DNA of 35,334 nt, taken from contig JAZSNU010000016.1 of the NCBI GenBank assembly GCA_045536565.1, positions 1-35,334 of the forward strand, read 5' to 3'. The DNA is from Clostridia bacterium. GTDB lineage: Bacteria > Bacillota > Clostridia > TANB77 > CAG-465. Below the pieces are notes generated by a model that worked only from the letters and a program-made list of their open reading frames with translations, was not told the origin of the DNA and did not search any database. The translations under genes were made by a program, and so were the position numbers. Position 1 is the first letter of the stretch. The number at the start of each line of letters is the position of its first letter. This document shows positions 1-35,334 of this stretch, one piece after another.

Positions 1-2
1 AT

Positions 3-737
3 GAGTATATTAAAAAGAAAAAAGAAGAAGGCGTTAGAATAACTCATATGGAGATTATTATTGCAGCTATTGGTAGAATTTTATACGAAAGACCACAGCT
101 TAATCGCTTTATAATGAACAGACAAATATATCAAAGAAATGAAACAGTAATGTCACTTGCAATAAAAAAACAAATGATGGATGAAGCTACAGAAACTACT
201 GTTAAATTCAAAATAAAACCAGAGGATACAATTTTTACAATATCTGATCAGATAAAACAAGTTGTAGAAGAAAACAAAAAAGTAACTACAAAAAATATAA
301 CAGATAAATTAGCAGATTTTATATTATCTTTTCCTAACTTCCTTATCAAAGGTGTAGTTGCAATAATAATGTGGATGGATAGGCATAATTTATTACCAAA
401 AGCTGTGATAGATGCATCACCTTTCCATACAAGTGCGTTTTTAACAAACCTCGGTTCACTTGGCATTGATGCTGTATATCATCACATATATGACTTTGGG
501 ACAACCAGTATATTCTTTGCTATGGGAAGTAAAAAATATGAAAAAGACATTGATGGAAATATTCAAAGTTATATAAATCTAAAAGTAGTGGCGGATGAAA
601 GAATATGCGATGGATTATATTATGCAAAATCTTTCTTACTTCTTAAAAGATATTTACAAAAACCAGAATTGTTAGAGGAACCTATAAATTTTGAAAGAAA
701 CAAAAAAACAAAAGAAGAAATTTTAGAAAACAAATAA
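3..737 (+). CDS. 2-oxoacid dehydrogenase E2 (acyltransferase catalytic-domain)-like protein, 5'-truncated by window edge
   Basis: Frame is open from nt 3 (EYIKKKKEEG...) into the listed ORF. Motifs 'TSAFLTNLGSLGI' and 'DERICDG' resemble the E2 catalytic domain (canonical DHRxxDG). Confidence 0.7.
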   Translation, partial: EYIKKKKEEGVRITHMEIIIAAIGRILYERPQLNRFIMNRQIYQRNETVMSLAIKKQMMDEATETTVKFKIKPEDTIFTISDQIKQVVEENKKVTTKNITDKLADFILSFPNFLIKGVVAIIMWMDRHNLLPKAVIDASPFHTSAFLTNLGSLGIDAVYHHIYDFGTTSIFFAMGSKKYEKDIDGNIQSYINLKVVADERICDGLYYAKSFLLLKRYLQKPELLEEPINFERNKKTKEEILENK

Positions 738-746
738 TATATTTTT

Positions 747-783
747 AATGGCTAGTATATAGTAATATATTAGCCATTTTTTT
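747..783 (+). terminator. Intrinsic terminator
   Basis: AATGGCTAGTATAT / ATATATTAGCCATT stem followed by a T-run, just after the stop at 737. Confidence 0.7.
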
Positions 784-811
784 CTATTGTGATTATTTTT
801 TGTAAAATTAC

Positions 812-840
812 TTGCATATTAACAAAAATAATTATATAAT
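812..840 (+). promoter_or_regulatory. SigA promoter of rny operon
   Basis: TTGCAT(812-817)-17 nt-TATAAT(835-840). Confidence 0.6.
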
Positions 841-1006
841 CTATCATAGGTGTATTAGATTTACACCTATGCAATTAAAAGTGACATAATGATTTAATAT
901 AATCAATATCAAATATATAAAAGATATACTTGAATAAAATCAAGTTATAAATAAATATGATAGATGTTGAACTTTGATAATTTTATATTTAAATGGAGGT
1001 TTTAAG

Positions 1007-2554
1007 ATGGTACCAATAATAGTAACATTTGCTATTACTGCTGCTATTGCCTCACCTATATTTTTTAGTATGGGTTCAAATCACAGAAGAAAAGTAGCTG
1101 AAAAAGAATTAGACAGTGCAGAAATGCAAGCAAAAAAAGTGATAGAGGAGGCAAAAAAAGATTCTGAGAGAATCAAAAAAGATGCGGCAGTTGAAGCAAA
1201 AGCAGAAACTTTAAAACAAAAAGAAGAAGCAGAAAAAGAAATAATTCATAGAAAAAATGAATTAAAAGAAACAGAAAAAAGAATTAACCAAAGACAAGAT
1301 TTACTTGATAAAAGATTTAATATTGTGGAAGAAAAAGAAAGTAGTCTTGCAAAAAAACAAAAAGACATTGAATTAAAAGAGGAAGCGTTAAAACAAAAAG
1401 AAATTGAAAAGAAAAATGAACTTCTAAGAATATCTAAAATGACTGTACAAGAAGCCAAAAAAGAATTAATGAAAAACTTAGAAGATGAAATGAAACAAGA
1501 AATGGCTGCATATATTATAGAAAGCCAAAACAAAGCAAAATATGAAGCAGAGAAAAAAGCGAAAACTATGGTTACAGAAGCAATACAAAGATGTGCTACT
1601 GACCATACAGCAGAAGCAACAGTATCTGTTGTAAATCTTCCTAGTGATGACATGAAGGGTAGAATAATTGGTAGAGAAGGAAGAAATATTAAGGCGATAG
1701 AAACACTTACTGGAATTGATATAATAATTGATGATACACCAGATGTTATTGTATTATCAAGTTTTGATCCAATAAGAAGAGAAGTAGCAAGAATTGCTAT
1801 TGAAAGACTTATGACAGATGGAAGAATACATCCTGGAAAAATTGAAGAGATGATTGAAAAAGCAAAAATAGAAGTTGCAAATACAATAAAAGACGAAGGA
1901 GAAAGAGCATTATATGAAACAGGTGTTATTAATCTTCACCCTGATTTAGTGCAACTTTTAGGAAAATTAAGATATAGAACAAGTTATGGCCAAAATGTTC
2001 TTAACCACTCTATTGAAGTTGCACATATTGCAGGACTTTTAGCATCTGAATTAGGTCTTGATGTATCGTTTGTAAAAAGAGCAGGGCTATTGCATGATAT
2101 AGGTAAATCAGTAGACCATGAAGCAGAAGGGACACATGTTGAACTTGGTGTTGAAATATTAAAGAAATACAAAGAGTCTGATAAGGTGATTAATGCTGTT
2201 GCAGCACACCATGGTGATACTGAGCCTCAAACATTAGAAGCGATACTTGTTCAAGCGGCAGATACAGTTTCAGCTGCAAGGCCAGGTGCTAGAAAAGAAA
2301 CAGTAAGTACATATATTAAAAGACTTCAAAAACTTGAAGAAATATGTGATGGATATAAAGGCGTTGATAAATCATATGCAATTCAAGCAGGTAGAGAAGT
2401 TAGAATTATTGTTAAACCAGAAGAAATTGATGATGCAGGGGCAGTTTTAATGGCTAGAAACATAGCAGCTCAAATTGAAAAAGAAATGAATTATCCTGGA
2501 CAAATCAAGGTAAATGTAATAAGAGAAACAAGAGCAATAGAAACAGCAAAATAA
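1007..2554 (+). CDS. rny: Ribonuclease Y
   Basis: N-terminal TM anchor, coiled coil, KH motif ([11 protein letters not shown]), HD domain (LLHDIGK, AAHH, QAAD). ATG at 1007 follows GGAGGT. Confidence 0.97.
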
Positions 2555-2555
2555 A

Positions 2556-2586
2556 AAAGGGCGGCAATAGTAAAGCCGCTTTTTTC
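2556..2586 (+). terminator. Intrinsic terminator after rny
   Basis: GCGGC-AATAGTAAA-GCCGC followed by TTTTTT. Confidence 0.6.
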
Positions 2587-2606
2587 CTAAGATAGAAGGT
2601 GTTAAA

Positions 2607-3395
2607 TTGAAATTTTTAATTATAGGAGATGTTGTAGGAAGAAGTGGGCTTAATATTATAAAAAATAATATTAACCAAATTAAAGAAAAGGAAAATATAG
2701 ATTTTATTATAATAAATGGAGAAAATTCTGCAAATGGTAGAGGTATAAAAGAAAAGGAAATGAAAGAAATTTTTTCTTTTGGTGCTAATGTAATTACAAT
2801 GGGAAACCACTTGTATTATAGGAAAGAAGCAAAAACATTATATAAGAATATGGATAAACTACTTATACCTGCCAATGTTACCAATTTAGATGGACACGGT
2901 GTAAACATTCAAACAGTCAAAGGTAAAAAAATTGCTGTTATTAATTTACTTGGCAAAGTGGGAATGGGAGAACTTAATCAAGAAAATATATCAGATCCGT
3001 TTAAAAAAGCAGAAGAAATTGTAAAAGAGTTAAAATCTCAAAATGTAGATTATATATTTTTAGATTTCCACGCAGAAGCAACAGCAGAAAAAATAGCAAT
3101 GAGTCATTTCTTAGAAAATGATGTTACTTGTGTGTTTGGAACACATACTCATGTTCAAACATCCGATGAGGAAGTATACGAATCAGGTTTGGCGTATATA
3201 ACTGATGTTGGAATGTGTGGACCTAAAAATAGTGTGCTTGGATTAAAAAAAGAAATAGCTGTTGAAAGATTTGTAACTGGTGAAAGAATAAAATACGAGT
3301 GTAGTGATAATCCAGGATTTTTCAGAAGTGTAATTGTAGAAACTGATGATTCTACAAATAAAGCTATAAGTATAAAGAGATATAATATTGGATAG
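2607..3395 (+). CDS. ymdB: YmdB-family (TIGR00282) metallophosphoesterase
   Basis: GDVVG, NGENS, TMGNH, DFHAEAT, GTHTHVQT and TDVGM motifs; conserved rny-ymdB-spoVS order. Confidence 0.95.
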   Translation: MKFLIIGDVVGRSGLNIIKNNINQIKEKENIDFIIINGENSANGRGIKEKEMKEIFSFGANVITMGNHLYYRKEAKTLYKNMDKLLIPANVTNLDGHGVNIQTVKGKKIAVINLLGKVGMGELNQENISDPFKKAEEIVKELKSQNVDYIFLDFHAEATAEKIAMSHFLENDVTCVFGTHTHVQTSDEEVYESGLAYITDVGMCGPKNSVLGLKKEIAVERFVTGERIKYECSDNPGFFRSVIVETDDSTNKAISIKRYNIG

Positions 3396-3523
3396 AATAA
3401 AAGAGAAACTTAGAAATAATAAGGTAAAATATGCAATTTAACTATTGCATATTTTTTGTATATTAAGTATAATTTGGTTATAGGTTATTTATATAACTTT
3501 TGTGTACATAAGAGGAGGAGTTT

Positions 3524-3793
3524 ATGGAAATATTAAAAATATCAGCAAAGTCTAGTCCGAATGGAGTAGCAGGAGCAATAGCAGGATTAGTAAAAGAAAA
3601 TGGAAAAGTAGAAATGCAAGCAATAGGAGCAGGTGCAATTAATCAAGCAATAAAAGCAGTTGCAATAGCAAGAGGTTTTGTAGCACCTTCGGGTGTAGAA
3701 CTTACATGTACACCTTCGTTTACTGAGGTAACTATCGATAACGAAGAAAAAACAGGTATTAGGTTTACGGTTGAACCTAAAATTCAAATGTAA
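3524..3793 (+). CDS. spoVS: Stage V sporulation protein S
   Basis: LKIS.KS.PN.VAGAIA...QAIGAGAINQAIKAVAIARGFVAPSG signature; AGGAGGAG RBS. Confidence 0.96.
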   Translation: MEILKISAKSSPNGVAGAIAGLVKENGKVEMQAIGAGAINQAIKAVAIARGFVAPSGVELTCTPSFTEVTIDNEEKTGIRFTVEPKIQM

Positions 3794-3802
3794 GATAAAT
3801 TT

Positions 3803-3858
3803 AAATATATAGAAAAAGAGTTCGGGAATGGGTGTCCGAACTCTTTTTCTATATATTT
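3803..3858 (+). terminator. Long perfect hairpin/terminator after spoVS
   Basis: 23-bp perfect inverted repeat AAATATATAGAAAAAGAGTTCGG (3803-3825) / 3836-3858 with a 10-nt loop. Confidence 0.75.
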
Positions 3859-3949
3859 CACAAACTATTTATATTAAATATGCAGTAAATATATATTTTT
3901 TCGAGTATTTGTGGTAAAATATATGTATAATATTTTAATGGTGAATAAA

Positions 3950-5560
3950 ATGGAAAAAAGATATATAAATGAAGAAAGGTATAGAAAGACTGCAAGAACA
4001 AAAAATAGAAGACGAAGCATAGTAAAATCCACTAGAAATATTAATAGTAAAAATGTACAAAAGAATAAAAAATCTAACAAGAAAAAATACAAAGTGAAGA
4101 CCGGTAAATTAGTTAGATTTATTTTTTGCCTTTTAATATTATTAGTCATTGCTGTTTTTGCAAGAGTCATAACAAGAAAAGAAAATGACCCTTTCATACC
4201 AGTATTTTTTAATAATGATATAGAAGAAAATACACAAACTGTTAATATAGCAGTATATACAAATGCTAACATAGGTGCAAATAACTCAATTGTAACAGAA
4301 TTAGAACAATATATATATCCTATGTTACTTAAAATAAATAGCAACTATGAAATAAAGTATGAAGTTGTATCTAGTGTAAATAAAATAAATAACAAAGAAT
4401 ATGAAATAATATTAGATTCGGGTAGTGATATAAATTCGGTTGAAGTAAAAGATACAATAGATAAGATAATAGCCGAGAAAAACAAATATTATTATAAAGT
4501 GGAAAATGTTGATAAAGTAGAAATAAAGTCAGAAACCGAGTTGAAAATAACATTAAAAAATGAAGACGAGTATTTTATATACAACCTAAATATACCTATA
4601 TACAAAGAGGTTGAATGTTATGGAATATATAAAATAAAAAATAACTCAAACGATAAATTGGAACTTTCTAGAAAAGAAAGTGTCAATAAACAATATATTA
4701 AAAATATTAATATTATTAAAATAAATAGTGAAGAAGAAGCAACTCAAAAGTATAAAGAAGGAGCTATTGATGTATACTTTTGTAGTTCAACAAATAGTTT
4801 AAAAATGTTAGGGAAATATGAATATGATGTAAAATCATATAACAATGGTGAAGGAATATTTTTAATGTTTAATCCTAACTCTGTTATGACGAGAGAAAAA
4901 TATATAAGGCAAATTATAGCGTATAGCATAAATAGAGAAGAAATAGTATCACAAGTAGGAAATGGAACAGCAGAAATAATTGACTTACCATATATATATG
5001 ATGATGAAAAATATAAATATGATGTATATGCAGCAGAAAATATAATTCGTTCAAACTGTTATGAAAAACAAGGACTATATTATATGAAACATGGGAAGAA
5101 ATTTACATTAGAGTTAATAGTAAATAAAGATGATGAAGAAAGAAATAATATAGCAAATAAAATCAAAAATGATTTACTAAAAGTAGGAATAGATGTAAAT
5201 ATACATAAATTAAGTGAATCAGACATTCGTTCTAAGGTTTCAACTGGTAATTATGATATTTTACTTGCAAGTGTATATATGAACGAAAATCCTAATATTA
5301 ATCATGTACTAAATAATATTGTTGTAACTGAAAATATAGCAAATCAGATGGATACAATTAAGAGTGATAAGTTGGAAAATTTAGCTGGTAATTTAGAGAA
5401 ATTAAAGACTTGTATATCAGATGAAATAGGGATATATGGTATATACTCTAAACAGACATATGTTATTTATAAAAAAGGTTTAGATATATTTAAAAATATA
5501 AACTATGTTAATTTGTTTGGGGAATATTTTAATACGGAGGTAAATAAAAATGGCGTATAG
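3950..5560 (+). CDS. Divergent family-5 (oligopeptide/nickel-type) ABC substrate-binding-like protein with basic N-terminus and TM anchor
   Basis: 'IRQIIAYSINREEI', 'LELIVN...IA..IK.DL.KVGIDV.I...GNYDILL' resemble SBP family 5. Likely ATG at 3950 after GGTGA. Confidence 0.6.
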   Translation: MEKRYINEERYRKTARTKNRRRSIVKSTRNINSKNVQKNKKSNKKKYKVKTGKLVRFIFCLLILLVIAVFARVITRKENDPFIPVFFNNDIEENTQTVNIAVYTNANIGANNSIVTELEQYIYPMLLKINSNYEIKYEVVSSVNKINNKEYEIILDSGSDINSVEVKDTIDKIIAEKNKYYYKVENVDKVEIKSETELKITLKNEDEYFIYNLNIPIYKEVECYGIYKIKNNSNDKLELSRKESVNKQYIKNINIIKINSEEEATQKYKEGAIDVYFCSSTNSLKMLGKYEYDVKSYNNGEGIFLMFNPNSVMTREKYIRQIIAYSINREEIVSQVGNGTAEIIDLPYIYDDEKYKYDVYAAENIIRSNCYEKQGLYYMKHGKKFTLELIVNKDDEERNNIANKIKNDLLKVGIDVNIHKLSESDIRSKVSTGNYDILLASVYMNENPNINHVLNNIVVTENIANQMDTIKSDKLENLAGNLEKLKTCISDEIGIYGIYSKQTYVIYKKGLDIFKNINYVNLFGEYFNTEVNKNGV

Positions 5561-5723
5561 TGATAAAGAACTAAGTAATATGATAAACAATATATTAAAC
5601 GGTGTAGATATAAATGAACCGGTAGGATATGTTGACCAAAAACAAAGAGAATTCATTTCTTCTCTTCAAAATATGGTGGAAGATAGAGATGCAGCACTTA
5701 GAAATTATAGAAATTTAATATAG
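5550..5723 (+). CDS. Small hypothetical protein (57 aa, MAYSDKELSNMINNILNG...RNYRNLI)
   Basis: GGAGG at 5536-5540, ATG at 5550 overlapping the upstream gene's end, TAG at 5721-5723; below the ORF-track cut-off. Confidence 0.7.
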   Translation: MAYSDKELSNMINNILNGVDINEPVGYVDQKQREFISSLQNMVEDRDAALRNYRNLI

Positions 5724-5749
5724 TACTTGACATATGGTGTATAATATAT

Positions 5750-5836
5750 ATGTACCTTTTTCTAAGATATAACTTTCCTTAAAGAGTTACTTCTTGGTTT
5801 AAGGTGAAGAAATATTAATTTAAGGAGGTCATTAAC
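5750..5836 (+). promoter_or_regulatory. Probable rpsO (S15) autoregulatory leader
   Basis: Structured 5'UTR (ACCTT...AAGGT and TAACTT...GAGTTA pairings) ahead of AAGGAGG. S15 leaders are established in Firmicutes; the match here is by eye only. Confidence 0.4.
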
Positions 5837-6100
5837 ATGACAAAGGAAAGAAAAGCAGAACTTATAAAGACTTATGCACAAGGTGAAAATGATACTGGAA
5901 GTACAGAAGTACAAGTAGCATTATTAACTGAAAGAATCAATGAACTTACAGAACACTTAAAAGTTCATAAAAAAGACGAACATTCAAGAAGAGGTCTTTT
6001 AAACATGGTAGGTAAGAGAAAAAGTTTACTAAGATATCTTGAAGGAAGAGATATTGAAAAATACCGTGAATTAATTGCTAAATTAGGAATTAGAAAATAA
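5837..6100 (+). CDS. rpsO: 30S ribosomal protein S15
   Basis: [30 protein letters not shown] signature. Confidence 0.99.
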
Positions 6101-6108
6101 TATCTTAT

Positions 6109-6140
6109 AAGAAACAGTTCAAAATTACTGTTTCTTTTTT
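6109..6140 (+). terminator. rpsO terminator
   Basis: AAGAAACAGT / ACTGTTTCTT stem plus T-run. Confidence 0.8.
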
Positions 6141-6148
6141 ACTTTTTA

Positions 6149-6176
6149 TTGATAAATACATGAAAAAGTATATAAT
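6149..6176 (+). promoter_or_regulatory. SigA promoter of ncRNA copy 1
   Basis: TTGATA(6149-6154)-16 nt-TATAAT(6171-6176). Confidence 0.6.
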
Positions 6177-6182
6177 ATATAT

Positions 6183-6641
6183 ACTGGTTAATTTATATGA
6201 TATTGATACTAACTATGTATCAGGGATTGTATATTAATAATTGTGATTGCTAATTTAAGTAATAATTTACTTGCTTAGTAGCGGCGAGCGAAAGTGCAAG
6301 CATTCCACCAGTAGAAGAACTGTGAGAAGAGCTGATAGGCTATGGGGTGAAGTCGTAACTTTAAATTACTTATTGTGCTGTAAATCACATATTAATATAA
6401 ATTTAGCTATAATATTTTCATTGTATAGTCAATGGATTAGCTATTTAATAGTTTTATCGTGTGGAGAAACGATAAACTAGCAGGGGAGACAAGCAAAATC
6501 TGAATATAATAAATAATGTAGCTAGCAAATTATTTATTGAAATAAGTCAGATTCCTTGTGGGTATAAAGAGTTTTTCCGGAACTCTCCCGAAAGTCTATA
6601 AAGCAGAAAGGGCGGCACAAGTGGGTGTTGTCCTTTTTTTC
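6183..6641 (+). ncRNA. Unassigned structured ncRNA, copy 1 (cargo loop contains rRNA-identical segments)
   Basis: Own promoter and terminator (AAAGGGCGGCAC/GTGTTGTCCTTT + T-run, 6607-6641), no credible ORF, stems covary with copy 2. Confidence 0.7.
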
Positions 6642-6690
6642 TTTTTAAATATGTTATGTATCCAAAAATATCGAATTATCGCGTTAAATA

Positions 6691-6719
6691 TTGACAAATG
6701 TATTTTATAGTAGTATAAT
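6691..6719 (+). promoter_or_regulatory. Consensus SigA promoter of ncRNA copy 2
   Basis: TTGACA(6691-6696)-17 nt-TATAAT(6714-6719). Confidence 0.85.
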
Positions 6720-6725
6720 ATGTGT

Positions 6726-7120
6726 TGTAATAAATGATAATTGATATTAATTATGTATCAAGGTATATTAAATAATGTGCACACCTCCAAACAAAAACCA
6801 CATGTAATATAAAATAAAAGAATAAAAACAAATTGTTTTACTCAAAGAGATTAAATAAAATCGCATGCTTAGCACATTATTTTAATATAAAATTAGTGAT
6901 GAAGTCCAATGGGGTTGGACAGAACTATTTAATAGTATGAAAGTATATAACCGAGGATTACAAGTAATACTAGCAGAGTGATGGGACAAAATCTAAATCA
7001 GTAAAATAGAATTTTCCTTAGCCATTAAATTTTAGTTTATAAATGATTTAGTAGCTCTGTGGATAATTATCCAAATGTCCTAAACTTATGAGCGTCTCGT
7101 AGTAGACGCTCATTTCTTTT
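6726..7120 (+). ncRNA. Unassigned structured ncRNA, copy 2 (paralog of copy 1)
   Basis: Perfect promoter; terminator ATGAGCGTCT/AGACGCTCAT + T-rich tail (7088-7120); same ordered stems and conserved linkers as copy 1. Confidence 0.7.
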
Positions 7121-7141
7121 ATATAAAAATATATGGTTTAA

Positions 7142-7170
7142 TTGAATTTGTTAAAGATTTAATATATAAT
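7142..7170 (+). promoter_or_regulatory. SigA promoter of topB
   Basis: TTGAAT(7142-7147)-17 nt-TATAAT(7165-7170). Confidence 0.6.
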
Positions 7171-7203
7171 ATGCATATCGTAAAAAAAGATAGAGTGAGG
7201 AAA

Positions 7204-9159
7204 ATGGGCAAAAAAGTAATAATAGCAGAAAAACCAAGCGTTGCAAGAGAATTTGCTAAGGCTTTGAATATAAATGGAAAAAATCAAAATGGGTATATAG
7301 AATCAGATGAATATATAGTTACATGGTGTGTTGGTCATTTAATTACAATGAGTTATCCTGAAAAATATGATGAGTCTTTAAGGTATTGGAATTTAAAGAC
7401 ACTTCCATTCATACCACAAGATTTTAAATATGAGATAATAGAAAATGTATCCAAACAGTTTGATATAGTTTCAAATATATTAAATAGAGAAGATGTTGAA
7501 ACGATATATGTATGTACTGACTCAGGAAGAGAAGGAGAATACATATATAGATTAGTTGATGATATGGCAGGAAATCCAAACAAAGAAAAGAGAAGAGTAT
7601 GGATAGATTCGCAAACGGAGGAGGCTATAAAAGAAGGTATAAATTCGGCTAAAAAGTTAGAAGAATATAACAGTTTATCTGATGCAGCATATTTAAGAGC
7701 AAAGGAAGATTATTTAATAGGTATAAATTTTTCTAGACTTTTATCTATAATATATGGAAAAGATTTAGCAAAAAAACTATCGCAAGATAAAGCAGTAATT
7801 TCCATAGGTCGTGTTATGACCTGTGTACTTGGAATGATTGTAAAAAGAGAAAGAGAGATAAGGGATTTTAAGAAAGTTAATTTCTATAAAATACAAGCGT
7901 TATTCGGTGAAAATGAAGAAACTGGAATTTTATGCGACTGGAAAGCGTCAGAAGGGTCTAAATATTTTGAACATCCTAAGTTATATAATGAAACAGGATT
8001 TAAGAAAAAAGAAGATGCAGAGTTGTTTATAAAGGAACTAAAAGCAGGTAATCAATATGGAATAGTAAAAGAAGTAACTAAAAAAACTCAAAAGGAAAAA
8101 CCACCGCTTTTATTTAATCTTGCTGAAATTCAAAACGAATGTAGTAAAAGATTTAAAATAACACCTGAGGAAACTTTAAATTTTATTCAGGAACTATATG
8201 AGAAAAAGATGGTTACTTATCCAAGAACAGATGCTAGGGTGTTATCTACTGCTATTGCAAAAGAAATAAAGAAAAATTTAAATGGGCTTTTTAAATCAAA
8301 TATAGATAAAGAGATAAAAGAATGTTTGAATAAAATGATAGAAGAAAAATATAGCACAAATTTAATTAAAACAAAATATGTAGATGATTCAAAAATAACA
8401 GAACACTATGCAATAATTCCTACGGGGCAGGGATTTGAAAATTATGAAAAATTAGCAGCGCTTCCAAAAGAGATATACCACTTAATAGTAAGAAGATTTT
8501 TAAGTATATTTTATCCGCCAGCAGAATTTAATAAAATGACTGTAAAGATAAATGTGGGAAATGAAGAGTTTAGTGTAAATGGTAAAGTGTGCATAAATCA
8601 AGGGTATTTAGAAGTTGCAAAACATGAAAAAGTAAAATCATCAAAGGAAGATGAAGAAGCTAAAACGGATAATATAGAGGCGTTAAAAGAGCTGAAAAAA
8701 GGTCAGCAAATTAATTTGATTGATATGAATGTTAAAGAGGGAGAAACCTCTCCACCTAATAGATATTCTTCTGGCTCTATAATACTTGCTATGGAAAATG
8801 CGGGTAAACTAATAGAGGACGAAGAACTTAGAGAACAAATAAAAGGGAGTGGTATTGGAACTAGTGCTACAAGAGCCGAAATAATAAACAAACTTACTAG
8901 AATAGAATATATAGCAATAAACAAAAAGACACAAATACTTACCCCTACTGAAAAAGGAGAGGCTATATATGATATTGTTATAAAGACAATGCCAGATATG
9001 TTAAACCCAAAACTTACTGCAAGCTGGGAAAAAGGACTTACTATGGTTGCTCAAAATGAAATAAAAGCAGATGAGTTTATGAAAAAGCTAGAAGAATATG
9101 TTAGTTCGAAAGTTATTAAACTAAAAAAAGCATATAATAATTTTTATTATGGCATGTAA
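7204..9159 (+). CDS. topB: Type IA DNA topoisomerase (topoisomerase III-like)
   Basis: TOPRIM IAEKPS, TW..GHL, TDSGREGE, catalytic TYPRTD, GIGTSATRA.II. ATG at 7204 after GAGG. Confidence 0.9.
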   Translation: MGKKVIIAEKPSVAREFAKALNINGKNQNGYIESDEYIVTWCVGHLITMSYPEKYDESLRYWNLKTLPFIPQDFKYEIIENVSKQFDIVSNILNREDVETIYVCTDSGREGEYIYRLVDDMAGNPNKEKRRVWIDSQTEEAIKEGINSAKKLEEYNSLSDAAYLRAKEDYLIGINFSRLLSIIYGKDLAKKLSQDKAVISIGRVMTCVLGMIVKREREIRDFKKVNFYKIQALFGENEETGILCDWKASEGSKYFEHPKLYNETGFKKKEDAELFIKELKAGNQYGIVKEVTKKTQKEKPPLLFNLAEIQNECSKRFKITPEETLNFIQELYEKKMVTYPRTDARVLSTAIAKEIKKNLNGLFKSNIDKEIKECLNKMIEEKYSTNLIKTKYVDDSKITEHYAIIPTGQGFENYEKLAALPKEIYHLIVRRFLSIFYPPAEFNKMTVKINVGNEEFSVNGKVCINQGYLEVAKHEKVKSSKEDEEAKTDNIEALKELKKGQQINLIDMNVKEGETSPPNRYSSGSIILAMENAGKLIEDEELREQIKGSGIGTSATRAEIINKLTRIEYIAINKKTQILTPTEKGEAIYDIVIKTMPDMLNPKLTASWEKGLTMVAQNEIKADEFMKKLEEYVSSKVIKLKKAYNNFYYGM

Positions 9160-9175
9160 AAAGAGTTGGAAATAA

Positions 9176-9204
9176 TTGACAAGATAAATGCGAAATGGTA
9201 TAAT
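9176..9204 (+). promoter_or_regulatory. Consensus SigA promoter of putative antitoxin sRNA
   Basis: TTGACA(9176-9181)-17 nt-TATAAT(9199-9204), with an extended -10 TG. Confidence 0.85.
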
Positions 9205-9208
9205 ATAA

Positions 9209-9279
9209 ATACAACTTAGGTTGTATAAAATCGTTCAATTGTTTGCGAGAAGGTAGCTGTAACTATCTTCTCATTTTTT
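9209..9279 (+). ncRNA. Putative type I antitoxin sRNA (~70 nt)
   Basis: 5' hairpin ATACAAC/GTTGTAT; single-stranded TCGTTCAATTGTTTGC complementary to the toxin start region; terminator GAGAAGGTAG/CTATCTTCTC + T6. Confidence 0.75.
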
Positions 9280-9310
9280 GCATATTTTAATTTATATATC
9301 ATAAAATATT

Positions 9311-9336
9311 AGTAGCCTAGCTGTAACTAGGCTACT
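9311..9336 (-). terminator. 3' hairpin/terminator of toxin mRNA
   Basis: AGTAGCCTAG / CTAGGCTACT perfect 10-bp stem, 5 nt after the toxin stop. Confidence 0.7.
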
Positions 9337-9341
9337 TTGGA

Positions 9342-9416
9342 TTACCTCTTATTCTTTTTGTTTAATTCCTTAACAAGTATAATCATTAAGAATAAGATTA
9401 ATATAATTTCGTCCAA
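9342..9416 (-). CDS. Putative type I toxin peptide MDEIILILFLMIILVKELNKKNKR (24 aa)
   Basis: TTG start 7 nt after AGGAGGTG; hydrophobic helix plus basic C-tail; own promoter and 3' hairpin. Confidence 0.8.
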   Translation of the reverse strand: MDEIILILFLMIILVKELNKKNKR

Positions 9417-9455
9417 TTGTTTGCACCTCCTCTCATACCAGAGTTGGTGCTTTTT

Positions 9456-9484
9456 ATTATATCTGCACAAATATTACATTACAA
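9456..9484 (-). promoter_or_regulatory. SigA promoter of toxin gene
   Basis: Minus strand TTGTAA(9484-9479)-17 nt-TATAAT(9461-9456). Confidence 0.65.
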
Positions 9485-9544
9485 GAAATATTAAACTATG
9501 TGACTAAACTATACAAAATACGACAGCAAAAGCATGGAATCGAA

Positions 9545-9573
9545 TTGACATAATATAATTAGCGTGATATAAT
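9545..9573 (+). promoter_or_regulatory. Consensus SigA promoter of 9624 ORF
   Basis: TTGACA(9545-9550)-17 nt-TATAAT(9568-9573) with TG at the extended -10 position. Confidence 0.8.
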
Positions 9574-9623
9574 ATCTAAACAAATTAATCAATTTCTAGA
9601 AAATAATTTTTAAGGAGGATTAT

Positions 9624-10136
9624 ATGATTAAATTTAATGAAGTAAGACTTACAGATGAAGCAAGAAGTAAAATTGTACTATTATACCTTGGATGTAAATT
9701 ACATGGAATTGGAAGCACAAGAATAAATTTTCTTGCTAACCAAGTTATATTATCGGGAGCAACAGGAAAAAAACTTACATTTTCTTCAGCACATGTAATA
9801 TATGATGCAGAAGAATTAATCGATTTCGTATATGATTATATTTATGAAGAGATGAGAAAATTTCTTTATCCAAATGGAAAGGTATTAGATTCTTCTTTTC
9901 TCGAAAGAGATGGTGAAATTCTTTCTGAAAAGGGAGTAATGCTTAAATTAATAAACAAAATATTTGACTTTGATTTCTTTGAAGGAATAGACGATGGTGA
10001 TGTATATATAGCAATTACTGAACAAGTAGCGCTATATACAAACTCTTGTACTACAAGGATAACTACTCTTAAACAAAGTCCTATATATAGACATGTTGAG
10101 TTAGTAAGACAAGCAATAAGAGAATATAGAAAATGA
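9624..10136 (+). CDS. Hypothetical protein (170 aa)
   Basis: AAGGAGG RBS, strong promoter; no motif recognised. Confidence 0.75.
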   Translation: MIKFNEVRLTDEARSKIVLLYLGCKLHGIGSTRINFLANQVILSGATGKKLTFSSAHVIYDAEELIDFVYDYIYEEMRKFLYPNGKVLDSSFLERDGEILSEKGVMLKLINKIFDFDFFEGIDDGDVYIAITEQVALYTNSCTTRITTLKQSPIYRHVELVRQAIREYRK

Positions 10137-10231
10137 TTAATTCGTAATAATTTGTAAACACAGGTAATAAATATTGTTACTTGTGTTTGTTTATGGTAAA
10201 ATACATTATTATATATTTCATGGAGGTAAAT

Positions 10232-12883
10232 ATGGAAAAAGGAATGTACAATTTGAGTGTTGAAGAAGTTTGTAAAGAAACTAATTCTTCAAGCCAGGGA
10301 CTTACTGATACAGAAGCAAGATCAAGGCTTGAAAAGAATGGTCCTAACAAACTAAAAGAAGGCAAAAAGAAAACTATGCTTGGTAGATTTATTGAACAGT
10401 TTAAAGATATTATGATAATAATTCTACTTATTGCAGCAGTTGTATCAGGTATAGTAGCAGTAATGGAAGGTGAAGGCCTAACAGATTCAATAATCATTTT
10501 GGTTGTAGTTTTACTTAATGCCATAATGGGCGTTGTTCAAGAAAGTAAAGCAGAAAAAGCAATTGATTCTTTAAAAACTATGTCTGTTCCTAATATAAAG
10601 GTAAGAAGAAATGGTATAGTAAAAAGTGTAAACACAGAAGAATTAGTTGTAGGTGATATTGTTTTAATTGAAGCAGGTGATTTTGTTCCGGCTGATATGC
10701 GAATAATAGAAAACAGCAGTTTAAAAGTAGAAGAAGCAGCTTTAACAGGAGAATCTGTACCTGTATATAAAGATGTGGCAGCATTAGATGGTGAAGTTGC
10801 ACTAGCTGAAAGAAAAAATATGCTATATTCAGGAAGTTCAGTTGTATATGGTAGAGGTGAAGGCATAGTTGTTGCAACAGGTATGGACACAGAACTTGGA
10901 AAAATAGCTACAATACTTACTGAGGGTAAAGAAGAACTTACACCACTTCAAAGAAAAATGAAGGAAATAAGTAAGGCTTTAAGCATAATTGTAGTTGTAA
11001 TTGGTTTCGTTATGATGATAGTTGGAATGGCTAGAGGTAATGAACTGCTAGAAGTATTTATGCTTGCAGTGTCGCTTGCAGTTGCTGCAATACCAGAAGG
11101 ACTTCCAGCAGCCATTACTATAATCTTATCAATAGGCGTTCAAAAAATGGCTAGAGAAAAGAGCATAGTTCGTAAGTTATCATCGGTAGAAGCGCTTGGT
11201 TCAACAGAAGTAATATGCTCTGACAAAACAGGTACACTTACTCAAAACAAAATGACAGTAAAAGAAATTTGCGTAGGCGATGTATCTATGAAATTAGATG
11301 ATATTTCTTTAGCAGATGCAAAGTCTGAAAAGTTAGCAACTCTTATGCATGCAATGCTTTTATGTAATGATACAAAATATGGTGAAAAAGAGGGAGTACT
11401 ATTAGGTGATCCTACTGAAACAGCACTTGTATCATTTGCTGAAAAGTATTCTATCGAAAAGAAAGTTTACGATATAAAACATGAGAGAGTAGCAGAAATA
11501 CCTTTTGATTCTGATAGAAAAATGATGAGTACTGTAAATGAGTACAAAGGTGCATATAGAATATATACAAAAGGTGCTATTGAATCTATTTTAGATAGAT
11601 GTTCTCATGCAATAATCAATGATGAAAAAGTAGAAATGACAGATGAAGTAAAAGCAAAAATCATTGAAAAGAACAATGAAATGTCTACAAAGGCTCTAAG
11701 AGTTTTAGCATTTGCGTACAATGATTCGGATGCAGTACCTACTGAAATGACAAGTGAAAAAGTAGAAAAAGACATGGTATACAGTGGTCTTGTTGGTATG
11801 ATAGATCCGCCTCGTCCAGAAGCAAAAGATGCTGTTGAGAAATGTTTTGAAGCAGGAATGATGCCGGTCATGATAACAGGTGACAACAAAGAAACAGCCG
11901 TTGCAATAGCTACTGAACTTGGTATCATGAAAAAAGGATTGCTAGCTATAACAGGTGCTGAACTCGATAAAATGTCTGATGAGGAATTTGAAAAGAAAAT
12001 AGACAAAATAAGAGTATATGCAAGAGTTTCTCCTGAAAACAAATTAAGAATAGTTAAGACATGGAAAAAACTTGGAAAAACTGTTGCTATGACAGGCGAT
12101 GGTGTAAATGATGCACCTGCGTTAAAGAATGCAGACATTGGTGTTGGTATGGGTATAACTGGTACAGAAGTATCTAAGAGTGTGTCTAGTATGGTTATAT
12201 CTGATGATAACTTCGCAACAATAGTTGTAGCAATTAAAGAGGGTAGAAGAATTTATACAAACATACAAAATGTTATTGCATATCTGTTGGCTTCAAACTT
12301 AGCAGAAGTAATTATAATATTCTTTGGTACATTATTTGGTCATAATATAATGTTACCACTTCAATTATTGTGGATTAACTTAATTACTGATACAATCCCT
12401 GCTATAACATTAGGATTTGAAAAAGCAGAGAAGAATATCATGAAAGAAAAACCAAGAAGTTCAAAAGAAAAATTCTTTAATCCATTCTTAGTTTGCAGAA
12501 TTGTTATACCTGCTATAATTAAGAGTATATTAGTGCTAACAGTATTCTTAAATGTAGAAAAAACATATGGCCATACAGAAGCTATGACAGTTGCCTTTAT
12601 AATGTTATCATTTATTGAGCTATTATTTGCATATACTATGCGTTCTGATAGAAGATTAGTGACAAGTATAGGAATATTCTCTAACAAACAAATGGTAGTA
12701 GGAACTATCTTTACGATAGCACTTCAACTTATTGTTGTATTAGTACCAGTTGTTGCTAGCATATTTAAAGTAGTAGCATTAGATAGTCATTTATATATCT
12801 TATGCGCAGGTTGTGCAATAGGTTTTGTAATAGTAGCAGAATTAGTAAAAGTAACACTTGCAAAAATATTTCATAAAAATTAA
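10232..12883 (+). CDS. Cation-transporting P-type ATPase (type IIA, Ca2+-type)
   Basis: TGES, AAIPEGL, DKTGTLT, GDPTE, MITGD and TGDGVNDAPALK motifs. ATG at 10232 after GGAGG. Confidence 0.95.
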   Translation: MEKGMYNLSVEEVCKETNSSSQGLTDTEARSRLEKNGPNKLKEGKKKTMLGRFIEQFKDIMIIILLIAAVVSGIVAVMEGEGLTDSIIILVVVLLNAIMGVVQESKAEKAIDSLKTMSVPNIKVRRNGIVKSVNTEELVVGDIVLIEAGDFVPADMRIIENSSLKVEEAALTGESVPVYKDVAALDGEVALAERKNMLYSGSSVVYGRGEGIVVATGMDTELGKIATILTEGKEELTPLQRKMKEISKALSIIVVVIGFVMMIVGMARGNELLEVFMLAVSLAVAAIPEGLPAAITIILSIGVQKMAREKSIVRKLSSVEALGSTEVICSDKTGTLTQNKMTVKEICVGDVSMKLDDISLADAKSEKLATLMHAMLLCNDTKYGEKEGVLLGDPTETALVSFAEKYSIEKKVYDIKHERVAEIPFDSDRKMMSTVNEYKGAYRIYTKGAIESILDRCSHAIINDEKVEMTDEVKAKIIEKNNEMSTKALRVLAFAYNDSDAVPTEMTSEKVEKDMVYSGLVGMIDPPRPEAKDAVEKCFEAGMMPVMITGDNKETAVAIATELGIMKKGLLAITGAELDKMSDEEFEKKIDKIRVYARVSPENKLRIVKTWKKLGKTVAMTGDGVNDAPALKNADIGVGMGITGTEVSKSVSSMVISDDNFATIVVAIKEGRRIYTNIQNVIAYLLASNLAEVIIIFFGTLFGHNIMLPLQLLWINLITDTIPAITLGFEKAEKNIMKEKPRSSKEKFFNPFLVCRIVIPAIIKSILVLTVFLNVEKTYGHTEAMTVAFIMLSFIELLFAYTMRSDRRLVTSIGIFSNKQMVVGTIFTIALQLIVVLVPVVASIFKVVALDSHLYILCAGCAIGFVIVAELVKVTLAKIFHKN

Positions 12884-12898
12884 AGCATGAACAAACAT

Positions 12899-12952
12899 AA
12901 AAACCTTTTCCTTACAATATATATGTATTAAGTTGTAAGGGAGAGGTTTTTT
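12899..12952 (+). terminator. Hairpin terminator overlapping the rhodanese RBS
   Basis: AAAAACCTTTTCCTTACAA / TTGTAAGGGAGAGGTTTTT, 19 bp including 2 G-U pairs. Confidence 0.6.
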
Positions 12953-13426
12953 ATGATGAATAATATGATGGGAGTAGGTCAAAACAATATATTTGCTCAG
13001 ATAAGAAATTTTTTGGGTTTAAACAATAATAGAGGAATGCAAAATGGATATAGTAGATGCATGACTAGAATCTTATCAATGGAAGATGCATATATGCAAA
13101 TACTATCTGGTAATGTTAAAATACTAGATGTTAGAACAGAAAATGAATATAAAGTGATGAGGATTAGAGGAGCAATAAATATCCCTATAAATTTACTATC
13201 TTCAAATGTACAAAACATACTACCAAATAAATCAGACTGTATATTAGTGTATTGTGCATGTGGACCAAGGGCTGCACAGGCAGTTCAGATACTTAAAAAT
13301 ATGGGGTATATGAATATTTGTATATGGGAAGGCGCAGGAATAAACAATTTTAAATATAAAGATGTAATAGAAAAATATAATGATAATAGTGAAATGGTAA
13401 AAATAAATGATGGTAATAATTTCTAA
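12953..13426 (+). CDS. Rhodanese-like domain protein with N/M-rich N-terminus
   Basis: ILDVRT..EY...I.GAINIP...ILVYC..G.RA..A...L..MGY motif. Confidence 0.88.
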   Translation: MMNNMMGVGQNNIFAQIRNFLGLNNNRGMQNGYSRCMTRILSMEDAYMQILSGNVKILDVRTENEYKVMRIRGAINIPINLLSSNVQNILPNKSDCILVYCACGPRAAQAVQILKNMGYMNICIWEGAGINNFKYKDVIEKYNDNSEMVKINDGNNF

Positions 13427-13598
13427 AAACTCCTTTAAATGTTGAAAAATAGGACTTAATTCAAGTCGTGTAATATTTTTGTAACAAAAAACAACAAAAA
13501 ATGATACAAAAATGTTATTCATTTGTAGTTGTAATTGTTTCAGAAGATAGTATAATAGATATATAATAAAGTATGTAATTTACAAATGAGGTGTTTAT

Positions 13599-14441
13599 AT
13601 GTTTAAAGAGTTTTTTAAAAATGAATGGAATTTATTCTTACAAGATATGGAGGCAATAGGAAATGCATTTCTTAGTTTCTTCTCAAGAAAAGAAGAACCA
13701 TTAATGATAGCAGCTGCACCAGAAATGGCAGAAGAGCCTGTTGTACAAGAATATGTTCCAGATGAAGTTGACTACAAGGTAGAGACATATTTTGGAGAAA
13801 ATATAGTTGAATTAAAAGAAAGTTTCTGCGGAGACAAAACTCAACATGAAGTTTTAAGAGAATATGCACAATTCTTTAAACCTTATGGTGAAAATGCAGA
13901 AATGTGTCAAACAGCTTTCAAAAAATATTATGATAGACATGCTTTAAAAATGGCAGTTAATGATTTCCCGGTTGAACAAGCAAGAATAATTCAAAACAAT
14001 GTTGACCTATTTATTGAAGGACAAGAAGTGTTTGGAGAAAACGGACAATTTATTGATTCAAGAGTTGATTCAATATTTGAAAAAGCTGGAATGGACAGAG
14101 TTTCTAAAATGGTTAGTATTTTAGGAGAAGTAGATGAAAATGGAGTAAACTATCAAGGTGAAAGAACATTTGCAGAAGCGATTTGTCATATGGTTGATAA
14201 CGGAATCAAAGTTCAAAAAGATGGAGATTTAGTAAATCCAGTAAGAAAAGCATTAGAAGAAAAATTAAACAATGTGCATGCTTCATTAAGAAGTCATGAA
14301 GATTGGAATGATGATTATCAAGCATTGCTTTCACAAGAAAGAAAATATTTATATGCTTTAAATAGAATAGAGCAATATGAAACAGAAGAAAGAATAGCTG
14401 AATTCGAAAGCAAATTAAACGAACTAGATGTTGTAGTTTAA
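13599..14441 (+). CDS. Hypothetical acidic protein (280 aa)
   Basis: GAGGTG RBS, long ORF, downstream terminator near 14464-14497. Confidence 0.75.
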   Translation: MFKEFFKNEWNLFLQDMEAIGNAFLSFFSRKEEPLMIAAAPEMAEEPVVQEYVPDEVDYKVETYFGENIVELKESFCGDKTQHEVLREYAQFFKPYGENAEMCQTAFKKYYDRHALKMAVNDFPVEQARIIQNNVDLFIEGQEVFGENGQFIDSRVDSIFEKAGMDRVSKMVSILGEVDENGVNYQGERTFAEAICHMVDNGIKVQKDGDLVNPVRKALEEKLNNVHASLRSHEDWNDDYQALLSQERKYLYALNRIEQYETEERIAEFESKLNELDVVV

Positions 14442-14614
14442 TAGGCGATATATAAGAGGTTTGGAATAGCGGTATATATAACTGCTGTTCTTTTTTTGCG
14501 CGAAAAATGTGAGGAGAGGTATACATAACTTTACAAATATGCTTTGATGTGATATAATATATGATGTAATTAAACAAAAAACTTAATAAATAATTTTAAG
14601 GAGGAATAAATTTT

Positions 14615-15058
14615 ATGTTATTATTTTTAATTGGTTTAGCTATTGCTGTAATGGGTGCAATACTTGTACTAAATACTCTTAATTCTATTTTTCTTATAGT
14701 TTTTTTAATCGGTTTGCTTATTTCTACTATAAGTGCATTTCAGCCGCTAAGTGGGTGGGGCGAACCTAAAACTATGGAAGAATATGAACTTTTGCCACTA
14801 ATTCCTGGTACAGATACATTTGTAATTCAAGACAGAAGAGGAAATGTAATGTATAAGTATTTAGAAAAGGAAGTAAAGTTGGAATTAATAAAGTCACAAA
14901 ATTATTATTGTAGTATAATTGAAGAAATTGAAAGTGGTAAAAAGCCTGTGTTAAAAAAATCAAAAGTGAATCCGAAGAGAAGTTTGTGGGCATTTCCTAT
15001 ACTTTCATTAAAATATGTTGATGTGTTATGTGTTCCAAAAACTGGTGTGGTAAAATAA
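14615..15058 (+). CDS. Hypothetical membrane protein (2 N-terminal TM), paralog A
   Basis: AAGGAGG RBS; similar to the next ORF. Confidence 0.75.
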   Translation: MLLFLIGLAIAVMGAILVLNTLNSIFLIVFLIGLLISTISAFQPLSGWGEPKTMEEYELLPLIPGTDTFVIQDRRGNVMYKYLEKEVKLELIKSQNYYCSIIEEIESGKKPVLKKSKVNPKRSLWAFPILSLKYVDVLCVPKTGVVK

Positions 15059-15083
15059 ATCATAGGAAAAGGAGATATAAAAC

Positions 15084-15539
15084 ATGTTATTAATGGTATG
15101 TGGCGTATTAATAGCTATAATTGGTGGTAGTACACGGAAGGAATGGGGTTTTCTGCTAGGACTTTTAATAGGAGCGTTTGTTTTTTGCATAGGATTTCTT
15201 GTTCCTATACATGGGTATGAAGAACCTCTTTTTCAGAGTGACTACCAACTTAGTTCAATACATCCTGATATAACTATGTATGCAGTTGTAGATAGCGATG
15301 GTTCTGTAACTTGTAAACATCAAAAAGAAGATGACAGTTACAAGGCAGCAATGTACACATATGAAACAAATGTAGAATTTGAATATGTGGATGAAGGAAC
15401 AAAGCCTGTTTTGGTAAAATACTTGATGGAACCAAAGAAATCTATACTTTCAATGGCAGTAGGCAGTACAAAACCAAAATATGTAATATATTGCCCGAAA
15501 AACTATATTGAAATATGGCAGAATAAACACATCGAATGA
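15084..15539 (+). CDS. Hypothetical membrane protein (2 N-terminal TM), paralog B
   Basis: AAGGAG RBS; shares P..G..EP, G.KPVL.K and KYV...PK motifs with 14615. Confidence 0.75.
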   Translation: MLLMVCGVLIAIIGGSTRKEWGFLLGLLIGAFVFCIGFLVPIHGYEEPLFQSDYQLSSIHPDITMYAVVDSDGSVTCKHQKEDDSYKAAMYTYETNVEFEYVDEGTKPVLVKYLMEPKKSILSMAVGSTKPKYVIYCPKNYIEIWQNKHIE

Positions 15540-15659
15540 TGTGTTTTTTTCTGCTTAAAAAATGTTAACAAAAATGCTTAATTTCCTTTACAAATATAAA
15601 GTTTTGGTATATTATTTATATGTAGAATTTTATCGTAAAAAATAAGGGAAGGTATTTAT

Positions 15660-17135
15660 ATGAAAATTAAATTAAATGTTCAAAAAGATGGTGAAAACTT
15701 AATTAAGGATAGATTACTAAAAGAGAGTGAATCTAAACCTAAAAAAGTATATTTCTTTATGGGGAATATAAAAGAAAGTGGATTTGATATATTAGAAGAA
15801 TGCCTAATAGATTTAAAAGCAAAGAAACTTATTGTTATAGGAATAGACAAAAAGAATACTACTAAAAAAATGTTAGATACATTATATAATTATACAAAGA
15901 GTGTATATGTTTTTAATAATAATGAATTAGTTGAATTTGATAGTAATATATGGGTATTTGAATATGAAAATAAAGCAAATATATATATTATGAATTCAAA
16001 TGTATCAGAGGGGTCATTTATAGATGATATAGCAACATATACTACTGCCGAGTATGATTTAGAAAATAAAGAAGATACAGACTCATATAAAGAGTATATA
16101 AATAATCTAGTATCTATTTCTAAATTAGATAGTGCTAAAAAGTTGGAAAAAGAATATATAAAAGAATTATTTGATTCAAAACAAATATTTACAACTAAAC
16201 AATACACACATAGTATTATGACAATAGCAGAACTGTTAGGTGAAAAAGAAGAAGCCTCTAAAAAGGAAGAAAAAATATCAGATGATGATATAGTTGTAGA
16301 TGAAGATATAAAAGATGAAAAAATAAAAATACCAACAGTAGATTTAAGTAGCATGGAAGATTTTAGCATTGATATAGATATTGATATAGATGATTCCATT
16401 AGAAGAGAAGAAGCAATAATAGAAGAAATGGAACAAAAACCAAACAAAAAGGAAAAAACAGAGAAAAAGGATGAGCATCTACAAGAAGAAATAAAAAATG
16501 AAGTATACGAAGAACTAGATGATATGATGGATGATGACTTTGAACTAGATAGTGATGGCGCAGTTGATATAGAAAGTCTTCTATTTGAAAAAGCAGATAT
16601 AACTCTTGATAAAAAGAGTATAGATAAAAAAATTACAAAAGCAAAAGAGGAAAAGGAAGAAAAATCAGTAACTAAAAAAGTAGACTTAACAAAAGTTAGT
16701 AATTTAATTATGGAACTTCCTAAAAAACCAACAAAAGGAAAAGATGTATCTGTTGTTAAGGTGCCAAATTATATAAAGGATATGATACCAGATTTCTTTG
16801 GGGCTATGGTTAAGGCTAAATCTGTGGAAAAAGTGGATGGCGTATACAGAGAAAGCAAAATAAAATTGGAAGTTGTGGATATATTATCCAATGAAAAATT
16901 CACAGACAATAATGCGACGCTCGTATCAAAAGCAGGACAAACATATATAGTGTTTGCATCAGAAGGATTTAAAGATATAAGCTATATTGAAGGGGATATA
17001 GTTAGAATTATTAAATTATCTGATGATACATATCATATGGAAATAGTGTCACAAAGTGCGCAAGAATATAAAATATGGAAAAAATTATGTACAAAGAACT
17101 TCAAAGGGTCAAGTAGAAGTTACGGAGTAATGTAA
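15660..17135 (+). CDS. Degenerate PLD-fold (restriction-endonuclease-like) N-domain + acidic linker + C-terminal domain
   Basis: 'IVIGIDKKNTT', 'FDSNIWVFEYENKANIYIMNSNVSEG' resemble PLD-type FHxKhYhF...hhGSxNhT but lack HxK. Central D/E-rich tract. Confidence 0.5.
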   Translation: MKIKLNVQKDGENLIKDRLLKESESKPKKVYFFMGNIKESGFDILEECLIDLKAKKLIVIGIDKKNTTKKMLDTLYNYTKSVYVFNNNELVEFDSNIWVFEYENKANIYIMNSNVSEGSFIDDIATYTTAEYDLENKEDTDSYKEYINNLVSISKLDSAKKLEKEYIKELFDSKQIFTTKQYTHSIMTIAELLGEKEEASKKEEKISDDDIVVDEDIKDEKIKIPTVDLSSMEDFSIDIDIDIDDSIRREEAIIEEMEQKPNKKEKTEKKDEHLQEEIKNEVYEELDDMMDDDFELDSDGAVDIESLLFEKADITLDKKSIDKKITKAKEEKEEKSVTKKVDLTKVSNLIMELPKKPTKGKDVSVVKVPNYIKDMIPDFFGAMVKAKSVEKVDGVYRESKIKLEVVDILSNEKFTDNNATLVSKAGQTYIVFASEGFKDISYIEGDIVRIIKLSDDTYHMEIVSQSAQEYKIWKKLCTKNFKGSSRSYGVM

Positions 17136-17155
17136 GTAGAATAGTAGGGGTAAAA

Positions 17156-20100
17156 ATGCAATTAAAAAGAGTTGAAATACAAGGGTTTAAATCGTTCGCG
17201 GACAAGACTAATGTTGAGTTCTTGGACGGAGTAACAACAATAGTTGGTCCAAATGGTAGTGGTAAGAGTAATGTATCTGATGCTATCAGATGGGTTTTAG
17301 GAGAACAAAGCGCTAAGAGTCTAAGAGGCTCAAAAATGGAAGATGTAATATTTGCAGGAACCCAGGCAAGAAAAATGCTTGGGCTTGCTGAGGTTACGCT
17401 TGTTTTAGATAATACAGATAGTACACTTCCTGTTGAATACAATGAAGTATCAGTTACAAGAAGAGTGTATAGAAGTGGTGAAAGTGAGTACTATATAAAC
17501 AAAAACCAATGTAGATTAAAAGATATTCAAGAATTATTTATGGATACAGGTGTGGGTCGTGATGGATATAGTATTATTGGACAAGGTAAAATAGACGAAA
17601 TTTTATCTTCAAAATCAGAGGATAGAAGAAGTATATTTGAAGAGGCATCAGGAATTGTAAAATATAGAACAAGAAAAGAAGAGGCTCTAAGAAAATTAGA
17701 ACATACTAATACAAATCTAACAAGAGTTACTGATGTATTAAATGAGATAGAGTCTTCGCTAGGACCACTTGAAGAAAAATCAAAAGTTGCTAAAAAATAT
17801 TTGGAATTAAGAGATAGTCTAAAAGCGTTAGAAGTTAGAGCATTCCTTAATACTATTGCATCAGCAGAAGGTGAAATAAATAGTATAAATGAAGCAATAG
17901 AAGGCTTAGAGCAAAGTATATTATCAAAGCAAAGAGAAATTGAGCAAGCAGAAAAAGATAAAGATGACAAAAAAATAGAATTAGAAAAAATATTACTAGA
18001 CATAGAAAAGAGTCAAGAAGAATATTTTACTAAGATAAATGAACTTGAAAAAGTTAAAACAAGAGTTGAGACTTTTGACGAAAGAATGATTTCAAATAAA
18101 GAAACAATAGAAAGATTAAATCTTGAAATAGAAGATTCAGTTATATCTATCGAGTCTTTAAAAGATGACATTGAAAAAAGAAATACTAGAAAACAAAATA
18201 TGTTAGAAAACAAAGTAAGATTTGAGCAAGAATTAGAGGAAAAAGAACTAGAATTAAAAGAAATTACCGATAATATGTCACAAAAGGAATTAGAGATAGA
18301 AGAAATTAAAAGATATATCGAGTCATTAAAAGATAAATTAACTGAATATAAAGTGGAAGTAAGTTCATTAGAATCTACTATGGAGGCCAATAAAAAACGA
18401 ATTGAACTTATATTAAAAGAAAACACATCTGATATATCATCAGCAGATAGCACAAGAATATTAGAGGCAGAAGAAAAAGAAAGATTCTCTAAAATAAAAA
18501 AACAAAAAGTAGAACTTGAAACAGCAATATCAAATTTAGAAGAGGCTAAGGCAAGGATTGAAATTAATATAACCGGATTTAATGAAAAAGATGCCGAATT
18601 TAAACAAAAAATATTAGAGATAAAATCTAAAATAAATTATCTAATAAATTTAGAAAACGAAAATGAAGGATATATTAAAAGTGTTAAAGGTATAATTGAA
18701 AAAGCAAAAAATGAAGGAACATATGGGAAAAGTGTATATGGAACACTTGCATCTTTAATTACAACTGATGAAAAATATGAAAAAGCAATAGAAATAGCAC
18801 TTGGAGGATATGTTCAAAATATAGTTGTTGAAACAGATAAGGATGCAAAAGAAGCAATAGCATACTTAAAACAAAATTCACTTGGAAGAGCGACATTCCT
18901 GCCGATTAAAAGTGTTAAATCTTCAAAGGCAGAAAAGGTAAGTATAAAAGATGTTGGATATATAGGCTTAGCAATAGACTTAGTTAAGTTTGACAACAAA
19001 TTTTCAAATGTTGTAAACTTGGCATTAAATAAAGCGGTAATAGTAGACAACATTGATAATGGTGTAATAATATCTAAGAAAATATCACAAGGTATGAAAG
19101 TAGTTACACTAGATGGCGATGTTGTAATGTCAACAGGTAGTATGACAGGTGGAGCAACATCTGGTAAAAAGACTTCACTTCTTGGAAGAAACTCTAAAAT
19201 AGATAATGCAAAAGAAACATTAAAACAAGTAGAAAATGAGTATAATAAATTTAATGAAAGTATAAAAAATGATAGAGATTCTTATCAAAGTATAATAGAT
19301 GAAATAACATCTAAAAATGCTGAACTTCAAGAAGTAAACATTACATACAGTGTTACTGAAGAAAAATTAAATAACATATTAAAACAGGCTGAGAGAATAG
19401 CCAATATGCGTAAGAATAAAGAAGAAGAAAAGAATTCTTTGTTTAAACAAAATGAAGAAATAATTGCTAAAAAATTGAGTATAGCAGAAGCATCTGCAAT
19501 GATTCAAAACGATATTGAAATAAAAGAAAATGAAGTTCAAGAATATGCTAGATTTAATAAAGAAAAAGAAGATAAAGTTAATTTCTTAAATGAAGATATA
19601 GTAAATTTAAAAATATCTTTATCATCATTTGATGAGTCAAATGTTGCAATTGATGAAATGGTAGATAAGATTAAAGAGGATATATCTAATTTAGAAGTAT
19701 CTATTGAAAAGAAAAAACAAAATATCGCAGAATGTGAAAATGAGATAGCAAGAGCAGATGAAGATAACAAAATAGATATTTTAAATATAGACAAAATGTC
19801 AGATGAAATCTCAGTTATAAAAGAGCATAACGAAAAATTAAAACAATCTAAAACAGATAATATGGATGCACAAGAAAAACTTGAACAAGAATATATAAAT
19901 AGACTTCAAGAACTTGATAAAGTAAAAGAACAAAAATCGAAAGTAGAAGGAAAAAGAGTAAAATTTGATGTAGAAATAGATGCTCTTAAAAACAAAATGT
20001 GGGATGATTATGAACTTACTATATCTAGTGCAAAAGAGTTTGAAAAAACTAGCACAATAGATAAAGAATTATCTAAGACTAAGATCGAAAATATGATAAA

Positions 20101-20719
20101 CAAAACAAAATCAGAGATTAAATCTTTGGGTGAAGTTAGTGTAAGTAGTATTGAAGAATTTAAAGAACAAAGTGAAAGAGCAACCTTTATTTCTTCACAA
20201 AAAAATGATTTAGAAGAAACTAAACAAAAACTTGAAAACCTTATAGACAACACAACAGCTATAATGAAGACACAATTTGCTAAACAATTTAAAATTATTA
20301 GAGAAAACTTCTCAAAGGTATTTGTGGAATTGTTTGATGGCGGTAAGGCTGATTTAAGATTAAGTGATGAAAGTAACATATTAGAAAGTGGAATTGAGAT
20401 AGAAGTACAACCACCAGGAAAGAAACTTCAAAACATGATGCTTTTATCAGGTGGAGAAAGAGCCTTAACAGCAATAGCGTTACTTTTCTCAATACTTAAA
20501 ATACAGACACCACCGTTTTGTATACTAGATGAAATTGAGGCAGCGCTTGATGATATAAATGTATCAAGATTTGCTAAATATATTAAAAAGTATTCAAAAC
20601 AAACTCAGTTCATTGTAATAACACACAGAAAAGGTACTATGGAAGTTGCATCATCTGTATACGGTGTTACAATGCAAGAATATGGTGTATCAAAACTTGT
20701 ATCTATGAAGTTAAAATAG
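17156..20719 (+). CDS. smc: Chromosome segregation protein SMC
   Basis: GFKSFAD, GPNGSGKSN Walker A, hinge (GRATFLP, GSMTGG), LSGGE signature, LDEIEAALD. Confidence 0.98.
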   Translation: MQLKRVEIQGFKSFADKTNVEFLDGVTTIVGPNGSGKSNVSDAIRWVLGEQSAKSLRGSKMEDVIFAGTQARKMLGLAEVTLVLDNTDSTLPVEYNEVSVTRRVYRSGESEYYINKNQCRLKDIQELFMDTGVGRDGYSIIGQGKIDEILSSKSEDRRSIFEEASGIVKYRTRKEEALRKLEHTNTNLTRVTDVLNEIESSLGPLEEKSKVAKKYLELRDSLKALEVRAFLNTIASAEGEINSINEAIEGLEQSILSKQREIEQAEKDKDDKKIELEKILLDIEKSQEEYFTKINELEKVKTRVETFDERMISNKETIERLNLEIEDSVISIESLKDDIEKRNTRKQNMLENKVRFEQELEEKELELKEITDNMSQKELEIEEIKRYIESLKDKLTEYKVEVSSLESTMEANKKRIELILKENTSDISSADSTRILEAEEKERFSKIKKQKVELETAISNLEEAKARIEINITGFNEKDAEFKQKILEIKSKINYLINLENENEGYIKSVKGIIEKAKNEGTYGKSVYGTLASLITTDEKYEKAIEIALGGYVQNIVVETDKDAKEAIAYLKQNSLGRATFLPIKSVKSSKAEKVSIKDVGYIGLAIDLVKFDNKFSNVVNLALNKAVIVDNIDNGVIISKKISQGMKVVTLDGDVVMSTGSMTGGATSGKKTSLLGRNSKIDNAKETLKQVENEYNKFNESIKNDRDSYQSIIDEITSKNAELQEVNITYSVTEEKLNNILKQAERIANMRKNKEEEKNSLFKQNEEIIAKKLSIAEASAMIQNDIEIKENEVQEYARFNKEKEDKVNFLNEDIVNLKISLSSFDESNVAIDEMVDKIKEDISNLEVSIEKKKQNIAECENEIARADEDNKIDILNIDKMSDEISVIKEHNEKLKQSKTDNMDAQEKLEQEYINRLQELDKVKEQKSKVEGKRVKFDVEIDALKNKMWDDYELTISSAKEFEKTSTIDKELSKTKIENMINKTKSEIKSLGEVSVSSIEEFKEQSERATFISSQKNDLEETKQKLENLIDNTTAIMKTQFAKQFKIIRENFSKVFVELFDGGKADLRLSDESNILESGIEIEVQPPGKKLQNMMLLSGGERALTAIALLFSILKIQTPPFCILDEIEAALDDINVSRFAKYIKKYSKQTQFIVITHRKGTMEVASSVYGVTMQEYGVSKLVSMKLK

Positions 20720-20730
20720 ATTAAATATAT

Positions 20731-20767
20731 AGAGTATTAGAATAATATTGTTCTAGTGCTCTTTTTT
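20731..20767 (+). terminator. smc terminator
   Basis: AGAGTATTAGAA...TTCTAGTGCTCT + T-run. Confidence 0.7.
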
Positions 20768-20806
20768 GCTAAAACGGTGTAATATTGGTGAGAATATTGA
20801 TATTAG

Positions 20807-20835
20807 TTGACAAAACAAATGTAACAATGTATAAT
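20807..20835 (+). promoter_or_regulatory. Consensus SigA promoter
   Basis: TTGACA(20807-20812)-17 nt-TATAAT(20830-20835). Confidence 0.8.
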
Positions 20836-20891
20836 TATGTAGAAAATATATTGTAAAATCAAATAATTAATATTATATGGAGGTAGTAAGT

Positions 20892-21467
20892 ATGTGTGAT
20901 GTAAATGAAAGATGGATAGAAAGGCAGCAGGCAGATGAAAGCCTCGAAAAAGTCATAGATAGAGTTAAAAACTTTGAACCGGCTGAATATATGAAGTGGC
21001 TTCAAAAATTCACAGAAGAGTGGCCGTCTTTTGAAAAAGATGACTGGGATGATGATAAGTCTGATATTTCTTATGAAGATTATATGAATGTTCAAATGTT
21101 AGATCTTTTCTTCAAGTATATAGAAAAATATGCAAACAAAAATTATATTCCTTCTGATAGTAACATTTTAAGTGAATTTGCCTATTGTATTGTATATAAT
21201 GGTGAATATTATAGAATAACTTGTGAAACAAGAGACCTATATTTTTCATATAGTATTGCGAAATATATTAATAATGAAAATGTTATACCATTTGAAGATA
21301 TAATAAATCCTAGTAAATCTACAATAGAAAGAACAAAAAATATGAAGGATGGGATTTCTGAGATGGAAGAATTATTTACTAAACTTATTGAAAATGGTAT
21401 GCCAATTAAAATAATTGAAGAAGAAACTCGAAAAATATTAAGTAACATACAGTTTAAAAATATCTAA
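20892..21467 (+). CDS. Hypothetical protein, paralog A
   Basis: GGAGG before ATG 20892; similar to the next ORF. Confidence 0.75.
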   Translation: MCDVNERWIERQQADESLEKVIDRVKNFEPAEYMKWLQKFTEEWPSFEKDDWDDDKSDISYEDYMNVQMLDLFFKYIEKYANKNYIPSDSNILSEFAYCIVYNGEYYRITCETRDLYFSYSIAKYINNENVIPFEDIINPSKSTIERTKNMKDGISEMEELFTKLIENGMPIKIIEEETRKILSNIQFKNI

Positions 21468-21488
21468 TACTATACGGAGGTAATTAAT

Positions 21489-22073
21489 ATGTCTAACAAG
21501 AATGAAAAAATGTCAAATGAATTTGGTGGTTACATTCAGGAGTATATCCGTAAAAAAGACAGAATGAAGGAACTTGTAATAAGTGAAGAATACATTAAAT
21601 GGTTAGAAGAATTTACTAAAAAGCATCCAACATTTAATGATAATGAGTGGCTATATTTCCCAGAAAAAATATCAAAAGAAGACAATGAAATGGTACAGAT
21701 TTTAAGTGAGTTTTTTAGTTACATTGAAAACTTTGCGGATAATCACTATATTTATCCTAGTGGACAGGTAAGGGAAGAATATTATTCTATTGAATATAAC
21801 GATAAGGTATATGAAATTGGTGTAGTAGTAGGTCAAGGTGCAATATGCTTTTGTAATACTAAGGATGTAGATGAAGATGCGAGGATTATTCCTTATAGCG
21901 AAATATTGAATCCAACATATACAAAGACCTTGAAAGAAAATGTTGAACATAACTTGGATGAGCTTGAAAATTTTCTAAAAACTCTAAACACAAGAAAAGT
22001 TCCTTTGGGAGCGATTGAACAAAAAATAAGAGTAGTTTTAAGTGAATTGAAAAAGGAAAAAAGCCAAAAATAA
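21489..22073 (+). CDS. Hypothetical protein, paralog B
   Basis: GGAGG RBS; EY.KWL..FT...P.F...W and VQ.L..FF.YIE..A...YI shared with 20892. Confidence 0.75.
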   Translation: MSNKNEKMSNEFGGYIQEYIRKKDRMKELVISEEYIKWLEEFTKKHPTFNDNEWLYFPEKISKEDNEMVQILSEFFSYIENFADNHYIYPSGQVREEYYSIEYNDKVYEIGVVVGQGAICFCNTKDVDEDARIIPYSEILNPTYTKTLKENVEHNLDELENFLKTLNTRKVPLGAIEQKIRVVLSELKKEKSQK

Positions 22074-22194
22074 TTTTTTTGAAGATGGTATATGTAATAT
22101 ATGCCATCTTTTGTTTTTATAAATTGACATATTATGATATAATTTAGGTGTAATAAAGTGTAATCCATTATTTAATAAAAAAGGAGGAATTTGT

Positions 22195-23316
22195 GTGTAT
22201 AGGAGTTTAACAAAAATTGCAATTACTGGTGGTCCATGTGGCGGAAAAACAAGCGGACTTGCAAAAATAAGTTCTGGACTTTCGGATAAGGGGTATGAAG
22301 TTATTGTAGTACCAGAAGCAGCAACATTGTTAAAAAATGCTGGAATAAAAATTGGTGAAGGATATTTATCTGGTAAAGAATTTGAGTTCATTCTATTTAA
22401 ACAACAAGCATTCTTAGAGGATTTATTTAATCAATATGCTGAACATTTAAATCAAAAAGATGTAATTATTGTATGTGATAGAGGTATAGTTGATGGTAAG
22501 GCATATCTTTCGAGTGAGGCGGAATATGAGTCTATTTTAAAAGAGCTAGAATTAAATCCTATTGAAGTAAGAGATTCATATGATGCTGTATTTCATTTAA
22601 AAACGGTAGCAGACGGAAAAGAAGAATATTATACTTGCGAGAATAACGAAGCAAGAGGTGAAAAAACTCCAGAAGAAGCAAGAGAAGCAGATAGAAAGAC
22701 CTTAAAAGCATGGATAGGACATCCACATTTTAGAGTTATAGATAATAGTACAGATTTTGAAGGAAAAATGTCTAGATTAATGTCAGAAATATATTCATTT
22801 TTGGGACTGCCTATACCTATCGAAATGGAGCGCAAGTATTTAATAAAAATGCCAAATATAAATGATATATTAAGTAAGTATAATGCTGTAAAATCTGATA
22901 TAGTTCAAGTGTATTTGATATCTCAAAATGATAATGAAGAAGTAAGAATAAGACAAAGAGGAGAAAATGGCTCATACACATATTATCTAACCAAAAAGGT
23001 AAAAAGAGATGATATGTCAAGATATGAAATAGAAGAAAAAATATCGAAAGAAAAATATTTAGAATTACTCATGCAGGCAGATACAAATATGGGAATTATA
23101 CGAAAGACAAGATATTGTTTTGTATATAACAATCAGTATTTTGAAATGGATATGTATCCGTTTTGCTCAGATAAAGCAATTTTAGAGATTGAACTTACCG
23201 ATAAAAATGATAATATTGATATTCCAAGTGGTATTTGTGTGATTAGAGAAGTAACAGAGGACGAAGAATATAAAAATGTAAATATTGCTAAGAATAAGAA
23301 TATATTTAAAAATTAA
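22195..23316 (+). CDS. NadR/Ttd14-like P-loop (AAA_28) + CYTH domain fusion
   Basis: ITGGPCGGKTS Walker A, VPEAAT and CDRG; CYTH motifs EMERKYL, RIR and LEIEL. GTG start after AGGAGG. Confidence 0.85.
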   Translation: MYRSLTKIAITGGPCGGKTSGLAKISSGLSDKGYEVIVVPEAATLLKNAGIKIGEGYLSGKEFEFILFKQQAFLEDLFNQYAEHLNQKDVIIVCDRGIVDGKAYLSSEAEYESILKELELNPIEVRDSYDAVFHLKTVADGKEEYYTCENNEARGEKTPEEAREADRKTLKAWIGHPHFRVIDNSTDFEGKMSRLMSEIYSFLGLPIPIEMERKYLIKMPNINDILSKYNAVKSDIVQVYLISQNDNEEVRIRQRGENGSYTYYLTKKVKRDDMSRYEIEEKISKEKYLELLMQADTNMGIIRKTRYCFVYNNQYFEMDMYPFCSDKAILEIELTDKNDNIDIPSGICVIREVTEDEEYKNVNIAKNKNIFKN

Positions 23317-23424
23317 AATAAGGGAGAATTTCTCCTTTATTTTTTTCTAAAATTTGATAAATTACTATACAAAAATATTATTATATGATACACTTTTATA
23401 TATAACAATAAAGAGGTGTAAAAT

Positions 23425-24855
23425 ATGAAAAACAAAGGAATATCGCTAATAGTTTTAGTTATAACTATAATAGTTATGATAATGCTTGCTACGGCAATAA
23501 TTCTCGCTTTAAATAATAGTGGTATAATTGGTAAGTCAAATGAGGCTGAATTTAAAAACAATTTGGCTGTATTAAAAGAAAAATTGATGCTAGCTAAAAG
23601 TAATGAGTTGCTAGGAGAAGATTATGATTTTGATTCGTTAATCCCAGATAATATGAAAAAATATTTCGGTATATCAGAGGATAAGGAATTAATATATACT
23701 GGTGATCCTGATTTGAAACAAGCAAGGTGGGCTGCTGAGGAAGGAATAAAAGTTATAGTTGCAGAAGAAGAGCCAGAGGTAGAAACAGAGGAAGTAAAGT
23801 TTAAAAAAGATATAGCAGCATTACAAGATTCGTTAAATACAGCAAAAAACAATCAATCGCAAGATTCAAATGAAGACTTTAATTCTCTAATACCAGATGA
23901 TAAGAAAGAGTATTTTAGCATATCAAAAGATGATGAAATAATATATATAGGAAATCCTGAATTAGAACAAGCAAAGTGGGCTAGCGAAGAAGGTATACAA
24001 GTAGTAGATGGCGTATTATATAAACTAAGTGAAAGTGTGAGTCAACTTATGGATTTAGCAAGGGCATATGTAAAGGCAGGAAAGAGCACTGTAAAACCTA
24101 ATGAGTTAGCTTTGCAATATATAAGAAAAGACAGATATAAATCATCTAGTTGGAAAGTACTTGCGGGTAGTATTGATACAAATTTTGTAACATATGTTGA
24201 TAGCAACAAAGATTCAGATATGAAGTTTATTGATATTGAAGATCCAGTAACGGGAGAAGAAATTGATTTTGTACATATGATGGCATCGCTAAATGCATAT
24301 GAATATAGAGACGAAAGTATGTTAGCTACAGAGTATGCTTGTTGGGCTGGTGATTTATGTACATTAGGTAAACAAGTTGATGAGTTTGTTGATGCAAATT
24401 ATACTCCTGATACTTTGGATGATGACGCAATATTAGCACATGCAAAATCATTATTAGGAAAAAATAATGTAAATTCATCTTTTTCACTATCAGATATGTT
24501 AGCAGATGTTGACGCTGTTAATTTAAGTAACTTAACAGTAGGAACAGATGATTTAGACGACGCATTTTACGACTATTATATTGGAGATAAGAAGAATATA
24601 TTAGAAAGAAGATATGAGCATTTTAATAATTATTTACTAAATACTGTATATAATCATGATCAAGTTTATAAGAGTCCATCAGGAAAAGAAAAACTATTTT
24701 ATATTTCCATGAGCGTTGTGGGTAGATATTCTAGTCTGGGATTTTCGTATGCATGTGGTGTACTTGGTAGTACGGCGATATATGATAATATCGATCCTAT
24801 ATCGTGGCATATGGTATCTGTTGCTTTTGAAGAATTTATTAATAGTAATTTATAG
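23425..24855 (+). CDS. Type IV pilin-like leader protein with tandem ~72-aa repeats and C-terminal DFxH...WAGDL...D..ADVDA domain
   Basis: MKNKG|ISLIVLVITIIV prepilin-like N-terminus (no Glu5); internal repeat; conserved-looking C-terminal motifs. Confidence 0.65.
   Translation: MKNKGISLIVLVITIIVMIMLATAIILALNNSGIIGKSNEAEFKNNLAVLKEKLMLAKSNELLGEDYDFDSLIPDNMKKYFGISEDKELIYTGDPDLKQARWAAEEGIKVIVAEEEPEVETEEVKFKKDIAALQDSLNTAKNNQSQDSNEDFNSLIPDDKKEYFSISKDDEIIYIGNPELEQAKWASEEGIQVVDGVLYKLSESVSQLMDLARAYVKAGKSTVKPNELALQYIRKDRYKSSSWKVLAGSIDTNFVTYVDSNKDSDMKFIDIEDPVTGEEIDFVHMMASLNAYEYRDESMLATEYACWAGDLCTLGKQVDEFVDANYTPDTLDDDAILAHAKSLLGKNNVNSSFSLSDMLADVDAVNLSNLTVGTDDLDDAFYDYYIGDKKNILERRYEHFNNYLLNTVYNHDQVYKSPSGKEKLFYISMSVVGRYSSLGFSYACGVLGSTAIYDNIDPISWHMVSVAFEEFINSNL
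23542..24006 (+). repeat. Intragenic tandem domain duplication (aa ~40-111 and ~123-194)
   Basis: DFDSLIPDNMKKYFGISEDKELIYTGDPDLKQARWAAEEGIKV vs DFNSLIPDDKKEYFSISKDDEIIYIGNPELEQAKWASEEGIQV. Confidence 0.9.
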
Positions 24856-24864
24856 GGTGTTGGA

Positions 24865-25260
24865 ATGGAAAAAGAACTTGATATAAGAGAATATAATATT
24901 AAAACATTAGCATATATAGGAGATTCGGTATATGAATTATATGTTAGAGAACATTTAGTTAAAAATTCAAGAGAAGTAGCAAGTAAACTTCATGTTAAAA
25001 CTATAAAGTTTGTTAGTGCAAAAGCTCAGGAATATATAATAAATAATATATATGAAATGTTAACAGAAGAAGAAAAAGATATATATAAAAGAGGAAGAAA
25101 TGCAAGCACTAATACTGTTCCTAAAAATACAGATGTTGTTACATATAAAAAGGCAACAGGATTTGAAGCGGTAATAGGATATTTGTACTTGACTAAGCAA
25201 AAAAGAAGAATGGACGATATTATTAGAAATAGTATAAGGATAATTAGTGAGAGGGTATGA
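24865..25260 (+). CDS. mrnC: Mini-ribonuclease III
   Basis: LAYIGDSVYELYVR, KRGRNA and YKKATGFEA.IGYLYL motifs. Confidence 0.93.
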   Translation: MEKELDIREYNIKTLAYIGDSVYELYVREHLVKNSREVASKLHVKTIKFVSAKAQEYIINNIYEMLTEEEKDIYKRGRNASTNTVPKNTDVVTYKKATGFEAVIGYLYLTKQKRRMDDIIRNSIRIISERV

Positions 25261-25264
25261 TAAT

Positions 25265-25537
25265 ATGAGATTTAATACTAATGAAAATTTTAATTGGGGA
25301 TTAAATAGTGAAATGAATGAACTTTTAAATGGTATTGATATTTCTTCTGAAAAAAGAGTTATAATGACAGCAGGGGATAAGCAATTTATATATGATGATG
25401 GACAAATATATAGCACGAGCACCACAAAGTTTACCAAAGGAAAACAGTTAACAAGAGAAGAATTTAGACTTCAAGCACAGGAAATAAGAATAAATAATTA
25501 TATGACGAATAAAAGAAACGATATTATAATAGAGTAA
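25265..25537 (+). CDS. Hypothetical protein (90 aa)
   Basis: Likely ATG 25265 after GAGGG, close to the mrnC stop; terminator follows (~25532-25562). Confidence 0.6.
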   Translation: MRFNTNENFNWGLNSEMNELLNGIDISSEKRVIMTAGDKQFIYDDGQIYSTSTTKFTKGKQLTREEFRLQAQEIRINNYMTNKRNDIIIE

Positions 25538-25562
25538 AGGGATAAACACCCTTTACTTTTTT

Positions 25563-25590
25563 CACCAAAATGTTAACTAATCATATAATA
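25563..25590 (+). promoter_or_regulatory. Probable SigK-type sporulation promoter
   Basis: AC(25564-25565)-16 nt-CATATAATA(25582-25590) fits the SigK consensus AC-N16/17-CATAnnnTA. Confidence 0.5.
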
Positions 25591-25621
25591 TATTGTACTT
25601 ATATGAAAGGAGATATATTAT

Positions 25622-26206
25622 ATGGAAAATAATGAAAGAGTTTGGGGCACTCCGGGTGCAGGATGGGGAGGAATGTATTCATCAGCGCCTAATGGATTAG
25701 GGTATGGATTTACATATCCAGGATTAATGCCATTTTGGGGATTTGGATTAGAACCAAATCTTTGGTCAGATGCAAATGTTCAAAATGAATACGAAAATCC
25801 TGTTATGAGAAATCATATGAATATGCATATGAATAATATGGATTATATGAATACTCATATGAAACCAATAGAAATGATGTACCCTAAATGTCATAAAATG
25901 ATGCATGAAGTGGTAATTAAAGAGTGCAATATGTTTATGAAGAACAACAAAGGAATAATGCCTAATAAAATTTGCAAAGAGGAGTTTTGTAAAATGGTTG
26001 AAAACGCTACAATGCATATAATGAACAACGAGGAAATGTTTATAGATAAACTAAAAGCACATACAATGTGTAACAGAGATTTGGATGAAGAAGAAATTGA
26101 AACAAGAGGCAACCTTGGTAGATATGGAAATCTTCTTGTAGGTGGTATGTTAAGTATTTTAATGATACAAGAATTGAGAAGAAGAGGTTGCATTTATTGC
26201 TATTAA
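25622..26206 (+). CDS. Probable spore coat protein (Gly/aromatic N-term, Met/His/Asn-rich, Cys-containing)
   Basis: Composition; E.MYP and IL.I.EL.RR motifs resembling clostridial coat-type proteins; SigK-like promoter. Confidence 0.5.
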   Translation: MENNERVWGTPGAGWGGMYSSAPNGLGYGFTYPGLMPFWGFGLEPNLWSDANVQNEYENPVMRNHMNMHMNNMDYMNTHMKPIEMMYPKCHKMMHEVVIKECNMFMKNNKGIMPNKICKEEFCKMVENATMHIMNNEEMFIDKLKAHTMCNRDLDEEEIETRGNLGRYGNLLVGGMLSILMIQELRRRGCIYCY

Positions 26207-26419
26207 TAAATATGAATTAGTGAGTTTTTCTTGCTAATTCATTTTATTTGTGTTTTTAGGATTTAATATATCACTAAACCTTGATTTTTAAGCATTATTG
26301 TAATAAAATGTAGTAAATTAGAATGTAAAAAAATATTTAATTTATAAAAAATGACAAAATATATTTTAAAAATATAGTAGTATATATGTAGAAAAAACGA
26401 AATACTAAGAGGTGTAATA

Positions 26420-28738
26420 ATGATTTTTGAACAAGAGCAAACGAATACAATAAATGTTAAATATAGTAAATTAGATAATATAATAACTTTTTTTAAGAAT
26501 ATAATAAGTTATAAAGTGTTTATCTTTACACTTATATTGCTTATATCAATTAGAGTAGAAATTTTTGGATACTTAATAGTACCATATATAATGTTAGGAG
26601 TTGCAACGGTATTTAAGGTACCGCTTCTTTTACCTACGGTTATATCAATATTAACATTAAGTATAACCAAGACAGAATCAACCGTTTTAATGCACTATTT
26701 AATTACTAATTTAGTGTATTTAATAGTAGCAGTTGTAGTAAATATTCAAGAGGTTAGTAGGAAGGTTGCAATTGGTATTAAACTAGGAATATCTATGACC
26801 ATAGTTTCTATAATAATGTTTGTATTTAAGGGGTTTAACTTTGGATTTTTAATAGATAATATAGCATTGATATTTTTAGTACAAGCAATATATTATATTT
26901 ATGTATATGGATTTTATTTTTTATCAAACATAGATAGAACTATGATATATTCAGTTGAAGAAATAGTTTCTATGGCTACTATGGTAATGATATCCTTAAT
27001 TAAAATTGCGGAAATGTCAGATGTTGGTCTATATATATGGACAACTATATCAATGACTTTTGCAATATTAATTGGTTATACAGGTGGGTTAGCATCTGGA
27101 ATGTCTGTTGGAATTGTACTGGGATTTTTAGGTGCAATTATAACAGGAGAGTTTTGGTATCTTCCCATAATTGCGGTAACGGGTTTAATATCTAGTGCTT
27201 TAAATAGAGTAAATAAAGGTTTTGCCACTATTGGAGTAATTTTAGGAACAATAATAGTAAATTATATATATGAAAGAAATATTTCTGTAACTCCTTTTAT
27301 GATAGAAACAATAATAGCATCTTGTATAATATTTTTACTACCAAAAAAGGTAACAATAATATTTGAAGATATATTTAATAAAAATAGCACATTAAAAAGA
27401 GCATATGATAAAGAATTAGGTGCGGGAGTAGATATAAAGAATAAGTTGAGTGCTATGTCAGAAGTGTTTGATAATTTGTCAAGTATAGCATTAACATCTA
27501 ACAAAGAGTATTATGAGGAAACGCAAAAAGTAATAGAAAAATATCTTGTTGATTATAAAGAAGAAAAATGTTTAGGATGCAACAAAAGATATTATTGCTT
27601 AAAAGAAAATTTAAATTTAGTATCATCATATATAGCAAGAAAGTTAGAAGATAATGATGAAATAAAAGAGAATATGCTTCCAGTTGATTGCGATGAAGCA
27701 ACAATTATGATTAAAGAAATAAAAGACATATACAACAACATGAAACTTATGAGAATAATAAAACAAAAGGAAGAAGAAAGTAATATAAAACTCGCAATGG
27801 AGTATAAAGAAATAGCAAAATTAATTAAAAATATGTCAAGGGAAGTCACTAAGGTTGATAAAGATATTCCTTATTCACAAAAATGCATTAGACAAGAGTT
27901 GAAACTTTTAGGTTATCAAATATATGAAGATAATTTTGTAAACGACAATAACAATATTGTATATGAGTTTATTACTGATATTTTAAATGATATAGATACA
28001 GCAAAAAATGAAATACAAATGGTAGTTGGAGAAGTCTTAGGACAAAAGATGAACATTAAACTTATATTAAATAGTAGTAAAAATGAAAAATCTAGGATTA
28101 AACTTGTATCCGAAGGCAAGTATTCTATTAATAGTGAAATATATCAAAAATCCAAAAAAGAAGATGATATATGCGGAGATACATATTATGTTGCGGATAT
28201 AAAAAATGGTAAGTTGGTAGCAATAAGTGATGGAATGGGTGCCAGCAAAGAAGCAAGTGAGGCAAGTAACATAGTAATCTCTACTCTCGAAAAAATGTTA
28301 ATAAGTGGTTTTAATAATAACACTATAAGTAAAATAATAAATAATGTACTTAAACTAAAAACTGATTCCAATGTTAGTGCAACACTTGATATGACTATTG
28401 TAGATACAGTAAAAGAACAAATACAAATTATAAAATTAGGAGCAGCACCAACATATATTGTATCTACATCAGGAGTTGAGGTAATAGAGCAAGATAATCT
28501 TCCGCTAGGTCTTACAGAAAATGTAAAACCAAAAGAGTATACAATAGATTTCAACAGTCCTAGAATAATAATAAACATTTCTGATGGTGCATATAGTGAA
28601 GATTTAAAAGAATATCTTGATTATATTTCAAAGAAGAATTTTGATCTAATCAAAGAACAAGAAATTATAGATGGAATATTAGAAAGAATAAAAGAAAAAA
28701 ATGATGATATTACAATTATAGTTACAAAAGTGGAATAA
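26420..28738 (+). CDS. spoIIE: Stage II sporulation protein E (PP2C phosphatase)
   Basis: Multi-TM N-terminus, CxxC...C central domain, PP2C motifs CGD, ISDGMG, ATLD, KLGAAP, ISDG and DDITII. Confidence 0.88.
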   Translation: MIFEQEQTNTINVKYSKLDNIITFFKNIISYKVFIFTLILLISIRVEIFGYLIVPYIMLGVATVFKVPLLLPTVISILTLSITKTESTVLMHYLITNLVYLIVAVVVNIQEVSRKVAIGIKLGISMTIVSIIMFVFKGFNFGFLIDNIALIFLVQAIYYIYVYGFYFLSNIDRTMIYSVEEIVSMATMVMISLIKIAEMSDVGLYIWTTISMTFAILIGYTGGLASGMSVGIVLGFLGAIITGEFWYLPIIAVTGLISSALNRVNKGFATIGVILGTIIVNYIYERNISVTPFMIETIIASCIIFLLPKKVTIIFEDIFNKNSTLKRAYDKELGAGVDIKNKLSAMSEVFDNLSSIALTSNKEYYEETQKVIEKYLVDYKEEKCLGCNKRYYCLKENLNLVSSYIARKLEDNDEIKENMLPVDCDEATIMIKEIKDIYNNMKLMRIIKQKEEESNIKLAMEYKEIAKLIKNMSREVTKVDKDIPYSQKCIRQELKLLGYQIYEDNFVNDNNNIVYEFITDILNDIDTAKNEIQMVVGEVLGQKMNIKLILNSSKNEKSRIKLVSEGKYSINSEIYQKSKKEDDICGDTYYVADIKNGKLVAISDGMGASKEASEASNIVISTLEKMLISGFNNNTISKIINNVLKLKTDSNVSATLDMTIVDTVKEQIQIIKLGAAPTYIVSTSGVEVIEQDNLPLGLTENVKPKEYTIDFNSPRIIINISDGAYSEDLKEYLDYISKKNFDLIKEQEIIDGILERIKEKNDDITIIVTKVE

Positions 28739-28740
28739 TA

Positions 28741-28782
28741 AAATAGTAGACTAATCAAAATATTAGGATTAGTCTACTATTT
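28741..28782 (+). terminator. spoIIE terminator
   Basis: AAATAGTAGACTAATC / GATTAGTCTACTATTT perfect 16-bp stem. Confidence 0.7.
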
Positions 28783-28818
28783 ATATAAAAAAACTTGGAT
28801 AAATCCAAGTTGTTAAAC

Positions 28819-28895
<77 letters not shown>

Positions 28896-29074
28896 ATCAA
28901 GTACTCATATATGATAACATAATATTATACTGTTTGTCAACATTTTTTGAAAAAAATATGTAAATGATAAGAAAATTGATATAATAATATATATGAATAT
29001 TAATACTTGATAAGAAAAAATATATATGTTAAACTATAATTGATAAACTGAATTTAACAAATATAGGAGGAAAT

Positions 29075-30499
29075 ATGGAAAACGCGCAAAAAGCAATAAT
29101 GATAGGAGTAGGCTTGTTTATTATGATTATAATATTATCAGGCATAATATTGCTGGCAAACACAGGAGCGGATTTTGCAGGTAGTGCAAGTGATAAAATG
29201 GATTCCATTTCAGCTAGTTTGGAAACTCAAATAATAGAACAATATGATAAAAAAATCATGTCTGGTGCTCAGGTAAGAAATGCATTTATGGAATATGCAA
29301 GTGACTCAAAATTAAGTTTAATACTTGTTTCAAAAGTAGGTGGAGCAGCAGAAAATACTGATAATATAATAACATACGAAGGGTTAGAAGCAGACGGAAC
29401 AATTAAAAAAGTATATAATAAGCAGATTGTATTGGGAACTGGTTCAAGAGCAATAATATCAATAACAGGAAAAGTTGGAGAAGATATCAAAGTGACTAAT
29501 ATATCATCTTCAAAGGAAAAGGAAAATATATTAGATTTTGGTAGTCAAAATTCAGAAGGGAAGAGGGCATATAGAAAATCTTCACTATCTGAATGGACAG
29601 ATAAATTAAAAGAAGAATTGTATATTGATACAAAAGAAAGTTATATGTCATCGGTAATTAGGGATAGTGATGATGTTGCAGTAGGAATAGTATTTGAAAA
29701 AATTGAAGATGCTGATGTTCTAATATCAATAGAGACTAAACCATATACACTATATGGAACTGTTCCAATACCTAATGGCTTTTATAGAGTTGAGGGTGAA
29801 ATAAATGATGACCTTGTTATACAAGATAGTAGTGGAAATCAATTCGTATGGGTGCCGGTAAATAATATAAGTGATTTTAAGCAAATATCATATATAGAGC
29901 ATGATGATGATACTTTGGATACTGCATATCCAGGTGCTACAATTTTAAGATATAAAGATCCAGTAAACAGTGCATTAAAGACGAGTGTAGAGACATATAA
30001 AGGATTTTATATAGCAAGATATGAAGCAGGAAATGAAAGTGGAAATGTTGTATCTAAAAAAGATGTAAAGCCATATAATAATGTTACATATAATCAAGCA
30101 TTATATCTTGCAAACTCAATGTATAGTGGAAATGAATATGTAAATAGCCATTTAATTTATGGGATAGAATGGGATGCTGCCTTAAAATTCATAGGTGGAA
30201 ATTATGGCGATGAAACAACAGGTGTATATAAAGGTCACTATACAAATTTAGCAATTCTAAAGGCAGGTCCTGAATTAACAGGCCAATATAGATTTAAAAA
30301 TATATATGATATGGCTGGAAACATTGAAGAAATTACACAAGAACAATATTTGCCAAACTCTAATCAAGTGGTTATTAGAGGAGGAAGTTATGTGGATAAA
30401 TATGATTGGGGCTATATTCCAGCAGGACATAGACATCCATATGATAAAGGAGGAGCATATTTAGATTATGGATTTAGAGTAGCGTTATATATAAAATAA
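29075..30499 (+). CDS. Pilin-like N-terminal anchor + C-terminal FGE-sulfatase/C-type-lectin-fold protein
   Basis: MENAQKAIMIG + hydrophobic helix; GN.FVWVPV, GFYIARYE, NIYDMAGN..E, RGGSY and GFRVALY motifs. Confidence 0.8.
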   Translation: MENAQKAIMIGVGLFIMIIILSGIILLANTGADFAGSASDKMDSISASLETQIIEQYDKKIMSGAQVRNAFMEYASDSKLSLILVSKVGGAAENTDNIITYEGLEADGTIKKVYNKQIVLGTGSRAIISITGKVGEDIKVTNISSSKEKENILDFGSQNSEGKRAYRKSSLSEWTDKLKEELYIDTKESYMSSVIRDSDDVAVGIVFEKIEDADVLISIETKPYTLYGTVPIPNGFYRVEGEINDDLVIQDSSGNQFVWVPVNNISDFKQISYIEHDDDTLDTAYPGATILRYKDPVNSALKTSVETYKGFYIARYEAGNESGNVVSKKDVKPYNNVTYNQALYLANSMYSGNEYVNSHLIYGIEWDAALKFIGGNYGDETTGVYKGHYTNLAILKAGPELTGQYRFKNIYDMAGNIEEITQEQYLPNSNQVVIRGGSYVDKYDWGYIPAGHRHPYDKGGAYLDYGFRVALYIK

Positions 30500-30520
30500 A
30501 AAACAAAAAAAACGATGTGC

Positions 30521-31117
30521 TTAAAGCACACCGTTTCTTTTTAAGTTTTCAACTGCAATTAATGTTTCCTCAGATGGAATATAAATGTTTATACTGTATT
30601 TATATGGCTCATTATCAATTTTACCCTCGGAAGAAATATTAATTCCTCTTTTCTTAGATACCCATATAAGTTTATGGTCTAAGTGGAACGAGCCGGGAAT
30701 AAATTCAGTTAAATCTGAATTGTTTTTCCATTTGTTTGCTTCAACTGGTTCATCATAATCGCGTTTAAAATATTCATCATATCTAGCTGGTACAGCAGGA
30801 TACTTAAAATATGATTCGCCAGTTTCGGTATCTAATGTTGACTGTTTATTTATAATTATAGATAAGACAGTATTTTCATAAATGGTTTCGGAATTTCTGT
30901 ATCTCTTTTCATTTATGAAAGCGCGTGATACTTCATCGGGATTGTGAAAAATATTTACCTCAAATGTCTTTTCCCAGTCAACTGGGAGTACTTCCATAAG
31001 CTGATCAAATCTTCCTTTTGAACGAATCGTTGTTAAAAGATTAATTTCAGCCTGTGACAGTTTCTTTGGCATTTCTGTTAATTCTTTCTGCTTGTTTGTG
31101 AATGTTGAAAATAGCAT
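30521..31117 (-). CDS. Hypothetical protein (198 aa)
   Basis: AAAGGAGG RBS on the minus strand; no motif recognised. Confidence 0.7.
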   Translation of the reverse strand: MLFSTFTNKQKELTEMPKKLSQAEINLLTTIRSKGRFDQLMEVLPVDWEKTFEVNIFHNPDEVSRAFINEKRYRNSETIYENTVLSIIINKQSTLDTETGESYFKYPAVPARYDEYFKRDYDEPVEANKWKNNSDLTEFIPGSFHLDHKLIWVSKKRGINISSEGKIDNEPYKYSINIYIPSEETLIAVENLKRNGVL

Positions 31118-31330
31118 TAATATATCCTCCTTTAAAAATAATTATACTTTTAAATGCTAAAATGAATAGCCTATATATAATATCATAGCTTTACATAAAA
31201 GTAAATAGGTATAAAATATTTTTATTCAAATCAAAATAAATTTTGTTTTTAAATAAATATTAATTGAAATGTTCGTTCTTGTATTATTAATATAAATGGT
31301 ATAATATATATGTAGAAAAGGAGCAAGAGT

Positions 31331-32194
31331 ATGATTGATGTAATAGTTATTGGAAAAGGTCCAGCAGGAATATCTGCTGCAATATATACTGCAAGAGGAA
31401 ATTTAAATACATTAGTAATAGGTAAAGATGGTGGAGCATTAGAAAAGGCGGATAAAATAGAAAATTATTATGGATTTGAAAGTGCAATAAGTGGAAAAGA
31501 TTTATTGCATTCTGGAATAAATCAAGCAAAAAAATTAGGTGTAGACGTTAAGGATGAAGAAGTTTTGTCAATAGAATATGAACAAGAGCTGTTTAAAGTT
31601 GTTACAAACAAATCAGAATATTTAACCAGGTCTGTTGTAATTGCAACAGGGGTTAATAGACCTAAACTTAAAATAGAAGGACTAGATCAATTTGAAGGAA
31701 AGGGTATTAGCTATTGTGCAATTTGTGATGCATTTTTCTTTAAAGGAAAAGATGTTGCAGTTTTAGGAAATGGAGATTATGCGATTCATGAAGTAAATGA
31801 GTTACTACCTATTGTAAATAGTGTAAGTGTATTAACTAACGGAAAAGAAAAAATACAGCTAAGAGATGAAAGGGTAAAAGTATATGATAAACGCATAAAG
31901 AGATTAAGAGGAGAAAATGTTGTTGAAGATGTAGAGTTTGAAGATCAAACAAATCTTAAAGTATCTGCTGTATTTATAGCGGATGGAGCAGCTTCTAGTG
32001 TGGATTTTGCAAGAAGAATTGGAGCAAATGTTGAGGATAACAAAATAGTTGTTGATAATAACTTTATGACGAATGTACCAGGCCTTTTTGCAGCGGGAGA
32101 TTGTATAGGAGGACTTTTACAAGTATCAAAGGCGGTATCAGATGGCGCTCAGGCGGGAATATCAGCTATAAATTATATAAGGAGTAAGAAATAG
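31331..32194 (+). CDS. trxB: Thioredoxin reductase-like FAD/NAD(P) oxidoreductase
   Basis: GKGPAG, IATG, GISYCAICD, TNVPGLFAAGD and AVSDG motifs. Confidence 0.85.
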   Translation: MIDVIVIGKGPAGISAAIYTARGNLNTLVIGKDGGALEKADKIENYYGFESAISGKDLLHSGINQAKKLGVDVKDEEVLSIEYEQELFKVVTNKSEYLTRSVVIATGVNRPKLKIEGLDQFEGKGISYCAICDAFFFKGKDVAVLGNGDYAIHEVNELLPIVNSVSVLTNGKEKIQLRDERVKVYDKRIKRLRGENVVEDVEFEDQTNLKVSAVFIADGAASSVDFARRIGANVEDNKIVVDNNFMTNVPGLFAAGDCIGGLLQVSKAVSDGAQAGISAINYIRSKK

Positions 32195-32195
32195 T

Positions 32196-32870
32196 ATGGA
32201 TTATATAATGACATTCTTAGAAGGAATAATTACTTTTATATCACCATGTGTTCTGCCTATGATTCCAATATATATATCATATTTTATGGGGCAAAATAAC
32301 GAAGATGAAAAAACAAATAAAAATGCTATAATCAACTCAATAGGATTTGTATTAGGTTTTACTTGTGTTTTTGTAATTTTAGGTATAATTTCTGCGAGTT
32401 TTGGGAATATAATAAGAGAGTATATTAAATATATAAATATAGTTCTAGGACTAGCCGTGATAATAGTTGGATTGAATTTTCTTGGAACAATATCAATTCC
32501 TTTTCTTAATAATTCAAAAGGAATTAATATAAAGATTAAAAAATTCAATTTTTTAACATCATATGTATTTGGTATGATATTTGGAGTGTCGTGGTCACCT
32601 TGTGTTGGCGCATTTTTAGGAACAGCACTTAGTTTGGTTGTATTAAAAGGTAATATTTTAAAAGGAATGTTGCTTATGGCGATATACTGTGTAGGATTGG
32701 GAGTTCCATTTGTGATATCCACTTTGTTATTAGATAAATTAAAAACTACATTTGGATATATTAAGTCCCATTATAATATAATAAATAAAATATGTGGAAT
32801 ATTTTTATGTGTAATAGGAATATTAATGGTAACAGGGTTACTAAATAAATATTTTGAATTAGTAGGATAG
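32196..32870 (+). CDS. ccdA: CcdA/DsbD-type membrane thiol-disulfide transporter
   Basis: FISPCVLP and WSPCVG motifs, multiple TM segments. Confidence 0.9.
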   Translation: MDYIMTFLEGIITFISPCVLPMIPIYISYFMGQNNEDEKTNKNAIINSIGFVLGFTCVFVILGIISASFGNIIREYIKYINIVLGLAVIIVGLNFLGTISIPFLNNSKGINIKIKKFNFLTSYVFGMIFGVSWSPCVGAFLGTALSLVVLKGNILKGMLLMAIYCVGLGVPFVISTLLLDKLKTTFGYIKSHYNIINKICGIFLCVIGILMVTGLLNKYFELVG

Positions 32871-32878
32871 TGATACTT

Positions 32879-33424
32879 ATGAAAGAAAAAATAAAATTTA
32901 CAATATATATTACAATATTTACTGTTTTTATGATTGGTGCAATGATAGGATATAAAGCACTACTTAGTAATCAAAAAAACTTCGATAAAAATAATAGTAA
33001 AAACAAGCAAAAAGAGAAATTGCCAGGATTTGAAATATATGTAAATGAAAGTGAAAAAATAAATATAAAGTCATTAATAGGAAAGCCTATGATAATAAAT
33101 ATGTGGACATCATGGTGTGGATATTGTGCATACGAAATGGAATATTTTAATGAACAATATTTAGAGGAAAAAGATAATATAAATTTTATTATGATAAATG
33201 TAACAGGAGATAGAGATACAATAGAAAATGCAAATAAATATATAAATAATTATGGATATTCATTTAAGCCATATTATGATTTAGAATTAGATGCGTTAAA
33301 AACGCTTGGCGTATACAGTTATCCTACTACTATATTTGTAGATGAGGATGGATATATAGATAGTGTTAAGATTGGAATGGTTACAAAAGAAGAATTAAAA
33401 AATAAAATTAAAGAGTTAAAATAA
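32879..33424 (+). CDS. Membrane-anchored TlpA/ResA-like thioredoxin
   Basis: N-terminal TM, WTSWCGYC and YPTTIFVD motifs. Confidence 0.88.
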   Translation: MKEKIKFTIYITIFTVFMIGAMIGYKALLSNQKNFDKNNSKNKQKEKLPGFEIYVNESEKINIKSLIGKPMIINMWTSWCGYCAYEMEYFNEQYLEEKDNINFIMINVTGDRDTIENANKYINNYGYSFKPYYDLELDALKTLGVYSYPTTIFVDEDGYIDSVKIGMVTKEELKNKIKELK

Positions 33425-33439
33425 AAGGGGAGTGTTATA

Positions 33440-33748
33440 ATGATAGAAGTTACAAAAAATGATTTTGAAATGGAAGTGTTAAATTCAGATAAAAAGGTAT
33501 TAGTAGATTTTTGGGCTCCATGGTGTAATCCTTGTAAAATGATGTTACCAGTTCTTGAACAGTTAAGTAAAGAGGTTGGGGATGAAATAAAGATAGCAAA
33601 AATTAATATTGATAATGACCCAGAACTAGCATCAAATTTTGGTGTAATGAGTATACCTACATTTATGGTATTTGAAAAAGGACAAATGATTAAATCTACT
33701 GTTGGAATGCAAAGCTTGGATAAATTAAAAGAAATGCTAGGAGTATAG
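33440..33748 (+). CDS. trxA: Thioredoxin
   Basis: VLVDFWAPWCNPCK, SIPT. Confidence 0.93.
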   Translation: MIEVTKNDFEMEVLNSDKKVLVDFWAPWCNPCKMMLPVLEQLSKEVGDEIKIAKINIDNDPELASNFGVMSIPTFMVFEKGQMIKSTVGMQSLDKLKEMLGV

Positions 33749-33760
33749 AGAAGTATATAG

Positions 33761-33800
33761 TAAAAAATATTACCCATCTAAATGATAGGTAATATTTTTT
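33761..33800. terminator. Bidirectional terminator between trxA and the SPFH gene
   Basis: AAAAAATATTACC...GGTAATATTTTTT inverted repeat between convergent genes. Confidence 0.7.
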
Positions 33801-33814
33801 GTATATCATGTTTA

Positions 33815-34744
33815 TTATTTTTCGCTTACAATTTCTTTTGCAGCGCCAAGAGCACCTAATGCTTTTGTTGCATCAAATGGAATAAATACTTTGTTTGCAG
33901 GACCTTCTGCAACTTTTTCTAGCGATTCAAGAGTCTTAATAGCAACTAAATTATCACTAGGATTAGCATCCATTATAGCACCGTAAACAGCAGTTATTTC
34001 TTGTGCTTTTGCTTCTGCAATTTTCTTGATAGCTTCTGATGTACCTTCTGCTTCAAGAATTTTAGCTTCTCTAATACCTTGTGCTCTTCTTATACTAGAT
34101 TCTCTTTCAGCTTCTGCTTCTAATATAACAGCTTGTTTTTTACCTTCTGCATGAGTTATATCTGATTGTCTTTTACCTTCTGCTTCAAGAATTGCAGCTC
34201 TCTTTGTTCTTTCTGCATTCATTTGTTTTTCCATTGCGTCACGGATAACAGCAGGTGGCTTAATATCATTAATTTCAACTCTTTCTACTTTACAACCCCA
34301 TTTATCAGTTGCTAAATCCAATACATCACGAAGTTGTGCATTTATTGAATCTCTTGAACTAAATGTGTTATCCAAATCCATTTTACCTACAATATCACGA
34401 ATAGTTGTTATTGCAAGGTATGCGATACCTTTTTGCAAGTTCTCTATTTCGTATACTGCCTTTGCAGGATCAGTTATTTGATAGAAAACAACAGTATCAA
34501 TTGTTATAGTAACATTATCTTTTGTGATAACCCCTTGTGGTGGAACATCCATAGTTTGTTGTTTAAGACTAACAACAGCTCTAACTCTATCAACAAAAGG
34601 AAATATTAAATTAAGACCTGCTTGTGCTTCTTTATAGAATTTACCAAGTCTCTCAATAATATATACTTCTGATTGTCTAACAACTTTAATAGAGAATAAA
34701 GCGACAATTAAAGCAAATATAAATATAATAGCTAAAAATCCCAT
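33815..34744 (-). CDS. SPFH/band-7 (QmcA-like) protein
   Basis: IERLGK, ITKDNV, WG.KV.RVEI and AMEKQM.AER.KRA.ILEAEG motifs. Confidence 0.93.
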   Translation of the reverse strand: MGFLAIIFIFALIVALFSIKVVRQSEVYIIERLGKFYKEAQAGLNLIFPFVDRVRAVVSLKQQTMDVPPQGVITKDNVTITIDTVVFYQITDPAKAVYEIENLQKGIAYLAITTIRDIVGKMDLDNTFSSRDSINAQLRDVLDLATDKWGCKVERVEINDIKPPAVIRDAMEKQMNAERTKRAAILEAEGKRQSDITHAEGKKQAVILEAEAERESSIRRAQGIREAKILEAEGTSEAIKKIAEAKAQEITAVYGAIMDANPSDNLVAIKTLESLEKVAEGPANKVFIPFDATKALGALGAAKEIVSEK

Positions 34745-34768
34745 ATATAAAAACCTCCTTAAATTTTA

Positions 34769-35197
34769 TTAAACTTTTTTTACAATTAGTTTTACGCCTT
34801 CGATTTTAAGTACAATTACAGTTGCACCTTCTTCAATATCTTCATCGTTTGAAGATACAGCAGTCCAAATTTCACCTGCTACTTTTACTTGACCTCTTCC
34901 GTGTAAATTGTTTATTTCCTTTATAACAATTGCATTTTTACCAACAACAGATTGTGAGTTCATAGCTACATTGTTAGTTTTGAAAAACTTTGTAACTATT
35001 GGTCTAATAAATACAATTAATAGAATTGAAGATATTACAAAAACACTTATTTGTACTTCCATTGTGGCTTTAAATATAGCACATAAGAATGCTAGAAAAG
35101 CACCAACAGCAGGGAAGAATAGTAAAAAACTAACCGTAAAAATTTCCATTATAAACATAACGGCACTGGCTATTAACCATATTACCCAAGGTGACAT
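34769..35197 (-). CDS. NfeD/YbbJ-family membrane protein
   Basis: N-terminal TM helices, GQVKV.GEIWTA OB-fold motif, upstream of the SPFH gene. ATG 35197 after GAGGAGG. Confidence 0.9.
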   Translation of the reverse strand: MSPWVIWLIASAVMFIMEIFTVSFLLFFPAVGAFLAFLCAIFKATMEVQISVFVISSILLIVFIRPIVTKFFKTNNVAMNSQSVVGKNAIVIKEINNLHGRGQVKVAGEIWTAVSSNDEDIEEGATVIVLKIEGVKLIVKKV

Positions 35198-35334
35198 ATA
35201 AGTACCTCCTCTCATAGCATTATAATTAATGTATATAAATTATATAACAAAAACATAAAAAAAGAAAGTTTTTTTATACAAATAATTAAAATATAAATAT
35301 TCACAATTTTAAATATTTAATATATAATATATGT

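Follow-up and report, generated by a model that had tools for sequence, protein, structure and literature searches.

The window (the whole stretch of 35,334 nt analyzed here, from a genome of ca. 28% G+C) carries two promoter-to-terminator cassettes on the + strand, at positions 6149 to 6641 and 6691 to 7120, placed between rpsO, which encodes ribosomal protein S15, and the topoisomerase gene topB (Table 1). Neither contains a credible ORF, the only reading frames being of 33 to 69 aa, with TTG or GTG starts, and confined to regions that differ between the two copies. Exactly such a pair of noncoding units had been described in an earlier, sequence-only reading of this DNA, and both were present where it had placed them. 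Three terminator-like hairpins, those of the two cassettes and of rpsO, were observed against 0.3 expected from shuffles.

Table 1. Features of the two RNA cassettes and their flanking genes (positions are those of the window)
Feature	Position	Strand	Basis or remark
rpsO, ribosomal protein S15, upstream flank	5837-6100	+	Pfam Ribosomal_S15, E 1.6e-36
rpsO terminator-like hairpin	6109-6136	+	Terminator scan
Copy 1 promoter-like site	6149-6176	+	-35/-10 hexamers, 16-nt spacer; consensus 11/12
Copy 1 RNA, ~460 nt	6183-6641	+	5' end inferred from -10 hexamer, 3' end from terminator
S1 hairpin	copy 1 6203-6223; copy 2 6741-6761	+	Copy 1: 7-bp stem, conserved 7-nt loop
S2 arms, copy 1	6229-6248 with 6382-6399	+	Insert 6249-6381, 133 nt
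23S-like segment, copy 1	6277-6292	+	16 nt identical to E. coli 23S rRNA 241-256; blastn-short and exact-match scan
16S-like segment, copy 1	6343-6359	+	17/17 identical to E. coli 16S rRNA 1485-1501, E 1e-4
S3	copy 1 6404-6443; copy 2 6894-6927	+	
Linker common to the copies	copy 1 6444-6452; copy 2 6928-6936	+	
S4	copy 1 6452-6476; copy 2 6934-6971	+	Copy 1: outer pairs extend to 6479
S5 outer helix	copy 1 6480-6486 with 6552-6559; copy 2 6973-6978 with 7055-7060	+	
S5 inner hairpin	copy 1 6500-6550; copy 2 6993-7051	+	
S6	copy 1 6560-6589; copy 2 7061-7072	+	
Pseudoknot strands	copy 1 6487-6490 with 6594-6597; copy 2 6983-6987 with 7077-7081	+	
Copy 1 conserved 3' core	6480-6604, tail to 6604	+	Models R1, R2; covariation counts
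Copy 1 intrinsic terminator (predicted)	6605-6638	+	14-pair stem, then T run
Copy 2 promoter-like site	6691-6719	+	Consensus 12/12
Copy 2 RNA, ~395 nt	6726-7120	+	Fold z, R1 score
S2 arms, copy 2	6762-6780 with 6872-6889	+	Insert 6781-6871, 91 nt
Copy 2 intrinsic terminator (predicted)	7088-7113	+	10-pair stem, then T run
topB promoter-like site	7142-7170	+	Consensus 10/12
Type IA topoisomerase gene, downstream flank	7171-9159	+	Pfam Topoisom_bac, E 4e-106, plus Toprim

Both copies have the same order of helices (S1 to S6) and the same pseudoknot around unrelated inserts, and every one of these elements, all proposed in the sequence-only reading, could be located in each. When compared with dinucleotide shuffles, the fold of copy 1 had a z score of -2.89 (0 of 100 shuffles equally good) and that of copy 2 one of -2.53 (1 of 100). 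The S2 duplex of copy 1 has an energy of -12.5 kcal/mol, and the S1 stem shows two-sided changes in other copies of the family. Scores of the core with covariance model R1 were 117.7 bits for copy 1 and 66.5 bits for copy 2. The linker between S3 and S4, which had been called invariant, is indeed shared by the two window copies, but across the family just a shorter, purine-rich core of it survives. By eye, the S1 loop and the S3/S4 linker are complementary, and we mention a second tertiary pairing between them purely as an idea; a pairing of the 5' leader with the 3' tail, also checked by eye, was not conserved.

Homologues were obtained by a pattern search for S1 together with covariance models of the 3' core, while plain BLAST among relatives returned mostly promoter-like noise. 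Early consensus folds from MAFFT alignments of four sequences were poor. The core model recovered 22 distinct copies, 20 of them besides the window pair, and 14 of the 79 genomes of the host family had a match. These copies come from uncultured Clostridia of the gut, whose genomes measure ca. 1.1 to 1.4 Mb. Nothing credible was found by this model in 98 other genomes of the order and 147 of the class; two class-level matches were dismissed as chance, being short and marginal (E values of 0.003 and 0.009 per genome; 73 and 87 nt against a model of 141 positions), and so were two pattern matches in metagenome contigs because they fell in coding-looking DNA and had no model match. Viral contigs gave 0 matches, and phage and plasmid collections gave none either.

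Across the family the RNAs are 395 to 550 nt long. Genomes carry one to four copies, at differing loci, and the same site is empty in congeners. In the relative G005, rpsO directly adjoins topB with no RNA between them. Three DNA runs (X1 to X3) yielded only pieces, among them an 11.5-kb contig of a relative with a single copy at the same site as the window pair, in which the letters of the insert and the inner hairpin differ. The cassettes are accessory, and their absence from 65 of the 79 host-family genomes implies that the role of the RNA is dispensable.

The covariation expected of the stems and the pseudoknot was borne out by the 22 copies retrieved with the model, as judged from pair counts and partly by eye. 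In an alignment fitted to the model, and with many of the copies closely related, 91.5% of the cells of the core pairing could pair, against 33 to 48% in slid controls; 15 of 21 core pairs changed on both sides, and the observed core score was reached by none of 500 shuffles. G-U pairing identifies the strand; in all 22 copies, one pair of the core is G-U. In window copy 2, in G005, and in G023_x, both strands of the pseudoknot have changed independently and still pair, and invariant unpaired nucleotides adjoin it. A long S2 stem of 17 to 20 bp is present in 20 of the 22 copies, with a distal sequence that differs per class. Four sites vary, namely the S2 insert, the tip of S3, the inner hairpin of S5, and S6; the short 5' leader does not vary freely but is semi-conserved, and G023_x is nearly devoid of the S2 insert. 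The earlier picture of a scaffold with a swappable loop therefore stands as regards the conserved scaffold and its variable insertions, but the S2 insert is not the only place where variation occurs.

A near-consensus promoter of their own lies within the upstream 60 nt of all 14 copies found by the S1 search (for the other 8 copies the upstream region was read by eye), and a terminator ends each of the 14 aligned copies. The family proposed here is characterized by the ordered set of S1 to S6 with the pseudoknot, covariation across species, and an own promoter and terminator. The genomic contexts include rpsO/topB, rplS, a peptidase-like gene, and a membrane acyltransferase-like gene, of which rpsO and topB were confirmed with Pfam and the rest assigned by eye. 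Since the context varies, the RNAs are not cis-acting. That the window pair are not topB leaders, another point of the sequence-only reading, agrees with their own promoters and terminators and with a downstream gene that varies among genomes. A hint of expression comes from a 158-nt contig of one metatranscriptome run, identical to positions 6799 to 6956 of copy 2, although an RNA library can hold DNA. This contig makes up the whole coverage of the organism by that run in this region.

We compared the locus with known RNAs using Rfam 15 (4227 models, including ROOL, GOLLD, OLE, raiA, HEARO, T-box, riboswitches, Y RNA, and SRP). At the gathering threshold, the sole match in the window was a tRNA at 28822 to 28895. 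Three matches appeared between 5700 and 7300 at an E value of ≤10, all of them terminator-driven and far under threshold, and at an E value of ≤1 nothing fell on the RNAs at eight related loci, so that the earlier failure to recognize a known family also held at permissive thresholds. RNase P RNA was rejected because the genome has its own at C1:18429-18740; the RNase P RNAs of the relatives, with 252 to 265 bits in RF00010, also lie at other loci, and their overlap with the present family is a single segment of 20 to 25 nt in three copies only. Likewise, 6S RNA was discarded because the genome encodes it at C15:122544-122704 (48 bits), and tmRNA because one sits on another contig. A Y RNA of a Ro60 ribonucleoprotein was rejected because there was no TROVE match in this 100%-complete genome, in a search that did match control genomes. 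A fragment or pseudogene of an rRNA operon was dismissed because only islands of 16 to 18 nt and 14 to 17 nt match and their order is wrong, the 23S-like island of copy 1 lying upstream of the 16S-like one; SSU and LSU models gave no match in the window. The accessible parts of the literature, including PMC11109978, describe no such RNA, and supplementary lists (a 2020 bioRxiv preprint with 1,085 candidates; the surveys of the Breaker laboratory) could hold the motif. Overall, we regard it as very probable that each cassette is a gene in its own right, with a strong sigma-70-type promoter and an intrinsic terminator of its own, and that the products are stable, highly structured ncRNAs that act in trans and belong to a family unmatched in the catalogues searched.

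In some copies, the variable regions contain segments that look like pieces of housekeeping RNAs. The rRNAs of E. coli served as reference, and a comparison with the host's own rRNA was impossible because the assemblies of the host and its nearest relatives lack rRNA genes. Identity over 16 to 18 nt to E. coli 23S rRNA 241-256/258 was found in eight copies, and G090_c1 contains a further copy of the segment with a U variant that is the base present in the host family's own four 23S genes. In local folds, every copy carrying this segment has a flanking closing helix of differing sequence, as in 23S rRNA; the hairpin is kept in two genera, and the flanking helix covaries. The 16S-like segment of window copy 1 corresponds to 16S 1485-1501, the 3' strand at the top of helix 44, and the G005 copy has 14 of 14 nt equal to this region in a different hairpin loop.

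The RNase P-like segment, present in three copies, is identical over 25 of 25 nt to positions 54 to 78 of the RNase P RNA of G020 (E value of ca. 1e-9) and matches the RNase P RNA of the host itself at 24 of 25 positions. Its pairing in RNase P is not kept; the 3' half of the segment is instead paired with another partner, located in S4. Inside it, an A/G variant is found in the RNase P genes of the genus and in the RNA copies alike. All three long look-alikes (23S, 16S, and RNase P) are in the sense strand; on the antisense strand, no match exceeds 12 nt with the rRNAs or 11 nt with RNase P RNA. Sense rRNA matches of 11 to 13 nt (some of them near 23S 120 and 2083 and near 16S 781) were not used as evidence because antisense ones are about as frequent (five against five distinct matches with one 23S rRNA). 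Look-alikes were not detected in window copy 2, in either G003 copy, or in the class B copies, and apart from RNase P RNA the inserts had no match in the rest of the genome.

The mechanism that we find most likely, with a probability of roughly 0.38, is molecular mimicry. The compact chassis comprises the S1 hairpin with its conserved loop, the long S2 stem, the small hairpins S3 and S4, and a 3' core, where a predicted 4-bp pseudoknot locks the S5 helix, its inner hairpin, and S6; in this reading, it would supply stability and perhaps a common handle for a protein. The four changeable tips (S2 insert, S3, S5 inner hairpin, and S6), different between paralogues, would display hairpins that bind, titrate, or divert factors recognizing the corresponding sites of the ribosome or RNase P. 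Such factors may include proteins of the ribosome or of its assembly, nucleases that process RNA or are ribotoxic, and perhaps tRNA; tandem paralogues would cover different ligands. Mimicry is hinted at by the exact 23S, 16S, and RNase P RNA look-alikes in some copies. The copies that have none indicate that it is not the whole story, unless their ligands are unknown, and the altered pairing of the RNase P-like segment fits capture of the sequence by recombination equally well. Of the guide, template, or decoy payloads suggested from the sequence, the decoy gains some support from these look-alikes, whereas guide and template have none: no gene for a reverse transcriptase, TnpB, IscB, or recombinase is adjacent in the contexts examined, and the 5' leader is semi-conserved.

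Precedents for parts of this arrangement exist. Bacterial Y RNAs (YrlA) are modular, with a conserved part and a tRNA-like module, often have paralogues side by side, and are tied to the handling of structured RNAs such as rRNA. The window family resembles them in being a modular ncRNA with neighboring paralogues and, in some copies, modules that look like other cellular RNAs. However, Y RNAs are of ca. 100 to 200 nt, adjoin rsr, and bind Ro60, while the present RNAs are of 395 to 550 nt, have a different fold, and occur in a genome without a TROVE/Ro60 gene; the Y RNA models of Rfam gave no match. In ribosomal-protein mRNA leaders, 6S RNA, and tmRNA, the binding site of a housekeeping nucleic acid is reproduced to capture its partner; in form, the 23S-like hairpin, closed by a helix of its own, resembles such a mimic. 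Unlike the ribosomal-protein leaders, which act in cis on the regulated mRNA, the family is stand-alone and has no ORF.

A different reading, which we hold to be somewhat unlikely, sees an architectural, self-assembling, or ribonucleoprotein-scaffold orphan RNA in the manner of ROOL, GOLLD, OLE, or raiA, whose tips are tolerated expansions and whose rRNA and RNase P pieces are ready-made folding modules acquired through recombination or gene conversion and having no role as mimics. The known orphans are likewise long, intricate, and stand-alone, mostly from Bacillota, patchy in distribution, and of unknown or partly known function. Such a reading would account for conservation residing in the chassis and not in the inserts, for a member (G023_x) almost without an S2 insert, for an RNase P-like segment that pairs otherwise than in RNase P, and for an A/G variant shared by RNase P genes and RNA copies, as gene conversion would give. 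Yet the inserts of genus g5 look, by eye, far richer in G+C than the host DNA, suggesting selection, and both the retention of the 23S-like hairpin in two genera with a covarying flanking helix and the common sense orientation of the three long look-alikes speak against passive modules. Moreover, none of the four orphans matched by sequence or by structure model (Rfam 15), and the window family is far narrower, with 14 of 79 genomes of one family; to our knowledge, tandem paralogues with swapped tips or exact rRNA and RNase P segments are not known in them. A ribozyme, in which the double-strand-locked core would be the catalytic center and the tips peripheral stabilizers, seems improbable: the compact pseudoknotted core with invariant unpaired nucleotides beside the pseudoknot, and a size range resembling those of RNase P and group I introns, speak for it, but known ribozyme families did not match, no sign of a substrate, a splice junction, or self-cleavage emerged, and the genes are accessory.

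Still less probable is a guide or template RNA serving an RNA-guided nuclease, a transposase, a recombinase, or a reverse transcriptase whose gene lies elsewhere. The family does share the general plan of the omega RNAs of IscB/TnpB, HEARO, the IS110 bridge RNA, and the msr-msd of retrons, in which a conserved scaffold holds a variable segment. However, no effector gene is adjacent in the contexts examined, where the neighbors are housekeeping genes; HEARO and the other guide-RNA families of Rfam did not match; the inserts, of 90 to 250 nt, are structured and apparently G+C-rich (by eye) instead of short and unstructured; they match no site of the genome besides RNase P RNA, leaving no genomic targets; and the family is absent from the phage, plasmid, and viral collections. 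We give the least credit, very little indeed, to cis-regulatory leaders (an attenuator, riboswitch, or T-box-like element) of the downstream gene. The terminator of each unit does lie shortly upstream of a gene, but this gene may be a topoisomerase, a membrane acyltransferase-like or small Spo0E-like gene, or one on the opposite strand (all by eye except the topoisomerase). In tandem arrays, moreover, copy follows copy, topB has its own promoter-like site, rpsO and topB of G005 are adjacent without any RNA, and no alternative antiterminator pairing was evident.

Within the mimicry reading, a more specific version is an RNA-only decoy system, which we consider unlikely as formulated. A double-locked chassis that is hard to degrade would present exact replicas of sites on the ribosome and RNase P that are vulnerable or bind ligands, and these replicas could sequester ribotoxic nucleases, antibiotics, assembly factors, or tRNA. 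The 16S replica spans the adenines of the decoding site, the same place that colicin-E3-type ribotoxins cut. If the decoy reading is true, the paralogues would be exchangeable baits, and RNA-based immunity or buffering of this kind has not been described in bacteria.

Large bacterial RNAs with intricate folds are seldom found, and every one discovered to date has led to a new line of work on biology or structure. To these, the family adds a compact pseudoknotted chassis of 395 to 550 nt whose modules can be exchanged at four positions, paralogues in tandem whose differences lie mainly in these modules, and a stand-alone RNA carrying exact copies of conserved elements of rRNA and RNase P RNA. 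Should the look-alikes be functional, molecular mimicry would have gained a new use, whether as decoy, sponge, or buffer; otherwise, they would clearly illustrate how structured RNAs evolve by capturing modules from other RNAs. RNA engineers, too, might take an interest in the chassis as a naturally occurring display scaffold. For the hosts themselves, given the small size of their genomes, the finding means that accessory RNA genes persist despite genome reduction.

Two RNA units occupy the interval between rpsO and the type IA topoisomerase gene on the forward strand, each extending from a promoter-like site to an intrinsic-terminator-like hairpin. The sequence-only reading had described them as two such units without a credible ORF, and both points held: the signals were located, and the only ORFs found (33 to 69 aa) used TTG or GTG starts and were confined to copy-variable regions. 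The interval 5500-7400 contained three terminator-like sites where 0.3 would be expected; the third is that of rpsO.

Coordinates of the two RNA units, their signals and their flanking genes
Feature	Position	Strand	Remarks
rpsO	5837-6100	+	Pfam S15; upstream flank of both units
Promoter-like site, copy 1	6149-6176	+	11/12 consensus positions
Copy 1 RNA (predicted ends)	6183-6641	+	
Terminator-like hairpin, copy 1	6605-6638	+	
Promoter-like site, copy 2	6691-6719	+	12/12 consensus positions
Copy 2 RNA (predicted ends)	6726-7120	+	
Terminator-like hairpin, copy 2	7088-7113	+	
Type IA topoisomerase gene	7171-9159	+	Pfam; downstream flank of both units

The ordered elements proposed for this pair, S1 to S6 plus a pseudoknot, were recovered in both copies where they had been placed. 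The long stem S2 encloses unrelated inserts of 133 nt (copy 1) and 91 nt (copy 2), and the S3 and S4 hairpins are connected through a linker common to both. The S5 helix has one bulged strand and an inner hairpin and is followed by the S6 hairpin; in both copies the S5 bulge forms a 4- to 5-bp pairing with the stretch directly before the terminator. Folds were more stable than those of shuffled sequences (copy 1, z = -2.89, 0/100 shuffles as good; copy 2, z = -2.53, 1/100). Sequence and model searches found no third copy in the 22 contigs of the host genome (1.13 Mb, ca. 28% G+C, 100% complete by marker genes). In one metatranscriptome run, a 158-nt contig was identical to 6799-6956, inside copy 2, a weak hint that this copy is transcribed; the other pieces of that run on the stretch came from other organisms, with 3 to 5 differences per ca. 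40 nt.

The gene content of the window is housekeeping (RNase Y, YmdB, a solute-binding protein, a P-type ATPase and SMC, by Pfam); the window is neither a prophage nor a mobile element. The RNase Y and YmdB genes (974-3395) lie 3 to 5 kb upstream of the RNAs; both proteins act on RNA, and the proximity is probably ordinary synteny. Four ORFs of 170 to 491 aa (9624-10136, 13599-14441, 15660-17135 and 23425-24855) had no Pfam family at E values up to 0.001.

As expected from the claim of a new RNA, no Rfam 15 family matched the window RNAs at gathering thresholds; relaxing the search of the region to E values up to 10 yielded only terminator-driven noise, and the RNAs of eight related loci gave nothing. 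Phage, plasmid and viral collections contained nothing similar, and no description of such an RNA was found in the literature, supplementary candidate-RNA lists lying outside that search. RNase P RNA, 6S RNA and tmRNA were discarded as identities, the host genome having its own genes for them elsewhere; neither a Ro60/TROVE gene nor any assembled rRNA gene was found in it. The units are two stand-alone genes of a family without a match in Rfam or the searched collections.

A covariance model of the 3' core (R1, 141 positions) matched 14 of 79 genomes of the host family: three of six in the host's genus (g1), 10 of 13 in g5 and one of 50 in g4, with no matches in g2, g3 and g6. R1 had no match in 98 genomes of four other families of the order, and a search of 147 further genomes of the class with a rebuilt model (R2) gave no credible match, two short marginal ones being regarded as chance. 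The S1 pattern located copies in 10 of the 79 genomes, against one match with a reversed control pattern. Across the collection's species genomes, the combined S1 and S2 pattern matched only 10 contigs, all of them from uncultured Clostridia MAGs and from the same genomes as the model matches. Altogether there are 22 distinct copies, one to four per genome, with tandem arrays in G023 (three plus a minimal fourth), G089 (three) and G090 (two). A near-consensus promoter was present in the 60 nt upstream of 14 copies, those located by the S1 search (the remaining eight upstream stretches were read by eye), and a terminator ended 14/14 aligned copies. In g5, a short run of near-repeats, each with an A-rich end, lies past the terminator of the class A copy (L035:1930-1990 and L037:1340-1400), followed by a small ORF whose product resembles a Spo0E-type phosphatase by eye.

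Covariation of the stems and pseudoknot, anticipated from the window pair, was borne out across these 22 copies. In their cores, 91.5% of paired cells held standard pairs, against 33 to 48% with partners slid by 1 to 3 columns, 15/21 pairs showed double-sided changes, and the covariation score was reached by 0/500 shuffles, in an alignment that is model-fitted, hence biased to the model, and includes many close kin. The pseudoknot is unchanged in most copies; window copy 2, G005 and the minimal G023_x have independently changed both of its strands with pairing kept. Two of these three are misplaced in the automatic alignment, and the pair count therefore includes only one. One core pair is G-U in 22/22 copies and a second in 12; these pairs identify the forward strand as the RNA strand. 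The S2 duplex spans 17 to 20 bp in 20/22 copies, its base conserved and its distal part class-specific, while S1 retains its stem via double changes and wobble pairs, together with its 7-nt loop, which could possibly pair with the S3/S4 linker. The RNA is thus covarying and pseudoknotted.

A cis-leader, which would tie each RNA to the gene behind it, is among the less likely readings. Three congeners (G001, G002 and G004) have the P-type ATPase gene directly after rpsO with no RNA between, and G005 has the topoisomerase gene there, with its sole RNA copy on another contig. In g5, copies lie downstream of rplS or of a peptidase-like gene, or upstream of a gene resembling a membrane acyltransferase (identities by eye). 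Because this context differs between genomes, a cis-regulatory role is very unlikely, in line with the earlier view that the units are not topB leaders. The RNA is inferred to be stable and trans-acting.

The proposal of a conserved scaffold with one swappable cargo loop stood for the scaffold and its variable insert and failed for the single loop. The S2 insert ranges from ca. 10 nt (G023_x) to ca. 200 nt, and copies also vary at the tips of S3, the S5 inner hairpin and S6; on a close relative's contig, this locus carries a single copy with the S2 insert and inner hairpin replaced and the scaffold kept. The RNA is therefore better described as a chassis with several exchangeable tips. G023_x (L063:1200-1700; contig C29 near 7500), in which the insert is nearly absent, would be useful as the smallest natural chassis.

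Some tips carry sense-strand copies of conserved RNA elements, a feature absent from the sequence-only reading. Copy 1 contains 16 nt (6277-6292) identical to E. coli 23S rRNA 241-256 and 17/17 nt (6343-6359) identical to 16S rRNA 1485-1501; in the host genome both motifs are confined to copy 1, and no look-alike segment was detected in copy 2. The 23S-like segment (16 to 18 nt) recurs in the S2 insert of eight copies from two genera, closed in each, as in 23S, by a helix of differing sequence; G090_c1, a ninth copy, differs by a C-to-U change and has exactly the version of the four 23S genes obtained from the host family. In the G005 copy, 14/14 nt of the 16S segment sit in the loop of the S5 inner hairpin. 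An RNase P-like segment, from the S3/S4 linker through the 5' strand of S4, occurs in copies of another class (G023_c0, G023_c1 at L036:1805-1835, and G089_c1), with 25/25 nt matching RNase P RNA 54-78 of G020, of the same genus, 24/25 matching G023's own and 20/20 G089's own (E about 1e-9). An A/G variant inside it is present in both the RNase P genes and the RNA copies. Missing rRNA genes are usual for MAGs: 23S was unassembled in six near-complete ones (G000, G003, G005, G009, G017 and G023), and 23S and 16S matches were each found in 5/79 family genomes, mostly partial. Since the hosts' rRNA was unassembled, the rRNA look-alikes were set against E. coli or family sequences.

Molecular mimicry would be the most likely working principle of these RNAs (probability roughly 0.35 to 0.4), because the copies of 23S, 16S and RNase P elements are exact and sense-strand, and because they sit on exchangeable tips, the 23S one persisting in two genera while its closing helix covaries. 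Its main rival, which we consider only a little less probable, is an RNA with an architectural or RNP-scaffold role, whose tips would evolve by taking over finished modules of other RNAs and would have no mimic function. A guide or template RNA is less likely again. All three look-alikes are sense-strand; antisense matches were no longer than 12 nt to the rRNAs and 11 nt to RNase P RNA. Shorter sense rRNA matches, no commoner than antisense ones, were dropped as evidence. A ribozyme, in which the covarying pseudoknotted core would be catalytic, is also among the less likely readings. Whether as mimics or otherwise, these genes constitute a family of modular, accessory RNAs limited to a small clade of reduced-genome gut Clostridia.

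Follow-up and report, generated by a model that had tools for sequence, protein, structure and literature searches.

The window, by which we mean the whole 35,334-nucleotide stretch of DNA that was analyzed, comes from a metagenome-assembled genome (MAG) of 1,129,409 bases (1.13 Mb) with 28% GC that is judged 100% complete. At the locus considered here, two RNA units lie in tandem between rpsO, which encodes ribosomal protein S15 (5837-6100; Pfam Ribosomal_S15, E = 1.6e-36), and a type IA topoisomerase gene downstream (7171-9159; Pfam Topoisom_bac and Toprim); all features described are on the plus strand. A terminator scan places an intrinsic terminator for rpsO at 6109-6136 and further intrinsic terminators at 6605-6638 and 7088-7113, near the 3' ends of RNA copy 1 (6186-6645, about 460 nt) and RNA copy 2 (6726-7120), respectively. 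Each copy is also preceded by a predicted promoter: a sigma-70-type sequence at 6149-6176 (TTGATA-16-TATAAT, 11 of 12 consensus positions) for copy 1 and a sequence at 6691-6719 (TTGACA-17-TATAAT, 12 of 12 positions) for copy 2. As judged from these predictions, the two copies are stand-alone RNA genes, each with its own promoter and intrinsic terminator.

Copy 1 opens with a conserved hairpin, P1 (TTGATACTAACTATGTATCA, 6203-6222), that is common to copy 2 and to relatives in other genomes. It continues into a long stem, P2, whose junction reads UAUAUUAAU.../...AUAUUAAUAUAAA and whose variable apical domain (6249-6382) we call the cargo, and a conserved 3' domain (6474-6609) matches our covariance model R1 with 109 bits (E = 4e-22). 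Copy 2 has the 5' hairpin and P2 junction sequences in common with copy 1, together with an unrelated cargo and a diverged 3' domain; the central parts of the two copies cannot be aligned with each other, nor can the copy 1 cargo be aligned with the RNAs found at the syntenic site in the related genome G003. Taken whole, the cargo of copy 1 is predicted to fold no better than its shuffled versions (z = -1.13).

An undescribed family of structured RNAs

RNA copy 1 belongs to a new, undescribed, and fast-evolving family of structured RNAs from uncultured gut Clostridia. Its members are 330-470 nt long and are built from a 5' hairpin (UUGAUACUAACUAUGUAUCA), a long P2 stem with a conserved base (UAUGUUAAAG/CUUUGAUAUA), and a variable apical domain, followed on the 3' side by one or two more hairpins and a conserved 3' domain that ends in GUCUAUAAAGC ahead of the terminator. 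The covarying helices of the 3' domain carry the signature ..CAGCGGGGAAGAC..GCAAAG..ACGAAUAA..GUCUAUAAAGC, and RNAalifold, applied to 14 sequences, predicts 31 pairs, 21 of them with compensatory changes. Copy 1 has the 3' domain, the 5' hairpin, and the P2 base helix as well as its own predicted promoter and terminator, and equivalent promoters and terminators are visible in the family homologues. Searched against Rfam 15 at cutoffs as loose as E = 1-10, neither the window RNAs nor eight homologous loci gave a match, and our literature search found no description of such an RNA family, of stand-alone mimics of the ribosomal hairpin H13 discussed below, or of L35/L28 leaders.

R1 detects the family in 13 of the 79 genomes of the window's Clostridia family, distributed by genus as 10 of 13 in g5, 2 of 6 in g1 (the window's genome, G000, among them), and 1 of 50 in g4, all of these counts being lower bounds since R1 misses the diverged copy 2; it detects none among the 98 genomes of four other families in the order sample. 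An exact search of the genome contigs for the 5'-hairpin pattern returned eight loci, five of them family members (L008, L010, L011, L014 and, within them, relatives of G020, G017, and G023); the remaining loci were rejected as chance coding matches. The 3'-domain pattern, in turn, occurs at 30 viral and 114 metagenome loci, and R1 recognized none of the 30 viral loci and none among 80 of the 114 metagenome loci.

The RNAs form tandem arrays, with two copies in G000, G003, and G144, three in G202, and three plus one weak match in G023, and these arrays hold unrelated cargos. Their neighbors vary by lineage and comprise genes for peptidase M16, for a MazF-like protein and MBOAT, for Bro-N and MBOAT, trmD-rplS, or rpsO and the topoisomerase gene. 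The sequence-only reading of the locus had treated the position directly after rpsO as a clue to function; with gene contexts this varied, that position is not a family feature. At the rpsO site itself, G003 (whose rpsO is 95% identical) has two RNAs with cargos that cannot be aligned with those of the window's genome, and in four species of the same genus that lack the RNAs, the stretch behind rpsO is only about 160 nt long and leads to the topoisomerase gene in G005 and to a P-type ATPase gene in G001, G002, and G004. Such patchy, fast-turning, array-forming behavior resembles that of conflict genes more than that of housekeeping regulators.

Ribosomal RNA motifs in the variable domain

Two strings in the copy 1 cargo had been read as exact copies of functional rRNA sites, and comparison with the rrnH operon of Escherichia coli K-12 confirms this assignment. 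The first, AGTAGCGGCGAGCGAA at 6277-6292, is identical over 16 of 16 nt to 23S positions 241-256, that is, to helix 13 (H13) with its AGUA/GAA loop-E motif, GC/GC stem, and GGCGA loop. The second, TGGGGTGAAGTCGTAAC at 6343-6359, is identical to 16S positions 1485-1501, the 3' strand of the top of h44, which includes A1492/A1493. Two rRNA fragments from the same order, L025 and L026, served as additional references: the H13 16-mer is present in the genuine 23S of both, and the 16S 17-mer is present in the 16S 3' end on L025, where it runs on into AAGG as in true 16S. The flanks of the cargo motifs, as had been proposed, are not rRNA; the match ends at 16-18 nt, the flanking sequences are unrelated to E. 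coli or same-order 23S, and homology running into flanking rRNA, the mark of a 23S gene or of decayed rDNA, was absent in the comparison with E. coli, L025, and L026. Searches with RF00177 and RF02541 gave no match in the window's genome or in five relatives, and the 16S 3' end is absent from all 79 family MAGs. Constrained folding bore out the pairing of CTTGC (6270-6274) with GCAAG (6296-6300), which closes the H13 motif and yields an H13-like hairpin at 6270-6300.

The H13 hairpin behaves as a recurring module. Among 401 genomes of the order, the 16-mer was found in ten, two of them in true 23S and eight in cargos of the RNA family; copy 1 of G144 carries a version in which one C is changed to U, leaving a G.U pair. 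The motif thus occurs in 9 of the 20 extracted RNA copies and in four unrelated cargo types: type A in the window's genome; type B in G009, G013, G020, G084, G093, and G096; type D in copy 2 of G202; and copy 1 of G144. The closing helices differ among these types (CUUGC/GCAAG, GUGCUA../..UUGGCAC, CACU/AGUG, and GUUAUUU/AAAUAAU), and in the 23S of E. coli, L025, and L026 the motif is likewise closed by differing helices. The GGCGA loop is invariant, as are, save for the C-to-U change in G144 copy 1, the loop-E nucleotides and the two stem pairs. Since the same 16-mer sits in four unrelated cargo types, each with a different Watson-Crick closing helix, the proposal that the H13 copy would be a selected structural mimic, and not a decayed scrap of rDNA, is well backed by sequence comparison. 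The invariance of the loop counts for mimicry as well, because a pure stability element would let the loop vary. Selection for mimicry had originally been suggested for both motifs; the suggestion stands for H13 but is not supported for the 16S motif, which among the 79 family genomes occurs in this one only.

When 14 distinct cargos were scored by local alignment against rRNA, the H13 cargos reached z = 3.3-6.6 and the ten others z <= 1.6. Similarity of the homologues' cargos to rRNA, a check named in the sequence-only reading, is thus seen in the H13-bearing copies, while ten of the 14 cargos show none that is significant. With H13 absent from 11 of the 20 copies and most distinct cargos unlike rRNA, the general function of the family cannot be rRNA mimicry and must be a broader one.

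A second hairpin accompanies H13 in seven of its nine copies, namely the six B-type cargos and the D-type cargo, where a stem-ACCA-stem element lies 22-24 nt upstream; it is present in none of the 11 copies without H13, and the genome background rate of ACCA hairpins is 0.082 per kb. The 23S rRNA of E. coli has only one such ACCA hairpin, H22 (406-421), and the 23S of relatives reads GGAG-ACCA-CUCC and GGGGGG-ACCA-UCCCCC at the homologous site. Copy 1 of the window and copy 1 of G144 are without an H22-like hairpin; a candidate ACCA hairpin in the window copy was rejected, as its fold is 7 kcal/mol worse (-29.4 versus -36.6 kcal/mol). The composite of an H22-like hairpin and H13 was found in 2 of 401 genomes of a class-wide sample and in none outside one genus. 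A likeness of the string AUCUAAG, from the D-type cargo and the phage locus L207, to the 23S H11 loop was dropped because in a second phage locus, L221, this strand is one side of a helix.

For the ribosome, a pocket in the 50S E site is described that is made up of the base of H88 together with the H21 tip and that of H13 (G248-C249); a natural depsipeptide antibiotic binds there, and deletion of C249 confers resistance to it. The same account gives bL35 multiple contacts with H13 and H88 and draws bL28 as part of the site (PMC13372681). A tertiary bond is described between C385 of H21 and G411, the G that precedes ACCA in H22 (PMC9935924). H13 and H22 are each linked to H21 in these separate papers, and through H21 their copies appear, as far as the two accounts go, to come from one region of the ribosomal surface.

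The H13 16-mer also occurs in phage sequences. It is found at 20 IMG/VR loci, a raw count at the chance level given by the 21 loci of a reversed control word, and about 5 of the 20 are 23S contamination, which leaves 15 non-rRNA loci. Because the raw count equals the control, only loci with helices and a non-coding context carry signal. A closing helix of -4 kcal/mol or lower is predicted at 9 of the 15 non-rRNA phage loci versus 1 of the 21 reversed-control loci (Fisher p = 4e-4), or at 8 of 14 versus 1 of 15 when only distinct sequences are counted (p = 0.005), and 5 of the 15 phage loci versus none of the 21 controls lie in AT-rich DNA without a 100-codon open frame. The unconstrained fold of L221, a phage intergenic element, consists of an outer stem, a GAGG-ACCA-CCUC hairpin, and the H13 hairpin (z = -2.46), the same topology as in the B and D cargos. 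In L224 the H13 hairpin lies in the 120-nt spacer between two tRNA-His genes; the folds of L224 and L206 are no better than those of shuffled sequences. The phage H13 elements have no Rfam match, and three of them have no BLAST match in GenBank phages.

Several side observations concern individual phage loci. By eye, the H13 hairpins of L206, L208, and L200 take the place that an anticodon arm would have in a tRNA-like RNA; ARAGORN called no tRNA at these hairpin sites. In L213 the motif lies about 45 nt upstream of an ORF that, also by eye, resembles a reverse transcriptase. Small basic ORFs that follow the L207 element were considered as ribosomal proteins and rejected, having no Pfam match at E <= 0.1.

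The 16S motif has a narrower distribution. With up to one mismatch allowed, it is found in 1 of the 79 family genomes, that of the window, and in none of the other 78. The sequence-only reading had paired its first seven nucleotides, TGGGGTG (6343-6349), with CATTCCA (6301-6307). In the energy model, the CAUUCCA/UGGGGUG helix fits a three-way junction at -36.6 kcal/mol against an unconstrained minimum of -37.5 kcal/mol; the pairing is thus energetically competitive, but comparative support for it is absent. In this junction model, AAGUCGUAAC (A1492-C1501) forms a single-stranded junction strand. The opposite A-site strand of 16S (1404-1410) is not reproduced in copy 1, so the aminoglycoside pocket is not rebuilt. 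Among phages, a 16-mer of the motif occurs at 11 loci, of which ten look like GC-rich coding chance matches and one, L251, is AT-rich and non-coding. On sequence grounds, the 16S motif is probably meaningful, and that it alone should be due to chance strikes us as improbable.

Random matching, primer carry-over, or chimeric assembly would dispose of both motifs, and such origins must be considered given that both overlap widely used primer sites, that the 16-mer is printed in four papers, and that a single 16-mer does match randomly in very large databases, as the 21 hits of the reversed control attest. In this genome, however, exact matches of at least 16 nt to the 16S, 23S, and 5S of E. coli, on both strands, number four; two are real 16S 5' ends at contig edges (C9 and C12), and the other two are the motifs, 50 nt apart. 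When the 134-nt cargo was shuffled 200,000 times, an rRNA match of at least 16 nt arose in 26 shuffles and two separate 12-mers arose in 121, so the match holds up against shuffled controls. Independent public runs contain the locus, at small word shares only (<=0.14), and of these runs the covered stretches alone serve as evidence, not the gaps or the habitat labels. One of them yields a 151-nt contig (X2 record 13) that spans 6262-6413 with both motifs intact and differs from the window by about four substitutions (6314, 6315, and 6319 being listed) and one gap (6317), all within the spacer at 6314-6319; X1 record 7 covers 6198-6348 with one difference, and an RNA-library contig covers 6799-6956 of copy 2 with none. 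Because contigs from independent runs span the site and carry both motifs, with variation only between them, a chimeric assembly is ruled out and primer carry-over is excluded. In addition, the H13 motif is found again in the MAGs of nine species, and its flanks covary. For this motif chance and artefact are refuted, and as a common explanation of the two motifs they are scarcely credible.

Function and rival explanations

We posit, as a tentative best reading that falls a little short of an even call, that RNA copy 1 is a trans-acting decoy or sponge that mimics the surface of the 50S E site. The strict conservation of the hairpin and its loop, the second hairpin, the promoted and stable scaffold, and the phage non-coding RNAs make trans-acting H13/H22 mimicry the best explanation of the data. 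A conserved scaffold, consisting of the 5' hairpin, the P2 stem, and the 3' domain, would carry a fast-changing apical domain, and in copy 1 this domain would display a folded imitation of 23S H13. The RNA could thereby offer a ribosomal surface in trans to a ligand that normally docks there, and this ligand would be kept off ribosomes; the 16S 1485-1501 strand in copy 1 may be displayed in the same way as a further site. We infer the trans action, the ligand, and the protective effect. The ligand could be (i) a ribosome-directed toxin or antibiotic, or (ii) bL35/bL28; the conflict-gene-like turnover of the RNAs slightly favors the first. A cell contains thousands of ribosomes with which any decoy RNA would be in competition, and this counts against the decoy reading.

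The sponge variant of this reading shades into a housekeeping role, in which the RNA would titrate free bL35/bL28 or an assembly factor that reads H13 and so tune ribosome biogenesis, as a trans-acting counterpart of the rRNA-mimicking leaders of r-protein operons. This role, which takes its share from within the best reading, seems unlikely when taken by itself. It is consistent with the contacts of bL35 with H13 described for the ribosome (PMC13372681), with rRNA mimicry as the established logic of r-protein leaders as they are presented in PMC7247131, and with two contexts in which the RNAs follow r-protein genes, rpsO in G000 and G003 and trmD-rplS in G144. The other contexts, however, are unrelated to translation, the RNAs are unlinked to rpmI (contig C12) and rpmB (contig C5), both single-copy, and presence in only 13 of the 79 family genomes, with gain and loss within a genus, is unexpected for a core regulator. 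A comparably unlikely alternative dispenses with the ribosome altogether: the H13-like hairpin, together with its ACCA companion, may be a self-contained folding module that serves the tertiary structure of the RNA itself or a dedicated non-ribosomal protein. Its rRNA identity would then go back to an old capture event or to convergence on a fold of high stability, and it would have no ligand in common with the ribosome. Other AGUA/GAA loop-E motifs can be seen by eye in the scaffold, near the P2 base and in P3, which points to a general use of this motif class in the family; the H13 module always lies in a multi-helix junction; and most cargos are without rRNA similarity, all of which would fit a folding role. 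Yet in four cargo types and several phage RNAs the five loop nucleotides and both stem pairs stay the same as in rRNA even as their surroundings change, and the co-occurrence of a second hairpin that is single in 23S is hard to explain without the ribosome.

The motifs could instead act by sequence, their 16-18-nt matches leading an enzyme that works in trans (a nuclease, a recombinase, or a reverse transcriptase) to rRNA or its genes, so that the motif would be invariant because its target is. The length of the matches is guide-like, and the reverse transcriptase-like ORF downstream of the L213 motif would suit this alternative, which the sequence-only reading had also raised. A guide, however, should be accessible, whereas this motif has the same sense as rRNA and is held in a hairpin whose closing helix covaries and which recreates the fold seen in rRNA. 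The family neighbors screened for effectors (S15, topoisomerase, peptidase M16, MazF-like, MBOAT, Bro-N, and TrmD-L19) include no nuclease, transposase, or reverse transcriptase gene beside any of the six family contexts examined, and copies 1 and 2 match the rest of the genome only through AT-rich stretches of up to 16 nt, which is the chance level. A motif that is folded and sense-strand, with no effector gene in these contexts and no other genomic target, makes a guide or template very unlikely. The crRNAs, omega RNAs, and bridge RNAs that exemplify such guides differ from copy 1 on the same points, namely an effector neighbor and an accessible, antisense guide segment.

A broader version of the ribosome-mimic reading, which we put forward as doubtful, holds that gut Clostridia and some phages encode display RNAs, bearing exact and properly folded copies of vulnerable rRNA sites that would serve as decoys. 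The sites would be the H13/H22 surface of the 50S E site and, in this genome, the 16S decoding strand. Such RNAs might provide RNA-based ribosome protection or counter-defense, with array cassettes turning over along with the attacking toxins, antibiotics, or defense nucleases.

Comparison with known systems

To our knowledge, rRNA mimicry is known only from the cis-acting leaders of ribosomal protein genes. In the present case, free-standing bacterial RNAs and phage non-coding RNAs maintain an exact copy, 16 nt long, of a 23S hairpin that is universally conserved. Given the E-site pocket, bL35, and antibiotic roles described for the H13 tip (PMC13372681), this portable imitation points to an unrecognized interaction, plausibly that of a toxin or drug decoy, a ribosomal-protein sponge, or a phage tool for manipulating host ribosomes. 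Apart from its function, a family of structured RNAs is defined that is new and whose variable domain resembles a cassette. With a length of about 30-100 nt and a universal counterpart in rRNA, the H13 module lends itself to direct binding tests with standard laboratory ribosomal proteins.

The leaders of r-protein operons are the nearest precedent, in that an RNA outside the ribosome reproduces the conserved nucleotides and the fold of a protein's rRNA site (PMC7247131). Copy 1 resembles these leaders (L20, S15, S4, S8, and L1) in copying both rRNA site nucleotides and local fold, here 16 of 16 nt together with a closing helix. The leaders are cis-acting 5' UTRs of the bound protein's gene and usually copy few nucleotides, whereas copy 1 has a 16-nt exact copy and its own predicted promoter and terminator, lies between rpsO and the topoisomerase gene, and is not upstream of rpmI or rpmB; the main text of PMC7247131 contains no occurrence of L35 or L28 leaders.

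Other large or repeated RNAs offer partial parallels. In type III toxin-antitoxin systems, ToxI consists of 36-nt direct repeats that are processed by the adjacent toxin, and it neutralizes an RNA-cleaving protein as a pseudo-substrate; the RNAs described here are likewise tandem units, but each is a gene of its own, about 400 nt long, and no neighboring protein gene is conserved. ROOL and GOLLD are large, ornate RNAs of several hundred nucleotides from Firmicutes and phages that are associated with tRNAs, and some phage H13 hairpins also lie in tRNA arrays; the window RNAs differ in having no match in Rfam 15. As to mode of action, 6S RNA and CsrB/RsmZ, which act as protein sponges or mimics, offer a parallel: they are abundant, act in trans, and tie up a binding partner by imitating its natural nucleic-acid ligand. 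They are conserved and single-purpose; the new family, in contrast, combines a hypervariable display domain with tandem arrays and a patchy distribution.

RNA copy 2 and its genomic setting

The cargo of RNA copy 2, that is, the variable apical domain of its P2 stem, opens with CACCTCC (window 6782-6788), the anti-Shine-Dalgarno core of the 16S rRNA 3' end. No rRNA match longer than this 7-mer was found in RNA copy 2, and the motif suggests rRNA likeness only weakly. Within the same cargo, window 6799-6956 is matched with 0 differences by a metatranscriptome contig of 158 nt (public sequencing run X3), which hints at possible transcription.

Downstream of the RNA pair, the topoisomerase gene and the next ORF (170 codons) form an accessory island (window 7171-10136), as compared with loci L193-L196; the P-type ATPase gene lies directly after rpsO in three of five congeners. 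Elsewhere in this genome, contigs C9 (at its end, ~22113-22152) and C12 (at its start, ~10-49) both break off within a 16S rRNA gene, in its 5' end, and the organism therefore has at least two rRNA operons, which are unassembled.

Family RNAs in related genomes

In genome G017 (L036 484-969), an RNA gene of the family is located directly 3' of a MazF/PemK-type toxin gene (Pfam E 4e-16); some MazF enzymes cleave rRNA. Inspection of the family scaffold by eye revealed that further AGUA/GAA motifs (loop-E, bulged-G) are repeated there, at the P2 base in the B, G144 and D types and in P3 in the C and D types, with the pairing of UUUGAAAG with GAGUAAAA as one example. Cargos that lack the H13 hairpin (those of G017, G023 copies 1-3, and G202 copies 1 and 3) share the short motifs GUGAGCAAC and CGUGGGCAACC...GCGUAG.

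rRNA motifs in phage and viral loci

Among the 11 loci carrying the 16S motif, the only non-coding-looking match is in phage locus L251, where 17 nt identical to 16S 1486-1502 (L251 6315-6331) occupy an AT-rich intergenic region that follows a methyltransferase-like ORF. The H13 16-mer recurs with a GC-rich closing helix on a GC-rich viral contig (L213 6824-6839), and an ORF judged by eye to be a putative reverse transcriptase follows it after ~45 nt.

The H13 hairpin also appears in what look by eye like tRNA-like RNAs of three IMG/VR phages of ~68 kb (L206 143-290, L208 and L200). By the same inspection, these combine a D-arm-like 5' portion with a GGUUCGAAUCC T-arm, and the H13 hairpin, closed by CAAGG/CCUUG, takes the site of the expected anticodon arm; a long insert follows 3' of the hairpin, and ARAGORN called no tRNA in these three RNAs. 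In a phage tRNA array, a 120-nt spacer RNA bearing the H13 hairpin (L224 1477-1596) is flanked by two tRNA-His genes, and the same phage fragment encodes tRNAs with CUA anticodons, which resemble amber suppressors.
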